Assembly (NCBI GenBank): GCA_964424795.1
Contig: CAYRKG010000020.1
Location: forward strand, 2,643 to 66,642
DNA: 64,000 nucleotides
Direction of reading: 5' to 3'
Source of the DNA: an uncultured Spirochaetota bacterium
GTDB taxonomy: Bacteria > Spirochaetota > B62-G9 > DRHN01
The first letter of the stretch is position 1, and each line of letters opens with the position of its first letter. The position numbers and the translations under genes are program-made. The notes below the pieces were generated by a model. That model was given only the letters and a program-made list of their open reading frames with translations, did no database searches and was not told the DNA's origin. This document shows positions 1 through 64,000 of the stretch, in pieces.

Positions 1-524
1 GCAACTGATTTAGTAAACCCCATAATCCCTGCTTTAGCTGCAGCATAATTAGCCTGTCCAAAAAGCCCTATCTGGCCACTTATAGAGGATATGTTTACTA
101 TTCTACCCCATCTATTTTCTATCATCTGCTCTATAACTGCTCGAGTACAATTAAATACAGCAGTAAGATCTACTTCTATAACTGAATTCCATTCATCTAT
201 TGACATTTTCTTTAATGTCCTATCTCTATTGATACCTGCATTATTTATTAAAATATCGATTTTTCCAAATTTCTTTCTGATTTCCTCGACCATTCTTAAG
301 ACACTTTCGAAATTACTTACATCTGATTCGAATATTACTACTTTATTACTGCAGTGTTTAATTTGTTCTGCAAGGTTTTTTACATCGACAAAATTTTTTC
401 CCTCCTTATCCTCTATATAATTTACAGCTATATTTGCCCCATACTTAGCTAATGTTAATGCTATTGCTCTACCTATTCCTCGAGAACTTCCGGTAATTAA
501 AGCACATTTACCACTCAACTCCAT
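1..524 (-). CDS. Short-chain dehydrogenase/reductase, 3-oxoacyl-ACP reductase (FabG)-like; C-terminus runs off the window
   Basis: Absent from the ORF track because there is no stop in the window. My reverse-complement translation from the ATG at 522-524 reads MELSGKCALITGSSRGIGRAIALTLAKYGANIAVNY...NNAGI...NISSISG...NYAAAKAG. This shows the TGxxxGIG Rossmann motif, NNAG and the YxxxK catalytic motif. A GGAG RBS lies upstream. Confidence 0.8.
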   Translation of the reverse strand, partial: MELSGKCALITGSSRGIGRAIALTLAKYGANIAVNYIEDKEGKNFVDVKNLAEQIKHCSNKVVIFESDVSNFESVLRMVEEIRKKFGKIDILINNAGINRDRTLKKMSIDEWNSVIEVDLTAVFNCTRAVIEQMIENRWGRIVNISSISGQIGLFGQANYAAAKAGIMGFTKSV

Positions 525-624
525 TTTTTATCTCCTTCCAAACATTTATTTCCAATGTTGCAGAGAGAATAGTATAAATTATAGTAAAGAGAGTTGAGGA
601 TAAAGTGAGGTATACCCTGTATTA

Positions 625-1398
625 TTATGTTTTAGCTCTGCTCTCCAATCTCACCGTTGGTCTTTGCATATCCCCTTTTATAGATAGCTTTATAGTGCCG
701 TTTTCAGAAATAGAACCTACAATGTCCTTTAAGTTTGCATAACTCTTAAAGAATTTATCCGACAATTTAAGCATTACTCTCATATCTATTGAATCAACAT
801 TTACAGCTCCTGATATTTCTAAGTTAAAGATATCACTTTTTATAAATCCTTTTTCAACGATATACGTTTCATTCTGATTCAGAAAAGATATGTAGCCCTG
901 TGAAAGTTTAAAAGAAGAAAATTCAAATCCCGACAAAAAGACCTTTTCAACCTCAACTCTATCTACAGAGAGTGCTAAAAAATTAAGTGCAGCGCTACTC
1001 TTTCCGCTTAACAGCTTTAGAATCTTGACCCTTGACACAAAGTTAAAATGAGCCTCTGAAAGATTAACATACGTGCTCTTTACTCGTAAACCGCTCCCAT
1101 CTATCTCAACATTTTTTAATTTGGAAGTAGGAATCAAAATAATCCGCAAAAGAAGGCTTTCAACATCAATGGAAAAAGGAGAATCTTCCCCCTCCAGTCG
1201 AATATCCTCAACCAATAACTTAAACGGAAACCTGTATTTAATATTCGCAGCAGAAAAACCAATTGAGTATGTATTCTTTAAAGAGGAGTCAATCCTACGA
1301 ACAACAGAAGCATAGGGAAAATTGTAAAAAATAAACACAACAATAAGTAATAGAGATAGAAAAAAAATTATTATAGCTAAAACGACTTTTTTAATCAT
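625..1398 (-). CDS. Membrane-anchored hypothetical protein (possibly GspN-like; family assignment weak)
   Basis: 257-aa ORF with an N-terminal hydrophobic helix (VVLAIIIFFLSLLLIVVFIF) followed by a soluble region. It starts 9 nt downstream of the RseC-like gene on the same strand. Confidence 0.45.
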   Translation of the reverse strand: MIKKVVLAIIIFFLSLLLIVVFIFYNFPYASVVRRIDSSLKNTYSIGFSAANIKYRFPFKLLVEDIRLEGEDSPFSIDVESLLLRIILIPTSKLKNVEIDGSGLRVKSTYVNLSEAHFNFVSRVKILKLLSGKSSAALNFLALSVDRVEVEKVFLSGFEFSSFKLSQGYISFLNQNETYIVEKGFIKSDIFNLEISGAVNVDSIDMRVMLKLSDKFFKSYANLKDIVGSISENGTIKLSIKGDMQRPTVRLESRAKT

Positions 1399-1407
1399 TA
1401 TCTTTAA

Positions 1408-1845
1408 TTAAAGGCGCTCTATTATATAAACCCGGAAACGTTTATCCTTTTGTTTTTTCTTATCATATATGTGAATTGGGACAAAGAATGAAAATAAAAA
1501 AATGATCGAAAGCAGTGCCGGGAACAATTCGCCCTTTAATCCAAGTTTTAATGCAGTATTAAGAAACCTTGCAAAATAATAACCAAGGACAAGCCCTAAT
1601 ATGGGCAGGATATAAAGAATTGTTGCTGATTTTACAATAGTACCTGGACGAACAGAGAGAATTACCCTTTCTCCCTTCCTTACAGGTATCTTGCAAAAAG
1701 CATCCACCAACATTTCTGTAGATGAAACCTTCTCGCATAGCTGACACCTTTCACAGGCTTTATTTGCTGCTATCTTCACTGTTGCCTTCTGTCCATGAAC
1801 AGCAACTACTTCTCCCTCTTCCTGATTAACTCCTCTTATAAACAA
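1408..1845 (-). CDS. RseC/MucC-family (SoxR-reducing system) membrane protein, terminal gene of the rnf operon
   Basis: The N-terminus EEGEVVAVHGQKATVKIAANKACERCQLCEK is followed by two TM helices, which is the typical RseC layout. TTG start with a GAGG RBS. Co-directional with rnfB. Confidence 0.65.
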   Translation of the reverse strand: MFIRGVNQEEGEVVAVHGQKATVKIAANKACERCQLCEKVSSTEMLVDAFCKIPVRKGERVILSVRPGTIVKSATILYILPILGLVLGYYFARFLNTALKLGLKGELFPALLSIIFLFSFFVPIHIYDKKKQKDKRFRVYIIERL

Positions 1846-1922
1846 CCAATAACCTCAACTTGTTATTCTTACTAAAAAGCTAATTAAAACCTCATGCAAA
1901 GAGGATAGAGATTGTTTATCCT

Positions 1923-2070
1923 CTAATGTGCAAGGGGCTACATTCTTGATTATGTCGCTTCCACTCACATTGAGGCTTGCGGCCTCGATTGAAGCCTACG
2001 GCTTCAATGAAAAGATCTTTGTGCCTAAACGGTAAAAAAATCATTATTAAGGTACTGAGGAGATCAGTAC
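1923..2070. repeat. Intercistronic hairpin element, copy 1 (between rnfB and the rseC-like gene)
   Basis: Shares CTAATGT...ACATTCTTGAtTATGTCGCTTCC..CACATTGAG..TGCGGCCTC...AATG..AAAAGAT...ATCAGTAC with 2960-3067. It carries an extra 19-bp hairpin insert (ATTGAAGCC tac GGCTTCAAT). Confidence 0.7.
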
Positions 2071-2075
2071 TTTTA

Positions 2076-2951
2076 TTACACCTTTTTCTTTTCTTCAATT
2101 ACATCGGCTGATTTCACTGCGGCTTCAAAATGGCTTTCATATCCAGGAGCAGGATCTGATACCCTTATTACCTTTGTAGGACATCTCACTGTAGATCGAA
2201 CAGGAGCTTTATTGACTGAATAATCGATTACAGCCAGGTTATCAAAAACCTTTACTGATCCTGTATCATCATCCTTTTCGCAGAGCTTACATGCTATACA
2301 GCCTGCCTTACAACTTTTCCTTACTACAGGAGCTCTATCTTTTGATCTGCAATAAACATGGACTACTTCGTCATAGTCAGTAAGTCCTATGATATCCCTC
2401 GGACATACCTTAACACATTCACCACAGCCTGTACACTTAGCAAGATCTACCACAGGGAGCCCGTTATCATTCATGTGTATTGCATCAAATGAGCATACTG
2501 GAACACAATCACCATATCCGATACATGAATCTAAACAGGCCTTTTCACCACCTACAATATGAGCAGCAGCACAGCTCTTTATCCCGTTATAAACCTTATC
2601 CTTAACAGTCTCTTCTATGCCACCACTGCAGAAAACACGTGCAACCTGCGGTGAAATGGTCTCTGCTTCTTCAATACCTAAAAGGCTTGCAAGCTGTTCT
2701 GTTACCCCTGGACCTCCAGGTTTGCACTCATTGATAGAAACTTTACCCTCCACTAATGCTGTGGCATAAGCTGAGCACCCTGCAAAGCCACATGCGCCAC
2801 AATTCACGCTAGGCAGGATCTCAAGAGCCTTTTCAATCCTCGGATCTTCCTTTACAGCTAACTTCTTATCAGCAACAGCAAGCATTATTGCCAGGATTAA
2901 ACCAACTCCTCCCATACTTGCAAGCGATACCAGTAATACAATAAGTTCCAT
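2076..2951 (-). CDS. rnfB: Rnf electron transport complex subunit B (polyferredoxin)
   Basis: N-terminal TM helix, then CGACGFAGC and several CxxCxxCxxxCP ferredoxin motifs (CTGCGECVKVCP and others). I place the start at the ATG at 2949-2951 (MELIVLL...) with a GGAG RBS, not at the track start 3023, which lies inside the repeat element. Confidence 0.9.
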   Translation of the reverse strand: MELIVLLVSLASMGGVGLILAIMLAVADKKLAVKEDPRIEKALEILPSVNCGACGFAGCSAYATALVEGKVSINECKPGGPGVTEQLASLLGIEEAETISPQVARVFCSGGIEETVKDKVYNGIKSCAAAHIVGGEKACLDSCIGYGDCVPVCSFDAIHMNDNGLPVVDLAKCTGCGECVKVCPRDIIGLTDYDEVVHVYCRSKDRAPVVRKSCKAGCIACKLCEKDDDTGSVKVFDNLAVIDYSVNKAPVRSTVRCPTKVIRVSDPAPGYESHFEAAVKSADVIEEKKKV

Positions 2952-2959
2952 ATAGTCTC

Positions 2960-3067
2960 CTAATGTAGAAAGCAACATTCTTGAATATGTCGCTTCCCCC
3001 CACATTGAGACCTGCGGCCTCAATGTGGGGAAAAAGATTTTCTCTTAAATTGCATGAAAATCAGTAC
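2960..3067. repeat. Intercistronic hairpin element, copy 2 (between rnfA and rnfB)
   Basis: Homologous to 1923-2070. It contains a perfect 12-bp stem, CCCCACATTGAG (2998-3009) with CTCAATGTGGGG (3019-3030), and a second GAAGCGACAT/ATGTTGCTTTC hairpin on the transcript strand. Confidence 0.7.
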
Positions 3068-3133
3068 TGATGTACTAATATCTATATTAATTCATAGTAT
3101 ATCCCTATTCATACAATACCTGAATACAGTCTT

Positions 3134-3718
3134 CTATGCAGAAATTAATCCTGCAAATCCCATGAATGCAAGGGCTAAAAGACCCGCTAATATAAGGGTA
3201 ATCGCCGCTCCTTTCAAAGGTTCCGGGACATCTGCAAGGTCAAGTTCTTCTCTAATGCCGGCCATGATAACCAGGGCAAGGGTAAACCCGATTCCAGCAC
3301 CGATTCCAAAAACAATATTTCCAATGAACGAGTATTTCCTCAAAGCTCCAAACAGAGCTAAACCCAATATTGCACAGTTCGTAGTGATCAAAGGCAGATA
3401 GATACCCAGAGCATCATAAAGTGTTTTACTCGTTTTTCTTATAAACATTTCAACAAACTGTACGAGTGATGCAATAACAATAATGAATGCTACATACTCT
3501 AAAAAGGGTACTTTAAAGGCTATCAAGATAAAATTATTGATCAGCCATGTAATAGCAGCTGCAAGGGTAAGTACAAAGGTTACTGCAAACCCCATACTCA
3601 CAGCAGATTCAATCCTTCCTGATACACCGATAAATGGACAGATTCCAAGAAAATAGGACAGTACAAAGTTATTCACAAGCACAGCGGATATAAAAATAAG
3701 TATTACCTCCACAATCAT
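3134..3718 (-). CDS. rnfA: Rnf complex subunit A
   Basis: 194-aa polytopic membrane protein. The N-terminus VLVNNFVLSYFLGICPFIGVS is typical of RnfA/NqrE-like subunits, and the operon position fits. Confidence 0.9.
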   Translation of the reverse strand: MIVEVILIFISAVLVNNFVLSYFLGICPFIGVSGRIESAVSMGFAVTFVLTLAAAITWLINNFILIAFKVPFLEYVAFIIVIASLVQFVEMFIRKTSKTLYDALGIYLPLITTNCAILGLALFGALRKYSFIGNIVFGIGAGIGFTLALVIMAGIREELDLADVPEPLKGAAITLILAGLLALAFMGFAGLISA

Positions 3719-3735
3719 CCCCCATATATTTTATA

Positions 3736-4377
3736 CTAACTTTTTGAACTCTTCTCCCTCTCTTTCATTTTTCTGTCTATGACATTCTTTGCCCCGAGCA
3801 TTAATCCCAATGTAATAAACGCCCCAGGTGGAAGTAGCATCACAACCCAAGGCTCAAACCCCTCTCCCAAAACGCTCATTCCGAAGAAGGTTCTCATACC
3901 AAGCACTTCCCTGATTCCACCAAGAATAACAAGGGTTACTGTAAAACCAAAACTCACTCCTAAAGCATCCAGGAATGATAGCCAGACATTGTTCTTTGAG
4001 GCAAAGGCTTCTGCTCTTCCAAGAATAATACAGTTTACAACAATAAGAGGTATAAAGGCTCCAAGTGCTTTGCTCATTTGCGGTGAAAAGGCCTTAAGAA
4101 ACAGATCTACCATGGTAACAAATGTTGCGATAACTATAATAAATGTTGGTATCCTTACCTGTTTTGGTATGATATTTCTAACGATTGATACAATAAGACT
4201 GGAACAGGTCAATACAAACAAAACTGCAAGTCCCATGGTGAGCCCATTAATTGCAGATGTTGTAACTGCAAGTGTTGGGCACATTCCAAGAAGCATAACG
4301 AGGATAGGGTTTTCCTTCCAGAAACCTTTCGTAAACTCACTTAACACATTCTTTTGAGAATCTTTCACTGCTGACAT
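3736..4377 (-). CDS. rnfE: Rnf complex subunit E
   Basis: FWKENPILVMLLGMCPTLAVTTSAINGL is the signature N-terminus of RnfE/NqrD-like subunits. Six TM segments. Confidence 0.9.
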   Translation of the reverse strand: MSAVKDSQKNVLSEFTKGFWKENPILVMLLGMCPTLAVTTSAINGLTMGLAVLFVLTCSSLIVSIVRNIIPKQVRIPTFIIVIATFVTMVDLFLKAFSPQMSKALGAFIPLIVVNCIILGRAEAFASKNNVWLSFLDALGVSFGFTVTLVILGGIREVLGMRTFFGMSVLGEGFEPWVVMLLPPGAFITLGLMLGAKNVIDRKMKEREKSSKS

Positions 4378-4500
4378 AAATCCCTACCTCCTGTAATCGG
4401 CATAAGGATATACAAGTAAACTTTCAATAAATTATCTGTTTTTTTCAAACTTTAAGCCAGCCTATTAACAACCTTCAAAATTATACAAAAACCTATTAAT

Positions 4501-5049
4501 TTATATTATCTGCTTCAATTCCTGGATACTTTTATTAATAATGGCAACAATAGAACGCGAAGATATGGTTGCACCTGTAATAGCCTGAATATCGGTGTCC
4601 TTTTCAGGTTTCTGATTTTTAACATACCCGACAGCCGGCTCTGTACTGATTCCTTTAAACTGATCCTGGAATCCACTCTCGATAATCCTTCCTCCAAGCC
4701 CCGGGGTTTCAACCTGCTCAAGAACCTGCAGCCCAGTGATCCTCTCTAGATCCGGAGCCAATCCCACCATAAGTTTTATTACACCCTGATAACCATTCCC
4801 CTTTGCAGGGAGAGCAATACCAACGGTACTTCCAGACGTATCCTTACACTCAAAATATGTTATACCATCTTTTACTCTCTCCTCATAAGATTTAGCATCC
4901 GGTACAACAAGAAATATCGATCTGTTCTGTTCTTCAAGCATATTTGCCTCTATGATGGGACTGCTAAACAGATATACAAGGGATAATACTCCTCCTGATA
5001 TACTTGCAAAAAGTGTAAGAATAAAGATCATTTTTAATCTTCTATTCAT
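4501..5049 (-). CDS. rnfG: Rnf complex subunit G (FMN-binding)
   Basis: N-terminal TM anchor and the covalent-FMN motif ITGATISSRS. I prefer the ATG at 5047-5049 (AGGGG RBS) over the track TTG at 5067. It overlaps the rnfD stop by 8 nt. Confidence 0.85.
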   Translation of the reverse strand: MNRRLKMIFILTLFASISGGVLSLVYLFSSPIIEANMLEEQNRSIFLVVPDAKSYEERVKDGITYFECKDTSGSTVGIALPAKGNGYQGVIKLMVGLAPDLERITGLQVLEQVETPGLGGRIIESGFQDQFKGISTEPAVGYVKNQKPEKDTDIQAITGATISSRSIVAIINKSIQELKQII

Positions 5050-6004
5050 TTTCAACCCCTGTGCCAAATATTCTCGGTTTCGTAGCCCTATTAATCAATG
5101 GAACGAAAGCATTCATAAACAGAATAGCATACATAACTCCTTCTGGAAGCCCTCCGAAGAGCCTTATAAAAATAACAAGACATCCTATTCCAATACCAAA
5201 GATAATGCACCCCTTATTCGTGAGTGGCGAAGTAACCATATCGGTTGCCATATAGAGGGCTCCAATCATCAATCCGCCGGCAAGAAGGTGAAAAAGAGGA
5301 TCAGGATACTTAAGAGGTTTGATTAGGTGAAAGATCTCCCCCAGTAAAGCAACAGTCAAAAATATTGAAACAGGAATTCTCCACTTTATGTACTTCTTTA
5401 TTATTAGATAAATGGCCCCAATGATTAAAAGAATTGCGCTTGTCTCACCCAAAGAGCCACCAATCTTTCCTAAGAAGAGTGGATAATAAGAGGTAACTAT
5501 TCCTTCAAACTTCATACTCGCAAGTGGCGTTGCACCAGAGATAGTATCGATACTCAGCCTTGGCATAACCCACGTTGAAATCTGTACAGGGTACGTTGCT
5601 GCTAGAAATGCCCTCCCTATAAGGGCTGGATTGAAAATGTTATATCCAATCCCGCCAAAGATCTGCTTACCAATAGCAATCGCTACAACCGCACCAAGTA
5701 CAACTCCATATATTGGAAACCTTGGCGGAAGCACCATGGCAAGCAAAATCCCGGTTATTACTGCACTGTAGTCATTAATAGTAAAGGGTCTCTTTCGAAG
5801 TCGTACAACGATAAATTCAGAAACAACACAGGTCACAATTGAAGCAATATACATGAACAGGACATAGAGACCAAATTGATATATACTGAAAACAACCGCT
5901 GGTATCAGCGCTATTATAACAGAGAGCATTATCCTGGGAACTGATTCACTGCTCTTAATATGAGGCGATGTAGAAAGAATCAGGGCCTTTTGATCTTCTT
6001 CCAT
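5042..6004 (-). CDS. rnfD: Rnf complex subunit D
   Basis: 320-aa polytopic membrane protein with an SGATPL FMN-attachment motif, placed between rnfC and rnfG. Confidence 0.9.
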   Translation of the reverse strand: MEEDQKALILSTSPHIKSSESVPRIMLSVIIALIPAVVFSIYQFGLYVLFMYIASIVTCVVSEFIVVRLRKRPFTINDYSAVITGILLAMVLPPRFPIYGVVLGAVVAIAIGKQIFGGIGYNIFNPALIGRAFLAATYPVQISTWVMPRLSIDTISGATPLASMKFEGIVTSYYPLFLGKIGGSLGETSAILLIIGAIYLIIKKYIKWRIPVSIFLTVALLGEIFHLIKPLKYPDPLFHLLAGGLMIGALYMATDMVTSPLTNKGCIIFGIGIGCLVIFIRLFGGLPEGVMYAILFMNAFVPLINRATKPRIFGTGVENE

Positions 6005-6005
6005 A

Positions 6006-7331
6006 CTATTTCTTCTCCCGTGCCTTAATCTCTTGTAACTTTACCTTTGTTGTTTTTATTAACTGGACAATTGGCCTTTTGCTAGGACAAACATAAGAGC
6101 AGCTTCCGCATTCAATGCAGTCATTAACACCATAATCTTCAGCAAGTTCCCAACTTTCTGCTTCGGCAATAAGAGATAGCCTGGATGGTAAAAGGCCTGT
6201 TGGACATGCCTGAACACAGAAGGAGCATTTAATGCAGGGGAGATGCTCCTCTTTCATATATCTTTCTTCCTGTAAAAGGAGGATTCCTGATGTTCCTTTA
6301 ATAATGGGCACATCAAAAGAGGATTGTGCAATACCCATCATCGGTCCCCCTATAATGAGCTTTCCTATTGTCCCTACCGTACCACCAGCCTGTTCAACAA
6401 TACTGGCAATGGGAGTGCCTATTTTTGCAAGGAAGTTACCTGGATTCTTTACGCCATTACCAGTTATAGTTACAATACGATCTATAAGAGGTTTTCCATC
6501 CCTAACTGCTTCACATACAGCAAGGGCTGTACTGACATTTGAAACTAGAACACTAACATCCATAGGGAGGCCACCACTTGGAACCTCTCTATCCAGAATA
6601 GCTTTTATAAGCATCTTCTCTCCACCTTGAGGATACTTTGTCTCAGTCACAGCACATGAAATTTCTTTCCGTAGCTCCATTTTCTGGAATTTTTTTAATG
6701 CATCCAGTTTATTATTCTCCAAAGCTATGATAATTGCATTCACCTTAAGGATTCTCCCTATCATTCTTGCACCCAATACAATATCCTCTGCTCTCTCTAT
6801 CATCAGTCTGTGATCGGCAGTGAGATAAGGCTCACATTCACATCCATTTATAATTAGCGTATCGATTTTTTTATCCTTTGGTGGAGAAAACTTTACGTGA
6901 GATGGAAAGGTTGCACCTCCCAGTCCTACAATTCCTGCCTCCCTAACACGACCCAATATCGACTCTGGATTAAGTTTATCAACATCTGCTCCAAGAGGAT
7001 ACATGTATTCCTTTGAATTCTCTCCATCCGGCTCGATGATAATAGAAAGTATTTTTTGACCCAATGGGTGAAGAGACCTTTCAATCTTCTTCACCTTACC
7101 TGAAACAGAAGCATGAACAGGGGCTGAAACAAAGGCATCACTCTTCCCAATTGTCTGGCCCTCTTTTACTGTATCACCAGCAGCGACTGTAGGCTTGCAC
7201 GGTGCACCGATATGCTGTATTAGAGGAATAATAAGGTTTGGTGGAATTTCAGCATTTTGAATCTGTTTATTCTTTGAAGCTTCCTTCCTATATGGGGGAT
7301 GTACGCCACCCTTAAATGTAAAAAGCCTCAT
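6006..7331 (-). CDS. rnfC: Rnf complex subunit C (NADH-binding, 2x[4Fe-4S])
   Basis: N-terminus MRLFTFKGGVHPP, a GLGGATFP nucleotide-binding block, and CIKCSFCVQACP plus CIECGSCSYVCP ferredoxin motifs. First gene of the operon. Confidence 0.9.
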   Translation of the reverse strand: MRLFTFKGGVHPPYRKEASKNKQIQNAEIPPNLIIPLIQHIGAPCKPTVAAGDTVKEGQTIGKSDAFVSAPVHASVSGKVKKIERSLHPLGQKILSIIIEPDGENSKEYMYPLGADVDKLNPESILGRVREAGIVGLGGATFPSHVKFSPPKDKKIDTLIINGCECEPYLTADHRLMIERAEDIVLGARMIGRILKVNAIIIALENNKLDALKKFQKMELRKEISCAVTETKYPQGGEKMLIKAILDREVPSGGLPMDVSVLVSNVSTALAVCEAVRDGKPLIDRIVTITGNGVKNPGNFLAKIGTPIASIVEQAGGTVGTIGKLIIGGPMMGIAQSSFDVPIIKGTSGILLLQEERYMKEEHLPCIKCSFCVQACPTGLLPSRLSLIAEAESWELAEDYGVNDCIECGSCSYVCPSKRPIVQLIKTTKVKLQEIKAREKK

Positions 7332-7750
7332 TTAAAATCTCCAATTTTTAATGTTTAAATCTATTAGGTAAATAATCTTTCAATCAAATATGAATTTGAA
7401 ATATCAATTTCTTTTTCTTATATCAGGCACGGATTATTTAATAAAAATTCTGAATCCTATTGTAGAATTCGTTGTCTATACATACCAAACAGCAAATATC
7501 CAAGATTTTAATGAATAGCATAAAAATTTGTATTATTTAAATCCAACTAGTAAAACATATTAGGATAGTAAGAATATAGAAAAATTGCAATACTAATTTT
7601 TAATAGCTATTCGAAATTTTCATTAATTCTTCTGTTTGTTTAAAATCTGCCATCCTATTGAAGCTTACAGGATAGTACTTTTCTTGGTTAAGCTTTACCC
7701 TCTGGGAAAAATATTATTTTCTTATTTTACAAGCCTATATATTTTTTAAA

Positions 7751-7984
7751 CTAAAGCTCACTTTTATCGTACTTTTCAACAAATCTTCTGATCTGATCTA
7801 TAGATTTCAAAATTGCCTTGGATTTACTTAAGCCGAGAGAAAAAGGCCTGAAAGAGCCTGTAAAGCGCAAAACTGGATGCCCCCTGAAGATCTCTTCAGT
7901 AACTACAATCTGTCCTTTAAGCCTCGCTATCTCTTCTTCCAGTTTCTTTATTCTTTCATCTTTAATATCCTCTTGATCACTCAT
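7751..7984 (-). CDS. Small hypothetical protein (N-terminal coiled coil)
   Basis: 77-aa ORF with a GGAGG RBS. No confident family; a vague resemblance to PC4/YdbC-like folds is not enough to call. Confidence 0.45.
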   Translation of the reverse strand: MSDQEDIKDERIKKLEEEIARLKGQIVVTEEIFRGHPVLRFTGSFRPFSLGLSKSKAILKSIDQIRRFVEKYDKSEL

Positions 7985-8003
7985 TTAATCCTCCATCTAA
8001 TTT

Positions 8004-8252
8004 TTAATTAGTCGTTGGTGAATAATTGCTTTTAAACGATACTAATAAAAGCACAAACTCACGAATTGCTTCTTGATAATAATTAGATATTGTAGTCAAA
8101 ATTGCTATCATATTAAATGTTATATATTTAAAAGAATCAATTCTGTAGTTGGTGATCTTGTCACCAACTACTAATTAACAATTAATGATTTATCATTCAA
8201 AGTCTATTTAGAATAATTTACTAAGTTGAATTATTCACCAGGAACTAATTAG
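8004..8252. repeat. Palindromic intergenic element A (member of a dispersed inverted-repeat family)
   Basis: The left arm TTAATTAGTCGTTGGTGAATAATTG (8004-8028) is the inverted partner of GAATTATTCACCAGGAACTAATTAG (8228-8252). An internal perfect hairpin GTAGTTGGTGA-tcttg-TCACCAACTAC followed by TAATTAA lies at 8145-8178. Confidence 0.65.
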
Positions 8253-8614
8253 ACTAAACAGAATATTCAGGTCTTTTATTTCAGCATAATTAAGAAAAGT
8301 ATTACCTTACAAGGATAATCAAACTTAAAGAGACCGATAACAACATGAGCTCAAGGCACGCTCTTCACAATCAAATAACATCTTTCAATTAATTACCGTA
8401 ATTCAGATATTTAATAATTTTATGCTCATGGAAATGTTGGATAAAACAGAGGAACTCTCGACCTTGCATTTTTTATAAAAATGAATATCCTATATGTAAG
8501 CTAATAATTAGTCAAAGCGTTAGTGCAGATTGTTTAACAATACTGTATCTTATTGAAAGATACATAAGGTTTGCTAATTATATTACAAACAATTGAGGAA
8601 GTAGGGAACAATTT

Positions 8615-8938
8615 TTGATTAAAATTCAGGTCAAGATAGTAAAAAGCGTTATAAAATATGTTCATATTACCGGTCATGGTGGAGGTATCAAAGGAAAAGA
8701 TATTATCTGCGCTTCTGTTTCCGCAATTGCCCATACAGCACTTGCGGGGCTCATTTTCTATGGTAAAGATAGTATCACATGGAAAAAGTCAGTGGGAAAT
8801 TTAACAATAGAATTAAAGGAAGGTATTAATAAAAGCAATGAAAAGAGCCTACATGTTATTCTAAACACCATGCTACTGGGACTCAAAGGTATTGAAAAAG
8901 AATACCCAGATAGAATAAAAATAGAGATTAAAAATTAG
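8615..8938 (+). CDS. Prp (YsxB/DUF464)-like ribosomal-processing cysteine protease family protein, stand-alone
   Basis: 107 aa. HITGHGGGIKGKDIICASVSAIAHTALAGL matches the GH...G.DIVCA.VSA His/Cys dyad block of Prp. TTG start with a GAGGAAG RBS. Confidence 0.6.
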   Translation: MIKIQVKIVKSVIKYVHITGHGGGIKGKDIICASVSAIAHTALAGLIFYGKDSITWKKSVGNLTIELKEGINKSNEKSLHVILNTMLLGLKGIEKEYPDRIKIEIKN

Positions 8939-8940
8939 TA

Positions 8941-9789
8941 TTAGTAGACAACCCCTGCATAGCCAACAAAGCTTGAGTCAGGATGGATATCGTAGCTCGT
9001 TGTATATTTCACAAGAATCCCCTTTTTTCCACCCATCTTTTTTACAGCTGCAATTGCAGCAGAAGCAGCTCCAGGACAGCACGCATTATGTGCCGATACT
9101 CCTATTCTCAATACATCAAGAGGTTCAGCACGAAGAAAGGAGTCAACAATCTTCTTATCATTTGTCTCTTTCACCCATCTCACACTTCCTGGACCTATTC
9201 CCTGAGGAGTAAATCCATAGTTCGGTCCATAATGGGTTAGATCGGTACTGCCTATAAAACAGGCATCAAGCCCAAGCTCTTGGGCTATTGAGGCTGCCTT
9301 TTCACCTATCTTAAGGGCTCTCGTTGTAGGAGCAGCACATATAGCAACAATGTGCGAATCATCAAAAAGATGTTTTATAAAAGGAAGCTGAATCTCTATA
9401 GTATTATCCTGAGAATAGGAATGCGCATCCTCTTTTATAAAATCAAAGGAATCGCATAGCTTCCTTGCAGCGTCTAGGTGCACTTTTATTATTCCGAGGG
9501 GAGTTTTAAAACCCTCATCCATAAATATGTAATCAGGACTTCTTTCCGAAAGGTGCATACCAAACAGGAATATTATATCTGGTTTCTTCTTCTTGGATAT
9601 GCTGTACAGCACCGCTAGAGCTGTTTTCCCCGAAAAATACCACCCAGCATGAGGAACAATACCACCCAGACCATGATACTGTTCCTTCGGAACGAGAGAA
9701 GAATCTATATATCCCTCTATAGCTTTTCTGCATTCTCTTTCACCCCCTGGATACCACGATCCTGCCAGGTCAGGAGTTCTTATCCCCAT
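8941..9789 (-). CDS. MEMO1-family protein (AmmeMemoRadiSam system protein B type)
   Basis: PDLAGSWYP..., GGIVPHAGWYFSG and STDLTHYGPNYGF blocks are typical of the Memo family. Confidence 0.8.
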   Translation of the reverse strand: MGIRTPDLAGSWYPGGERECRKAIEGYIDSSLVPKEQYHGLGGIVPHAGWYFSGKTALAVLYSISKKKKPDIIFLFGMHLSERSPDYIFMDEGFKTPLGIIKVHLDAARKLCDSFDFIKEDAHSYSQDNTIEIQLPFIKHLFDDSHIVAICAAPTTRALKIGEKAASIAQELGLDACFIGSTDLTHYGPNYGFTPQGIGPGSVRWVKETNDKKIVDSFLRAEPLDVLRIGVSAHNACCPGAASAAIAAVKKMGGKKGILVKYTTSYDIHPDSSFVGYAGVVY

Positions 9790-9950
9790 CTTATGCCTCC
9801 TGTCTATCTATATTTTACAATAGATATGCTAAACATTCAACGTTTTTACCATATAGTCATCTCTTTAAAATCAATTACATGTTGAAAATATTTAATTTGA
9901 ATAGTAAATTATTGACCTGTATTCATATATTTTTTAAAGAGGAAGAGAAA

Positions 9951-10676
9951 ATGGCTAAGAAAAAAGCTTCTGCAAAAATGACGGTAGAAGAATCATTTAT
10001 TGAAATACTGCAAAATACCTTTGGAGACAATCTTATATCAGCCATGCTCTATGGAAGCTATGTAAGAGGAACATTTATCAGGGGTGTTTCTGATATAAAT
10101 ATATTGATAATTCTGGAAAAGCCTCTAACCGAACAGATTGAAAAGTTTGGTATGAAAAAATCCTTTAGATTTATAAGACGCAATAATATTACTCCACTAA
10201 TACTTACAAGGTCAGAGTTCACAAACTCAGCAGACGTTTTTCCAATGGAATACTTTGATATTAAAGATCATAACAGGGTACTCTTCGGTGAAGACGAAAC
10301 AAAATCTCTCTCTTTGACAATGAAGAATCTCAGGCATCAAATAGAGGACAGACTAAGAGGAGAGGTTGCTTCTCTTAGACAGTCCATAATTGCATCCTCA
10401 GGTAGAAAAAGGGCTCTAAAGAGATATCTCAGAAGGGCAGGGTCTTTAAATGCTGCTTTCAGGGGATTGTTAAGGCTTAAAAAAACAGCAGTCGCTTCAT
10501 TAAGCAGTGGTGATGTTCTACAAAAGGTAAGAGAAGTATTTAATATAGATATAGATCCAATTAGCAAGCTTGATAAAATGAGAAGTGGAGAAAAGATTGA
10601 TCCCAAGCCTTTGGCCCGTGATCTTCTTGTTATGCTTGAAGAGCTCATAAAAATAGTAGACAAAATGTCATTTTAG
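9951..10676 (+). CDS. Nucleotidyltransferase-domain protein
   Basis: LYGSYVRGTFIRGVSDINILIILE is the GS...D.D minimal NTase motif. I place the start at the ATG at 9951 with an AAGAGGAAGAG RBS (track start 9879 is less likely). Confidence 0.7.
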   Translation: MAKKKASAKMTVEESFIEILQNTFGDNLISAMLYGSYVRGTFIRGVSDINILIILEKPLTEQIEKFGMKKSFRFIRRNNITPLILTRSEFTNSADVFPMEYFDIKDHNRVLFGEDETKSLSLTMKNLRHQIEDRLRGEVASLRQSIIASSGRKRALKRYLRRAGSLNAAFRGLLRLKKTAVASLSSGDVLQKVREVFNIDIDPISKLDKMRSGEKIDPKPLARDLLVMLEELIKIVDKMSF

Positions 10677-10706
10677 AGTAAGTCTAATTATTGAGGAACA
10701 GTATCA

Positions 10707-11465
10707 ATGAAAAAGAAAAAAGTATTTTTTATCATAATTTTATCCATCTTATTCACAGCAACTTTCCTCTATGCACAGAAACTTCCTAAACCTGTAGGAT
10801 GGGTGAATGACTTTGCGGGTGTTATAGATGAGGGATCTAAAGTCCAGATGGAGAGGATTATTCAAACTTTGGAACAAAAAACAGGAGCAGAAATAGCCGT
10901 CGTAACAGTGGAATCTTTTGCTCCCTATGGAACTATTGAAGAGTATTCTATAGAACTGGCAACAGAATGGGGAATCGGTAAAAAAGGTGAAGATAACGGA
11001 ATACTGATCCTTGTAGCTATTGAGGAGAGGCGTATTCGTCTTGAGGTTGGGTATGGACTCGAAGGAATAATTCCTGATGGTCTTGCCGGACAGATTAGAG
11101 ATCAATCAATTGTCCCTTCATTGAAAATTGGTGATTATGGAACAGGCTTGCTTAAGGGTGTCCAGGCAGTTGCCGGGATCATTGCAAAAGAATATGATGT
11201 AGATTTAGGCTCCTACGATCTGGGAGAAAGTCGTCAGTATACCAGAAGGAGTGCTGCAGGTATCGGCTTTCTCATCCCCCTAATATTAATACTTCTCTTT
11301 GGAGGGGGACGCTTCTTTTTATGGCCTCTACTGTTTATGGGAGCAGCTTCAAGCAGGGGCTTTTTTGGCGGTGGATTTAGCTCTGGTGGGAGTAGTTTTA
11401 GGGGCGGTTTTTCAGGATTTGGCGGCGGTGGATTTGGTGGAGGAGGAGCATCCGGGGGATTTTAG
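10707..11465 (+). CDS. TPM-domain (YgcG-like) protein with a TM segment and Gly-rich tail
   Basis: Signal peptide, WVNDFAGVI... TPM block, TM helix and a C-terminal GGGFSSGGSSFRGGFSGFGGGGFGGGG tail. Adjacent to lemA, as is usual. Confidence 0.8.
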   Translation: MKKKKVFFIIILSILFTATFLYAQKLPKPVGWVNDFAGVIDEGSKVQMERIIQTLEQKTGAEIAVVTVESFAPYGTIEEYSIELATEWGIGKKGEDNGILILVAIEERRIRLEVGYGLEGIIPDGLAGQIRDQSIVPSLKIGDYGTGLLKGVQAVAGIIAKEYDVDLGSYDLGESRQYTRRSAAGIGFLIPLILILLFGGGRFFLWPLLFMGAASSRGFFGGGFSSGGSSFRGGFSGFGGGGFGGGGASGGF

Positions 11466-11594
11466 TGTATGTATTGCATTAGGAAAGGATATAAGTAATC
11501 TATTCGATGTGATGTGCGCTCTGTCTTATAATCACATAACTGTCCTAATGTAATAATAACTTGAACAAATTCGATTATCAGAATGGAGTGAAAT

Positions 11595-12179
11595 ATGGCA
11601 AAAGGAAGATTAGTAGGAGTATTGATTGTAGTAGCAATTATCATCGTGTTTGCTGTTATTACTGGAGGCTGGTTTATCGGTACGAGAAACACGCTTGTTA
11701 CAATGGAAGAAGCAATCGATAGCGCATGGGCAGAGATTGATAATCAGCTTCAGAGGAGGAGCGACCTTATCCCGAATCTCGTAGCCACTGTCAAGGGATA
11801 CGCAGCCCATGAAAGAGAGGTATTTACCCAGATAGCAGAGGCGCGGGCAAAACTTGCCGGAGCAAAAACCGTAGGAGAAAAGGCCCAAAGCTACAATCAA
11901 CTGGAAACAGCACTGAGCAGACTTTTGGTTATTGTTGAGCGCTATCCAGATTTGAAAGCGAATGTAAACTTCATCAGACTTCAGGATGAGCTTGCAGGTA
12001 CAGAAAACAGGATTGCAGTTGCAAGGAAGCGCTACAATGATAATGTGAGGTCATTTAATACAAAAATCAGAAGATTTCCTGCCTCTTCAGTAGCAAATAT
12101 CATGGGCCTGGAGAAGAGGGAATATTTTGAGATAGAAGAGAGAGCAAGAGAGGTTCCAGAGGTTGATTTTGAAAGCTAA
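11595..12179 (+). CDS. lemA: LemA family protein
   Basis: N-terminal TM helix plus the WAEIDNQLQRRSDLIPNLV...ERYPDLKAN...RKRYNDNVRSFN conserved LemA blocks. Confidence 0.9.
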   Translation: MAKGRLVGVLIVVAIIIVFAVITGGWFIGTRNTLVTMEEAIDSAWAEIDNQLQRRSDLIPNLVATVKGYAAHEREVFTQIAEARAKLAGAKTVGEKAQSYNQLETALSRLLVIVERYPDLKANVNFIRLQDELAGTENRIAVARKRYNDNVRSFNTKIRRFPASSVANIMGLEKREYFEIEERAREVPEVDFES

Positions 12180-12219
12180 ACTGAAGTTGAGCTTACATAT
12201 ATTGTAAAGGAAGTTTTTC

Positions 12220-12495
12220 ATGCACTATATAGACCTTCTTCTCTCATTTATCCTTTTTATAATGGGGATTCTGGCAGTAGTTTTAAAAAGATTCAAAAAA
12301 AATATCTGGATTGTGATACTCTCTATTCTCTTTTTCCCAATCGCAATTGCTACATACTACTTCCCTGAAACTGATAAAGTGATTTTTGGGAGTGTATCAG
12401 TTTTACAGATTATTGTATACCCTCTTGTCAAGATACTTATTATACTTGTCCTTTTTAACTATATCTTTCAGGCGAAGAGGGAGGCAAGAAAATAA
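12220..12495 (+). CDS. Small integral membrane protein, unknown function
   Basis: 91 aa with three hydrophobic segments. No recognisable family. Confidence 0.45.
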   Translation: MHYIDLLLSFILFIMGILAVVLKRFKKNIWIVILSILFFPIAIATYYFPETDKVIFGSVSVLQIIVYPLVKILIILVLFNYIFQAKREARK

Positions 12496-12530
12496 AAAAG
12501 AGGCAACACCTATAGGTCAAGTGTTGCCTC
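12491..12530 (-). terminator. Rho-independent terminator of the radical SAM gene (lies between convergent genes)
   Basis: Perfect 10-bp stem, GAGGCAACAC (12500-12509) with GTGTTGCCTC (12521-12530). On the minus strand it is followed by TTTTTTATT. Confidence 0.6.
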
Positions 12531-12621
12531 TAAATGGCCTGGCATAATGAAATGACGGCTATTTATACCAGTCCATCAATGGATATTAATAAACCCTCTG
12601 TTGCCTGAATAAAACTAAAAC

Positions 12622-14061
12622 CTATATCTTCTGATACTCCTTCTTCCATATATCCTCTGTTGCCTTATCTACCTTGATACCAATCTCAGTAAGATCCTCT
12701 ACAAACTGCTTGTCTCTAAATGACTTTTCAGTTGATTGTCCAACGGGAATTGCATTGTTCTCTCTAGCTATTTTATGGAACTCATTGTGATGATCCCTTA
12801 TTGGGCATGGTACAATCTCGTTTCCAGCTTCCTTTGAAGGTTTCTTATAGCTATATCCTGCCTGCCATTCTCGTAATTTCGTAAAGAATGGAGTTTCAAG
12901 TACATCATCAAGGTTTTTGCCTTTATCAAAAAAATCTGTTTTTATATTTCCAACAGAATAAGGAACAAAAACACAGGGCATTACATTACCATACCAGTCT
13001 ATATATAGATATCCGCCCTTCCTTCCTGCGCATATACATCCATCGCTAATCGGTCCACCATTCCAGAAATCAACAAAGAACACTCCTTTCTCTCTGATAA
13101 GATGCCTTTCCCGAAACCATAACTGTCTTCGCTGCTCAGGTGTAATCATTAAATCAAAAGTCGGCCCCCTCCCGATGGGCATATATTGAAACATCCACGC
13201 AAATGCAGCACCCATTTCATCATAAAACTTGTCGAAAAATTCATCACTTACGATCTCTTCAACGTTCTGGCGAGTTGCTGTAAGAGATATACCAAACAGA
13301 ACTCCTGCCTCTTTTAGATTCTCCATTGCCCTAATAAGCTTTTTATAAACACCCTTTCCTCTTCGACTGTCAGTTTTTTCTTCGAAGCCCTCAATTGAGA
13401 TTGCTGGAGCCACGTTCCCCAGTTCTGCAAACTTTTTAGCAACAGTTTTATCTATAAGAGTCCCATTTGTATATACGAGAAAAAAATTATCATTGTGTTT
13501 CTCGAAAAGATCAATAATCGTTTTTCCCTTACTTTCATATATAAGGGGCTCCCCGCCTGATATTACAGTAAAATATGATCCCCAAAGTTCCCTCTTCTGT
13601 TCCATTATCTTATCCATAACATCCCAGTCCAGGGTCCCGTATGTTTTTTTGGAACTTGCTGCATAACAGCCAAAACAGCCAAGATTACACTTCTGTGCCG
13701 GGCTTATGGTCATAAATACTGGCAGGGGATCCTCACGCCTTCTCCTAGCTCGAGCTTCCGGGTGCCTCTCCCCCCAGTTCAATATTATATCTCCCACCAG
13801 TTTATTAAATACCCAATCCTTAACTGTAGGAGCAAGGGCATCCTCTCTGAACTTTTTTTCAAATGATTTCATTAAGTTTCTTACGACAAGGAATTTATCT
13901 TCCTGAGCACCTACAGGCCTGTTTCTTGGGTTCTTCACAACAAGGGCCTTTAATATCTCTTTTTCACCCCATCTTAAAAAGTAATTCATAATGAAGTTGA
14001 CCTTCATTAATTCAAGGCCAACCTTTGCTAACATCTTTTTGCTTTTTGCACCAATCTTCAT
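12622..14061 (-). CDS. Radical SAM protein with a SPASM/twitch-like C-terminal Cys region
   Basis: CNLGCFGCY is a CX3CX2C motif, followed by GGEPL. The C-terminal CICAGRKGGYLYIDWYGNVMPCVFVPY resembles the auxiliary-cluster motif. 479 aa with an N-terminal extension of about 110 aa. Confidence 0.8.
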   Translation of the reverse strand: MKIGAKSKKMLAKVGLELMKVNFIMNYFLRWGEKEILKALVVKNPRNRPVGAQEDKFLVVRNLMKSFEKKFREDALAPTVKDWVFNKLVGDIILNWGERHPEARARRRREDPLPVFMTISPAQKCNLGCFGCYAASSKKTYGTLDWDVMDKIMEQKRELWGSYFTVISGGEPLIYESKGKTIIDLFEKHNDNFFLVYTNGTLIDKTVAKKFAELGNVAPAISIEGFEEKTDSRRGKGVYKKLIRAMENLKEAGVLFGISLTATRQNVEEIVSDEFFDKFYDEMGAAFAWMFQYMPIGRGPTFDLMITPEQRRQLWFRERHLIREKGVFFVDFWNGGPISDGCICAGRKGGYLYIDWYGNVMPCVFVPYSVGNIKTDFFDKGKNLDDVLETPFFTKLREWQAGYSYKKPSKEAGNEIVPCPIRDHHNEFHKIARENNAIPVGQSTEKSFRDKQFVEDLTEIGIKVDKATEDIWKKEYQKI

Positions 14062-14100
14062 CTATTACCCTCCGCAGTAACTATGAATAACCTTTAAATT

Positions 14101-14118
14101 GGTAGTATTAATACTACC
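14101..14118. promoter_or_regulatory. Perfect 18-bp palindrome in a divergent promoter region (candidate operator)
   Basis: GGTAGTATTAATACTACC (9+9, no mismatch) lies 40 nt upstream of the radical SAM start, between the two divergent genes. Confidence 0.3.
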
Positions 14119-14241
14119 CTGAAAGGAAATATATTGTCAAGTACTTTTTCTCTTGAAATTTACTTTTTTTAGCAATGAGCTTTATTTTTATCTGGAAAAA
14201 ATCATACAGACAATATAAACTTGAATGAAAAAATGTGATAA

Positions 14242-17163
14242 TTGTCTTTTATAAAAAAGAATTTCACATTATATGCCACAACGCTAACTTTGAAGATAGG
14301 TATTAGTGTGGATAGATTTTTTAAAGAATATTTTCTGAAACTCGGGCTTATTTTCATCAATTTTCTTATTTTTTTTGAAAGTCCTTTATATGCAGAATCT
14401 AGATTAATAGTCCACAGCATACCAAAAGTTGATGTCGCTCAAAAATGGTATTTTAAAGAAAGCAAACATTTTCAATTAATATTTCCCCTCCGTCTTAAAG
14501 AAGTTGCCCATCTCATTGAGATAGAGGCAGAAGGTATCTTTGAGCATTTAAGTAGCTGGGCACAGTACAAACCTTCAAGAAAGATAGATATAATAATTAC
14601 AGATAATATTGATCGTGCAAATGGCTTTGTAACATTGAGCTCCAGAGGGCTTTACATCGTCATTTACACCATGTATCCATATATGGATTTTATCGATGGT
14701 CTCGATGCATACAAAAACTGGTATAGAAACCTGTTAATTCATGAACTCTCACACATTTTACACCTCGATATTGTTGATGGCTTTCCTGCGCTATCGAAAA
14801 GGATATTCGGAAATATTATTTATCCAAACTTAACGACTCCCCTCTTTTATAAAGAAGGCTTTGCAACGTATTCTGAAACAGTCACCGAAGAGGGGTACGG
14901 TCGTGGAAACTACACATACACCGATATGTATATAAGAACAGCTTTCTTACAGAAAAATCCCCCTTTACTTGACCGTTCATCGAGCAGTGCAAATATATGG
15001 CCCTTTGGGGAAGCGCGCTACCTTTACGGTGTCTCATTTATAAACTATATCAACAAAATGTATGGCGAAGAAAAAATTTTTACATTTAACAGAGAAAATG
15101 CAGGATACCTGTTCTTTACATGGGGGATTTCATTTAAAAATGTGTATGGAAAAGAGATGTATAAAGTCTGGCAGGATTGGATTAACTATGAAGAGGAAAG
15201 AGAAAAAAGCTTCGTGGCCCGTATAGAAATGGAAGGAATAACCAATTTTATACCGATCGGCATGGAGAAAGGGTATGTATATTCAATATCTTTTAATAAT
15301 ACAGGGGATAAGGCAGCCTATTGTATCAGACCGGCAGAGAGACTTGGAGGTTTGTACATCTATGATTTTAAAAGTGGCTCTGAAAAATGTATAAAGAAGG
15401 GTTTGTACGCTGGAAATCTTCTATTTTCAAAAGATGATAAGAGAATCTTCTATATACGCTCTGATGTGATGAGGAATGTCTATCATAAAAACAACATCTA
15501 TGAATTTGATCTTATTAAGAAAAGGGAGAAACAGATTACAAAGACTGGAAGCATACAGGGCTTTACCTTCACAGAAGATGAAGATGAGCTTTTGATCTGT
15601 TATTCCACTCCTCATGGCACTGAAATTCATTTTATAAAGAGTGATGGAGAAATAAAGAGTATTGTAAAACCCGAAAATAACATTCCTTTAGTAGAGCAGC
15701 CTGACCTCTCCCCGGACAAAAAAACTGTAGCCTTCTCCTGTAAAGATCTGAATGGAAGACGAGGTATATATCTATCTCTACTTCAAGATCTAAAAATGGG
15801 AATTTTTCGAGTTAAAAAGATTACAGCCTCCCCTTACAACGCATTCTCTCCTGCCTGGTTAAATAGTGAAGAGTTATTATTCGTTGCAGATAAAGATGGC
15901 ATATACAATATATACAAACTGGATATTAACACTGGGATAACAGAGAGAATCACCAATGTAGTTACCGGTGTATTTGATCCTGAAGTCTCCATTGATGGGA
16001 AGATCATACTTAAAAAATACACATCGGAGGGATATAGAGTTGTATACTTGAAAAATCAATATTCTTATGAAAAGGCATTTTATCTGTCTAACGATCAAAA
16101 AGGGGAATCCTTTGAAATAGAGAAAAAGGCCTTGAATACTAGTAATAATCTTAAAGAGTACAAACCGGGGGAATGGCTATTTCCAGGATACTGGCTTCCT
16201 TTTTTTATTAATGATAGAGTAAACCTGGGCCTTGGTTTTTATACCTCTGGTGCTGACCTTTTAAAAATACATACCTACAGCACAGCCCTTCTCTACGATG
16301 TTATAGATTCAAGGCTGAAATCATTTATAAACTATACGTATCATTCTTACCCCTTCTCCTATTTTATTTCTCTCTTTGCCTATCAGAATACTAACTCCTC
16401 AGTTTTTGCACCATATACTGCTCTTTTCCCAGGTATTTCATTTCCCATTTTTAAAAGAGATTTTCTGCTTCAGACAGACCTGGGTTTTATTTTTGAAAGC
16501 CCGTACACAGGAGTCGATCTTTCGTTTTACTTTAATAATATAAAAAGACCTCTCAGGTGGGTGGGACCTGAGCAGGGGATTATCTTTATGCACGAAATTT
16601 TTTACAACTTTGAAAAAGAGATGTTTGTTATATTTAAAGATTACTTTTCCAGTTATTTCAGGCTCTTTGATATTTTTCTCTTAAATCTTCAGGTAAAGAG
16701 CAGTTGGGGAGTGATCGATGAAAAAGAACGAGTAACATCCGGAGCCCTTTCCGACTACATCTATATCCCGCTGAACAGTATATATACCATGGGGTACCCT
16801 GAAGTGATAAATGGTCGATTTGTACTGGATTTTAAAACAGCGCTTTCAGCTCCTCTTTTCAATGTGTATAGAGGCATTAGAGCTATTCCCATATTCTTCG
16901 AAGGGATAAACATCAGCCTGTACTTAGATAATGGAATAATCACCGCAAACAGTACCCCATACGATTTTGTTATAACTGACCTGAACGATTTTTGGGGAGA
17001 TCCTATACGATACATACGTTCTTCAGTCGGATTTGAGCTTCAATTCGGTTTTATTATAGGATATGAGGTACCTCTTAAAATAAACCTCGGCTATGTGCAT
17101 ACACTGTCTTACGGAGGGACAGATGGCTTTTATACAAGGATAAAAATGGATATACCTCTTTAA
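14242..17163 (+). CDS. Large secreted multidomain protein: HExxH metallopeptidase-like N-domain, TolB-like beta-propeller repeats, C-terminal beta-barrel-like region
   Basis: Signal-like segment LGLIFINFLIFFESPLYAES. LLIHELSHILH is an HExxH motif. Repeats of the TolB/WD40-like type are present (PDLSPDKKTVAFS, FSPAWLNSEELLFVADKDGIYNIYKLD, FDPEVSIDGK). The C-terminal 330 aa or so is rich in alternating aromatic residues and ends in an aromatic-rich strand. The true start may lie downstream of 14242. Confidence 0.7.
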   Translation: MSFIKKNFTLYATTLTLKIGISVDRFFKEYFLKLGLIFINFLIFFESPLYAESRLIVHSIPKVDVAQKWYFKESKHFQLIFPLRLKEVAHLIEIEAEGIFEHLSSWAQYKPSRKIDIIITDNIDRANGFVTLSSRGLYIVIYTMYPYMDFIDGLDAYKNWYRNLLIHELSHILHLDIVDGFPALSKRIFGNIIYPNLTTPLFYKEGFATYSETVTEEGYGRGNYTYTDMYIRTAFLQKNPPLLDRSSSSANIWPFGEARYLYGVSFINYINKMYGEEKIFTFNRENAGYLFFTWGISFKNVYGKEMYKVWQDWINYEEEREKSFVARIEMEGITNFIPIGMEKGYVYSISFNNTGDKAAYCIRPAERLGGLYIYDFKSGSEKCIKKGLYAGNLLFSKDDKRIFYIRSDVMRNVYHKNNIYEFDLIKKREKQITKTGSIQGFTFTEDEDELLICYSTPHGTEIHFIKSDGEIKSIVKPENNIPLVEQPDLSPDKKTVAFSCKDLNGRRGIYLSLLQDLKMGIFRVKKITASPYNAFSPAWLNSEELLFVADKDGIYNIYKLDINTGITERITNVVTGVFDPEVSIDGKIILKKYTSEGYRVVYLKNQYSYEKAFYLSNDQKGESFEIEKKALNTSNNLKEYKPGEWLFPGYWLPFFINDRVNLGLGFYTSGADLLKIHTYSTALLYDVIDSRLKSFINYTYHSYPFSYFISLFAYQNTNSSVFAPYTALFPGISFPIFKRDFLLQTDLGFIFESPYTGVDLSFYFNNIKRPLRWVGPEQGIIFMHEIFYNFEKEMFVIFKDYFSSYFRLFDIFLLNLQVKSSWGVIDEKERVTSGALSDYIYIPLNSIYTMGYPEVINGRFVLDFKTALSAPLFNVYRGIRAIPIFFEGINISLYLDNGIITANSTPYDFVITDLNDFWGDPIRYIRSSVGFELQFGFIIGYEVPLKINLGYVHTLSYGGTDGFYTRIKMDIPL

Positions 17164-17413
17164 AAGGCAGGAGGTGAAACCTACTCCTATCTCAAGAGAG
17201 GGATTGTATATATGCATTATACTGTACTGTTCCCATTGTCTGGCCATATAAATCGGAAAAGGATCTTGAAATATATACACCTCCAGATCCTCTTGATCCT
17301 ATGCGATCTGCCAATTCAATACACTTGCATGTGAAGCCCGAAAACTACAAAGCCATGCTCGAAGCTGTAAGAAAGTACAGGAACTATAAACATCTGGGAG
17401 AGGCAGCCAGAGA

Positions 17414-18568
17414 TCAGTGATCTATTATCCTATTTAACTCTTCTCTATAATATTTAAAATTTCTCCAGCATGCATCTTCAGAAACATGATGATCTATATG
17501 AGGAATATGTCCACTTTTTTTTAATAATAATTTCACCTTATTTAATTCAACATCAATATCAGATAGCTTCTTGTCTCTCGATAATATCATCTTATTTATT
17601 CCACCCAGTAACTGTATTTTAGGAAAATTTTCTCTTACTCTCAATAAATCATTTCCTGCCTGAACTTCGAAGGGTAAAAACCCTGTTATTCCTGCTTTAA
17701 CCCACAGAGGAATCAATTCTTCGATAAACCCATCACTATCAACAATTATAGTATTTATTTTATACTGCTTAAGGAAATCTACCAATTTCAGGTAATAAGG
17801 AAATAAAAATTCTATAAACATTTCGCTGGATATCAAGGATCCAGACCTGTAAGCCATATCCTCAAAAATAAGACAGCAATCTACATCAACTTCATTTAAT
17901 ATTTTAGACCAGTAATTCATAACGAATGTTAAAAAAAACTCATTTATATCTTTTATTAATTGAGGATCATCGTACATTGTAAGAAACAAATTGTTCTGGC
18001 CCATTAAATGTCTTGGAAACCCTAAGAATCCATATGGGTTTCCTCCTATTCTTACCGGATAATCCCGTAATTTTAAACTTTTTATTATTGTATTCCAATA
18101 TTTTGGGAGCCTCTTTTTATAGTTCTCATCATAATAATTTTTATAATCTTCAAAATCTTCTCTGTTTTTTACTGGATGCTCAATATCCATGGGTGTAGAT
18201 GTTCCATCTTTTCTGATCTTTTTAGTTATTCCATATTTGTCAGTATATATTTTAAAATGTTCATCTTCTTCTATTATTTTTTCTTCCAGCAGAGGACTGA
18301 TATCAAATGGAAACTTTGATATATATGAATCAAGGTTGAAATAAGCTCTTACATTCTTATCAGAAACTTCACTACTTACAGGATCTATCTTTGTATATCC
18401 CATAATACTTCCATTATCTGAAATATTTTTCGGTAGCTCCTGGGTAACCGGCATGCCTTCCTTTATAAATCTTTTTATTGTTCCAACCCAGTATCCGTAT
18501 TCTGCTTTTAAAGTAGCAACTCCTTTTTCAAAGCTCATAATGGCATTAAACTTTTCTCTGGAATTCAA
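17414..18568 (-). CDS. Uroporphyrinogen decarboxylase (URO-D) family protein, paralogue 1
   Basis: 384 aa, alignable by eye with the ORFs at 23416-24501 and 36124-37182 (IFEDMAYRSG.., FLPFEVQAGND). TTG start with an AAGAGGA RBS. Confidence 0.7.
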   Translation of the reverse strand: MNSREKFNAIMSFEKGVATLKAEYGYWVGTIKRFIKEGMPVTQELPKNISDNGSIMGYTKIDPVSSEVSDKNVRAYFNLDSYISKFPFDISPLLEEKIIEEDEHFKIYTDKYGITKKIRKDGTSTPMDIEHPVKNREDFEDYKNYYDENYKKRLPKYWNTIIKSLKLRDYPVRIGGNPYGFLGFPRHLMGQNNLFLTMYDDPQLIKDINEFFLTFVMNYWSKILNEVDVDCCLIFEDMAYRSGSLISSEMFIEFLFPYYLKLVDFLKQYKINTIIVDSDGFIEELIPLWVKAGITGFLPFEVQAGNDLLRVRENFPKIQLLGGINKMILSRDKKLSDIDVELNKVKLLLKKSGHIPHIDHHVSEDACWRNFKYYREELNRIIDH

Positions 18569-18630
18569 CTGAATATCCTCTTTTAAAATCAGCTTTAAAA
18601 AATGATGATAGCTTTTACATCTATTTAAAT

Positions 18631-20154
18631 TTATGAAGAAATCTTTCTATAAACATCTTTTAATGCATTGAATAGTTCTCTATATATCTCAATATACTTA
18701 ACATATTTTTCATCTTCTCCAGGGGTTGGTTCTACTTTAATATTACTTTTTATAAAATTTTTTATAGAATCTTTATAATTCTTAAATAAACCTGTAGAGT
18801 ATCCAGCAATCATTGCTGAACCTAATGTTGACAGGTCACTTCTGAATAAATTTTGATAAGGTATCTGTAAAATATCAGCCTTAATCTGCATCCAAAGCTT
18901 ACTATGAGCACCACTTCCAATTGCAGTTACCACTTTTAAATCCAATTCAGGTACAAGATCTTTTATAATCTCCCTGGTTAAATAATGATCATAGGCTATT
19001 GATTCGAGTATAGATCTGTAAAAATGTATTTTTTTATGTGCCCATGTATGTCCAATGAAAAGTCCCCTTATGTCTGAATCAGCGGGGAAAAATCTACCTT
19101 GTAAATAATCTATAGCAATAAGCCCATCAGAACCTGGTTGAAGTTTTTCTGCTTTTTCATCCAGGTAATTGTAAATATTACTTCCGCTTTCTTCTATATT
19201 TTCTTTGGTTTCCATAAAAAACTCATCAATAAACCATTTATGAGTTCTGCCACCTAAAACAACTGACATTAAATAATAATTATTACCTATTGCTGATTTC
19301 ATACAGGCAAGGGTTTTATTTTTCTTATCATATTTATACTTATCTATACATGTCCCTAATATACACGCTGTTCCAGTAACATCAACCATCTGTCCAGTGT
19401 TAAGTATACCTGCACCTACAAAACCTGCAGCCTGATCACCACATCCAGCACAAATTGGAATACCACTTGGTAGTCCTGTGTCATTAGAAGTTTTTTTAGT
19501 TGTCTCACCAATTATATCAGTTGATTTGATTATTTTAGGAAGCTTTTTTATATCAATCTGCAATTTATCACATAGCTCTTGAGACCACTCTGACTTCTTT
19601 AAATCACATAATCCAGAAAAGCATAAAAAACTCTCATCTATAAAAGCATCAACACTTGAAAGACCGGCCAATTTTCCTGCCACAAATGCAGAAGGCTGAA
19701 TAAATTTATAAATATCTTTCCATTCATTTTTTTTCTTCCAGTATAAAATTTTATTTCCATATGTGGAAAAAGAACCATTTTTTTCCAATATTAAATCACC
19801 AAAGTTTTCATACATATATTTGTTTTCAGCAGAACTCCTGATATCAAGAGGGGTATCGTAATAGGTAACCGGATTAAAACTTTTATCTATGGTCATAATA
19901 CCACCCATCTGGCTATCAATTGAAATACCTGAAATATTTTTTTTATCTATATTTGAACTGTAAATACTCTTTCTAATAAGCTCACACGTTATTGTATAAA
20001 AATCAAAAGCATTCTGTTCTGCTTCACCAGATTTCGGGTAAATAACTTCCATCTCTTTTTGTTCTTCTGAAATAACCCCTCCATTCTCATCATAAATTGC
20101 ACATTTTGCCAAGGTTGTACCAAGATCAATTCCTATTAAATACCTTATGGACAT
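18631..20154 (-). CDS. FGGY-family carbohydrate kinase
   Basis: YLIGIDLGTTLAKCAIYDENG N-terminal ATPase motif and GGGAHS-type C-terminal motifs. I place the start at the ATG at 20152-20154 with a GGAGG RBS (track start 20190 is unlikely). Confidence 0.85.
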   Translation of the reverse strand: MSIRYLIGIDLGTTLAKCAIYDENGGVISEEQKEMEVIYPKSGEAEQNAFDFYTITCELIRKSIYSSNIDKKNISGISIDSQMGGIMTIDKSFNPVTYYDTPLDIRSSAENKYMYENFGDLILEKNGSFSTYGNKILYWKKKNEWKDIYKFIQPSAFVAGKLAGLSSVDAFIDESFLCFSGLCDLKKSEWSQELCDKLQIDIKKLPKIIKSTDIIGETTKKTSNDTGLPSGIPICAGCGDQAAGFVGAGILNTGQMVDVTGTACILGTCIDKYKYDKKNKTLACMKSAIGNNYYLMSVVLGGRTHKWFIDEFFMETKENIEESGSNIYNYLDEKAEKLQPGSDGLIAIDYLQGRFFPADSDIRGLFIGHTWAHKKIHFYRSILESIAYDHYLTREIIKDLVPELDLKVVTAIGSGAHSKLWMQIKADILQIPYQNLFRSDLSTLGSAMIAGYSTGLFKNYKDSIKNFIKSNIKVEPTPGEDEKYVKYIEIYRELFNALKDVYRKISS

Positions 20155-20301
20155 TTTTAACCTCCATCTTGAATAATAGGTGAGTGTCAAGTTTTTAGCA
20201 AATAGATAAAGGGTAAATTATTGAAAAATTATAATTTTTCGTAAAATATAATGATTATTTCTATTAAGGTTAAAAACTCGAAGTTTACTATAATAAAAAT
20301 G

Positions 20302-21828
20302 TCAGGAACGAATTTTATTATAAAACTTTTTCATTTCATCATCAGAATCAATCCTCACAACAGGAATGCTATATTCTCTACATGCTATTTCAATTTCCTT
20401 TGTGACATCACCTAAAGTTGCACTTATATGATTTGCTCCAATAACCTTTACAAAATTTTCTGCTTTGATTCCCAGATCAACTACTAGCTTACCCCATGCG
20501 TGTCCCAGGTGACAGTTTAATCTTTTTCCTAGTTTTGAGGTCAAAAAATTCTTAGCATCGAGGGCCCTCCCCTTACCAAGCTGCATAAAGTATCTACCTT
20601 TAATACGAGTGATCCTTGCAACAGTAATTTCTGGAGCTTCAACTCCATAATAACTGAAAGCTGCACCAGAAACTCCATGTATATTTCCTTGAGCCTTAAT
20701 ATTTTTCAATACATCTCTGGCTTTTAAAGAATTCTTTGCCCAAAAGACTGATCCCGCACCACAATTAGCAAATTCTATATGATCATCATCTATAGATATT
20801 AGGTCACCAAATGCTGGAGGCACATCAGGATTTATTGCATGGAGGAGCATGGAGGTCAGCAAACCCTTTATATCACCTTCACATACAGTGGGATATATCT
20901 GCTGTTCACCATTCTCATTTTCAGCAAAGGGTAAAAAAGCTGGTAGTGTACAGGCATTTACACCATATTCAGAATATATTTCTGGTTGGCATTTTATCGA
21001 AACCCCTCTGATATTTTCATATTTCAGCTCTTCAAGTCTATCTCTTGCTGCAAGTAATAGAGCAACCTGTTTTGCAAACGTTTCTTTCGTCAACATCTTA
21101 TCATCGTAAATAATTTTTAGTTTATTGTTTTCTATCCAATTTATAAAAGATCTAATTCTGTCAGGCTGATTTTTTATAATCTTTTCAGCTCTGCTTACAA
21201 GTATATATTGATCTTCATTCAATACATCTCTCACCATAAAAATTTTTAATCTGGGTATGTCATCCTGAAGCTGTTCCATTTTTACAGCATAGGTACCTCC
21301 CCAGAGAAGCAGTGCGCTTTCACGCATATGCGAAACAGCAGTAATGGCTTTTATCCATGTCAACATTTCATTTTTATTACCAAAGTTTCTCTCATGGGTA
21401 AGAGCATATCTATTCACACCCCATTCCATTAAGCTTGCACATGTAGCACTTAATTGGGAAAGCGAGCCGGATAATGGGTTATTTTCACTATAATACATAA
21501 ATGGCTTTGCAAATTTTCTTACAAATTCCATTATAAGCATAGGAGGAGACCATGTCCAGGCTCCAATAATAGCAGCATCAATTTCATACCTCGATAAAAT
21601 AGATATTAAATTATCAATATCTTTTAAATTTCTCACTCCATACCATATTGAATTTGCTTTTCTCAATTCATGTAAGGGATCGTACACGATAACATTATTA
21701 ACAGTGAGAAATTTTTTTAATTCCTCCTGTTTGAGACGAAGATGTTTCTCTACTCTTTCAGAAGATATTCCAACATCTCTATCGTCTGTAAAAGTTAAAA
21801 TAGCAATCCTTGGTTTGCTAGCAGTCAT
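20302..21828 (-). CDS. L-fucose isomerase-like (FucI/AraA superfamily) sugar isomerase
   Basis: PRIAILTFTDDRD at the N-terminus and VIGANHISATLGD...IPVV near the C-terminus parallel the PKIGIRPVIDGR and WGANHGVLTIGH...IPVC blocks of E. coli FucI. About 500 aa. Confidence 0.6.
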   Translation of the reverse strand: MTASKPRIAILTFTDDRDVGISSERVEKHLRLKQEELKKFLTVNNVIVYDPLHELRKANSIWYGVRNLKDIDNLISILSRYEIDAAIIGAWTWSPPMLIMEFVRKFAKPFMYYSENNPLSGSLSQLSATCASLMEWGVNRYALTHERNFGNKNEMLTWIKAITAVSHMRESALLLWGGTYAVKMEQLQDDIPRLKIFMVRDVLNEDQYILVSRAEKIIKNQPDRIRSFINWIENNKLKIIYDDKMLTKETFAKQVALLLAARDRLEELKYENIRGVSIKCQPEIYSEYGVNACTLPAFLPFAENENGEQQIYPTVCEGDIKGLLTSMLLHAINPDVPPAFGDLISIDDDHIEFANCGAGSVFWAKNSLKARDVLKNIKAQGNIHGVSGAAFSYYGVEAPEITVARITRIKGRYFMQLGKGRALDAKNFLTSKLGKRLNCHLGHAWGKLVVDLGIKAENFVKVIGANHISATLGDVTKEIEIACREYSIPVVRIDSDDEMKKFYNKIRS

Positions 21829-22162
21829 TATCTTCTCCTTAAATTTGAAAAATTATTTTCCCTTACTTCTCTGAAGTAATGTATCAAACTATATATAAAA
21901 GTTCATCTGGTTATTGGGTACTTTTAATAAAAAAATAGGACATAGATATAACCTCCTAATTTATAAGCAAACAAACAAGGAGGAAAACCATGTCCAAAAG
22001 TTTATTGTACAAAGGATTTGGTAGAAGAGATAAAAAGGGCCACTTTCGATTTTTAGAAGATAATAGGTGAACGAAAAAAAATACAGAAGTACCGGAAAAC
22101 CCAAGGTTGTAGAGAACTTCGTTGCCTAATTAATTCTTGTTGAATAATTACCATTACGTCAT

Positions 22163-23093
22163 ATGACAAAATATCTAAAAAAGCCATCTAGCACCTCCGA
22201 AAATATTAAAAATATGGATGGGAGGTACTGGATTATCAAAAAATATGATGTGCAGAAAAGACAAGCTTTTCAGAGGATGAAGGATAAAACTGAAGAGCAA
22301 TCCTTCACCAACTATATTTATAAAAATACTAATCTTTCACATATAGAATCTCAAGTAGTTTTTGAGCAGTTTTCAAAATCTTTTCTTAATAATAATCAGC
22401 AGAGGTTGAGTACAATGCAACCGATTTTTATTGCGACTAAGATAGGAGCGAAACCGGGTATAAAGCTCGCTGAATCTGACTATGAGGAGGTTATCAGTAC
22501 ATTGCACAATCGGGAAGATGATGAGATCCAGGAAGATCCTGCTGAGTTTTGAACAAAATATAATTTTGGGAATATTGAATCTACAACTGCAGTAAGAAGG
22601 AACAAGCTGCTACGGATCTCTGAGGAGGTATACAAACAGAGATGTGTATTAACAGAAGAGGACCTTGTATATAAGATTTTGAATTTTAGAATAAGGACAA
22701 TACAGAGGGATATTGCAACGTTTAAGAAAGCAGGTGTAAATATCTCGATACATGGGGTGGTGTGTGATATTGGGAGGTCGATCAGTCACTAGGTGGGGGC
22801 AGTGAAGGGATTACTTGAAGGAAAAGGCTAGACTCTATTGCCCGGAGAATATACCATTCACCAACAGCTGTGGGGCGCTATCTAGGTAAGTTCATACAGA
22901 TTTACTGGCAATAGAGAAGGGATTGAAGGAGCCTGAGATAAGTTTTTTGACCTCGATATCATATTCGTTTATAAGGGAATACAGGGAGTTATATAAGAGG
23001 GCGAAGCAGGAAAACAGGCTTGGGCTGGTAGCAGATTATATGAAAGGGGGCAAGATTATCCCCCCAAAAAAATGGCAGGGGGGGATAAGATGA
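22163..23093 (+). pseudogene. DUF1670-family gene disrupted by in-frame stops and frameshifts
   Basis: The reading is continuous only if frames are switched: ...CVLTEEDLVYKILNFRIRTIQRDIATFKKAGVNISIHGVVCDIGRSISH* / DSIARRIYHSPTAVGRYLGKFIQIYWQ* / EKGLKEPEISFLTSISYSFIREYRELYKRAKQENRLGLVADYMKGGK. There are at least 3 stops and 2 frame changes. Confidence 0.65.
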
Positions 23094-23415
23094 TGAATAA
23101 AATAATTACAACGTGTATCAGAATATTGAGCAAAAGACATTTAGGTTATCCCTCTTTCAGTTTGTGAAGGGGAGTATGAGTTCATGATGTGAACCTGGCG
23201 CTTGAACGGTTTTGTAAGGATGTTGAGGGACTTGTTGAGAAATATTATCCGAAGAGGGATCAAAAAAAGGAAGTTAAAGAAAAAGTAATGGAGTTAATAA
23301 AATTATACAATTCAGAAGGAAAGGCATCCTGATTTTACGGTTATAGGCAAGATACCATGGATCAGAGGATAGAAACATCAATCTATTAATTCTCTACCCT
23401 CTATCTGTTATTATC

Positions 23416-24501
23416 TCATATATCAATTGGATAATTCCCATACCTTTTCACTGTATCGTAAAAGGCCATAATATTCTCTATTGGTACCTGTGGCTGAACA
23501 TTATGTGCCGGCCCAAGTATCAATCCCCCGCCTGGAGCAACTGTTTTCAGTCTCAGTTTAGTTTCTTTTATAACATCTTCTACTTTACCAAATGGCATGG
23601 TTCCCTGATTATCAATAGTACCCCAGAAGGCTAACTCTTTTCCAAACTTTTTCTTCAGTATCCCCGGGTCCATTGATTTCGGCTGCACGGGATTCAGAAT
23701 ATTCACCCCAACATCTATTAAATCCTGTAAAATCGGGATATTATATCCATCAGTATGGAATGCAAACTTGATATCTGGATTAATACCCCTCAGATGGGAA
23801 AAAAGCTTTTCATAGCGCGGCTTGAAGAATTCCCGGAACAGATCTGGAGATATGAGCATTCTGTCCTGTGCCCCAAAATCATCTCCTATCCAGATAATAT
23901 CAACTCCGTATGAAACCAATACGGTACTTGCATCCCAAACCCAGGTGAGGAGTTTATCGAGATAGGCATGAAGGAAATCCTTATTCAAAACCATATCCTC
24001 AAGAACCTTATCCATTCCCCTTAGATACCATGAAAGCTCGAAGAGAGTACATGCAAGCCCGCCCATAATTCCGTATTCTTTTCCATATCTATCTATCATT
24101 TCCCTGGAATCTCTGTACCGGCATTCATCTTTAAAGTCGGGTATCTTCAATGAATCGAGATCATCCGTATTGGCCATTGGATGCTCAACCATTTCGGTAT
24201 ACCTGTTTCCTGTCTCTGTATCAATCCATCTCCACCCTATACCCCACTCGTCGTAGTACTCTGGAGTATCTTCTAAATAATAGCTGGTACATGGACCAAT
24301 CCATGTAATTAGAAGATCATGATCCATTAGATGAGGCAGATAGCCTCCATCAGCTGCATATAACGATAATTTCTCCGTATCTTCACCCAGGTGTTTTAAA
24401 ACCTTCTTCTCCGCCTCTGGTGTATACCATACATCAATAGGAACCCTATCTGGCTCTTCATGGTTTATGGCCATTAACAATCTCTCTTTATGAGTCATCA
24501 T
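23416..24501 (-). CDS. Uroporphyrinogen decarboxylase (URO-D) family protein, paralogue 2
   Basis: THKERLLMAINHEEPDRVPID at the N-terminus, DDFGAQDRMLISP, and a C-terminal GPAHNVQPQVPIENIMAFYDTVKRYG, all typical of URO-D/MtaA-like enzymes. Confidence 0.8.
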   Translation of the reverse strand: MMTHKERLLMAINHEEPDRVPIDVWYTPEAEKKVLKHLGEDTEKLSLYAADGGYLPHLMDHDLLITWIGPCTSYYLEDTPEYYDEWGIGWRWIDTETGNRYTEMVEHPMANTDDLDSLKIPDFKDECRYRDSREMIDRYGKEYGIMGGLACTLFELSWYLRGMDKVLEDMVLNKDFLHAYLDKLLTWVWDASTVLVSYGVDIIWIGDDFGAQDRMLISPDLFREFFKPRYEKLFSHLRGINPDIKFAFHTDGYNIPILQDLIDVGVNILNPVQPKSMDPGILKKKFGKELAFWGTIDNQGTMPFGKVEDVIKETKLRLKTVAPGGGLILGPAHNVQPQVPIENIMAFYDTVKRYGNYPIDI

Positions 24502-24791
24502 GCGCCCCTATAAATGGCTTTTATAGTATCATTCTAAAACATTTTTCGTAAAAACCATATTACAAGAAATATACTTGATTAGATAACAATATTTTAATTA
24601 AGACATCAGTAGAGCCTGACAAAATACTTAAATAAAAAATTATAATAAATAATTACAGCACCATAAAATCCAAGCAAATAATAGAGTGAGTTTACATTGC
24701 CCTGAGCAAACAACACATGCTGTCTCAAAACACACCCTCCTGCAAAGGTAGAAACAATGCCGATTAACCATCCTCCTATACAAGAAGGCAT

Positions 24792-25190
24792 TCTATTACC
24801 CCAATTGCAATGGCATTATTTACTGCTACTATAGCTGAAGGTATCTGGATGAGCATTCGCGTGAGTCTTAGTTCATCGTTATATACAAAATCAGAGCTTG
24901 TTACAATCATTATATAACCAGTCTGTTTTGAGGCTATTTCAATTCCTTTCGCAACCTCTGTAAAAAAAGGATTAATGATATCCTCTAATACAAAACCAAT
25001 GGTATTGATCTTTTTCTTGGTTAGGCTATGTGCAATATAGTTTAGTTGTAATTGAGCTTATCAACAGACTCAAGAACTCTTTTTTGGTTTTTTCACTTAT
25101 TTTAGAGGAATTATTTAAAACCCTGGATACAGTAGATTTCGATACCCCTGCCATTTTTGCGACATCACTAATTGTAGGAACTTCTTCCAT
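24792..25190 (-). pseudogene. LacI-family transcriptional regulator remnant (frameshifted, internally deleted, truncated)
   Basis: The HTH is intact: MEEVPTISDVAKMAGVSKSTVSRVLNNSSKISEKTKKRVLESVDKLNYN*. It then continues in another frame (LNYIAHSLTKKKINTIGFVLEDIINPFFTEVAKGIEIASKQTGYIMIV...) and stops after about 130 aa in total. LacI proteins are about 330 aa. Confidence 0.7.
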
Positions 25191-25501
25191 CTGTATTTAC
25201 CTAACTATAAATTACAATTTAATAGGCAACCAATTTCATAAAAATATCATTTTTATCGGTAAAAAGGTTATTTTAAGAAGAATACTATTTAATAATATAG
25301 ATATCAATTATAATAATTATAGAATTTATTTGAGAATTGTTATTTATTGAACAAATTTAATCTACCCTTAACTATATAACTGCTTACACTATTTTGTTTT
25401 ACAATAGTTACTTTGTCAAGAAAGAAATTCTCTCGAATCTATAAGAAATGATTATCTCCTTTTCAGGATTCATATATTAATTTCAAAGGAGTTTTAGCAA
25501 G

Positions 25502-25712
25502 ATGATTAGACTTGTCTGTGTATACTGTTCTTCAAGCAAAAAGATAGAGTGCATATAATTTGCCCGTGCTGTGTAAATCGGAGAAGGAATAGCACGAAAT
25601 ATTCTGAACCTTGTTTATGAAGATGGTAATCTATGATTAATGCACACACAGGCTGAATCTGTAAACACCAATGGAGGCAAGGATATTGGGATTAACTTGT
25701 CCATATTAAGTA
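25502..25712 (+). pseudogene. LOG/TIGR00730-family (Rossmann fold lysine-decarboxylase-like) gene remnant
   Basis: MIRLVCVYCSSSKKIE, then a shifted frame FARAV*IGEGIARNILNLVYEDGNL*LMHTQAESVNTNGGKDIGI. This follows the family pattern A..lG..lA.....LVYGGG..GLMG..A.....GG..iGi but contains stops. Confidence 0.5.
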
Positions 25713-25802
25713 TTTAATTGAGTATACACCGACAAGAATTCCTGAAAAGTGGTAAAGAAGAATTCCCTATTTATCAACATTCGAATTTATTATACTTCTC
25801 CT

Positions 25803-26660
25803 ATGACTTGGTTCATCTTGGCATTGGGGGCTTCAGTATTTTGGGCCTGCGGACAGGTCTTAATAAAAAAGGGATTTGAAAATATACCACCTCTTTGGAA
25901 CAACATCTTCTCCAATTTTCTTTTACTTTTTATCTATTTAATACCAGCGTTACTGCTAAGTAATTTTAGAATTACAATTCCTTCCCTACCAATATTCTTT
26001 ATCATCTTGGTAGCGGCATCATTTTACCTTACATTCTACTATGCAATATCCAAGGGCGAGATCTCACTTACAGGAACAGTTGTCGCAGGTTATCCTGTTA
26101 CAACGATCCTTCTGGCATATCTATTTCTTGGTGAAAGATTGGCAGCGTTTCAGTTTGTTGGGGTTTGTTTTGTAATAGCAGGAGTTGTTTTAGTGGCAAT
26201 GCCTGAAATGGATAAGGCCAAAGAGAGTAAAGATTTCTCATGGTTTAAATGGGGGCTTTCAGCTTCAGTATTAATAGGAGCAGGGGATTTCCTGACAAAG
26301 CTCTCAATTAACAATATAGGATCATACTCCTATATATTTTTCCTGGCAGTAATTTCAAATCCTCTCTCATTCTTTAACTATCTTATAGATATGAGGAGCA
26401 GGGCCTTTCCAAGTATCCGGGAGAAAAAGGTTCTATTTACATTTATTGGTATAATTGCTGTATTAACAGGCTCATTACTATTTTTTTTATCCTTTGATTA
26501 TGGAAAGGTTTCATTGATTACCCCTGTTTCTTCCATCTATCCAGCACTGACTGCTCTGCTTGCAGTTCGCTTTTTACATGAAAAGATAACACTGAAACAG
26601 TGTATTGGGATCGCTGTTACTGTTGTTGGTTTAATTTTGATTGGTTTCAGCTCGGTCTAG
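25803..26660 (+). CDS. EamA/DMT-family transporter
   Basis: About 10 TM segments in two EamA-like halves. I place the start at the ATG at 25803 (MTWFILALGASVFWACGQVLIKKG). Confidence 0.8.
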   Translation: MTWFILALGASVFWACGQVLIKKGFENIPPLWNNIFSNFLLLFIYLIPALLLSNFRITIPSLPIFFIILVAASFYLTFYYAISKGEISLTGTVVAGYPVTTILLAYLFLGERLAAFQFVGVCFVIAGVVLVAMPEMDKAKESKDFSWFKWGLSASVLIGAGDFLTKLSINNIGSYSYIFFLAVISNPLSFFNYLIDMRSRAFPSIREKKVLFTFIGIIAVLTGSLLFFLSFDYGKVSLITPVSSIYPALTALLAVRFLHEKITLKQCIGIAVTVVGLILIGFSSV

Positions 26661-26663
26661 TTA

Positions 26664-27278
26664 TTACTTTCCTTTAATCAACTTTTCTGTAAGCACACTC
26701 CCCACAAAAGCGCATACATCTGTTGGTAGATAATGGTTTGCCGAGGCGTCAAATAATACCTGTGAAGAAGGCGGAAACTCTTCATCTCCACCCCAGTAAA
26801 CTGCTATTAAATAAAATCTTGGCAGAGCCTGAAAAGAAAAAGATAGATCTCCAAAGTTTTCAGAAACTCCCCCTAAGGAAAGAGCTGAGCTTTTAAATGC
26901 CTTCAAATCATTCTTGAATGCTCTTACAAGCCTGTTTCCTGTATATCCCTGATATGCATGCTTATAGAAGCCACCATTGGGGAGCTCTGATAAGGATATC
27001 CAGTGAGATTCTCTCTCCTTTCCATCTGAGAGGAAATAGTATAAAAAAACTGTCTGTATTATATCGGGTATCACTTTCTCTGTACTGGCATTTATCATCG
27101 TGAAATCTGGGAAGGCTACAATAACCTTATCCTTAAAGAAATTTAGATGAAACTCTTTTTTACCTTCTTGTGTTAAATAATATGTAGAGCCTGTATGATC
27201 TGCAAGAACAAGCGGGTCCATGCTTTTCAAATCATTACGCATCTTTGCAATAGTCTGAATCTTTATATCAATTTCCAT
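26664..27278 (-). CDS. DUF3786-domain protein
   Basis: WISLSELPNGGFYKHAYQG..., ALPRFYLIAVYWGGDEEFPPSSQVLFDASANHYLPTDV matches the conserved DUF3786 blocks as I remember them. Confidence 0.65.
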   Translation of the reverse strand: MEIDIKIQTIAKMRNDLKSMDPLVLADHTGSTYYLTQEGKKEFHLNFFKDKVIVAFPDFTMINASTEKVIPDIIQTVFLYYFLSDGKERESHWISLSELPNGGFYKHAYQGYTGNRLVRAFKNDLKAFKSSALSLGGVSENFGDLSFSFQALPRFYLIAVYWGGDEEFPPSSQVLFDASANHYLPTDVCAFVGSVLTEKLIKGK

Positions 27279-27431
27279 TAATAGAAATGATAATTTATAA
27301 TCTCTGTAACGTCAAGGTAAGGAAAGGCTTGCAATGCAGGATTTGAAGGATTTTAAGATAATGAAAAATTAATATCCACTATCTTTCAAATAGATTAGAC
27401 AGTATATTAGCAAGGAAGAGGGAGAATTTAT

Positions 27432-28550
27432 ATGTCCTTAAAAATATTTCTTATAGCAGATGTACACTTAGGAATGAAGTTCGCCTCCTATCAAGAGGTA
27501 CAGGAAAAGCTGAGTGAGGCACGGTTCAAAACACTTGAAAACTGTATAAATTTGGCGAATGAAGGGAGATGTGACCTTTTTGTTGTGGCAGGTGATCTTT
27601 TTGACAAAATATCTGTAACAAAAGCAGATATAATCCGTGCTGCAAAGATTATCTGTGATTTTCAGGGTCGTCTCGCTGCTCTCCTTCCAGGCAACCACGA
27701 TTATTATTCAACCGGAAAGAATGATATATGGACTCTGTTTCTTGAAAATGCAGGTGATAATATTCTAGTCTTAAAAGAGAGAGAGATCTACAGTTTGAAC
27801 CACTTCGACCTGGACGTAAATCTATACCCTGCAGCCTGTGACGCTAAACATTCAAAGAAAAATCATCTGGATTGGATAAAGGAATCAAAGAGAGATCAGA
27901 ATATCAAATACCACATTGGCATTGCCCACGGAAGCCTCGAAGGATTTTCACCAGATTTTAATGAGGAGTTTTTCCCAATGACACTGGAAGAACTTCTAGA
28001 ATGCAAACTTGATCTATGGCTTTTGGGACATACACATGTTCAGTATCCTGATAAAGAGGGCACTCATGATAAGATTTTTTATCCAGGTACACCTGAGCCT
28101 GATGGTTTTGACTGCAATCATGAGGGAAAGGCATGGCTTATCTGTCTGGATGATGAAAAAAGAGTCATTCCCAGATCCCTATCCACAGGAAGCTATCGCT
28201 TCTATCATGAATCAGTGGAGCTTAAAACTATGGTAGATCTTGAAAATTTGAAGAAAAGATATTCATCGCCTGAACATGCCAAAAGCCTTTTGAAGCTCAA
28301 ACTGAGAGGTAGTCTCCCAAAAGAGATATACAATGGTATTCAAGATATTGAAAAAAAAATAGAAGAGAGGCTTTTTTATCTATATCATCCAGTAGACATA
28401 AGTGAACTGACTGAAGAAATTTCTATCAAAGATATAGACAGAGAGTTTACAGAAGGATCATTCCCCCATAAACTCCTGACTGAACTTTCAGATAATAGAG
28501 ACTTTGATGGCCTACAGATCGCTTTTGAGATGATTCAAGAGGCAAAATGA
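27432..28550 (+). CDS. SbcD/Mre11-like metallophosphoesterase (YhaO-type DNA repair exonuclease)
   Basis: Calcineurin-like phosphoesterase motifs IADVHLG, VVAGDLFD, PGNHD and LGHTH. Confidence 0.8.
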   Translation: MSLKIFLIADVHLGMKFASYQEVQEKLSEARFKTLENCINLANEGRCDLFVVAGDLFDKISVTKADIIRAAKIICDFQGRLAALLPGNHDYYSTGKNDIWTLFLENAGDNILVLKEREIYSLNHFDLDVNLYPAACDAKHSKKNHLDWIKESKRDQNIKYHIGIAHGSLEGFSPDFNEEFFPMTLEELLECKLDLWLLGHTHVQYPDKEGTHDKIFYPGTPEPDGFDCNHEGKAWLICLDDEKRVIPRSLSTGSYRFYHESVELKTMVDLENLKKRYSSPEHAKSLLKLKLRGSLPKEIYNGIQDIEKKIEERLFYLYHPVDISELTEEISIKDIDREFTEGSFPHKLLTELSDNRDFDGLQIAFEMIQEAK

Positions 28551-28650
28551 TTTAAGAGGCAAGGTGATTCAAGAGGCAAGGTGATTCAAGAGGCAAGACG
28601 CTTTAAGAGGCAAGGTGATTCAAGAGGCAAGACGCTTTAAGAGGCAAGGT
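28532..28650. repeat. Tandem repeat, 7 x 17 bp (GATTCAAGAGGCAAGGT and variants), spanning the sbcD-like stop to the sbcC-like start
   Basis: Units start at 28532, 28549, 28566, 28583, 28600, 28617 and 28634. Units 4+5 equal units 6+7, giving a 34-bp higher-order repeat. Each unit carries an AAGAGG SD-like core. Confidence 0.95.
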
Positions 28651-31063
28651 GATGGTGATAATAAATCTCTTACTAAAACCTTTTGGTGCTTTAAAAAATA
28701 CAGAACTTAATTTCAAACATGGACTTAACATTATCCTCGGCTCAAATGAAGCAGGAAAAACAACGATCTTTCATGCAATTCAGAATGTACTCTTTACCGG
28801 TGTAAACCTCACTCAAACGAAGTTTCAAGCAAAGATAAAGCGCTTTGTTCCCATTGGAGGCGGAGATACAATTCATGTAGAAATAGGGCTCCTTGATCAG
28901 GATGATACATATCTACTCTGGCGGACATGGGGAGCAAAAAAGGCTCAGGAATTAACACTGCCAGATGGTTCTGTTATCTCCGATGAGAATAGAATCTCGG
29001 AAAAATTAGAGTCACTGCTTCATGCAAAGGAGGGCACTTATCGATCAATTTTAATGTCCTATCAACAGGGCCTTTCAAGAACATTGGAAGAGCTAAAGAG
29101 TAATTATAAGGAAACCGTTCAATCATTAGGTGATATTCTTCGTAAATCGATATTGGAGACCGATGGCGTTTCCATCGACCGCTTCAAAGAAATGATAGAG
29201 CAAAGGTATGAGGAATATGCAAACCACTGGGATTTTAGCAATAACTATCCTGTGAAAGGGAAACGTTATAAAAAACAGGTTGGGAAAATTCTGGATGCCT
29301 TTTACAAAAAAGAAGATATCAGATCTAAATACAGAGATGCTCTTGATTATGAAGAAGAGCTGGATCAATTAAATAAAGATATCTCGAAGCTTACTATTGA
29401 GATTGATGAAAATAAAAGATATATCGAACAGAATAGGGAAATCGTTGATGCAGCTCGAGAGAGAAAATCATTGGACAAAGATATAGAACTTCTTGATAGA
29501 GATATCCGTGAATTAAAGGAGGCCAACATAAATTGGCCCATCTATGAGAATACCATAAAGGAGCTAAAAAAATCCATTCCTGTTTTAGAAAAAAAAGAAA
29601 ATGAGCTCAAAGATGAAAAGGTTGAAGCCGAGATTGAAGAGAAAAACAAAAAGTTAAGGGAAAGGCATAAAGAGGTATCAAATAAAAAACTAGCACTCGA
29701 TGAGGCTCAGATTAAACTAAATAAAATAAGAAGGTTAACCAGAGATGAACTGGAAATCATACAAAAATCCTGTGAAAAGTTGAACACTTTAAAAACAAGA
29801 TTGGAAGCAGGGAAACTAGGACTGGAATTGATGGCAAAAAGAGATCTCTCATTCCTGATTCAGAAGGATTCAGAAACTGAATTGAAAGAGGAAGTAAAAA
29901 GGGATAAATCATTAAAAATAGAAGCTGGAGCGAGAATAAAGCTTGAAAACCAGGATCTTATTATGGAAATACTATCTGGAAGGGGTGATATTAATGAAAT
30001 AATTATAAATTTCGAGGAGACTGAAAGAGAGGTTCAGGCCCTCTTCACAAAATATGGAATAGATTCATATGAAAAAGCAAAAGAGATAAACAGGGCCTAC
30101 GAAAAGGAATTACAGAATGTGCAAACCTTAAAAAAGAGCTTTGATGATGAACTTGGAGATGATAACCTTGAAGAGCTTGTATCGAAAGCAAATGAGATAG
30201 GACCTGAAAAGAAAACAAGGCCCCTTTCAGATATCTTAAAAGATCTTGCAAATATCGATGCTGAAATAAATAGCTTAAAAGAAAAACAATCCAGTCTGCA
30301 AGAATCCATTAAGAGCTTTGAATCCTCCTATAAAAGTCACGATGAGCTTTTGAAAAGACTAACCTATTCTATTGAGCAAAAGAATAAAGTTACAGAAAAA
30401 CTAAAAAGCCTCCCCCGGCTTCCAGAAGGTATTGAAGACGCAGATACCTTTATTTCGCAATATGAAGGCATTAAAAAAGAGCTCGATGAATTAAAAGATA
30501 AAGAAAAATACCTCCTACTTAAACGTGCCCGTGTTGAGAGTGAGGCCCCGGCTCTCTCTTCTGAGGAGTATGAAAAAGAGCTTCAGGACTCTGAAGAGAG
30601 GTTTAACAGTGTTTTACAGAGGGGAGAGGCAATTTCAAGAATAAGGGATCTAAGCCACCGAATAATGAAAGAGCTAGATTCAGGTACCTATAAGGGGATA
30701 GAGAAAAAATTAGAAAACTATATTGCCATAATTACAAATAAAAGATATGAGCATGTTATGATGGAAGAAAGCCTTCCTCAGGGCTTTATTAGGGACGACG
30801 GAAAAACAGTTCCTTATGAGTTACTCTCAACAGGAACAAGGGATGTTCTTGCTTTGGCATTGCGGCTATCCATGGCCGAATATTTCTTAGAGGGTACCGA
30901 TGGCTTCCTGATGATGGATGATCCCCTGGTAAACCTTGATCCAGATCGACAGAAAAAGGCAGCAGAAGTAATAAGAGATTTTTCTAAAAGGAAACAGCTC
31001 TTACTCTTTACCTGCCAGCCATCACATGCTGAGATATTGGGTGATGCTGTAATCAACGTTTAG
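28649..31063 (+). CDS. SbcC/Rad50-like AAA ATPase (YhaN-type) with a long coiled coil
   Basis: Walker A GSNEAGKTT, a coiled-coil region of about 550 aa, signature LSTGTRDVLALALRL and Walker B GFLMMDDP at the C-terminus. Start is the GTG at 28649 or the ATG at 28652. Confidence 0.8.
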   Translation: MMVIINLLLKPFGALKNTELNFKHGLNIILGSNEAGKTTIFHAIQNVLFTGVNLTQTKFQAKIKRFVPIGGGDTIHVEIGLLDQDDTYLLWRTWGAKKAQELTLPDGSVISDENRISEKLESLLHAKEGTYRSILMSYQQGLSRTLEELKSNYKETVQSLGDILRKSILETDGVSIDRFKEMIEQRYEEYANHWDFSNNYPVKGKRYKKQVGKILDAFYKKEDIRSKYRDALDYEEELDQLNKDISKLTIEIDENKRYIEQNREIVDAARERKSLDKDIELLDRDIRELKEANINWPIYENTIKELKKSIPVLEKKENELKDEKVEAEIEEKNKKLRERHKEVSNKKLALDEAQIKLNKIRRLTRDELEIIQKSCEKLNTLKTRLEAGKLGLELMAKRDLSFLIQKDSETELKEEVKRDKSLKIEAGARIKLENQDLIMEILSGRGDINEIIINFEETEREVQALFTKYGIDSYEKAKEINRAYEKELQNVQTLKKSFDDELGDDNLEELVSKANEIGPEKKTRPLSDILKDLANIDAEINSLKEKQSSLQESIKSFESSYKSHDELLKRLTYSIEQKNKVTEKLKSLPRLPEGIEDADTFISQYEGIKKELDELKDKEKYLLLKRARVESEAPALSSEEYEKELQDSEERFNSVLQRGEAISRIRDLSHRIMKELDSGTYKGIEKKLENYIAIITNKRYEHVMMEESLPQGFIRDDGKTVPYELLSTGTRDVLALALRLSMAEYFLEGTDGFLMMDDPLVNLDPDRQKKAAEVIRDFSKRKQLLLFTCQPSHAEILGDAVINV

Positions 31064-31088
31064 ATAATAATCATCGAAGCGTCCTATA

Positions 31089-31778
31089 CTATTTCTTCCT
31101 GCTGACTCTATATTTCTCAGCCATCTCTGGATCATAACTAGCCCTTCTTTTAATGCATCTTTCCCTGGTACAGAGCATACAGCTCTTAAAATCAATCTCT
31201 GTGGGAAAAAATATTCCTGAGACAGATTTTACTGGATCCATCATAAAACTTTTCGTTAGTTTAACTCCGATTAGCTCTTCTACATCTCCAAATATTGAAA
31301 ACAGATGTCTCTGCTCCGATACCGGCCAATTATTCAAAGATCCAGGGCTCATATGTGACATTTTCCCCAGAGCATATATATCTTTTAAATATTTTTCAAA
31401 ATATCGTATAGCTCTTTCCAGGATCATCTCCTTTATTTTATCAAGGCAGAAAATCCTCATAATATCCTCTTTTGATATCTCTATCTCCTCAAGCTCCCTG
31501 CCAGCAGTTACAACATAAGGAAAAACTCTCTCAGCATTCTCCAAATTCATTCTCAGAATCCTGCTCGTAAATCTTATTCCGTCAATATCTACTGAATCTT
31601 CATCCTTTCCATTGATATAAGAAACCTTATATAAGGCTTTAGGCTTAGCAATTGGTTTGGTGGCTTCAAGCAGCTCATAGGCTGTTTTCTCTATAGATGG
31701 ATTCTTCTGCCTGAAGCGTAACTCTTTCACCACATCTTCAGAATTTATAGTGAATGGTATATTATTTAAAATTTCCAT
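31089..31778 (-). CDS. Stand-alone methionine synthase (MetH) activation-domain-like protein
   Basis: SPGSLNNWPVSEQRHLFSIFGDVEELIGVKLTKSFMMDPVKSVSGIFF parallels the MetH block PGYPACPEHTEK...TGMKLTESFAMWPGASVSGWYF. Confidence 0.65.
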   Translation of the reverse strand: MEILNNIPFTINSEDVVKELRFRQKNPSIEKTAYELLEATKPIAKPKALYKVSYINGKDEDSVDIDGIRFTSRILRMNLENAERVFPYVVTAGRELEEIEISKEDIMRIFCLDKIKEMILERAIRYFEKYLKDIYALGKMSHMSPGSLNNWPVSEQRHLFSIFGDVEELIGVKLTKSFMMDPVKSVSGIFFPTEIDFKSCMLCTRERCIKRRASYDPEMAEKYRVSRKK

Positions 31779-31847
31779 TTCTATATAACTATCCTCACAA
31801 TTTCACTGGCACTTTGTGCGACCTAAGGTATTCCTTTACCTCATGTA

Positions 31848-31995
31848 TGGTAAAGATTCCGATCCACGCCTCTATCTGAGTAGGCCTCAGCCACTTCTAC
31901 GGGGTCAGCTGCATCTCGCAGATTGACAAAGTGTATGCCCTTAACCACCCTTCCCTCTTTTATATCAAGACATGGAATGGTCTAACAATATCCAT
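31848..31995 (-). pseudogene. hisF: hisF (imidazole glycerol phosphate synthase cyclase) N-terminal fragment
   Basis: The minus strand reads [39 protein letters not shown], then goes out of frame and stops. Only about 45 of the roughly 250 codons are present, and no other his genes lie nearby. Confidence 0.6.
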
Positions 31996-32210
31996 CTCAT
32001 ATCTCCCGGTCCTAATAACATATTCTGGATTCCTGTGAAGGTTTTTTCATTTTCCAAAAAGGCCATATCAGCTGAATATTACCTCAAGTTCAGAAAATGT
32101 CAAGAACAGGTGTTCTAAAGAACAGCTGTTATTACATATCTAACAGAAGCTGCTATTTATCTTCAATGTATCTGTAGAAGAGTCTTGGCCTCCTCTTTAT
32201 TTTTTAAAAA

Positions 32211-33725
32211 TTATTTAATATCTGTATAAATGTTATAAGTTTTCATTCTCAGGTTTTCTGATCTGTCCTTATTGATATTATAGGTTTTCAGTATTCGTTT
32301 TGTGCTCTTGTTCGCCATTTTCCTGTCCAGTATTATCTGTTTTTCAGTATCGGTTATTATGATATGATAGGCCTTTCTATTGGATTCAATAGCATTGACA
32401 AGATCATCCATACTTCCAATCTTTTTGCCATTCACATATGCAACGATTTCATGGTACAGATCTTCATAACCTATGTTTATTTCATCAGAAAGTACATCAA
32501 CAATGACAACAACCTCTTTCTGTACATCCGTAGGTTGCCCATAATAAGCTACATATAAAAAGTTTAGAGGAGCTTCACTCCACCATGGTGTTTCACTCCA
32601 CCAGTCATCTCCAAACTCCTTTATAAGGTTCTCTGTGAGAGGAGAAAAGATAAAGCCTCCATAGATATAATACACTGGCTCAACACCATACTGTTCAAAT
32701 GGTACTAAACGATACGATGCAGATGGAATACTAAGTTTTACAGTAAGATTATATATCTTTCCTCCTCTCAATATCTGAACTGAAACAGTATCACCAATGT
32801 ATTTATTCTGTATTGTATAGGTGTACGATGTCCTCTCACCTTCCCTGAAGCTGATGGTGCCGTCATTGGCAATATCAGTACCATCAATGGAAATAATTAC
32901 ATCACCAGGTTTTAGAATATTCTTACATGGCGATAAGGGGTAAACCTTTCTTACAAGGATCCCTGTTTGCTCGCTCTCCATTCCAAAGAATTCCCTCATC
33001 TGAGGATTTTCCATGGACTGGATGGAGATCGCAAGATCAGGAATACCGTCATACGAACCATCCTCGATATCCTCAAGAAAATGTTGTATGACAGGAACAG
33101 GCACCATAAATCCCTCGTTTTCACCTCCCCAGGATGTCATCATCGCTATACCGACAATCTTTCCACCAGCAATAACCGGTCCGCCACTGTTTCCTGGATT
33201 GATGGCAGCATCTATCTGGCAGGTAAGTAAATTGATATGGCTGTGGCGGTAGTTATCATGATCCACCCGGGATACAATACCTTTTGTAATTGTAAGCTGT
33301 TCAGCATGGCTAGGATATCCATATACAGAAACCTCATCAGTAACCATCGGCAGCCTCCCGATTTCAAGGGGGGGTACTTCAGGATAGAATTTGCGATCCC
33401 TTACCTCAAGGACAGCAAGGTCACATTCATGACCGATAAAGCGAACTTTTGCAACGTACTTTTTTGTTTGCCCTGAGCGCTTTACAGCTATAAAGGTGTG
33501 ATTGCTCACAACATGGGCATTTGTAAGGATAAGATTATCTTTGATAATACACCCCGAGCCTTCGGAAGTCTCATGCCCCTTCATCTGCCATGGATCATAA
33601 TAGTTATGTTCATTGTAAGTGGTATATATCTTGACAATATTCTCATTTAACTGATCTTTCCCAAAGCTAAAGGAACAGTTAGCAAGAAGAATGAAAAGCC
33701 AGATCCAGCTTCTTAATCTCTTCAT
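32211..33725 (-). CDS. Secreted trypsin-like serine protease with PDZ-like domains (S1C/Deg family)
   Basis: Signal peptide and the catalytic triad contexts LTNAHVV, ECDLAVLEV and GNSGGPV. The C-terminal region of about 250 aa is PDZ-like. Confidence 0.8.
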   Translation of the reverse strand: MKRLRSWIWLFILLANCSFSFGKDQLNENIVKIYTTYNEHNYYDPWQMKGHETSEGSGCIIKDNLILTNAHVVSNHTFIAVKRSGQTKKYVAKVRFIGHECDLAVLEVRDRKFYPEVPPLEIGRLPMVTDEVSVYGYPSHAEQLTITKGIVSRVDHDNYRHSHINLLTCQIDAAINPGNSGGPVIAGGKIVGIAMMTSWGGENEGFMVPVPVIQHFLEDIEDGSYDGIPDLAISIQSMENPQMREFFGMESEQTGILVRKVYPLSPCKNILKPGDVIISIDGTDIANDGTISFREGERTSYTYTIQNKYIGDTVSVQILRGGKIYNLTVKLSIPSASYRLVPFEQYGVEPVYYIYGGFIFSPLTENLIKEFGDDWWSETPWWSEAPLNFLYVAYYGQPTDVQKEVVVIVDVLSDEINIGYEDLYHEIVAYVNGKKIGSMDDLVNAIESNRKAYHIIITDTEKQIILDRKMANKSTKRILKTYNINKDRSENLRMKTYNIYTDIK

Positions 33726-33970
33726 ATTCCAAACCCTCCAAGTTTCATTAGACTGTGCGTAATCCCTTATTTTAATATACAGTATATTCAGCTAAAAAAC
33801 AAAAGATCGAAACGTTGATAAAGTTCACAATAATTAGTTTGTATCATTTTGTTTAAAACTTGACATTCAACGTCTATAAATTAACATCTATAGAGCGCGA
33901 AAATATCATAATTTCTATCTTATTATTACTAAAATGATGGTATAATTTTTAAAACTGAACGGAGTAAAAT

Positions 33971-34990
33971 ATGAAAGTATCGGTATTAGGGGCTGGCCCT
34001 GCAGGTAGTACAGCAGCCTACTATTTAGCAAAAGCAGGAATTGAAGTTGAATTAATAGATAAAGTAGAGTTCCCGCGGGATAAGCCCTGCGCTGGTGGGC
34101 TTTTCAATCCTATATTATTTTATAAGGAGTTTCCACATGTAAAAGATATAGATGGAAAATATATCTATAGAGCAAAATACTGGTGTGAAAGATATTCTTA
34201 TGAATATAGATCTCAGGATCCCTTGATGAAGAGCTGTTTCAGAAAAGATTTTGATTATTTTCTTTTAAAAAAGGCTTTGAAAGTGGGTGCAAACTTCACT
34301 GTTCATAAAAGTCCTGACCCTGATGGAGATATTGTGATAAATGCAACAGGGGCTAGAAGAATAAAAGACTATCCTGAGGCTGGAATATGCCTGGTGAATG
34401 ATTTTAAAGTAGATGAAGAGATCGATACTGTACATATACACTACGGTTTTCATGGAATCAAAGGGTATGCGTGGTTGTATCCTAAAGAAGGTTATGCAAA
34501 TATCGGTATTGGTGCTTATCTTCCACAAAAGAATATCAAAAAAATATATTATAGCTACATCGATTTTCTTGAAGAAAAGAATGTAGCTCATGTTATTAGA
34601 GAATCATACAATGCAGGTATCAATCCTTTTTCTCCCATAAAAAAATTTTATACGGCAAATTCATTGACAGCGGGAGATGCTGCCGGTTTTGTAAGGCCTG
34701 GAACAGGAGAAGGGATCTACTTCGCAATGCTCTCAGGAAAGATTGCAGCAATGACAATTATTGAAAAGAGAGAATTCTCATGGTATGAAGAGCAGTGTAG
34801 AAAGGAGTTTGGTATATATCTAAAATCAGCATTGTGTGGATTGAGCAGGCCTCTGATTAATAAAATAATGCAAAAAACAGTGAAAATTGCTTCTAAGGAT
34901 GAAACATTCAAAAAGATGCATGTCCAGGATTTCTTCAGATTGAGATACTACAGACTTGGCCCAAGATTTTTCAGAAATATCTTTAAGTAG
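33971..34990 (+). CDS. FAD-dependent oxidoreductase, geranylgeranyl reductase family
   Basis: VLGAGPAGSTAAYYLAKAGIEVELIDK dinucleotide-binding motif, PCAGGL and GDAAGFVRPGTGEGI blocks. Confidence 0.75.
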   Translation: MKVSVLGAGPAGSTAAYYLAKAGIEVELIDKVEFPRDKPCAGGLFNPILFYKEFPHVKDIDGKYIYRAKYWCERYSYEYRSQDPLMKSCFRKDFDYFLLKKALKVGANFTVHKSPDPDGDIVINATGARRIKDYPEAGICLVNDFKVDEEIDTVHIHYGFHGIKGYAWLYPKEGYANIGIGAYLPQKNIKKIYYSYIDFLEEKNVAHVIRESYNAGINPFSPIKKFYTANSLTAGDAAGFVRPGTGEGIYFAMLSGKIAAMTIIEKREFSWYEEQCRKEFGIYLKSALCGLSRPLINKIMQKTVKIASKDETFKKMHVQDFFRLRYYRLGPRFFRNIFK

Positions 34991-35173
34991 TTAATTATAA
35001 AGAGGGGCTTATCATGATAATGATCGATTTACGGAGGGATACCATCACTCTTCACTAATCTAAAATAAAGGATATCCTTTATATCATCAGGGCTGTGAAA
35101 GAGATTCTCTAAGCTTCAATGTAGAAACATCTCCATTTTTCAAACTTATATATTAATAATAGATGGAGGAAAT

Positions 35174-35872
35174 GTGATCAAAGCAGGATTTTCTGGTTTC
35201 ACAAAAGAGGGAGTTTCCTTTCTAAGAGAATTAAAGAGAAATAACAACAAAGAGTGGTTCAGTACGCACAAAGGGCTCTATGAAAACAAACTCCTTGCAC
35301 CAGCAAGAGCTTTTGTCACTGCCATGGGGGAAAGATTAAAAGAGTATGCTCCTGAAGTTAATGCAGATCCAAGACGGGACCGATCGATCTTCCGAATTTA
35401 CCGGGATACCCGATTCAGCAAGGATAAACAGCCATATAAAACCCACCTCGGGATATTTTTCTGGGAAGGACCTCTGAAGAAGATGGAATGTTCCGGATTC
35501 TACTTCCATCTCGAGCCTCCCTTTTTAAATCTATATACCGGACTATACATATTCTCACCTCCTGTTCTCAGGGAGTACAGAGAAGCAGTTTCTGATCCTG
35601 AACTGGGAAAAGAGCTTGAAGATTCCATCAAAAAGATGATTACACACGGTCCGTATATATTTGGAGGGGAGCACTATAAAAGGGTTCCCAGGGGTTACGA
35701 TCCTCATCATCCGCGTGCTGAACTTTTGCGATACAACGGCCTGTATGCAGGGATCGAAGGGGATATTCCAAATGCCCTCTTTTCTGATGAACTTATAGAT
35801 TTCTGCTCCCATCGTTTCCAGAATATGCTTCCTCTACATCAATGGCTTGTAAAATTAACAAAGAGGATCTGA
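35174..35872 (+). CDS. DUF2461 (TIGR02453) family protein
   Basis: FLRELKRNNNKEWFSTHKGLYE... and SIFRIYRDTRFSKDKQPYKTHLGIFF are conserved family blocks. GTG start. Confidence 0.75.
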   Translation: MIKAGFSGFTKEGVSFLRELKRNNNKEWFSTHKGLYENKLLAPARAFVTAMGERLKEYAPEVNADPRRDRSIFRIYRDTRFSKDKQPYKTHLGIFFWEGPLKKMECSGFYFHLEPPFLNLYTGLYIFSPPVLREYREAVSDPELGKELEDSIKKMITHGPYIFGGEHYKRVPRGYDPHHPRAELLRYNGLYAGIEGDIPNALFSDELIDFCSHRFQNMLPLHQWLVKLTKRI

Positions 35873-35950
35873 GAGATTAAATAGATCGAATTTGGATTTT
35901 AGAAAAGTAGATAATAAAAGGTTAACATACAGAAAAAATAATGGAGTGTT

Positions 35951-35982
35951 GACAACCTTTGGTTATACAACCAAAGGTTGTC
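35951..35982. repeat. Perfect 14-bp inverted repeat (hairpin) between convergent genes
   Basis: GACAACCTTTGGTT-atac-AACCAAAGGTTGTC. There is no flanking T-run, so a terminator function is uncertain. Confidence 0.5.
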
Positions 35983-36049
35983 GGGAACTTCCGTTTATAA
36001 ATCATTATAAACTATTAACAATTAAGGAAATATTTTGATTAAGTTTGTT

Positions 36050-36098
36050 AAATTTAAAAACTCGAAGTTCACCTTAAATAGATACAATTTCGAGTTTT
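36050..36098 (-). terminator. Candidate Rho-independent terminator of the ARH/URO-D3 operon
   Basis: AAAACTCGAA (36057-36066) pairs with TTCGAGTTTT (36089-36098). On the minus strand it is followed by TTTTTAAATT. The loop is long (22 nt). Confidence 0.4.
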
Positions 36099-36123
36099 AA
36101 AAAGGAACGTACCCTGATTGCTT

Positions 36124-37182
36124 TTATCCAAGGGCATCGATCATGGTAAGAATATTTGCAACAGGTACATCTGGCGGCATGTCGTGGGATGGAGAAATAA
36201 TATAACCTCCATAAGTGCGGGCAAGCTCAAGCCTGTTTTCAACCTCCTTACGTACATCCTCTGTTGTTCCAAAAGGGAGTGTTTTCTGAATGCTTAAACC
36301 ACCATAAAATGCCAGGTGGTGAGAGTATCTCTGTATTATTTTCTCAATATCCATAACCTCTGGCTGAAAGGGGTTAAAGACATTCACTCCGATCTCAATA
36401 AGGTCATCCAGAACCAGGGAAATATCTCCACATGTATGGATAAAAACATCGTATCCCCGGCTATGAGCCTGGGCATACATCCTTTTCAGATAGGGTTTGA
36501 TGAATTTTCTCCATGTGTCCGGGCTCATTAGGAGGCCCCGCTGGCTTCCCCAGTCATCACCAAATAGGATACCATCAACCTGATAGTGATCCATAGCTTT
36601 AATAATCGCAATGTTAAAATCTGTAATCATTGTAAAAAGATCATGTACAAAACCTGGATTTACAATGAAATCCATCATCAAGTTTTCCATTCCCCGCAGA
36701 GACCATGCCCTTTCAAACAGACAATAGCTAAATTTCGCCATTATATAACGCTGCTGGTTTGCCTCTATAAGGGGTTGAAAATGAGCGAATCTCTCTTCAT
36801 CCAGAGGATCAGGAACGGTCAACATTTTCATATTCATGTCTTCCAGTAAGCAGTTTACAGGAGCTCCTATATCCTTATCGATTCTTCTGTCCCACAGTAC
36901 ATTCCACTCATCCTTCCATATGCCAGGCTGCACCTCTTTAACACTGTTTACTGCTCTGTTCCGTATAAAGGTAATATGGTTGCCAAGAAAATTATCGAGA
37001 TTATTATAAGCATAGATATTTTTCCCTAAAACGGAATAAACCTCTTCTTCTATCTTTAGGGCCTTCATGATCTTTTTCCCCAATTCACTGGTATAGCCTA
37101 TCTGCCACGGTATTTTATCAGTATTATTAAAGTTAATACAATCTTTTATCCTCTGTTTTTCGTTAATTTCTTGTTTGCTCAT
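36124..37182 (-). CDS. Uroporphyrinogen decarboxylase (URO-D) family protein, paralogue 3
   Basis: DKIPWQIGYT, FGDDWGSQRGLLMSPDTWRKFIKP and a C-terminal GGYIISPSHDMPPDVPVANILTMIDA. Its start lies 15 nt after the upstream ARH gene. Confidence 0.8.
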   Translation of the reverse strand: MSKQEINEKQRIKDCINFNNTDKIPWQIGYTSELGKKIMKALKIEEEVYSVLGKNIYAYNNLDNFLGNHITFIRNRAVNSVKEVQPGIWKDEWNVLWDRRIDKDIGAPVNCLLEDMNMKMLTVPDPLDEERFAHFQPLIEANQQRYIMAKFSYCLFERAWSLRGMENLMMDFIVNPGFVHDLFTMITDFNIAIIKAMDHYQVDGILFGDDWGSQRGLLMSPDTWRKFIKPYLKRMYAQAHSRGYDVFIHTCGDISLVLDDLIEIGVNVFNPFQPEVMDIEKIIQRYSHHLAFYGGLSIQKTLPFGTTEDVRKEVENRLELARTYGGYIISPSHDMPPDVPVANILTMIDALG

Positions 37183-37197
37183 AATGACCTCACTCCT

Positions 37198-38133
37198 TTA
37201 AATTTGCTCATTGAGTCTTTCAGCCAGTAGGATAATTTCATCTTTCCTCGCAATACTCTCCACCCATCTCTCTGGAATATTACTAAAGCCATAGTATATA
37301 CCTGCTAATCCTCCTGTAACAGCACCTGTTGTATCCGTATCTCCACCGAGGTTTACAGCTTTCAGTACAGCGTTTTCATATGAATCGCACTTGAGAAAGC
37401 AAAAGAGGCTTGCTTCTAATGTATCCACAACATAGCCACTTGAATAAATTTCCTCCTCACTGAAAATGGATATATCATCCACTAAAATCCTCGAAAAATG
37501 CCTCATTTCATTTCTGTACGGATTAAACCGGTAATAATTCAAGATTGTTTCCTTCATTTTAGAATAAGAGGCTTTCGGATCATAACCCTTTAAGAGATAC
37601 AGTGCAAACTGTATATATATACCACAGGCTATATGTGACCTTGGATGGGCGTGAGTTATGGATGAAACCCTGTGAATTTTGTCGAATCTTTCAGCAGTAT
37701 TATAATTCTCCAGATAAAATGCAAGCGGAAGTATCCTCATGAGGGAACCGTTACCATTACTGTATTCATCCTTTCCACCTGCCTCTTCGGGCTTTGTTCC
37801 AGATCTTATGCGTTCTATTGCCCGTGCTGTTGTATACCCTATTCCAAAAGCCTTCTCTTTTGGAGTCCAGTAGCCCTCAAAAAGCCACCTCAAGAACCTG
37901 TTTGCAATATCCTGAATATTAAATCCAGTACTCAGGGACTCTGCAAGACAGATGGAAAGCGAGCTGTCATCAGACCACCAACCAGCAGTGATATCCCTAT
38001 AACCTTCCTTATAACCCATATCTTTTACAGGCACTCTCCGTAAAACCTCTCTGGGAACACCCTCAACCGGAAGACCAAGCGCATCACCCACACACAATCC
38101 GAATAATCCATCGAGAACCCTATTCTCTTTCAT
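37198..38133 (-). CDS. ADP-ribosylglycohydrolase family protein
   Basis: GLCVGDALGLPVEG and NLGGDTDTTGAVTGGLAGIYYG are the hallmark metal-binding motifs. Confidence 0.85.
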   Translation of the reverse strand: MKENRVLDGLFGLCVGDALGLPVEGVPREVLRRVPVKDMGYKEGYRDITAGWWSDDSSLSICLAESLSTGFNIQDIANRFLRWLFEGYWTPKEKAFGIGYTTARAIERIRSGTKPEEAGGKDEYSNGNGSLMRILPLAFYLENYNTAERFDKIHRVSSITHAHPRSHIACGIYIQFALYLLKGYDPKASYSKMKETILNYYRFNPYRNEMRHFSRILVDDISIFSEEEIYSSGYVVDTLEASLFCFLKCDSYENAVLKAVNLGGDTDTTGAVTGGLAGIYYGFSNIPERWVESIARKDEIILLAERLNEQI

Positions 38134-38426
38134 GACTCTTCCACATGCTAAAGGAAACTTTTTTTAATACAAACAATGTATACCCCTAAAGGGTTGTTGA
38201 AGCATTTAGCTTCAACCTTAGCTAAAGCAAATTGAGACAGTAGTTACCAATTTGAGGCATAGTTTACACAGGGTTATTATCTATTTTATATTCTTTATGA
38301 AAAGATAATATAAATAACAGTATAAACAAAATGCTTATCTACAATAAACCATATTTGCTCACTTTTCTTATTAACAGATGTGTTCAAGGTATCAATGGGT
38401 TACTACAACTGGAATTTCTTTAATCT

Positions 38427-38455
38427 TGACATAGATTTATTATTGTATTAATTTC
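38427..38455 (+). promoter_or_regulatory. Candidate sigma70-type promoter for the Mo-oxidoreductase-like gene
   Basis: TTGACA (38427-38432), a 17-nt spacer, then TAATTT (38450-38455), about 40 nt upstream of the ATG. The AT-rich context makes chance matches likely. Confidence 0.25.
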
Positions 38456-38494
38456 AATATTGAATTGATATTAATTAAATATAAGGATAACAAC

Positions 38495-39103
38495 ATGAAA
38501 AAATCTTTTCTGATCTTTACAATCATTTCACTGGCATTTACGTTTGTAACTCTGAATGCTTCAGCATCTATAAGGTTTGCGCCCTCTTTGGATTTTTTCA
38601 ACAAACAGATTGCCATGAATAATCCAGACCCGAAAGATTCTGAACAGTCACCTATTGATGCAGTAAAAGACCTTCATGTTACAGGGGATCCTCAGGATGT
38701 GGATATCGAAACCTGGAGACTACAGGTAAAGGGATCCAAAGTAAAAAACCCCCTTGCTCTTAAATACCAGGAACTTGAAAAGATGAAGATGGTGAAGAGG
38801 AAAGTAACCCTAGTCTGCCCTGGAGTTTTTACTGATCATGCAGAATGGGAAGGAGTTCCCCTGTCCATCATCCTTGAAAAAGCAGGAGTATCAAATGATT
38901 ATACTAAAATTGGTTTTCGCTCCATTGATGGATATTCTAGAAGCTTACGTAAAGATGAAATTGAGGAGAATCTCATATTCCTCGCCTTAAAGGTCAATGG
39001 GGTAACTCTGCCTAAAGAACATGGATATCCTTTAAGGCTTGTGGCTGAAAATATCACAGGAAGTGTATGGGTAAAGTGGATATATGAAATTGAGGTAGAT
39101 TGA
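38495..39103 (+). CDS. Exported molybdopterin-binding oxidoreductase-domain (sulfite-oxidase-fold / MsrP-like) protein
   Basis: Signal peptide, WRLQVKGSKVKNPLALKYQEL, CPGVF..WEGVPLSIILEKAGV, and EHGYPLRLVAENITGSVWVKWI. I place the start at the ATG at 38495. Confidence 0.65.
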   Translation: MKKSFLIFTIISLAFTFVTLNASASIRFAPSLDFFNKQIAMNNPDPKDSEQSPIDAVKDLHVTGDPQDVDIETWRLQVKGSKVKNPLALKYQELEKMKMVKRKVTLVCPGVFTDHAEWEGVPLSIILEKAGVSNDYTKIGFRSIDGYSRSLRKDEIEENLIFLALKVNGVTLPKEHGYPLRLVAENITGSVWVKWIYEIEVD

Positions 39104-39231
39104 TATATCCTCAGCAATTTAAAATTTCATCCATACAAAATCATAAAATCTTCGAAAGCCTTTCATGATAATTATCCTTGATTATTGATAAAATAACTGC
39201 AAAATTTACAATATACAAAAGGAGGTCTTTA

Positions 39232-39549
39232 ATGAGTTTCTTGGATAGGATGAAGGATGCATTAGAAAAAGGAGTTACAGCTTCAAAGGAAGTTTTGGGC
39301 AAAACAAAGGAGAAGGCAAAGGATCTAAGTGAAAAGGGAGCTTTAAAGATATCGATAATGAAGCTTGAGAAAAAGGCTGAAAAACGATTTACCCTTATTG
39401 GCACAAGTGTTTATGAAATTCTTATTAAAAAAGGCCAGAAAACAGTCTCAAAGAGTACACCAGAGATAAAGAAGCTCCTTCAAGAAGTTGTAGATATTGA
39501 GAAGAGCATTGATGAACAGGAAGAAGCTCTGAAAAATGTCGGTAGTTGA
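39232..39549 (+). CDS. Small coiled-coil protein, unknown function
   Basis: 105 aa, Lys/Glu-rich. ATG at 39232 with an AAAGGAGG RBS (track start 39178 is unlikely). Confidence 0.5.
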   Translation: MSFLDRMKDALEKGVTASKEVLGKTKEKAKDLSEKGALKISIMKLEKKAEKRFTLIGTSVYEILIKKGQKTVSKSTPEIKKLLQEVVDIEKSIDEQEEALKNVGS

Positions 39550-39641
39550 AAAAGACAGATTAAGGATTATAGGACATCTCGCAAATCTGCTAATTTATTT
39601 TTTTAATCTTTATGTACATAAACTCAAAATAAACTAAGAGA

Positions 39642-41084
39642 ATGCTGAATGTTAAGATATTGAAAAGGATTAAGATTTTCTTTTACCTGCCTCTGATTGT
39701 ACTTCTGAGCACCTGCAGCAGTTTAAATAAAGATAAAACTCCCCTTATACCCCCTGTATCAAAGGCTCGGGTTTTAACTCAAGAAAGGATAACCCTCAAT
39801 CTTGGAAGTAAAAATAGCCTTTTTCTTGAGGAGCTTTCCAATGGCCTGAAGGTATTGATTTTAGAAATGCCATCTTCTCCAATCAGCTATGGAATGATCG
39901 CTGTACAGGTGGGTGGAAGATATGAACCTGACAGTTATGCAGGTATATCTCATCTTCTGGAACATATGCTCTTTAAGGAAAAAGATGATTTTAAGCCATT
40001 GACAGTGATACGGGAATCAGGGGGCAGTGTGAATGCTATTACTGATTTTGAACTTACCAAATTCTATTTTACAGTACTCCCTGAGCACTTTGATGAGGCT
40101 ATGCGCGCTCTATCCTGTATGGTAATTGATCCTCACTTTGACGAAAAAGACTTGATTACAGAAAAAGAGGTCGTTTTGGAAGAGCTTGCGATGGGAAAAA
40201 ACGACCCCAGGACTGCAGTGCTTCCAGCGCTGGTAAAGAAGATATTTCCTGAGTCATCTCTTGCAAATCTCGTTATCGGTAATAAAAAATCGATTCAGAG
40301 GATATCCTATACTGATCTGAAGAATTTCTATAACGCTTACTATGCGCCTGATAATATGGTGGTAGTGGCAGCAGGCAATATAAGAGCAGAAAAAACAGTG
40401 GAGTATCTGAAAACTCTATTTGGAAATGAAGTTCGGCGTCCTGTTCCTGAAAAGACCTTTGAAATTCCTGAGATAGCGATAAACAAACTGAACAGGAAGA
40501 TACCCATTAATCAGGCATTCTATATAGTAGGAGCTCTTGTTCCCGGTAAATCATCAGAAGATTTCTATGCCATGAAAGTGCTCGATCTTATCCTTGGTTC
40601 CGGTGTTAATTCAAGGCTATATAACAGGATAGTTATGGATGAAGGATTTACAGATGAACTCTATCCATACTGGTTTTCCCTCTCTGATACAGGGATGTGG
40701 GCTGTATTCTTAAGCTTAAACCCTGAGGATATGTCGAAGGTATCATTGATTGCAGATGAAGAAATTACTTACATAAAAAAAGGACATTTCAGCATAGATG
40801 AGCTAGCCAATGCAAAAAAAGCGCTTATTTCCAGATCTATCATCGAGCTTGATAAACCAGAAGATATTGCCCGTTTTGAACTTGAAAACCTGGTTTTCAG
40901 GGAAAAGGTTCTTTCTGTCCAGGAATATATAGAGACACTAAAAGGTGTAAGCAAACAGGATATTATCAATACAGCTAATAGATATTTTACACCTGAAAAT
41001 ATCATAACCATTGAACTTGAGCCTGCAGATGTCCCATATAAATGGTTTCTTATGCTCAAGTATCTCCTGACAGAGGAATTGTGA
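39642..41084 (+). CDS. M16-family zinc peptidase (active subunit)
   Basis: HLLEHMLF is the inverted zincin motif HxxEH. Lipoprotein-like signal (LLSTCSS). Confidence 0.85.
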   Translation: MLNVKILKRIKIFFYLPLIVLLSTCSSLNKDKTPLIPPVSKARVLTQERITLNLGSKNSLFLEELSNGLKVLILEMPSSPISYGMIAVQVGGRYEPDSYAGISHLLEHMLFKEKDDFKPLTVIRESGGSVNAITDFELTKFYFTVLPEHFDEAMRALSCMVIDPHFDEKDLITEKEVVLEELAMGKNDPRTAVLPALVKKIFPESSLANLVIGNKKSIQRISYTDLKNFYNAYYAPDNMVVVAAGNIRAEKTVEYLKTLFGNEVRRPVPEKTFEIPEIAINKLNRKIPINQAFYIVGALVPGKSSEDFYAMKVLDLILGSGVNSRLYNRIVMDEGFTDELYPYWFSLSDTGMWAVFLSLNPEDMSKVSLIADEEITYIKKGHFSIDELANAKKALISRSIIELDKPEDIARFELENLVFREKVLSVQEYIETLKGVSKQDIINTANRYFTPENIITIELEPADVPYKWFLMLKYLLTEEL

Positions 41085-42364
41085 TGAAAAGGATAATAAT
41101 TTTTTTTGTAATCAGCTTTTTTATATTTATAACATCTATCTTTGGCCAAACTAACCAGTATCAACTCACAAACGGTATAACTCTCCTTTTATCTGAGAGT
41201 AAAGAGACAAATCTAATCGGTATCTGTATTATTGTTTATGGAGGTACCCAGTATGAAAAAAAAGAGGAGAAGGGAACCTATCGCTTACTTACAGAGATAC
41301 TGCAGAGAGGAACTATAAACAGAACAAAGGATGAAATAATAAAGGAGATCTCCCTTATCGGAGATTCCTTTGAAGCCTATACAAGAACAGAGTACTGGGG
41401 TATCAGTGCAACAGTACCGCAGGCCTCTTTAAAACAGCTCCTTGAACTCTCCCGTGATCTACTAATAAAGCCTCTACTCCCAGAAGAGGAATTAAAAAAG
41501 GTTAAAAATATAGCAGTCCAATCTATAAAGAGCTCTGAGAATTCACCGTGGAGTAACATGTCTGAGTTCTATCGATCTGTATTCTATCCAGATTTCTATA
41601 TCAAAAGAGAAGAAAGGATAAAACATATACAGGATGTAGAAAGAAATACTCTCTTAAAGATATATCACAAATTCTTCACACCCGAGAATATGATTATTTC
41701 AATCTCAGGAAATTTTGAAACTGACAATACTTTGAACCTCGTAAAAGACATTTTCGGCACTATTCCTCAGTGTGAGATATCATTTGAGAAAAGGTTAATA
41801 GCCCAAAAAAAGGATAGCCTCCCTACATATAAAGAGAAAAGGGGTGGTGTTACACAGGCTGGAATCCTTATAGGAACAAGGCTCTATGACTTCGACAGAA
41901 GTAATGAACATATAATCATGGTTCTGAATGCTGTACTGGATAATTCTCTAGGAGGGAGACTCTTTGAGGAGGTGAGAGAGAAAAAGGGACTTGTCTACAG
42001 TATAGCACCTTACTACTCCCTGAGCATCATGCCCTATACCTGGTTCATATTCAGTACCGCAAGGAAGAAAAACACATCCTCTGTTATAAAGGAGATAGAC
42101 AAGGTCCTAAAAGATCTCAAGAAAAATCCACCCTCAGAGGATGAATTGAAATTAGCCAAGGAATATTTAAAAACTAAACTTGCAATCTCGTATCAATCAC
42201 CCGCCCTGGTGGCCCAGTACAATGCTCAAAACCTTTTACGTAATCTAAAGCCAAAGAGCCTATCCGAAAGATTAAAAGAAACTGAGGATGTATCAATTAA
42301 AGACCTCGATTCTTTTATCAATACCTACTTTTCAGAGAAATGGACAACGCTTGTGCTCAGGTAA
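41084..42364 (+). CDS. M16-family peptidase-like protein (no HxxEH motif, probably the non-catalytic partner)
   Basis: M16 fold-like sequence that lacks the zinc motif (YRLLTEILQRG at the equivalent place). The ATG at 41084 overlaps the upstream TGA (ATGA coupling). Confidence 0.8.
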   Translation: MKRIIIFFVISFFIFITSIFGQTNQYQLTNGITLLLSESKETNLIGICIIVYGGTQYEKKEEKGTYRLLTEILQRGTINRTKDEIIKEISLIGDSFEAYTRTEYWGISATVPQASLKQLLELSRDLLIKPLLPEEELKKVKNIAVQSIKSSENSPWSNMSEFYRSVFYPDFYIKREERIKHIQDVERNTLLKIYHKFFTPENMIISISGNFETDNTLNLVKDIFGTIPQCEISFEKRLIAQKKDSLPTYKEKRGGVTQAGILIGTRLYDFDRSNEHIIMVLNAVLDNSLGGRLFEEVREKKGLVYSIAPYYSLSIMPYTWFIFSTARKKNTSSVIKEIDKVLKDLKKNPPSEDELKLAKEYLKTKLAISYQSPALVAQYNAQNLLRNLKPKSLSERLKETEDVSIKDLDSFINTYFSEKWTTLVLR

Positions 42365-42562
42365 TTGGTTTCTGGTGAATGATTCACCAATAAATTGGTG
42401 TCTTGGCGCCAATAGACTGGCGAGGATGTACCAGAACCTGCGTTCTTCGAATGTACCAAGTTCTTAAACTTGGCAAGTTCTTGAACTTGGCAAGTTCATT
42501 GGGAATTGTCTATACTTCAAAAGCTAGTAATATTTAGCCGTATACATTTTAGAACTAATTAA
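42362..42562. repeat. Palindromic intergenic element B (same family as 8004-8252 and 54685-54827)
   Basis: Left end TAATTGGTTTCTGGTGAATGATTCACCAATAAATTGG (42362-42398, containing the palindrome TGGTGAAT-g-ATTCACCA). Right end AGAACTAATTAA (42551-42562). Inside is a 2.5-copy 17-bp tandem TTCTTrAACTTGGCAAG (42461-42503). Confidence 0.5.
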
Positions 42563-42765
42563 ACGTTCATAATTGCAACCACAGCAGGACCAGCCTTTTC
42601 CACAACACTCACCACAGCACTGGAATAGGCATCAAGTAATTCTTCATCACTCTTTCCCTGGCTATCTTGATCTGTAACTGTAATTTGCTCAGGGCTGACT
42701 TTATTTTCGGAAATAAGTTCAAGAAGCAATTCTGAGCCCTGATAATTTTGCCTTTTAGCAGCCAT
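42559..42765 (-). pseudogene. N-terminal fragment of an HtrA/DegP-type serine protease gene
   Basis: The 68-aa ORF ends ...EELLDAYSSAVVSVVEKAGPAVVAIMNV*. This is the stretch that precedes the catalytic His block in S1C proteases. No protease domain follows. Confidence 0.5.
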
Positions 42766-42956
42766 CTTATACTCCTGTTGCTTCTAGCTTAAAATCTATA
42801 TTCCCTTATTAAAAAGAAAGAAAGATGTTTCAAATTGTTATGAATAATTGATAATTAGCCAGCAGGTTACGGGGCTTTCTCCATTACCTATACTATCTAA
42901 AAATTATGATCTTTTATGAAGCTTAATGGTTTATTGATTGGGCCATATTACATAGC

Positions 42957-43481
42957 TCAGCCTAGTAATTCTTTCCGCACTTTCAATAGATAACTCTCAA
43001 TCGATGATAAGGTTAGGTTTTTCAATTTTTCCAGCTCAGAATCACCTATTTTTACCTGAAATGCCTTCAATAATTTTTTGTAAACCAGAATGTTCGGGAT
43101 GTATTCCCCATTTTTAAAGATCTCTTCTTCATCCAGATGATAAAACTTTGATAAGGCAGCAGCAATTCCGGCACTTCGCGATACACCGACTTCACACTGG
43201 CAGATTATTACATTGACTTTTTCATTCTTCTGAACAAATTCCTTAATTTGTTTTGCATGACCATCAGTAAAGTGCAAGTATCCAATTACCGGCCTCTCGA
43301 TATCATAAAACTTTAACTGTAAAATTCCTCTGCAGTATCTATTATCCGGTATCTTAATAAAATGTTCACCAGGTGAGGTTACAGAAATCAGGATAAAATC
43401 TTCATCAATCTCCTTTACAAAATTTACGACCTCTCTCTCACCTTTGATAATGATCCTTTTCAATTTAACCCCTATTAACAA
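42957..43481 (-). CDS. Cys-based phosphatase-like protein (CX5R motif; COG5350-like predicted protein tyrosine phosphatase)
   Basis: VIICQCEVGVSRSAGIAAAL contains C-E-V-G-V-S-R (CX5R followed by S). About 170 aa. TTG start. Confidence 0.5.
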   Translation of the reverse strand: MLIGVKLKRIIIKGEREVVNFVKEIDEDFILISVTSPGEHFIKIPDNRYCRGILQLKFYDIERPVIGYLHFTDGHAKQIKEFVQKNEKVNVIICQCEVGVSRSAGIAAALSKFYHLDEEEIFKNGEYIPNILVYKKLLKAFQVKIGDSELEKLKNLTLSSIESYLLKVRKELLG

Positions 43482-43687
43482 CCTTTTTGTTATAATAAAG
43501 ATAAATTCAGTCTTTATATGAGTAAAGAAGAAAAGCTTCTGTTTAACCTATCAGTGAGTCTTCGAAAATTTGATATATAAATAATCTTTAGAATACTTCA
43601 GTACTCTCAGTTCAAAAAAATCCTTGATAACATGGAATCATAAGATAAGTAAAAGAATTAAAACTGAATGGCGATTTTCAAAAAATG

Positions 43688-45067
43688 TTACGTTTCTAAA
43701 TTATCTGTGTAAAGCATTATGCGCATTTTAAGCCCATTTTCTACCTGTGATGCCTCAAGTAATCCATTATGATTTTCTATGATCTTTTTTGTGATGGAAA
43801 GTCCCAGACCTGTTCCAGAGGCTTCTGATTTTTTAACCCGGTAGAAAGGCTCGAAAATCCTTTTTAAATCTTCCTCATATAAAGGCTCATGATTGTTAAA
43901 AATAGTGATCTCTATTCCATCTATCCTCTTCAATATCCTGAACTCAATTTTTCCATAGTGTGGAGTAAACTTAACAGCATTGTCAAGAAGATTTGAAAGC
44001 GCAACCTGGATATCCTCATGGTCAGAATAGAGCAAAATTGGCTTTTGCGGAATGTCCATTTCTAACAGTATATACTTGTGTTGAATGGACTGTGAAAATT
44101 TCTTTATAAGGCCTCTGGCAATCTCTGTGATATCCACCTCTTCCATCTTTTTGGATCCCTTTTTCACATCGAGTTTTGATAGCTTCAATACCTGACCAAT
44201 AAGACGATCCATTTCTTCGATCTCATCCTCTACTGATTTTAAGTGCCTTTCAAATTCAACCTTATCAAGCTTTTCAAGATTTTCCATAAGAAGCTCTTTT
44301 TCGACACGTATCCTGGCAAGGGGGGAGCGAAGCTCATGCGATATATTGGCAGTAAGTTCTCTCATTCCAATTACCATTCTCTCGATCTTTTCAGCCATGC
44401 TGTTGAATGCTTTGACAAGATCTCCGATTTCATCCTTCCCTTTTGCCGTCGCTCTCCCGGAAAGATCACCGTCTGCAATCCTGAGTACTGATTGGCGAAG
44501 GCCTTCCAGAGGCCGGGTAATGTAACGTGAAACAGGCAATAATAGAAGAGCTATTGCTAGACCTATCAAAACAAGGCCAATGGCAAAGGGTCTCTGCATA
44601 TGCCTGTTTTCAATCCTTTTAAAATCAAGGTTGAGAAAGCCTTCTTCATTCCCAGGAAGGTCCAGAGGAATACTGATAAAGTGGGATGCATACCTATTAA
44701 CATAGAAGTGCCTCAATCTCTTCATCCTTTTCATGTAAATAACTGCGGCTTCTCCCTCAAAAGAGCGTACCAGTACTCTATTATCCTGAGAGGTAATCCA
44801 GATTCTGGCATTGTACAATTGGTCTAACCTGATGAGCAATTCAAGGAGCGATTGATTCTCCGCCAGGGGTTTATCGGGCTCCCTGTTAATCCTATCTTCG
44901 ATCAATTCCTTTAATACAAAAGTATGGGCTCTTATAGAGGGAGCAAATCTGTTTCCTGTTCTTCCTATCACTGCAAATCGAAAAAAACCGAAAATCAGTA
45001 TCTCAGTAACTACCAGTATCAGGATAAAGTATAAGAATATCTTTAGGTAAAGTTTGCCAATCTTCAT
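43688..45067 (-). CDS. Sensor histidine kinase (2 TM, HAMP, HisKA, HATPase_c)
   Basis: H-box ISHELRSPLARI, N-box LLDNAVKFT and G-box GTGLGLSI. Overlaps the response regulator gene by 4 nt. Confidence 0.9.
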   Translation of the reverse strand: MKIGKLYLKIFLYFILILVVTEILIFGFFRFAVIGRTGNRFAPSIRAHTFVLKELIEDRINREPDKPLAENQSLLELLIRLDQLYNARIWITSQDNRVLVRSFEGEAAVIYMKRMKRLRHFYVNRYASHFISIPLDLPGNEEGFLNLDFKRIENRHMQRPFAIGLVLIGLAIALLLLPVSRYITRPLEGLRQSVLRIADGDLSGRATAKGKDEIGDLVKAFNSMAEKIERMVIGMRELTANISHELRSPLARIRVEKELLMENLEKLDKVEFERHLKSVEDEIEEMDRLIGQVLKLSKLDVKKGSKKMEEVDITEIARGLIKKFSQSIQHKYILLEMDIPQKPILLYSDHEDIQVALSNLLDNAVKFTPHYGKIEFRILKRIDGIEITIFNNHEPLYEEDLKRIFEPFYRVKKSEASGTGLGLSITKKIIENHNGLLEASQVENGLKMRIMLYTDNLET

Positions 45068-45753
45068 AATCTTTCCATAAACATATAGCCTGAGCCCCAG
45101 ATGGTTTTTATCCGCTTCCGGGATTCTAAAATGGTTTCAAGCTTTCTTCTCAGTCTGCTGATGTGAACATCAATACTACGATCAAATGCCAATAGCTCTC
45201 TTCCACGAGAAAAAATCATAAGTTGATCACGGCTTATCACTGTGTTTGGCCTTTCCATCATCGCTTCCAGGATTTTATATTCTGTAGTAGAGAGCTCAAC
45301 CTCTCTGCCCTTCTTCAATAGAGTTTGCTTTGAACGGTTTAATATAAGCTCTCCAGACCTTATAAAGCTTCTTTCTTCACGTTCTTCTTTTTGATGCCTT
45401 CGTAAAATCGCCTTCATCCTTGCGAGAAGCTCTCTTGGATTGAAGGGTTTGGGTAGATAATCATCAGCACCAAGCTCCAGTCCTATAATCCTGTCCATAT
45501 CTTCACCACGAGCAGTAAGCATAATTACCGGAACTGTGAAAGAACGCCTTATCTCCTTGAGTACTTCTAATCCATCCTTATCGGGCAACATTATGTCCAG
45601 AATCAAGATATCTGGGTCTTCACTTCGGATAACATCTATTACATGAGCCCCGTTCATAAGTGATATGACATTGAAACCGTATTGCTCTAAATATTCTTTA
45701 AGAAGCTTCTGAAGCTTGGTGTCGTCATCCACAATAAGTGTGTTTTTTTTCAT
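45064..45753 (-). CDS. OmpR-family response regulator
   Basis: Receiver domain (IVDDD..., LILDIMLPDKDG, K at PKPF) plus a winged-helix C-terminus (LSTTEYKILEAM...IKTIWGSGYMF). Confidence 0.9.
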   Translation of the reverse strand: MKKNTLIVDDDTKLQKLLKEYLEQYGFNVISLMNGAHVIDVIRSEDPDILILDIMLPDKDGLEVLKEIRRSFTVPVIMLTARGEDMDRIIGLELGADDYLPKPFNPRELLARMKAILRRHQKEEREERSFIRSGELILNRSKQTLLKKGREVELSTTEYKILEAMMERPNTVISRDQLMIFSRGRELLAFDRSIDVHISRLRRKLETILESRKRIKTIWGSGYMFMERL

Positions 45754-45805
45754 TATTCATTCTCGTAATTTGAAAATAAGATTACAACAAAAAGCTGTGT
45801 TAAAT

Positions 45806-45831
45806 TTTACAATCTTTTAACACTTTTTTAC
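45806..45831. promoter_or_regulatory. Three helically phased TTTAC/TTAAC direct repeats (CpxR/OmpR-type box candidates) in a divergent promoter region
   Basis: TTTAC at 45806, TTAAC at 45817 and TTTAC at 45827. The reverse complement reads GTAAA-n5-GTTAA-n6-GTAAA. Located between the RR/HK operon and the cpxP-like gene. Confidence 0.3.
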
Positions 45832-45900
45832 TTCTTAGAAAAATTTTTTTAACAATCATACAGTATATTCACAGGTAAATCAAAGGAAAAGGAGAAGAAA

Positions 45901-46365
45901 ATGAAACTGAAGAAGATCTTGATAATTGGTTGTGGTCTCTTGCTGGTATGCGGATTAATAGTATCCTGCGGTTGTATACGACCCCATCATCACAGAATAC
46001 ATACCAGGCATTTTTCTCGGGGGTTTATGATAAGGATCGATAACCAGGTGAAGAGACTGAATCTTACTGAAAGTCAAAAGGGAAATTACAATGAGATTCG
46101 AGAAAGGATGAAAGCTGACCTTGCTCACGACATGAAGGAAATGAGAAAGTTCCCGGATGAAATCAGTGTATATCTTGATTTAGAAGATGCGGATATCAAT
46201 GAGATAGTTGATGCGTTAAAAGAGGACATCGCTGGAAAACCCAATATCCGCATGAAGTATCTTGATTACTTTGTCGAGTTATACAACATCCTTGATGAAA
46301 GGCAGAAAGATCTCCTGATAAAAGATATCAAAAAGGAGATAGACAGGCGTCACATTGGTAGATGA
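45901..46365 (+). CDS. Spy/CpxP-family periplasmic protein (LTxxQ motifs)
   Basis: Lipoprotein-type signal (LIVSCGC), a His-rich stretch, LNLTESQK (LTxxQ) and a second LDERQK motif. Divergent from the two-component system. Confidence 0.6.
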   Translation: MKLKKILIIGCGLLLVCGLIVSCGCIRPHHHRIHTRHFSRGFMIRIDNQVKRLNLTESQKGNYNEIRERMKADLAHDMKEMRKFPDEISVYLDLEDADINEIVDALKEDIAGKPNIRMKYLDYFVELYNILDERQKDLLIKDIKKEIDRRHIGR

Positions 46366-46804
46366 AACTTAATATTTCTTTTAGCTGAGAATGCTGGGGC
46401 GAGTGCCAAAACATCATTGTGAAAATGATAAATAACCTATAGAAAATATTTTCTTGCAAGCTAAAGTTTGTACCCTAAACTCCCATTCTTTGCAAAATCC
46501 TCTGCGTATTAAGATAGGGGTTTGACTATCCTTTGGAGAGTTAGCACTTTTCTCACTTTGTGAGAAAAGTGCTAAAGGGAAGAAAATCACTATTAAGGTA
46601 CTAACGCTCCTCTTTCGAGCTAAGAGGGCAAATTAGCTACGATAGTGATACGCCGAAGCTATTCTTATCTGGATGAACACTACTTTCAATCAACCTTCCT
46701 TACAGTTGCAGGATAGTTACAATAGAAAATTTGTTGTGTTATATTGATTTATCTATATACTAAATATATAATAGAGAATATTGTTACTTGAGAGGGAGCT
46801 TTAT

Positions 46805-48058
46805 ATGAAAGAAAAAAATAGATCTACCTTTGAGATGGCCCTGGAGAACTTTAATATCGCTGCGCGTAACCTCGCTCTGGATGAGAATATAGCAAAAAAG
46901 TTAAAGTATCCGGAGAGGTGCCTGATAGTATCAATTCCAGTAAAAATGGATAACGGAAGTATGGAGATTTTTGAAGGCTACCGGGTCCAGCACAGTACAC
47001 TGAAAGGGCCTGCAAAGGGCGGTGTCAGATATCATCCCACTGTAACTTTGGATGAGATAAAGGCTCTCGCAATGTGGATGACATGGAAGTGTGCTATAGT
47101 CGGAATTCCCTACGGTGGAGGAAAAGGGGGAGTCCGATGTAATCCAAAAATACTTTCCATTGGAGAGATGGAGAGGATTACCAGGCGATTCACCAGTGAG
47201 ATACTTCCCATCATAGGGCCCGAAAAGGATATTCTTGCACCGGATGTATATACGAATCCTCAGGTCATGTCATGGATAATGGATACCTATAGTATGAACA
47301 GGGGCTTCTGTGTACCAGGGGTTGTAACGGGGAAACCTGTAGAGATAGGCGGCTCTTTGGGTAGAGTCGAAGCTACCGGGAGGGGTGTATTTTACACAAT
47401 TCAGAGTGCACTCCAACACCTCAGAATGAATATGCCAAGCCTGAAGGTGGTGGTACAGGGCTTTGGGAATGTGGGCTCAGTTGCTGCACATCTTCTGGAC
47501 ACTGCTCAGACATATGTAATTGCTGTGAGTGACTCAAGTGGCTGCATCTATAATGAAAACGGCCTTGATATACCAAAACTTATTCTTTATAAAAAAAAGA
47601 CAGGAAGTGTTGTTGGATTTCGAGATTCAGAACAGATCAAACAGGAAGAACTTCTATCACTGGAATGCGATATTCTCATCCCAGCAGCACTGGAAAGTGC
47701 GATTACTATTGAAAATGCAAAAAACATAAGAGCTAAGATTATCGCTGAGGGAGCAAATGGTCCAACAACCCCTGAAGCAGATAAAGTTCTTGATAATAAT
47801 GGTATCTTCATAATACCGGATATCCTCTGTAACGCTGGAGGGGTTTCTGTTTCATATCTTGAATGGGTTCAAAATGAACAGCACCTCTTCTGGGAAGAAA
47901 AGGATGTCTTTGAAAAACTCGAGCAGATAATCAAGAATGCATTCAAACAGGTTTTAACTGTCAGCCTAGAGAAGAAGGTCCCCATGAGAATTGCAGCAAA
48001 TATGGTTGGTATAAAGAGGGTTGCAGATGCAACACAGCTAAGAGGCATATATCCGTAA
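46805..48058 (+). CDS. gdhA: Glutamate dehydrogenase (Glu/Leu/Phe/Val dehydrogenase family)
   Basis: GPAKGGVRYHP and IPYGGGKGGV (catalytic Lys block), plus a GFGNVG Rossmann motif. I place the start at the ATG at 46805 with a GAGAGGGAG RBS. Confidence 0.9.
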   Translation: MKEKNRSTFEMALENFNIAARNLALDENIAKKLKYPERCLIVSIPVKMDNGSMEIFEGYRVQHSTLKGPAKGGVRYHPTVTLDEIKALAMWMTWKCAIVGIPYGGGKGGVRCNPKILSIGEMERITRRFTSEILPIIGPEKDILAPDVYTNPQVMSWIMDTYSMNRGFCVPGVVTGKPVEIGGSLGRVEATGRGVFYTIQSALQHLRMNMPSLKVVVQGFGNVGSVAAHLLDTAQTYVIAVSDSSGCIYNENGLDIPKLILYKKKTGSVVGFRDSEQIKQEELLSLECDILIPAALESAITIENAKNIRAKIIAEGANGPTTPEADKVLDNNGIFIIPDILCNAGGVSVSYLEWVQNEQHLFWEEKDVFEKLEQIIKNAFKQVLTVSLEKKVPMRIAANMVGIKRVADATQLRGIYP

Positions 48059-48078
48059 GAGCTCAGCGCGGTTAATTT

Positions 48079-48819
48079 CTAGGATATCATCAGTGCCTTC
48101 ATCTTTCTTAATATTACATCATAAAGATTTTCTTTCCTGTTATTCATAATCTCCTTAATAAAGGCTGAGCCCACTACACAGGCATGGACATATCTGGAGA
48201 TGGCCTCGATCTGATGTCTCTCAGATATCCCGAAGCCCGCAAGGATCTTTTTCCCAAAGGTTCCAACATTTTTAAGAAACATAATATTTTCAGCTCCAAT
48301 TTCAGTAAATGAACCTGTGAACCCCTTGCGCAGTGCTGTATACACAAACTCCGATTGGCCTGAGAGGATCAGTTTCAGACGGTTTTCCTCTGTAGAGGGA
48401 GCAATAACAGGGATGACTTTCATGCCAGTTTTATCCCCAAGACAAAAAAGACCTTCATCATAATCAAGAGGGAGATCTGGCACAATTACACCCTGTACTC
48501 CTGTAAGTTTACACTGATCTAAAAACTTCTCAACTCCGTGAAAGAATAGAGTATTTGCATAACCCATAATAAAGATAGGGATATCTGAAAACTCTCTGAT
48601 CTTTGCTATGACCTCAAATCCAAGTGGAACTTTAAATCCTTCCTCCAGGGCTTTCGCACATGCCCTCTGTATATAGAAGCCATCGGCTGTTGGATCGCTG
48701 AACGGAAACTGAATCTCAAGGTATACGCATCCTCCATCTATTAATGCTCGTGCAATCTCCAATGATGCTTCTCTATTCGGATAGAAGGCAACCATGTGAG
48801 CCATAATCTTATTTGACAT
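48079..48819 (-). CDS. trpA: Tryptophan synthase alpha chain
   Basis: YLEIQFPFSDPTADG block. I place the start at the ATG at 48817-48819, overlapping the trpB end by 11 nt (track start 48879 is unlikely). Confidence 0.9.
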   Translation of the reverse strand: MSNKIMAHMVAFYPNREASLEIARALIDGGCVYLEIQFPFSDPTADGFYIQRACAKALEEGFKVPLGFEVIAKIREFSDIPIFIMGYANTLFFHGVEKFLDQCKLTGVQGVIVPDLPLDYDEGLFCLGDKTGMKVIPVIAPSTEENRLKLILSGQSEFVYTALRKGFTGSFTEIGAENIMFLKNVGTFGKKILAGFGISERHQIEAISRYVHACVVGSAFIKEIMNNRKENLYDVILRKMKALMIS

Positions 48820-50038
48820 CCTCTTCGACCTCCTCTTTGAGGAAGGAATACCAGTTATTCTTATCAAGGCTCTTTGCAAGGATAAAGAGATCCTTGTCCC
48901 CTCTTCCTGACATATTAACTATGATTGATTTTTCAGGTGCAAGGGTCTTTGCCAGCTTCATAGCCTGGGCACCTGCGTGTGCAGGTTCAAGAGCAAAGAT
49001 AAGCCCCTCATTCTTTGCAAAAAATTGCACTGCTTGAAGTGCTTCAGCATCTGTAACCTCCGTAAACTCAATCCTCCCCTTCTTTCCTAAGGCCGCAAGT
49101 TGAGGACCGATCCCCGGGTAATCAAGGCCAGCAGATATCGAATGTGTAGCCTGAACCTGGCCATCTTCATCAAGGAGAAAGAGCGATTTATAGCCATGAA
49201 CAATACCCACTCTTCCCGCACCGCACATTCTTGATGCATGCTCTCCAGCTCTTTTTCCTCTTCCTCCAGCTTCAACTCCTATGAGCCTTGGATAAGTCGT
49301 TTCCAGAAATGGATAAAAGAAACCTATTGCATTCGATCCACCACCCACACATGCTATCAATGCCTCAACATCAAGTTTTTTCTGCTTCATTTCTCCATAA
49401 ACCTCTTTTCCTATAATGGACTGAAACTCACGTACCATATCTGGATATGGTGAAGGTCCCAATGCTGAACCCAATAGGTAGTGGGTATCTTCAAAACTTT
49501 CTGCCCAGTCCCTGAGGGCTTCATTTACAGCATCCTTCAGGGTTGCCTTTTCCCCTGTAACTGGCACAACTTCAGCACCGAACAGCTCCATCCAGAAGAC
49601 ATTTGGTCTCTGGCGCTTGATATCCATCTCCCCCATATAGACTCTGCACTGCAAGCCCAGCTTTGCGCATACAGAAGCTACAGCAACCCCATGCTGCCCG
49701 GCACCCGTCTCGGCAATAATCCTTTTCTTACCCATTCTTCTGGCCAGAAGTGCCTGGCCCAGAACGTTGTTTATCTTGTGTGCTCCAGTATTTGAAAGCC
49801 CCTCAAGCTTTATAAAAACCTTTGCTCCTCCCAGAACTTTTGTAGCATTTGCTGCATACATCAGGGGAGTAGGCCTTCCTGCAAACTGGGTGAACATTGT
49901 ATCAAGCTCTTTCTGGAAAGCCTCATCTTTCATGGCCTTCAGCCACTCTTTTTCAAGCTTATCGAGCGCTGGCCGTAAGATCTCTGCAACGTACCTTCCG
50001 CCAAAATCATCAAAGAAATCGTTATAAAGCTTTTTCAA
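48809..50038 (-). CDS. trpB: Tryptophan synthase beta chain
   Basis: LEGLSNTGAHKINN (PLP lysine), GGGSNAIG and GLDYPGIGP blocks. Confidence 0.95.
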   Translation of the reverse strand: MKKLYNDFFDDFGGRYVAEILRPALDKLEKEWLKAMKDEAFQKELDTMFTQFAGRPTPLMYAANATKVLGGAKVFIKLEGLSNTGAHKINNVLGQALLARRMGKKRIIAETGAGQHGVAVASVCAKLGLQCRVYMGEMDIKRQRPNVFWMELFGAEVVPVTGEKATLKDAVNEALRDWAESFEDTHYLLGSALGPSPYPDMVREFQSIIGKEVYGEMKQKKLDVEALIACVGGGSNAIGFFYPFLETTYPRLIGVEAGGRGKRAGEHASRMCGAGRVGIVHGYKSLFLLDEDGQVQATHSISAGLDYPGIGPQLAALGKKGRIEFTEVTDAEALQAVQFFAKNEGLIFALEPAHAGAQAMKLAKTLAPEKSIIVNMSGRGDKDLFILAKSLDKNNWYSFLKEEVEEDVK

Positions 50039-51431
50039 TACTTATCTCCTCAAAATATTTTTTAATCTTATCATGATCCTTTACACCGTAAGACGATTCA
50101 AGCATGCTTGAAGCATCTATAAGCTCAGGTCTATACTTTTCAATTATATCCCTCACATTCTCAGGGCCTATACCTCCTGCAAGCCAGAGATTTAGTCTAT
50201 CCTTCAAGTGAAGAAGAATTTCATCGGATATTCTCTTCCCTGTTCCCCCCTGGATACCGTGTACAAAGGTGTCAATCAGTACCCTGGGACAGTGGTAAAG
50301 ATCGATTTTTCCGATGTCATTAATGGCCTTAATTCTCAACGCTTTAAAATAGGGAAAGGCCATTTTGAAACAATCCTCTGGCAACTCTTCTCCGTGGAAC
50401 TGAATTACGTCCAGAAACCCATCTTCCAGTAGGCCCTTGACCTCAGGGTCAATATTGTTAACCACGACCCCTGCCTTCAGGATATCAAGCTCTCTTATCC
50501 TTTTCAAAAGTTCAGGTCCTGCCCTCCTCGGCGAATCTGCGAAAACAAAACCAAGCATATCCGCACCCATCTCTTTTGCAAAGAAGGCATCTTTCTCTCT
50601 TGTAATGCCGCAGATTTTTGTCAGAGGTATATTTTCTTTCTTCCTTGAAAATAATCTAAACCAGAAGCTTCTCCTTTTATGAGAAAATGATTTAAAAAGC
50701 TCTTCGATAAGCTCTTCATTCCTCATAACAGCTTCCCCAACCAGGAGCCCTGAAAAACCTGATGAGAGTGCAAATACAGCATCCTCCTCTGATAATAGCC
50801 CCGATTCAAATACGGTTACTGTATCCCATGTTACTCTGCTTCGCTGCTTCACAGGCTGAATAAGATCAATCTTGAAGGAGTTGAGATCCCTGCTGTTGAA
50901 TCCAGTGAAATCAGGTTTAATTACTCTGGCCTTCCTTATGTCATTTTCATCATGCACCTCGAACAGGACCTCCATCCCCAGAGTTTTTGCCTTTCTGTAG
51001 AGCCTGAAAAGGGCGTTCTGATCATGCATGGAAGCTATGAGAAGAACAGCATCTGCACCTGCTCTGTAGGATACTTCAATATCCTCCTCATCTATGATGA
51101 AGTCCTTTCTTAAAATAGACAGATTAGGGAAGGCCCTTTTTATTACAAAAAGATCCCTTAAAGAGCCTGAAAAATAATCCTCTTCTGTCAGGACCGATAC
51201 AGTTTTGATACCTCTATCGATATAATGTTTCGCCTTTTCAACTGCATCAACAGCGGGGGCAATTCTACCTCTTGACGGAGATGATCTCTTTATCTCACAT
51301 ATCAGAAAAGGGCTCAAACCAAAAGGGATTATCGGGAAGCTTCTCTTTAACGGTAATTTCAATCCCATTTCATAACCGGAGCTCTCTATTCTTTTTCTCC
51401 TTTTTGCCACAATCTCATCTATTTTACCCAT
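50022..51431 (-). CDS. trpC: Bifunctional indole-3-glycerol-phosphate synthase / phosphoribosylanthranilate isomerase (TrpC-TrpF fusion)
   Basis: The N-terminal half has ICEIKRSSPSRG, VLTEEDYFSGS and LRKDFIIDE (IGPS). The C-terminal half has KICGITREKDAFFAKEMGADMLGFVF (PRAI). Confidence 0.9.
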   Translation of the reverse strand: MGKIDEIVAKRRKRIESSGYEMGLKLPLKRSFPIIPFGLSPFLICEIKRSSPSRGRIAPAVDAVEKAKHYIDRGIKTVSVLTEEDYFSGSLRDLFVIKRAFPNLSILRKDFIIDEEDIEVSYRAGADAVLLIASMHDQNALFRLYRKAKTLGMEVLFEVHDENDIRKARVIKPDFTGFNSRDLNSFKIDLIQPVKQRSRVTWDTVTVFESGLLSEEDAVFALSSGFSGLLVGEAVMRNEELIEELFKSFSHKRRSFWFRLFSRKKENIPLTKICGITREKDAFFAKEMGADMLGFVFADSPRRAGPELLKRIRELDILKAGVVVNNIDPEVKGLLEDGFLDVIQFHGEELPEDCFKMAFPYFKALRIKAINDIGKIDLYHCPRVLIDTFVHGIQGGTGKRISDEILLHLKDRLNLWLAGGIGPENVRDIIEKYRPELIDASSMLESSYGVKDHDKIKKYFEEISIEKAL

Positions 51432-51452
51432 TCTTCAGATCCTCCCAAATGC

Positions 51453-53057
51453 TCAACCCTCCAAAATTCTCTTTCCCTCATCAATGATCTGTGTCAGTTT
51501 TTCCTCTGTCTTTCCTGATTCAAGGGCCCTCTTTGCAAGCAGGTATCCCTCCCTTATACTTTCAGAAAGATTATAGATGTAAAGTGCTGCTCCTGCATTC
51601 AGTAAAACCGCCTCCTTAATGGCTTCCCTCCCCTTTGAATTGAAGAGGTCATATGCAATTGAAACATTCTCCTTTGGAGTTCCGCCTGCAATTTCGCTCT
51701 GGTGGAATCTCTTTATTCCAAGATCTTCTGGATTTAAGATATAATCCCTGACATTGCCTCTTTTATCGATCTCTATAATTCTTGTTGCAGCTGAAACTGA
51801 TATTTCATCAAGACCATCAAGTCCGTGAACAACCATAACCCTCTCCTTACCAAGAAGGCTCAAAGCCTCTGCCATAGGTGTACAGAGTTCTTCAGAGTAC
51901 ACCCCGATGAGCTGGTAGGCTGCATCAGCAGGATTCAGTAGAGGACCCATAAGATTCATCACTGTTTTTATGCCAAGTTCCCGTCTTACCCTTGCTACAT
52001 GTTTCATCGATTCATGATAGATCGGAGCAAATAAAAAGGTAAACCCAGTTTTATCCAGTAGAAGTGAAGCCTTCTTGGGAGAAAGGTTTGTTACGATGCC
52101 GAGCTCATGATAAAAATCAGCACTTCCAGACCTGGAGCTTATGCCCCTGTTTCCATGTTTGGCTATATAGGCACCACATGAGCATGCTAAAATTGCTGCC
52201 ATTGAAGAGATATTAAAGCTTCCCTTTCCATCCCCTCCTGTTCCGCATGTATCGAGCAGTGGATATGAATGGGAGATGCTTTTTTTCCTCTTGCGAAGAA
52301 CTGAGGCAAAAGCAGCTATCTCGCGGGCACTTACCTTTCTTGCAGCAAGGGCAGTGAGGACAGCTGCAGATTGTGCATCTGTGAGCTCACCATCTGTAAG
52401 CTCTTCCATAAAATTATGCGCTTCTTCATCTGAAAGTTCTTTTCCAGATGTTATCTTTGTAAGGATCTCAGATATATTGAACGGCTTTCTCCTATAATTT
52501 AAGAAGTTCTTCAAAAGCTTTTTCCCATACTCTGAGGCAACAGATTCAGGGTGGAATTGAATACCTTCGATCGTATATAGTTTATGTCTGATCCCCATAA
52601 TCTCCCCATCATCCGACGTTGCTGTTACCTCAAGCTCAGGGGACAGGCCTTTCCTGCTTATCACAAGAGAATGATAGCGGGTAAATCTGGAAGGAGATGG
52701 TATATTTCTGAAAACTCCCATGCCATCTAGAGTCATCCCCTCAGTTTTTCCATGCACAATATTCTTTGCCCCAATTATACTTGCACCAAATGCATATCCT
52801 ATTGCCTGATGACCGAGACATACACCGAGGATTGGTATCTTTCCTGCAAAATGTCTTACTACGCTCACAGATAATCCTGCCTCTTCGGGTCTTCCAGGTC
52901 CAGGAGATATAATAATAGCCTTTGGATTAAGCCTTTCAATCTCCGGGATTGTTATTCTATCGTTCCTGAAAACTCTAACCTCCTCATCACTCATCTCCTG
53001 GATATATTGAAACAGGTTATAGGTGAAGGAGTCATAATTATCGATAATGAGATACAT
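51453..53057 (-). CDS. trpD: Anthranilate synthase component II fused to anthranilate phosphoribosyltransferase (TrpG-TrpD fusion)
   Basis: The N-terminal GATase has DNYDSFTYNL, GVCLGHQ and FHPES. The C-terminal part has DTCGTGGDGKGSFNIS and HGNRG. Confidence 0.9.
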   Translation of the reverse strand: MYLIIDNYDSFTYNLFQYIQEMSDEEVRVFRNDRITIPEIERLNPKAIIISPGPGRPEEAGLSVSVVRHFAGKIPILGVCLGHQAIGYAFGASIIGAKNIVHGKTEGMTLDGMGVFRNIPSPSRFTRYHSLVISRKGLSPELEVTATSDDGEIMGIRHKLYTIEGIQFHPESVASEYGKKLLKNFLNYRRKPFNISEILTKITSGKELSDEEAHNFMEELTDGELTDAQSAAVLTALAARKVSAREIAAFASVLRKRKKSISHSYPLLDTCGTGGDGKGSFNISSMAAILACSCGAYIAKHGNRGISSRSGSADFYHELGIVTNLSPKKASLLLDKTGFTFLFAPIYHESMKHVARVRRELGIKTVMNLMGPLLNPADAAYQLIGVYSEELCTPMAEALSLLGKERVMVVHGLDGLDEISVSAATRIIEIDKRGNVRDYILNPEDLGIKRFHQSEIAGGTPKENVSIAYDLFNSKGREAIKEAVLLNAGAALYIYNLSESIREGYLLAKRALESGKTEEKLTQIIDEGKRILEG

Positions 53058-53060
53058 TGC

Positions 53061-54473
53061 CTATACCTCCACTCCCAGAGCTTTTCCCATTGCCTTCAGT
53101 TTTGAAGATGTCTCCATATACTCTCTTTCAGGAACGGAATCAAAAACAATGCCCGCTCCAGCCTGAAGGATGAGAGTATCGTTTATTTTAAGGGCGCTTC
53201 TTATGGTAATGCACGTATCAAGCGTCCCCTGTGGCTCGATATAGCCTACAAGCCCTGCATAGAATCCTCTCTTTTCCTTCTCAAGTAAGCTGATTACTTC
53301 CATTGCCCTTATCTTTGGAGCTCCTGTAACAGTACCAGCAGGGAATGTTGCACGTATGGCATCGATCCCGTTTTTACCTTTCATCAGTTTGCCTTCAACC
53401 TGAGACACCAGATGCATGACATGAGAGTATCTCTCAATTTCCATGTTTTCAGTAACCGAAACGCTCCCTGCTTTACAAACCCTGCCAAGGTCGTTCCTTG
53501 CAAGGTCAACGAGCATCAAATGCTCAGCCCTCTCCTTTTCATCTGAAATAAGCTCTGATTCGAGAAGCAGGTCCTCTCCATGATCTCTGCCCCTTCTCCT
53601 CGTCCCTGCAAGGGGGCGTATCTTTACGCTTTCGTTTTTCACCTTAACATGAATTTCAGGTGAGGAACCAAAGAGCTGGAATCCTCCTGTATCAAGATAA
53701 AACATGTACGGCGACGGATTCAGCGATCTCAGCCTCCTGTATGCCTCGAGAGATGGAATCTGAGATCTGACATAAACCCTTCTTGACAAAACTCCCTGCA
53801 GCAGGTTTCCCTTGATAATCTCTTTTCTTATTTTCCTGACACCTTCGATGAAATCAACTTTCCTATTCCCCTTTAACATAACAGAGGCTTTATACTCCCT
53901 ATCAGGAGAAATAAGATAGTTGAAATCAAAGTCATTGATCTTTTCCTCTGTTTCACATATTGCTCTCTCGAGATCAATATGGTGCTCTTTATAATTAATT
54001 CCAGTAATGGCTATCGTATCTGTATAGTGGTCAAAGATTAAGAAGATATGTCCAAGGATAAAAAATGCATCTGGAATACCGAGAGGGTCCGGCTGTTTAA
54101 CAGCTTTTATATCATCAAAATGAAATGCATAGTCGTATGCCAGGTAGCCAATTCCTCCTGAAGGGAATGGAAATGGATATTCTCCATCTTTATGCTGGTC
54201 TGCAAAGGATAGAAGGATATCAAGGATATCTTTCCCATCCCGTTCAATCCTTTTTTCTACACCATCCATTCTGATAAATATTTCATTATTTTTCTGAAAG
54301 ATTGAAAAAGCCTCTTTAAGGAGAAGAAGAGAATACCTTCCCCTGCCCTGCTCGAAGGATGCAGATTCTAAAAGGGCCTTTGCTTCCAGTTTGTTACATA
54401 AGGAAAATGGTGTGAATCTCTCCCCATGGATTACCTTTATCAGGGTATTACCCTTTACTGTTTTAATACTCAA
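53061..54473 (-). CDS. trpE: Anthranilate synthase component I
   Basis: [31 protein letters not shown] and GAPKIRAME blocks. TTG start with a GGAGG RBS 6 nt upstream. Confidence 0.9.
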
Positions 54474-54505
54474 ACTGAACCTCCTGTCTTTACACTCTGA
54501 AGAAC

Positions 54506-54540
54506 ATAAAAAAAGACCGAAAACCTAAAAGGTTTTACGG
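54506..54540 (-). terminator. trp attenuator terminator
   Basis: The minus strand reads GGCCGTAAAACC-tttta-GGTTTTCGGTC followed by TTTTTTT. It lies 33 nt upstream of the trpE start. Confidence 0.7.
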
Positions 54541-54616
54541 CCTGTTAAAAAACAGGCCGCAGAAACTGGTATCAGCAACCAGAACCTGCGGCCTGACTGG
54601 AAACGGGTATGGTTCT

Positions 54617-54667
54617 GGTTATTGCCAGAACCACCACCAGTAATTATCTGCTGAGAAAAATTTATTC
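54617..54667 (-). CDS. trpL: trp operon leader peptide, 16 aa: MNKFFSADNYWWWFWQ
   Basis: GTG start 6 nt after a GGGG(A) SD. There are four TGG codons in the last six sense codons. Alternative hairpins and the terminator follow immediately, upstream of trpE. Confidence 0.7.
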
Positions 54668-54684
54668 ACCTTTTTCCCCTGTTT

Positions 54685-54827
54685 TATTAATTAGTTCTTG
54701 GTGATTAATTGGAATAAATATAATTCAATTATAAAATGCATTTTGTAAATCAATATATTATATGTATATATAAAGCCACCAAGAACTTACAAAGTTTCTG
54801 GTGAATTATTCACCAGAAACTAATTAC
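54685..54827. repeat. Palindromic intergenic element C (same family as 8004-8252 and 42362-42562)
   Basis: TTAATTAGTTCTTGGTGATTAATTGG (54685-54710) has an inverted partner CACCAAGAACT (54777-54787). This is followed by the perfect 27-nt palindrome GTTTCTGGTGAAT-t-ATTCACCAGAAAC (54794-54820) and TAATTAC. Confidence 0.65.
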
Positions 54828-54846
54828 ATATCAAATAAAGAAAAAG

Positions 54847-55926
54847 TCAAGGAAAAACTTTTACAATACTTCTGATAAGCCTTTCCCACTGATCAGCCAC
54901 AATGCGGATATCATACCTCTTTTCAACTTCTTTAATCCCAAGCTTTCCCAGCTTTCTTAGAAGTGAATGATTATTCGATGCCTTTAAAAGAATACTTGCA
55001 GTCTTATCAGGATCTGCGAGGAGAAGAATCGTTTCTCCTTCTTGTACTGTGGTGCCTTTTGAAATCAGAAGGTCTTGATAGGGAACAATTTCAACAGGTC
55101 CCTGTACCGGATGAGTAATAATCGGGATCCCGCAGGCCATCGCTTCTATAACAGGTATACAGAAGCCCTCCCATTCTGAAAGGTTGAGATAGACATCCAT
55201 AATAGCGTAAATCTGCGACAGCTTCCTTTCGTCAAAATCACCATCCAAGATTTTTGTTCTTTTATAGACTCCTGACCTCTCTGAAAGGGACTTCAGGTCT
55301 GCTCCATCCATTGACAAAACCCTATCTGTTTTGATGAGTAAAAGTGCCTCTTCTCTCTTTTTTGCAAAAATTGAGAATGATTCGATGATTCTGTCAAATC
55401 CCTTTCTCCTTGTATTGGCAGCAACAGTCCCGACAACAAATCGATCCTGTAATCCGTACTCTTTTCTGATCTGTTCCCTTTCTCTATCAGAACGCTGGTG
55501 AAAAACTTCTGTATCAACACCATGAGGAATAACAGGGCCTATATTTGAAACTCCTGATTTCATTAGAAAGGTCTTGGTCTTTTCTGTGAGTGGGACAGGA
55601 ATGGCATTTCCTAGAGCTTCTGCTTCAGGGGGCTTTGAAAATTGCGCCCATAGCAATACGGGTATTCCTGATTTCTCTTTATCTGTAAGAAAAGGAAACT
55701 GGTCAGGGTAACCCAGCAGAATCGAAGCCTTTGCATTTAACTTTTTGATTAGATCATTAATGTATTTTAGATTCAGGCTTTTACCGTTAGTTGAGGGACC
55801 TGCAATAACGGATTCTATTCCCTTCTTCTTCAGAAATAAGCTCAGAAAATTAAACTGGCATGAAAAAGATGTCTTTTTCTCAAGCGGAAGGCCGCTTATG
55901 AGCAGTACTTTTAATTCGTTCGTCAT
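54847..55926 (-). CDS. Glycosyltransferase family 4 (GT-B fold)
   Basis: LSEWEGFCIPVIEAMACGIPII is the E-x7-E motif region of GT4/GT1 enzymes. Confidence 0.8.
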   Translation of the reverse strand: MTNELKVLLISGLPLEKKTSFSCQFNFLSLFLKKKGIESVIAGPSTNGKSLNLKYINDLIKKLNAKASILLGYPDQFPFLTDKEKSGIPVLLWAQFSKPPEAEALGNAIPVPLTEKTKTFLMKSGVSNIGPVIPHGVDTEVFHQRSDREREQIRKEYGLQDRFVVGTVAANTRRKGFDRIIESFSIFAKKREEALLLIKTDRVLSMDGADLKSLSERSGVYKRTKILDGDFDERKLSQIYAIMDVYLNLSEWEGFCIPVIEAMACGIPIITHPVQGPVEIVPYQDLLISKGTTVQEGETILLLADPDKTASILLKASNNHSLLRKLGKLGIKEVEKRYDIRIVADQWERLIRSIVKVFP

Positions 55927-55937
55927 TTTGTATTCTT

Positions 55938-57311
55938 TTACTGAACAGGTTCAAACCTTGCTGTAAAATGTCTTAAAAATGGAGGTTCCCATGTAATTTT
56001 TAGTCCTTTAGCCCTATCTCTTTCCTTGAATGTCTCAATAATAGCCTCTATTGCATAGTCAAAGTGACTCTGGGTATATACCCTCCTTGGAAAAGCAAGT
56101 CTGAGCAGCTCCATTGAAGCCGGCCTTTCCCTATCGGTTCCTTCTATCTTCTTTCCGAACATGACTGACCCGATTTCAACTCCTCTGATTCCACCCTTCT
56201 TGTAAATCTCACATGACAGTACCTGCCCCGGATATTGCGATTGTGGTATGTGGTGATAGAAGCTCTTTGCATCTAGGAAAATTGCATGACCTCCGGCTGG
56301 CCTGATAATATTAACCCCAGCTTTTATCAATTTTTCACCCATATACTCTGCAGTCCTCAGCCTGTACTTCAGATAATCTTCATCTAAAACCTCTTCCAAT
56401 CCCACTGCCAGAGCTTCCAGGTCTCTCCCGGCAAGTCCACCGTAACTTGGAAACCCTTCAGTCAATATGAGAAGGTTTCGTGCATTGATGGCTAGATCAT
56501 CACTGTTCATTGCAAGAAAACCACCAATATTTACCATTCCATCCTTTTTTGCGCTCATTGTGCAGCCATCGGCATAGGAAAATATCTCACAGGCAATCTC
56601 AAAAACAGATTTATCCTGGTATCCTTTTTCTCTCAGTTTTATAAAGTATGCATTTTCAGCAAATCTGCATGCATCGATAAAAAATGGGATCTTATATTTT
56701 TTATAGAGCCTTGAAGTTTCTCTTATGTTCTCCATTGAAACCGGCTGTCCTCCAATTGTATTATTTGTAACTGTAACCATTCCCAGTGGTATTTTTCTAT
56801 GATTTTCTGCAAGAAATTTTTCAAGTTTTGTAATATCCATATTACCCTTGAAAGGATGTTCAAGTTCAGGGATCCTTCCCTCAGGAATGACGAGATCCAC
56901 AGCTTCAGCTTTATTAAACTCTATATTTGCCCTTGTAGTATCAAAATGGTTGTTGTTGGGAACAACATCACCCTTTTTTACCATTACAGAAAAAAGTATT
57001 CTTTCAGCAGCTCTTCCCTGGTGTGTTGGGATTATATGCTTAAAACCAGTGATCTTTTTTACCATGCTTTCAAATTTAAAAAAGCTTTTACTTCCAGCAT
57101 AAGCTTCATCCCCTGTCATGATTGCCCCCCACTGTTTATCACTCATGGCCCCGGTTCCACTGTCAGTTAAGAAATCTATAAGAACATCCTCAGATTTTAT
57201 TAAAAAAGGGTTGTAGTGTACATCTTTTAAAATTAAAACCCTTTCCTGTTCAGTTGTCTGTTTGATGGATTCAACCATTTTAATTTTAAAAGGTTCGATT
57301 AATGTTTTCAT
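55938..57311 (-). CDS. tnaA: Tryptophanase (beta-eliminating lyase family; tryptophan indole-lyase more likely than tyrosine phenol-lyase)
   Basis: Long collinear similarity to E. coli TnaA as I remember it: EPFKIK, FLTDSGTGAMS, IPTHQGRAAE, SAKKDGMVNIGG (PLP Lys), HIPQSQYPGQVLSCEIYKKGGIRGVEIGS and LRHFTARF. It has FDTT (Asp as in Trpase) where TPL has FTTT. Confidence 0.8.
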   Translation of the reverse strand: MKTLIEPFKIKMVESIKQTTEQERVLILKDVHYNPFLIKSEDVLIDFLTDSGTGAMSDKQWGAIMTGDEAYAGSKSFFKFESMVKKITGFKHIIPTHQGRAAERILFSVMVKKGDVVPNNNHFDTTRANIEFNKAEAVDLVIPEGRIPELEHPFKGNMDITKLEKFLAENHRKIPLGMVTVTNNTIGGQPVSMENIRETSRLYKKYKIPFFIDACRFAENAYFIKLREKGYQDKSVFEIACEIFSYADGCTMSAKKDGMVNIGGFLAMNSDDLAINARNLLILTEGFPSYGGLAGRDLEALAVGLEEVLDEDYLKYRLRTAEYMGEKLIKAGVNIIRPAGGHAIFLDAKSFYHHIPQSQYPGQVLSCEIYKKGGIRGVEIGSVMFGKKIEGTDRERPASMELLRLAFPRRVYTQSHFDYAIEAIIETFKERDRAKGLKITWEPPFLRHFTARFEPVQ

Positions 57312-57701
57312 TTTTCACCCCTCATAGATTAATAAAATGAAAATAATTCTGTGCTATGCACGTATTACATTAAAATCGATGCTTAATATGTATTATTGTT
57401 AACACTAAAAATATTAAGGGTTTTGTCAAATATGATCAACTCTATAATAGAAACAGGATCTCCTGAAATAAAAGTAATATTTAAATGTTAAGTCCAGATT
57501 TTTTGATTTCAAATTTTCTTTATCCTAGTCCCAGATCCCTGAGAGGGCAGTTACTTTCTTTATTAACCTCTGCAGGCTCATCCTCTAAAACCTGGCCTCT
57601 TATTTTGAATGATTACAGATAGCTTTTAAGAAGTTGCAATACTGATTAAAATTGTCTATCATAGATTATATTAATAAGAATAGTAATAAGGAGGATTTAT
57701 A

Positions 57702-57995
57702 ATGGCCCTTTTTAAAAAGCGATCAGGCAGCAGGAGGGCTAGACCCATTGGGGATTCCATGGATGTATATGTAAAATGCGATAAATGCAGCGAGATCATC
57801 AAGACCCACATTGTTAAGGGGCATGAGCTCATTCCTACTTACTCAGAGCAAGAACCAGCCTATACATTGAATAAGGAGCTTATCGGATCTAAATGCCCGA
57901 ACAGGGTCCAGCTTCACATGGAGTTCGATGGTGCGAAACGTATGCTTTCCAAGGATGTTACCGGAGGTGAGTTTCAGGAGATGAAGGAGCTTTAG
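57702..57995 (+). CDS. Small hypothetical protein (CxxC-containing)
   Basis: 97 aa with a strong AAGGAGG RBS. KCDKCSEII plus a later Cys. No family recognised. Confidence 0.5.
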   Translation: MALFKKRSGSRRARPIGDSMDVYVKCDKCSEIIKTHIVKGHELIPTYSEQEPAYTLNKELIGSKCPNRVQLHMEFDGAKRMLSKDVTGGEFQEMKEL

Positions 57996-58159
57996 GATTT
58001 GCTTGCATTATCATTGGTCTTTGACCTTTTTGTATACCTCATGAGGTTACTTTACTTTAAACAGCATGACTAGACAATTTTCTCTAATTTGGATTCGAAT
58101 AATTACATAAACAAAAAATTTCTTTTAAGTTCACAAAAATATCTATCTACTCTTAGCTA

Positions 58160-58699
58160 TTACAAAGTACGCTTTGTAAGTTTAAACCAATAAACAAAAA
58201 GTCCCCTCTCTAACTTCTGATAATTGGGATACTTCATAGAAATTATTTCCCAAAATTTGTCACTATGTGTTCTTTCTAGTAAATGAGCAACTTCATGAAA
58301 GATTACATATTCTAATAGATGTTCAGGAAGATACTTCATCAACTTATTAATCGTGAGATTCTTTTTTGTACTGCAACTCGCCCATTTTGTTTTCATTACC
58401 CTGAAAAAAATATTTTTTATTTCAACATTCAATTCTTCAGCACTTCTTTCACCAAGAGAACATACCATATCTCTAAACTTTTCTTCGGATCGTGGATTAA
58501 TCTCTATTCCTTCTGCTTCTTTTAGACACTCCTCAATAAATTTACATTTCTTATTAATCCATCTTTTATGCTTATTAATAACCTTTTCAGCTTCATAGCC
58601 ATAAGGCAGAACAAGGAGTAGTGTACCCGTACCAAATTCCAGACGCGGGTATTTGATACTCCTATATGAAACATTATATGGTATATTAATGCTCTCCAT
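58160..58699 (-). CDS. DUF45/YgjP-like (M48-related) metal-dependent hydrolase commonly linked to type I R-M loci
   Basis: MKTKWASCSTKKNLTINKLM...LEYVIFHEVAHLLERTHSDKFW contains the HExxH zinc motif in the family-typical context. Overlaps the hsdR stop by 14 nt. Confidence 0.8.
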   Translation of the reverse strand: MESINIPYNVSYRSIKYPRLEFGTGTLLLVLPYGYEAEKVINKHKRWINKKCKFIEECLKEAEGIEINPRSEEKFRDMVCSLGERSAEELNVEIKNIFFRVMKTKWASCSTKKNLTINKLMKYLPEHLLEYVIFHEVAHLLERTHSDKFWEIISMKYPNYQKLERGLFVYWFKLTKRTL

Positions 58700-61694
58700 A
58701 GTTCTTTACATTCTCACTGATTTTTTCATGGAGCTCATTCATATCTGTAAATGATAGATCATGCTTCACCTTTATTCCTCTCACAAACCTCCTTATCTCT
58801 CTCTCAACTTCTTTTTGAACTGTGATCTGATTTATCCAGCCATTGTATATGTATTTATCAAGCTTTAAATAAAGGTCTTTTGCCATATTGACGAGTGTAT
58901 CACCATCACTTATTCTTTTTTCTAATTCGAGTAGTATCGAATATTCAAGATCGGAGAGCTGAAGCTGTTTTTTTCTTGCTGTAAGTGCATGTATTTCATC
59001 TATTGTCTTGATTCCCTCTGCGTAGATCCTTTCATAATCTTTTGTTCTTTCTTTCCACAATGCAAGGAGCCTCTCGACCCTTTCAACAAGAGATTCATAA
59101 ATAGGATTTCTGTACCTGTCTACCAATACTAGTTTATTGAGGGTAAAGAGTATATTTGCAGCCTTTTCCCTTTTACTTTCCAGGCTCTTTTCCAGGGATT
59201 CAAGGTAATTTTCATCAAAAACCACAGATGGAAGTCCATGCTCCAGCTCTGATACCTCAGTCGATTGGTGTACAAACTGAACCGTCTTTTCATAATACTT
59301 TTGCACATACTCTTCATATGATTGTTTTTTAAAGACAACCTTCATATAATAGGTGTATATAGAAGAGAGCCACTTGTAGAGATCGAAATACTCAACTTTG
59401 ATTCGATCTGCGCCGAGAAGCTCAAACAGCTTTCTTACCTTTCGATAATTCGCAGTAAAATATCTTGCCTTTTCCTCATCTGTTGTTAGCACCTCTATTG
59501 CATTGAACAATGTATCTCTGTCATAGCTTAATGGGATATCCTTTAGGATCTTTTTTGTTTCATTTATGATAGAAACAAACTCTTCTACGAGAGTTTCAAT
59601 GCTCGAAAGTATACCTTTTAAATCTTCTTTACTATATATGGCAAATGCTCTTCTAAACTCTTTCAATACTCCGACATAATCGATTATAATGCCTGCTTCT
59701 TTGAGATCTTTATAGGGCCTGTTTGTTCTCGCAATGGCCTGAAGAAGCCTGTGCTCTTTAAGAGGTTTATCAAGGTACATGACTCCAAGATTGGGAGCAT
59801 CGAACCCTGTGAGAAGCATCTCTGTCACTATTAATATCTTAGGTAGTTCATCTTCTTTGAATCTTTCAACTATATCTTTTAGAATATCGTCCGTTTCTTT
59901 TCCATTGAATCTTTCTCTCATCTCCTCGCAGTATTTAAGTACTTCGGATTTTCGAGAATCACTGCATGTCATTACCACCTCGGAATATTCCCGAGGAAGG
60001 AACCTGTCCAATTTATTCTTATAGAGAACACATGCCTTTCTGCTGCCTGCGACGATCATAGCTTTAAAACGGTCTTCAACATTATCTTTAAAATGACTCG
60101 AGATATCTTCAGAAATTGTCGTTATTCGCCCCGGGTCCTCAAATACAGTAGTTATTAAATCCAGCTTCTGTTTTACTCTATCTTCTACATCCTCCCTCAC
60201 CTCCTCAGGGAGCTCTTCAAACTCTGATTCTAAAAATGCTTCGAGGAGATATCTTTTAAGCTGGATATCCCTCCCAAGCCTTGGTTGATAGATGATTTTT
60301 ACAGTAAACTCATCTTTAATCGAATCTTTTACAAAGTATCGATCGAGGTAGAGCTCCTCATCTGGATAGCTAAACTCAATATATGTGTCCTTTCCTCGCT
60401 TTGAGATGGGTGTGCCTGTGAAAGCAAAGAAGAATGCATTTTGTAAAATTGACTTCATTTGCGATGCAAGTATTCCATACTGTGTCCTGTGCCCTTCGTC
60501 GACAAATGCTATTACATTTTTCCTGTTCATAATAGTCTCTTTTTTCTCTGAGAGACTTTCCAGTTCCTTTTGAAGCTCTGTTAACTCTTCTGTTCTGAAT
60601 TTATGTATAAGCGTTATGAATACGCCCCTTTTACCTCTGTAGCTATCATGCTTAATCTTATCCTTCAGGTCACGTATCCCTTCGACTTTTTCTAACTCAA
60701 AAAGATCGAGCGCGTTAAACTCATCGTAGAGCTGCTCCTCAAGCTCCCTCCTGTCTACAATGAAGAATATTGTGGGTGCAGAAAGTTGATCCATATAGTA
60801 GAGCTTATTTGCAGCAAATATCATAGTGAGGGTCTTACCGCTTCCCTGCCAGTGCCATATAAGGCCCCTGTCTTTTGTACTCTTGCCTCTAAGGTTTGCA
60901 ATTACTCTGTCAACGATTTTACTAGACGCTCTATATTGCATGTATCTTGCAATGACTTTTGTCCCTTCTCCCCGTTCCACTCTTGAAAACAGGTAGTTCT
61001 TAATGATATCCAGGATAGTGTCATTTGAGAGCATCTCTATAGTGGAATCTATCGAGTCTTTATTTTCCTCTTTCCATTCGTATGTTCTTACTTCATCCTG
61101 CCACGGAACGATTGGGAAATACTTCGCTATTTCTGCCGCTGCAATTCCTATCTGTATATACTTGTATAGGTCAGGAACTTTATTTTCGTATTCTTTTATT
61201 TGATTAAATGCATTTACCCATGATTCAGAAATGTTTGTCGGATCCTTGCATTCTATATCAACAACCGGGATACCATTTATGAATAAGATGATATCAGTTC
61301 TTATTCTTTCAATTCCCTGAAAGTATGTCTGACGGGTAACAATGAACTCATTATTCTGGATATTCTTATAATCAAAGAGCTGTACATACTTTACTACCTT
61401 GTCTTTTTCGAACTTTACAGGAACACCAAACTTGTAGAATTGGAGCATTCTCTTTGCCCCTTCCATTTGTGTGCCTGTTATCTTGAGCTCATTAACGACT
61501 CTTTTTATTTCTTCGTCTCCTGCATTTTGGTCTTTATTAATTCTGTGAAGTGCTCTGAGGAGATTAGGTATAAGAAGAGGCTCTTCAAGAGTTTCTCTCT
61601 CGAGCTCATTGGCAGGAATAAACTTCCAACCATTTTGCTTTAATTTTTGTATTATATAATCTTCGCAAACATTTGATTCTCGAAAGGACCTCAT
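58686..61694 (-). CDS. hsdR: Type I restriction enzyme R subunit (helicase-nuclease)
   Basis: 1002 aa. N-terminal PD-(D/E)xK (RTDIILFINGIPVVDIECK), Walker A HWQGSGKTLTM, DEAH-like box FVDEGHRTQ, helicase C-terminal motifs (TGFDAP, QAIARTNR) and a C-terminal helical domain. Confidence 0.9.
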   Translation of the reverse strand: MRSFRESNVCEDYIIQKLKQNGWKFIPANELERETLEEPLLIPNLLRALHRINKDQNAGDEEIKRVVNELKITGTQMEGAKRMLQFYKFGVPVKFEKDKVVKYVQLFDYKNIQNNEFIVTRQTYFQGIERIRTDIILFINGIPVVDIECKDPTNISESWVNAFNQIKEYENKVPDLYKYIQIGIAAAEIAKYFPIVPWQDEVRTYEWKEENKDSIDSTIEMLSNDTILDIIKNYLFSRVERGEGTKVIARYMQYRASSKIVDRVIANLRGKSTKDRGLIWHWQGSGKTLTMIFAANKLYYMDQLSAPTIFFIVDRRELEEQLYDEFNALDLFELEKVEGIRDLKDKIKHDSYRGKRGVFITLIHKFRTEELTELQKELESLSEKKETIMNRKNVIAFVDEGHRTQYGILASQMKSILQNAFFFAFTGTPISKRGKDTYIEFSYPDEELYLDRYFVKDSIKDEFTVKIIYQPRLGRDIQLKRYLLEAFLESEFEELPEEVREDVEDRVKQKLDLITTVFEDPGRITTISEDISSHFKDNVEDRFKAMIVAGSRKACVLYKNKLDRFLPREYSEVVMTCSDSRKSEVLKYCEEMRERFNGKETDDILKDIVERFKEDELPKILIVTEMLLTGFDAPNLGVMYLDKPLKEHRLLQAIARTNRPYKDLKEAGIIIDYVGVLKEFRRAFAIYSKEDLKGILSSIETLVEEFVSIINETKKILKDIPLSYDRDTLFNAIEVLTTDEEKARYFTANYRKVRKLFELLGADRIKVEYFDLYKWLSSIYTYYMKVVFKKQSYEEYVQKYYEKTVQFVHQSTEVSELEHGLPSVVFDENYLESLEKSLESKREKAANILFTLNKLVLVDRYRNPIYESLVERVERLLALWKERTKDYERIYAEGIKTIDEIHALTARKKQLQLSDLEYSILLELEKRISDGDTLVNMAKDLYLKLDKYIYNGWINQITVQKEVEREIRRFVRGIKVKHDLSFTDMNELHEKISENVKNYGEH

Positions 61695-61768
61695 TTTGGA
61701 AATAACTCTTTTATTAGATTATTTTTAATAGTTGTACTAATTCTCTTCCATATAAGGTTCTTGGAATT

Positions 61769-61987
61769 TTAGGCATAGACAAATGTTTCCTCTTTTACTA
61801 TATGTAAGCGGATAACACTTGGTATATCCCCCTCATTATTGAAATGACACTTAAGGGCATCTTTGATGTTCTTCTTGATTTCTTCTAAAGTCTCGCCTTC
61901 TGTAAATATTGAATGTTCAAGAGCTTTTGCGGTATACCCACCTTCCGGATCTTCCTCTACAAGGAAGATTATCTCTTTTACTTTCAT
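61769..61987 (-). CDS. HicB-like (UPF0150 fold) small protein without a DNA-binding domain; no HicA nearby
   Basis: 72 aa. IFLVEEDPEGGYTAKALEHSIFTEGETLEEIKKNIKDALKCHF is the typical HicB N-domain pattern. Starts 3 nt after the hsdS stop. Confidence 0.55.
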   Translation of the reverse strand: MKVKEIIFLVEEDPEGGYTAKALEHSIFTEGETLEEIKKNIKDALKCHFNNEGDIPSVIRLHIVKEETFVYA

Positions 61988-61990
61988 TGC

Positions 61991-63271
61991 TTATATCTCC
62001 TTTGAAATTAAGCTTGTTACTCTTTTCTTACCTGTTAAAAGATCATTCATTAAGCCCTTCTTAATCTTTTCAAGCCTTTCTTTTTTCTTTCTCAGCAATT
62101 CAAGCCGATTATCCACTGTGCTCAGTATTTCAGCAATTTTATTTTGCTCATCGAGTCTGGGGCAAGGAAGTTTTAAGTTCTCAAATAGCGATTTCTTTAT
62201 TATTGGGACTGCCGCAATTCCAGAAAATGATTTAACAACCTCACTTCTAAAAGAAATCGCGTAATAAATAAAATGTGGATTTATCTTATAATTATTGCAA
62301 ATGATTGAATTAATTTGTTGATTTGTAACGCTTTCACTATAGGTCAAACTAGTCTTTCCAATAGTCGAACCTATACATACTACTAATATAGTGTTTTTAG
62401 GCAAAACATATCCAATCTGTTGCGCCCCTTGCTGTGAAACACTCCTTTCAGTTTTGTAAACATATTTGTCTACTCTGATATCCATTGGCGTTATAAATGG
62501 AATATTACCATTCCAGTAGACCCCATTTGTTGTTGAAGGTGTTTTCCCTGTGAATACTTTTCCCACATCTCTAATTTTTGCCACTGCCCATTCTTTCGGT
62601 ATCCCCCCTATTTCTGTATCCTTAAACTCCCTATGCCCTATCCCCTTCGATAAAAGCTGCTGCATCAAACCTCTTTTTAATCTTTCTGTTTTTTCGATTG
62701 CTTCATCAACTTTTTCAATAGCTTGATCAACAGTGGATAGAATTTCAGCGATTTTTTTCTGTTCAGGAAGAGGGGGGACAAGGAGTTTTATATTTCTTAA
62801 GTATTTAGTTTGTACTGCAGACTGACCAACATGCCTAATAGCTACAGATTTGAAGAACCCTTTTCTCCATAATATGATAAAATTAAATAATACCCATTCA
62901 GGCAATACCTTTCGAATAAATCTGATGCGGGTAAAATGATTACTAAAAGTACATGGGAATGAAGCTTGTTTAAAAATTGTAGATTTTCCAACAAGATCAA
63001 TACTATTTGTATTGTTAAATAAAAAATCGTTTTCTTTTAATAGAAATTCTTCAATATTTTCATAAACTGGTACTTTAATAACTGAATCTAAAAATAAGCG
63101 TCCATCTATAGTTACATTATTCATGCGAATTTGAACAATACCATTATTATCTCTTTTACCACTAGCAAATCCATTTTTTATATCCTTGATAACTTGTTCT
63201 AACCTTAATACTTTCCATTTATTTGGTATCTTTACTTTTTCAAGTTGCTTATATTCTTGGACATTTATCAA
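61991..63271 (-). CDS. hsdS: Type I restriction-modification specificity subunit
   Basis: Two target-recognition domains separated and followed by the conserved helices LPEQKKIAEILSTVDQAIEK...LKRGLMQQLL and LDEQNKIAEILSTVDNRLELL...IKKGLMNDLL. TTG start with an AGGAGTG RBS. Confidence 0.9.
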   Translation of the reverse strand: MINVQEYKQLEKVKIPNKWKVLRLEQVIKDIKNGFASGKRDNNGIVQIRMNNVTIDGRLFLDSVIKVPVYENIEEFLLKENDFLFNNTNSIDLVGKSTIFKQASFPCTFSNHFTRIRFIRKVLPEWVLFNFIILWRKGFFKSVAIRHVGQSAVQTKYLRNIKLLVPPLPEQKKIAEILSTVDQAIEKVDEAIEKTERLKRGLMQQLLSKGIGHREFKDTEIGGIPKEWAVAKIRDVGKVFTGKTPSTTNGVYWNGNIPFITPMDIRVDKYVYKTERSVSQQGAQQIGYVLPKNTILVVCIGSTIGKTSLTYSESVTNQQINSIICNNYKINPHFIYYAISFRSEVVKSFSGIAAVPIIKKSLFENLKLPCPRLDEQNKIAEILSTVDNRLELLRKKKERLEKIKKGLMNDLLTGKKRVTSLISKEI

Positions 63272-63310
63272 TTTTAATCACTCCTATTTTTCTACCATCT
63301 ATCTGACGGG

Positions 63311-64000
63311 CTACAAAAACCAAGGCCTTTTAGCCACTGGTCTAAGAATCCTCTCGATTCCACTTTTCGAGATAATCTTTGCAACTTTGCTTGAATAAAG
63401 AGATGTGACAGGGAGATGTATATCAGTCCTTAGAGAACCCCAATGTATTTTACTCAAACTGAAAACATGCTTAATCAAGTCAATGAAATGATATAGTTGA
63501 AGTTTAGGCAGTTCATATTCACGTGGATTAATCTCATAGTTTCTCAATAAAAGAGGTCGAGGCGTCCCTATTCCGCTATAAATCAGTTTCTTTCCTCCAC
63601 GTCTTTCTCCATAAAATTTGCCTGTTGTACATAATAAAGATTCTCTATCTGTAAGAATAAAGACTGCACCTCTCCTTGGAGGTCTGTCTTTTACTACACT
63701 GATTCCACGCTCAAAAGTATCCTCATTCCCGAATAGCTTATAATTGTGGTACTGTATAATGGACAGGAGCCCTACTTTTTCGAATGCTGCACCGCTCCGT
63801 TCCATCTTTGCAAGTGCTTCCATTATCCCCTTGATTTCACAGTCATAAAGACTACCATTCTTATGAATAACTATATTTCTTGGGTATCCAACATTTGGAT
63901 TGGCATCTTTGAACCTTTTTAGTGATTCCTCAGTTATTTTTTGTGAAATTTCCTTTGATAACTTATAGCTTGCAGACCTCTCAGTAAAAGCCTCGTAACC
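63311..64000 (-). CDS. Prokaryotic Argonaute, C-terminal PIWI domain only (N-terminus lies beyond the window end)
   Basis: The frame is open from 64000 to the TAG at 63311-63313. The translation carries the PIWI blocks PRNIVIHKNG (RDG block), LLSIIQYHNYKLFG (compare VVQKRHHTRLF), GIGTPRP (GTSRP), LPVTSLYSSKVAKI (PAPxYYAHxxA) and the terminal RPWFL. Confidence 0.8.
   Translation of the reverse strand, partial: GYEAFTERSASYKLSKEISQKITEESLKRFKDANPNVGYPRNIVIHKNGSLYDCEIKGIMEALAKMERSGAAFEKVGLLSIIQYHNYKLFGNEDTFERGISVVKDRPPRRGAVFILTDRESLLCTTGKFYGERRGGKKLIYSGIGTPRPLLLRNYEINPREYELPKLQLYHFIDLIKHVFSLSKIHWGSLRTDIHLPVTSLYSSKVAKIISKSGIERILRPVAKRPWFL

Follow-up and report, generated by a model that had tools for sequence, protein, structure and literature searches.

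A 17-nt tandem array at the junction of a nuclease and an ATPase gene in a spirochaete genome is probably a tolerated, lineage-specific product of slippage

How a seven-copy tandem repeat came to lie exactly where one gene of an operon ends and the next begins, and what it does to the translation of the second gene, is the question raised by a 64,000-nt stretch of DNA from an uncultured Spirochaetota bacterium (the window). An initial annotation made from the letters alone had placed a seven-copy 17-bp array at the junction between an sbcD-like and an sbcC-like gene, and direct reading, Tandem Repeats Finder and shuffles all confirmed it (Table 1). Tandem Repeats Finder reports the array over 28528-28653 with a period of 17, 7.4 copies, 81% matches and a score of 168, together with a second reading of period 51 (score 193), and a 34-nt super-unit is visible on direct reading of the sequence. 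The two-unit pattern AAGAGGCAAGNNGNTTNAAGAGGCAAG is matched six times in the window, compared with zero matches expected from 100 dinucleotide-preserving shuffles. The array locus is the sole site of this pattern in the 4.04-Mb genome, and no match to it was found in the GTDB representative genomes.

Although the copies have diverged, AAGAGG is kept in all of them (7/7), indicating that the array is not of very recent origin and must have been tolerated for a while. Perfect sub-tracts persist within it, where the 17-nt unit runs without mismatch for 2.6 copies at 28554-28597 and the 34-nt unit for about 2.4 copies, and the duplication that made c4c5 and c6c7 identical is the latest within the array. 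The nuclease TGA straddles copies 1 and 2. At the other end, c7 is followed by GATGGTGATAATAAATC, which holds a duplicated GGTGAT hexamer, and the 7-nt complement to the anti-Shine-Dalgarno sequence (AAGGTGAT) lies there. The composition of the array is purine-rich (A 37%, G 32%). No RNA structure was predicted in the array (fold z-score +0.85) and no Rfam match was found in it, ruling out a riboswitch or other RNA-structure reading, and neither a promoter-like site nor a terminator was found within it.

Table 1 Features of the nuclease/ATPase junction, unitigs covering the array and other arrays of the genome. Positions without a prefix are those of the window.
Feature	Position	Strand	Details
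Promoter-like site TTTCCA-18-TATAAT	27272..27301	+	gap 5' of the two-gene operon; consensus match only, 10/12 positions
Metallophosphoesterase gene (SbcD/Mre11-like nuclease)	27432..28550	+	372 aa; ends IQEAK-TGA; Pfam Metallophos, E = 7e-15
17-nt tandem array, seven copies (c1-c7)	28532..28650	+	direct reading and Tandem Repeats Finder
c1	starts 28532		GATTCAAGAGGCAAAAT
c2	starts 28549		GATTTAAGAGGCAAGGT
c3	starts 28566		GATTCAAGAGGCAAGGT
c4	starts 28583		GATTCAAGAGGCAAGAC; c6 = c4
c5	starts 28600		GCTTTAAGAGGCAAGGT; c7 = c5
Two identical 34-nt super-units, c4c5 = c6c7	28583..28650	+	28583-28616 = 28617-28650; identity check
Mini-ORF 1, ATG ATT TAA	28547..28555	+	ATG overlaps nuclease TGA (28548-28550) as ATGA
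Mini-ORF 2, MIQEAR-stop	28564..28584	+	GTG start 8 nt past the stop of mini-ORF 1
Mini-ORF 3, 19 codons	28581..28640	+	TAA 28638-28640, 8 nt 5' of GTG 28649
Off-path 31-codon ORF from GTG 28615	28615..28710	+	out of frame; overruns the ATPase start
GGTGAT GGTGAT hexamer duplication	28648..28659	+	creates ATG 28652; AAGGTGAT just 5' of GTG 28655
SMC/Rad50-like ABC ATPase gene	28649..31063	+	802-804 aa by start (28649/28652/28655); Pfam AAA_27, SMC_N
X2 entry unitig	28556-28600		depth 5.9
X2 shared core unitig, 49-mer	28571-28619		depth 17
X2 cycle-closure unitig	28590-28631		depth 7.9
X2 exit unitig	28624-28668		depth 8.4
38-nt unit, about 4 copies	C55:6120-6282		starts at the ATGA overlap of an ABC ATPase gene and an ABC-2 permease gene
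78-nt unit, 4 copies	C47:8433-8744		last 25 codons and stop of a TPR-protein gene
Two-copy duplication of a Shine-Dalgarno region	C9:43244-43296

The gene upstream of the array encodes a calcineurin-like metallophosphoesterase that aligns to its relatives over the full length. Its similarity to SbcD and Mre11 is weak and sub-threshold, with a TIGR00619 (sbcd) score of 37.3 bits against a cut-off of 77.65 bits and scores of the Mre11 equivalog models far under their cut-offs. In the downstream ATPase, the N- and C-terminal ABC head halves match the Rad50 head domains in the PDB (E about 1e-11) and the middle region is a long, charged coiled coil. No CxxC zinc hook motif is present in its translation, and its scores against the Rad50 equivalog models stay far short of the cut-offs. 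The names sbcD-like and sbcC-like therefore hold at the superfamily level, but the curated cut-offs for SbcD, Mre11 and Rad50 are not reached and the CxxC motif is absent. The operon neighbours are EamA, DUF3786 and HtrA-type genes. The family of the pair is widespread, with 2332 matches at E < 1e-30 in taxa including Spirochaetota, Methanosarcinales, Balneolaceae, Nitrospirae and Desulfobacterota. A search of known defence systems returned weak generic matches for the ATPase only (LmuB, AriA and PtuA) and, for the nuclease, no usable match.

The genome is a short-read metagenome-assembled genome (MAG) of 99 contigs and 4.04 Mb, 93% complete, from a sediment metagenome, and besides this pair no SbcD-like nuclease/ATPase pair was found in it. 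A tmRNA (168 bits) and five flagellin genes point to a bacterial host and speak against a Methanosarcinales archaeon, to which the best named match belongs; no 16S gene was found in the MAG. An exact match to the protein is not on record, the JGI metagenomes contain none above 55% identity, and the nearest match in a collection of 5.8 billion proteins is 75% identical. The locus was found in none of the RNA runs and in no raw-read DNA run.

To place the array in an evolutionary context, the nuclease/ATPase junction was read in 18 relatives with protein identities of 42-75%. Stop and start overlap at every one of these orthologous junctions, 12 of them by 4 nt (nine ATGA and three GTGA) and six by 11 nt, and none of the 18 carries a tandem array, the nearest relative (75% identity) included. 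This relative also shares the divergent DUF3786 neighbour in synteny. Its junction, ...ATCCAAGAGGTAATGAAATGATCATAAAA, reads IQEVMK and stop with an ATGA overlap and continues with MIIKK, and that of a second relative is ...ATTAAGGAGGCAAGACGGTGATAATAAAAGG. The array unit encodes IQEA[K/R] and stop, homologous to the C-termini IQEVRK, IKEARR and IQEVMK of the relatives, so that each unit presents the conserved end of the nuclease and then an MII... N-terminus as in the relatives. Because all 18 orthologous junctions overlap without an array and the unit is the conserved nuclease C-terminus itself, the array is, on this comparative evidence, derived and home-made, that is, a lineage-specific amplification in situ of an ancestral coupled junction and not an inserted foreign element. 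The initial annotation had proposed both this comparison and the history that it supports, namely that the ancestral genes were translationally coupled and that a module of Shine-Dalgarno sequence plus start was later amplified. That history now has behind it the 18 overlapping junctions and the C-terminal residues of the unit.

The genome as a whole is prone to such repeats. It holds 41 arrays with a period of 9-45 nt and at least four copies (10.2 per Mb). A complete genome of the same family has 3.75 per Mb in the 800 kb sampled, and no junction array was found in that sample. Most of the tandem arrays of the genome are intergenic and made of small hairpin units, and the focal array is one of several duplications that straddle a gene boundary (Table 1, last three rows), in keeping with a simple filter by which duplications persist if all ORFs stay whole. 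The array C55 lies like the focal one at a stop/start overlap. Its unit contains GGAGGG as well as the ATG and first eight codons (MRNIAEIY) of the ABC-2 permease gene, and a plain ATGA overlap is found at this junction in six relatives. By a rough estimate, about 2% of the non-coding target falls in junction windows, so that some 0.5 junction arrays would be expected against the 2 observed, which is no significant excess.

Taken together, these results favour, with a probability of about 0.62, the reading that slippage produced the array as a minisatellite specific to this lineage, near-neutral or mildly costly, and tolerated. The ancestral junction would have carried GAGG at -8 to -5 and an RTGA overlap, and its genes would have been coupled by termination-reinitiation. 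Replication slippage would then have tandemly duplicated a 17-nt junction segment comprising the last codons of the nuclease, the GAGG Shine-Dalgarno sequence and the RTGA overlap, after which the units would have diverged slightly and the array been extended further by the 34-nt and 6-nt duplications. Copy 1 keeps the stop codon of the nuclease gene, and the ribosome-binding site and start of the ATPase gene are kept by the last copy. A duplication that straddles stop and start is among the few intra-operon duplications that spare both proteins, and the array would be tolerated because it breaks neither. If it is indeed neutral, it illustrates the rule that intra-operon tandem duplications persist when they span a stop/start overlap. 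The present sequence evidence demonstrates no regulatory role of the array.

The slippage reading has a consequence for translation, in that a -4 overlap would have been turned into a spacer of about 100 nt, probably too long for direct termination-reinitiation. The distance from the nuclease stop to the ATPase start is now 98-104 nt, depending on which of the candidate starts (GTG 28655, ATG 28652 or GTG 28649) is used. In Haloferax volcanii, termination-reinitiation has an efficiency of 40-60% at 13-14 nt and of about zero at 22-23 nt, and in E. coli it drops by 80-100% at 38 nt (PMC10666635). Given this published distance dependence, direct coupling across the present spacer should be abolished. 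The ATPase would then be made mainly by fresh initiation at a strong terminal site, formed by GAGG and AAGGTGAT before ATG 28652 and GTG 28655. Calculated with a generic 16S tail, which was assumed, the duplex energies are -14.0 kcal/mol for GTG 28655 and -9.9 kcal/mol for ATG 28652, compared with -9.8 kcal/mol for the nuclease's own site. At ATG 28652, GAGG lies at -11 to -8, the spacing preferred in this genome, where at least 109 -4 overlaps occur between long ORFs, with GAGG/GGAG enriched 3.7-fold upstream and a G peak at -12 to -8. A start at ATG 28652 also gives an N-terminal length equal to that of the homologues.

An alternative is that selection maintains the array because it works as a MIRU-like ribosome relay, which would keep the two subunits translated in a coupled 1:1 ratio in spite of the inserted repeats. 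The nuclease TGA, ATG 28547 and the GTGs at 28564 and 28581 lie exactly where the initial annotation had put them, and its description of the array as a chain of mini-ORFs is apt. The path through three mini-ORFs is unbroken, with hops of -4, +8, -4 and +8 nt, none of them longer than 8 nt. Start and stop are chained at -4 where the nuclease gene meets c1 and again where c3 meets c4; in the latter place the TGA of mini-ORF 2 (28582-28584) overlaps GTG 28581. Such hops are compatible with published requirements, since in E. coli the last 15 nt of the upstream gene are enough for termination-reinitiation and hops of 14 nt or less retain partial efficiency (PMC10666635), and MIRUs, described as containing an ORF whose coupling to the adjacent gene is at -4 nt, offer a precedent (PMC12548453). 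In addition, both junction arrays of the genome have units of 3n+2 length (17 and 38 nt), the condition for RTGA chaining, with a chance probability of about 1 in 9, which is a weak hint at selection for the relay. However, chaining arises automatically when a unit that contains RTGA is duplicated, because with 17 = 3n+2 each ORF ends on the TGA that overlaps the next RTG, and selection is needless to explain it. Moreover, GTGA has been lost from two of the six internal joints (c4/c5 and c6/c7, which read GACGC), and although it is retained at c2/c3 and c5/c6, the incoming mini-ORFs do not stop there. The out-of-frame ORF from GTG 28615 overruns the ATPase start, the terminal ribosome-binding site seems strong enough for independent initiation, and losses would multiply over four successive hops. 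In the sister array C55, a gap of 61 nt without a start codon breaks the relay, which argues against selection for it. We therefore consider a selected relay unlikely, though it is the strongest rival of the slippage reading. Were it true, a chain of short hops would bypass the loss of termination-reinitiation beyond about 20 nt and would suggest an endogenous origin for junction repeats of the MIRU type. Under the favoured slippage reading, the short-hop route may still contribute to ATPase synthesis, with internal GTGs acting as decoys. We infer that fresh terminal initiation is the main route, because two of the six joints have lost GTGA, GTG 28615 is a decoy and the relay of C55 is broken.

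It had also been suggested that the copy number could tune or phase-vary the nuclease:ATPase stoichiometry, that is, that the array is a contingency (VNTR) locus with frequent slippage. The perfect sub-tracts noted above and the richness of the genome in tandem arrays are in keeping with this, and read depth bears on it in both directions. The locus is covered by k=31 Logan contigs of two sediment runs (X1 and X2) of one study. In X2, the depth of the shared core is slightly above twice that of the unique joints (17 vs 5.9-8.4), whereas the closure/entry ratio of about 1.3 and the core/entry ratio of 2-3 point to two 34-nt super-units, as assembled, and are fitted by one fixed allele. No copy-number heterogeneity, alternative joints or indels were seen in X1 or X2, a weak test at about 6-8x in k=31 contigs, and the unitig depths of X2, the one informative run, fit a single copy number. 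The imperfect units (81% matches) would also make slippage less frequent. The array is located outside the two ORFs, past the stop of the nuclease gene and ahead of the start of the ATPase gene, so that no frame is switched by any copy number, and no promoter-like site overlaps it. A role in tuning or phase variation thus finds no support and is improbable.

An assembly artefact, in which a collapsed or expanded repeat would hide a plain overlap, had been named as an outcome that would overturn the initial interpretation. It could be suspected from the source, a short-read MAG in 99 contigs, and from the k=31 contigs, which break inside the array because of a 49-nt exact self-match in the repeat. 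In contrast, each distinct inter-copy joint (including c1/c2, c4/c5 and the exit to the ATPase) is present at flank-like depth in independent Logan unitigs of two samples, and in X1 both flanks are seen to continue into the array. Looping by an assembler cannot yield diverged copies, so the array is not an artefact, an outcome that would now be very surprising. The number of 34-nt super-units, which is 2 and possibly more, is the sole part open to assembly error. Scarcely credible, finally, is the idea that a DNA-binding protein recognises the repeats at the level of DNA, as iterons or as operator repeats. The geometry of 7 x 17 bp does resemble that of iterons, but the unit consists of the nuclease's own C-terminal codons and start region, its position is internal to an operon that EamA, DUF3786 and HtrA-type genes flank and that has no gene for a replication initiator near it, the array is absent from all relatives examined, and no promoter-like site overlaps it.

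Among known systems, MIRUs (mycobacterial interspersed repetitive units, the MIRU-VNTR loci) are the closest to this junction array. Their classic locus is senX3-regX3, and their units are much longer, at tens of bp. As in the array, the tandem units of MIRUs lie exactly between two co-oriented operon genes, here in place of a stop/start overlap. A MIRU can carry a short ORF with a -4 nt overlap with its neighbour (PMC12548453), an arrangement that the array shows at some of its joints. A unit ORF coupled in this way would mean that the insertion disturbs downstream translation minimally. MIRUs differ in being dispersed, apparently mobile and present at many loci, whereas the 17-nt unit is unique in its genome, with no dispersed multi-copy family in the 4.04 Mb or in the GTDB representatives, and the array was made in situ from the conserved C-terminal codons of a host gene, unlike an inserted MIRU. 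It is a speculative and rather doubtful idea that RTGA-straddling duplications of 3n+2 length are self-relaying proto-MIRUs, raw material for dispersed families that target junctions. Each such duplication would automatically give a module of Shine-Dalgarno sequence, start, mini-ORF and stop that hands ribosomes to the following copy. If so, 3n+2 duplications at junctions would be preferentially tolerated, and this genome would present two independent cases (17 and 38 nt).

The ancestral ATGA/GTGA overlap with GAGG is a textbook case of termination-reinitiation at 4-nt overlaps (Huber et al. 2019, PMC6728339; 2023, PMC10666635). By analogy with Mre11-Rad50/SbcCD, the two proteins are plausibly subunits of one heteromeric complex, and overlaps are enriched in genes of such complexes (PMC6728339; PMC10666635). 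The array departs from this type of coupling in its spacer of about 100 nt, which should abolish direct coupling, and it may have made the stoichiometric link between nuclease and ATPase looser in a genome where no second pair of this kind was found.

In Borgs (Schoelmerich et al. 2023, PMC9879509), too, short tandem direct repeats are abundant in a genome-specific way. A part of them begin inside the end of an ORF, and most of the intergenic units are not multiples of three. Those repeats are essentially perfect, have 48% A and belong to archaeal extrachromosomal elements (PMC9879509), whereas the values for the array are 81% matches and 37% A, and its contig is a chromosome-like one of a spirochaete. 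A Borg-type repeat as in Methanoperedens elements is therefore ruled out by these values and by the bacterial host with its tmRNA and flagellins. The array also recalls bicistronic-design or leader-cistron elements, in which a short ORF ends on the start of a gene and carries the Shine-Dalgarno sequence of that gene (PMC12548453). Those elements are engineered and single-copy, whereas the array is natural and multi-copy, and a function for it is putative.

A second array at a gene junction was found in the metagenome-assembled genome (contig C55). This array begins at the ATGA overlap shared with the ABC ATPase gene, and its 38-nt unit carries GGAGGG, an ATG and the first eight codons of an ABC-2 permease. 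The C55-type junction is a plain ATGA overlap in six relatives. As the ATG is missing from copy 2, the proposed relay, in which ribosomes would hop through mini-ORFs chained by stop/start overlaps, would be broken in this array. The unit on C47 comprises the last 25 codons (…DPAARKLTEKMIAKIETERAGKKK*) and the stop of a TPR-repeat protein gene, and three non-coding pseudo-C-termini lie past the true stop.

Coordinates of the tandem arrays and the nuclease/ATPase locus
Feature	Unit	Copies	Location	Locus	Context
Second junction array, tandem repeat	38 nt	~4	C55:6120-6282	L038 1621-1783	
Gene-end array	78 nt	4	C47:8433-8744	L039	TPR-repeat protein gene 3' end
Intergenic arrays (examples)	13-22 nt		C4:115979-116163; C27:36424-36584; C24:7685-7827; C43:6795-6913; window 42457-42497		
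Dispersed family (at least 6 loci)	34-36 nt		C8:7150-7391; C12:29708-29878; C13:83119-83395; C14:68773-68913; C45:30743-30912; C81:9763-9901		
CRISPR arrays	37-nt repeat, GTTTCAATCCTTGTTTTAGTGGAAGCTGCTTTTAAAT		C23:232-3375; C48:33232-36522		Tandem-repeat output
Nuclease/ATPase pair			Window 27432-31063	L063	
Divergent DUF3786 gene			Window 26664-27278	L063	

Genome-wide, numerous intergenic tandem arrays of 13-22-nt units (5-11 copies apiece) are present, usually 30-200 nt from gene ends. Each unit forms a small hairpin, e.g. CACTGAAAGTGCTTGAG and AGCATCTCGAGAGATA, and similar arrays also occur in G006, a genome of the same family. The genome also harbors a dispersed family of 34-36-nt arrays with 4-8 copies of the unit TGAGGCCGAAGGCCTCAATATTGAGCGAAAGCGACG, which includes a GC-rich hairpin.

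No SbcD-like locus other than the nuclease/ATPase pair was found in the MAG. There is no CxxC zinc hook in the ATPase, and the divergent DUF3786 gene is a conserved neighbor of the pair. The family is common to Spirochaetota, Methanosarcinales, Balneolaceae and others at 42-62% identity, suggesting horizontal transfer.

At the focal junction, one of the two sediment metagenome runs (X2) contains a minor 45-nt unitig (depth 2) with four mismatches to the array exit (window 28624-28668), suggesting a second strain variant in the last copy or the start region. A fragment from a mangrove metagenome run (X3), ending short of the junction, matches the 5' part of the ATPase gene (window 28688-28836) at ~96% identity, which indicates that a close relative is present in that sample.
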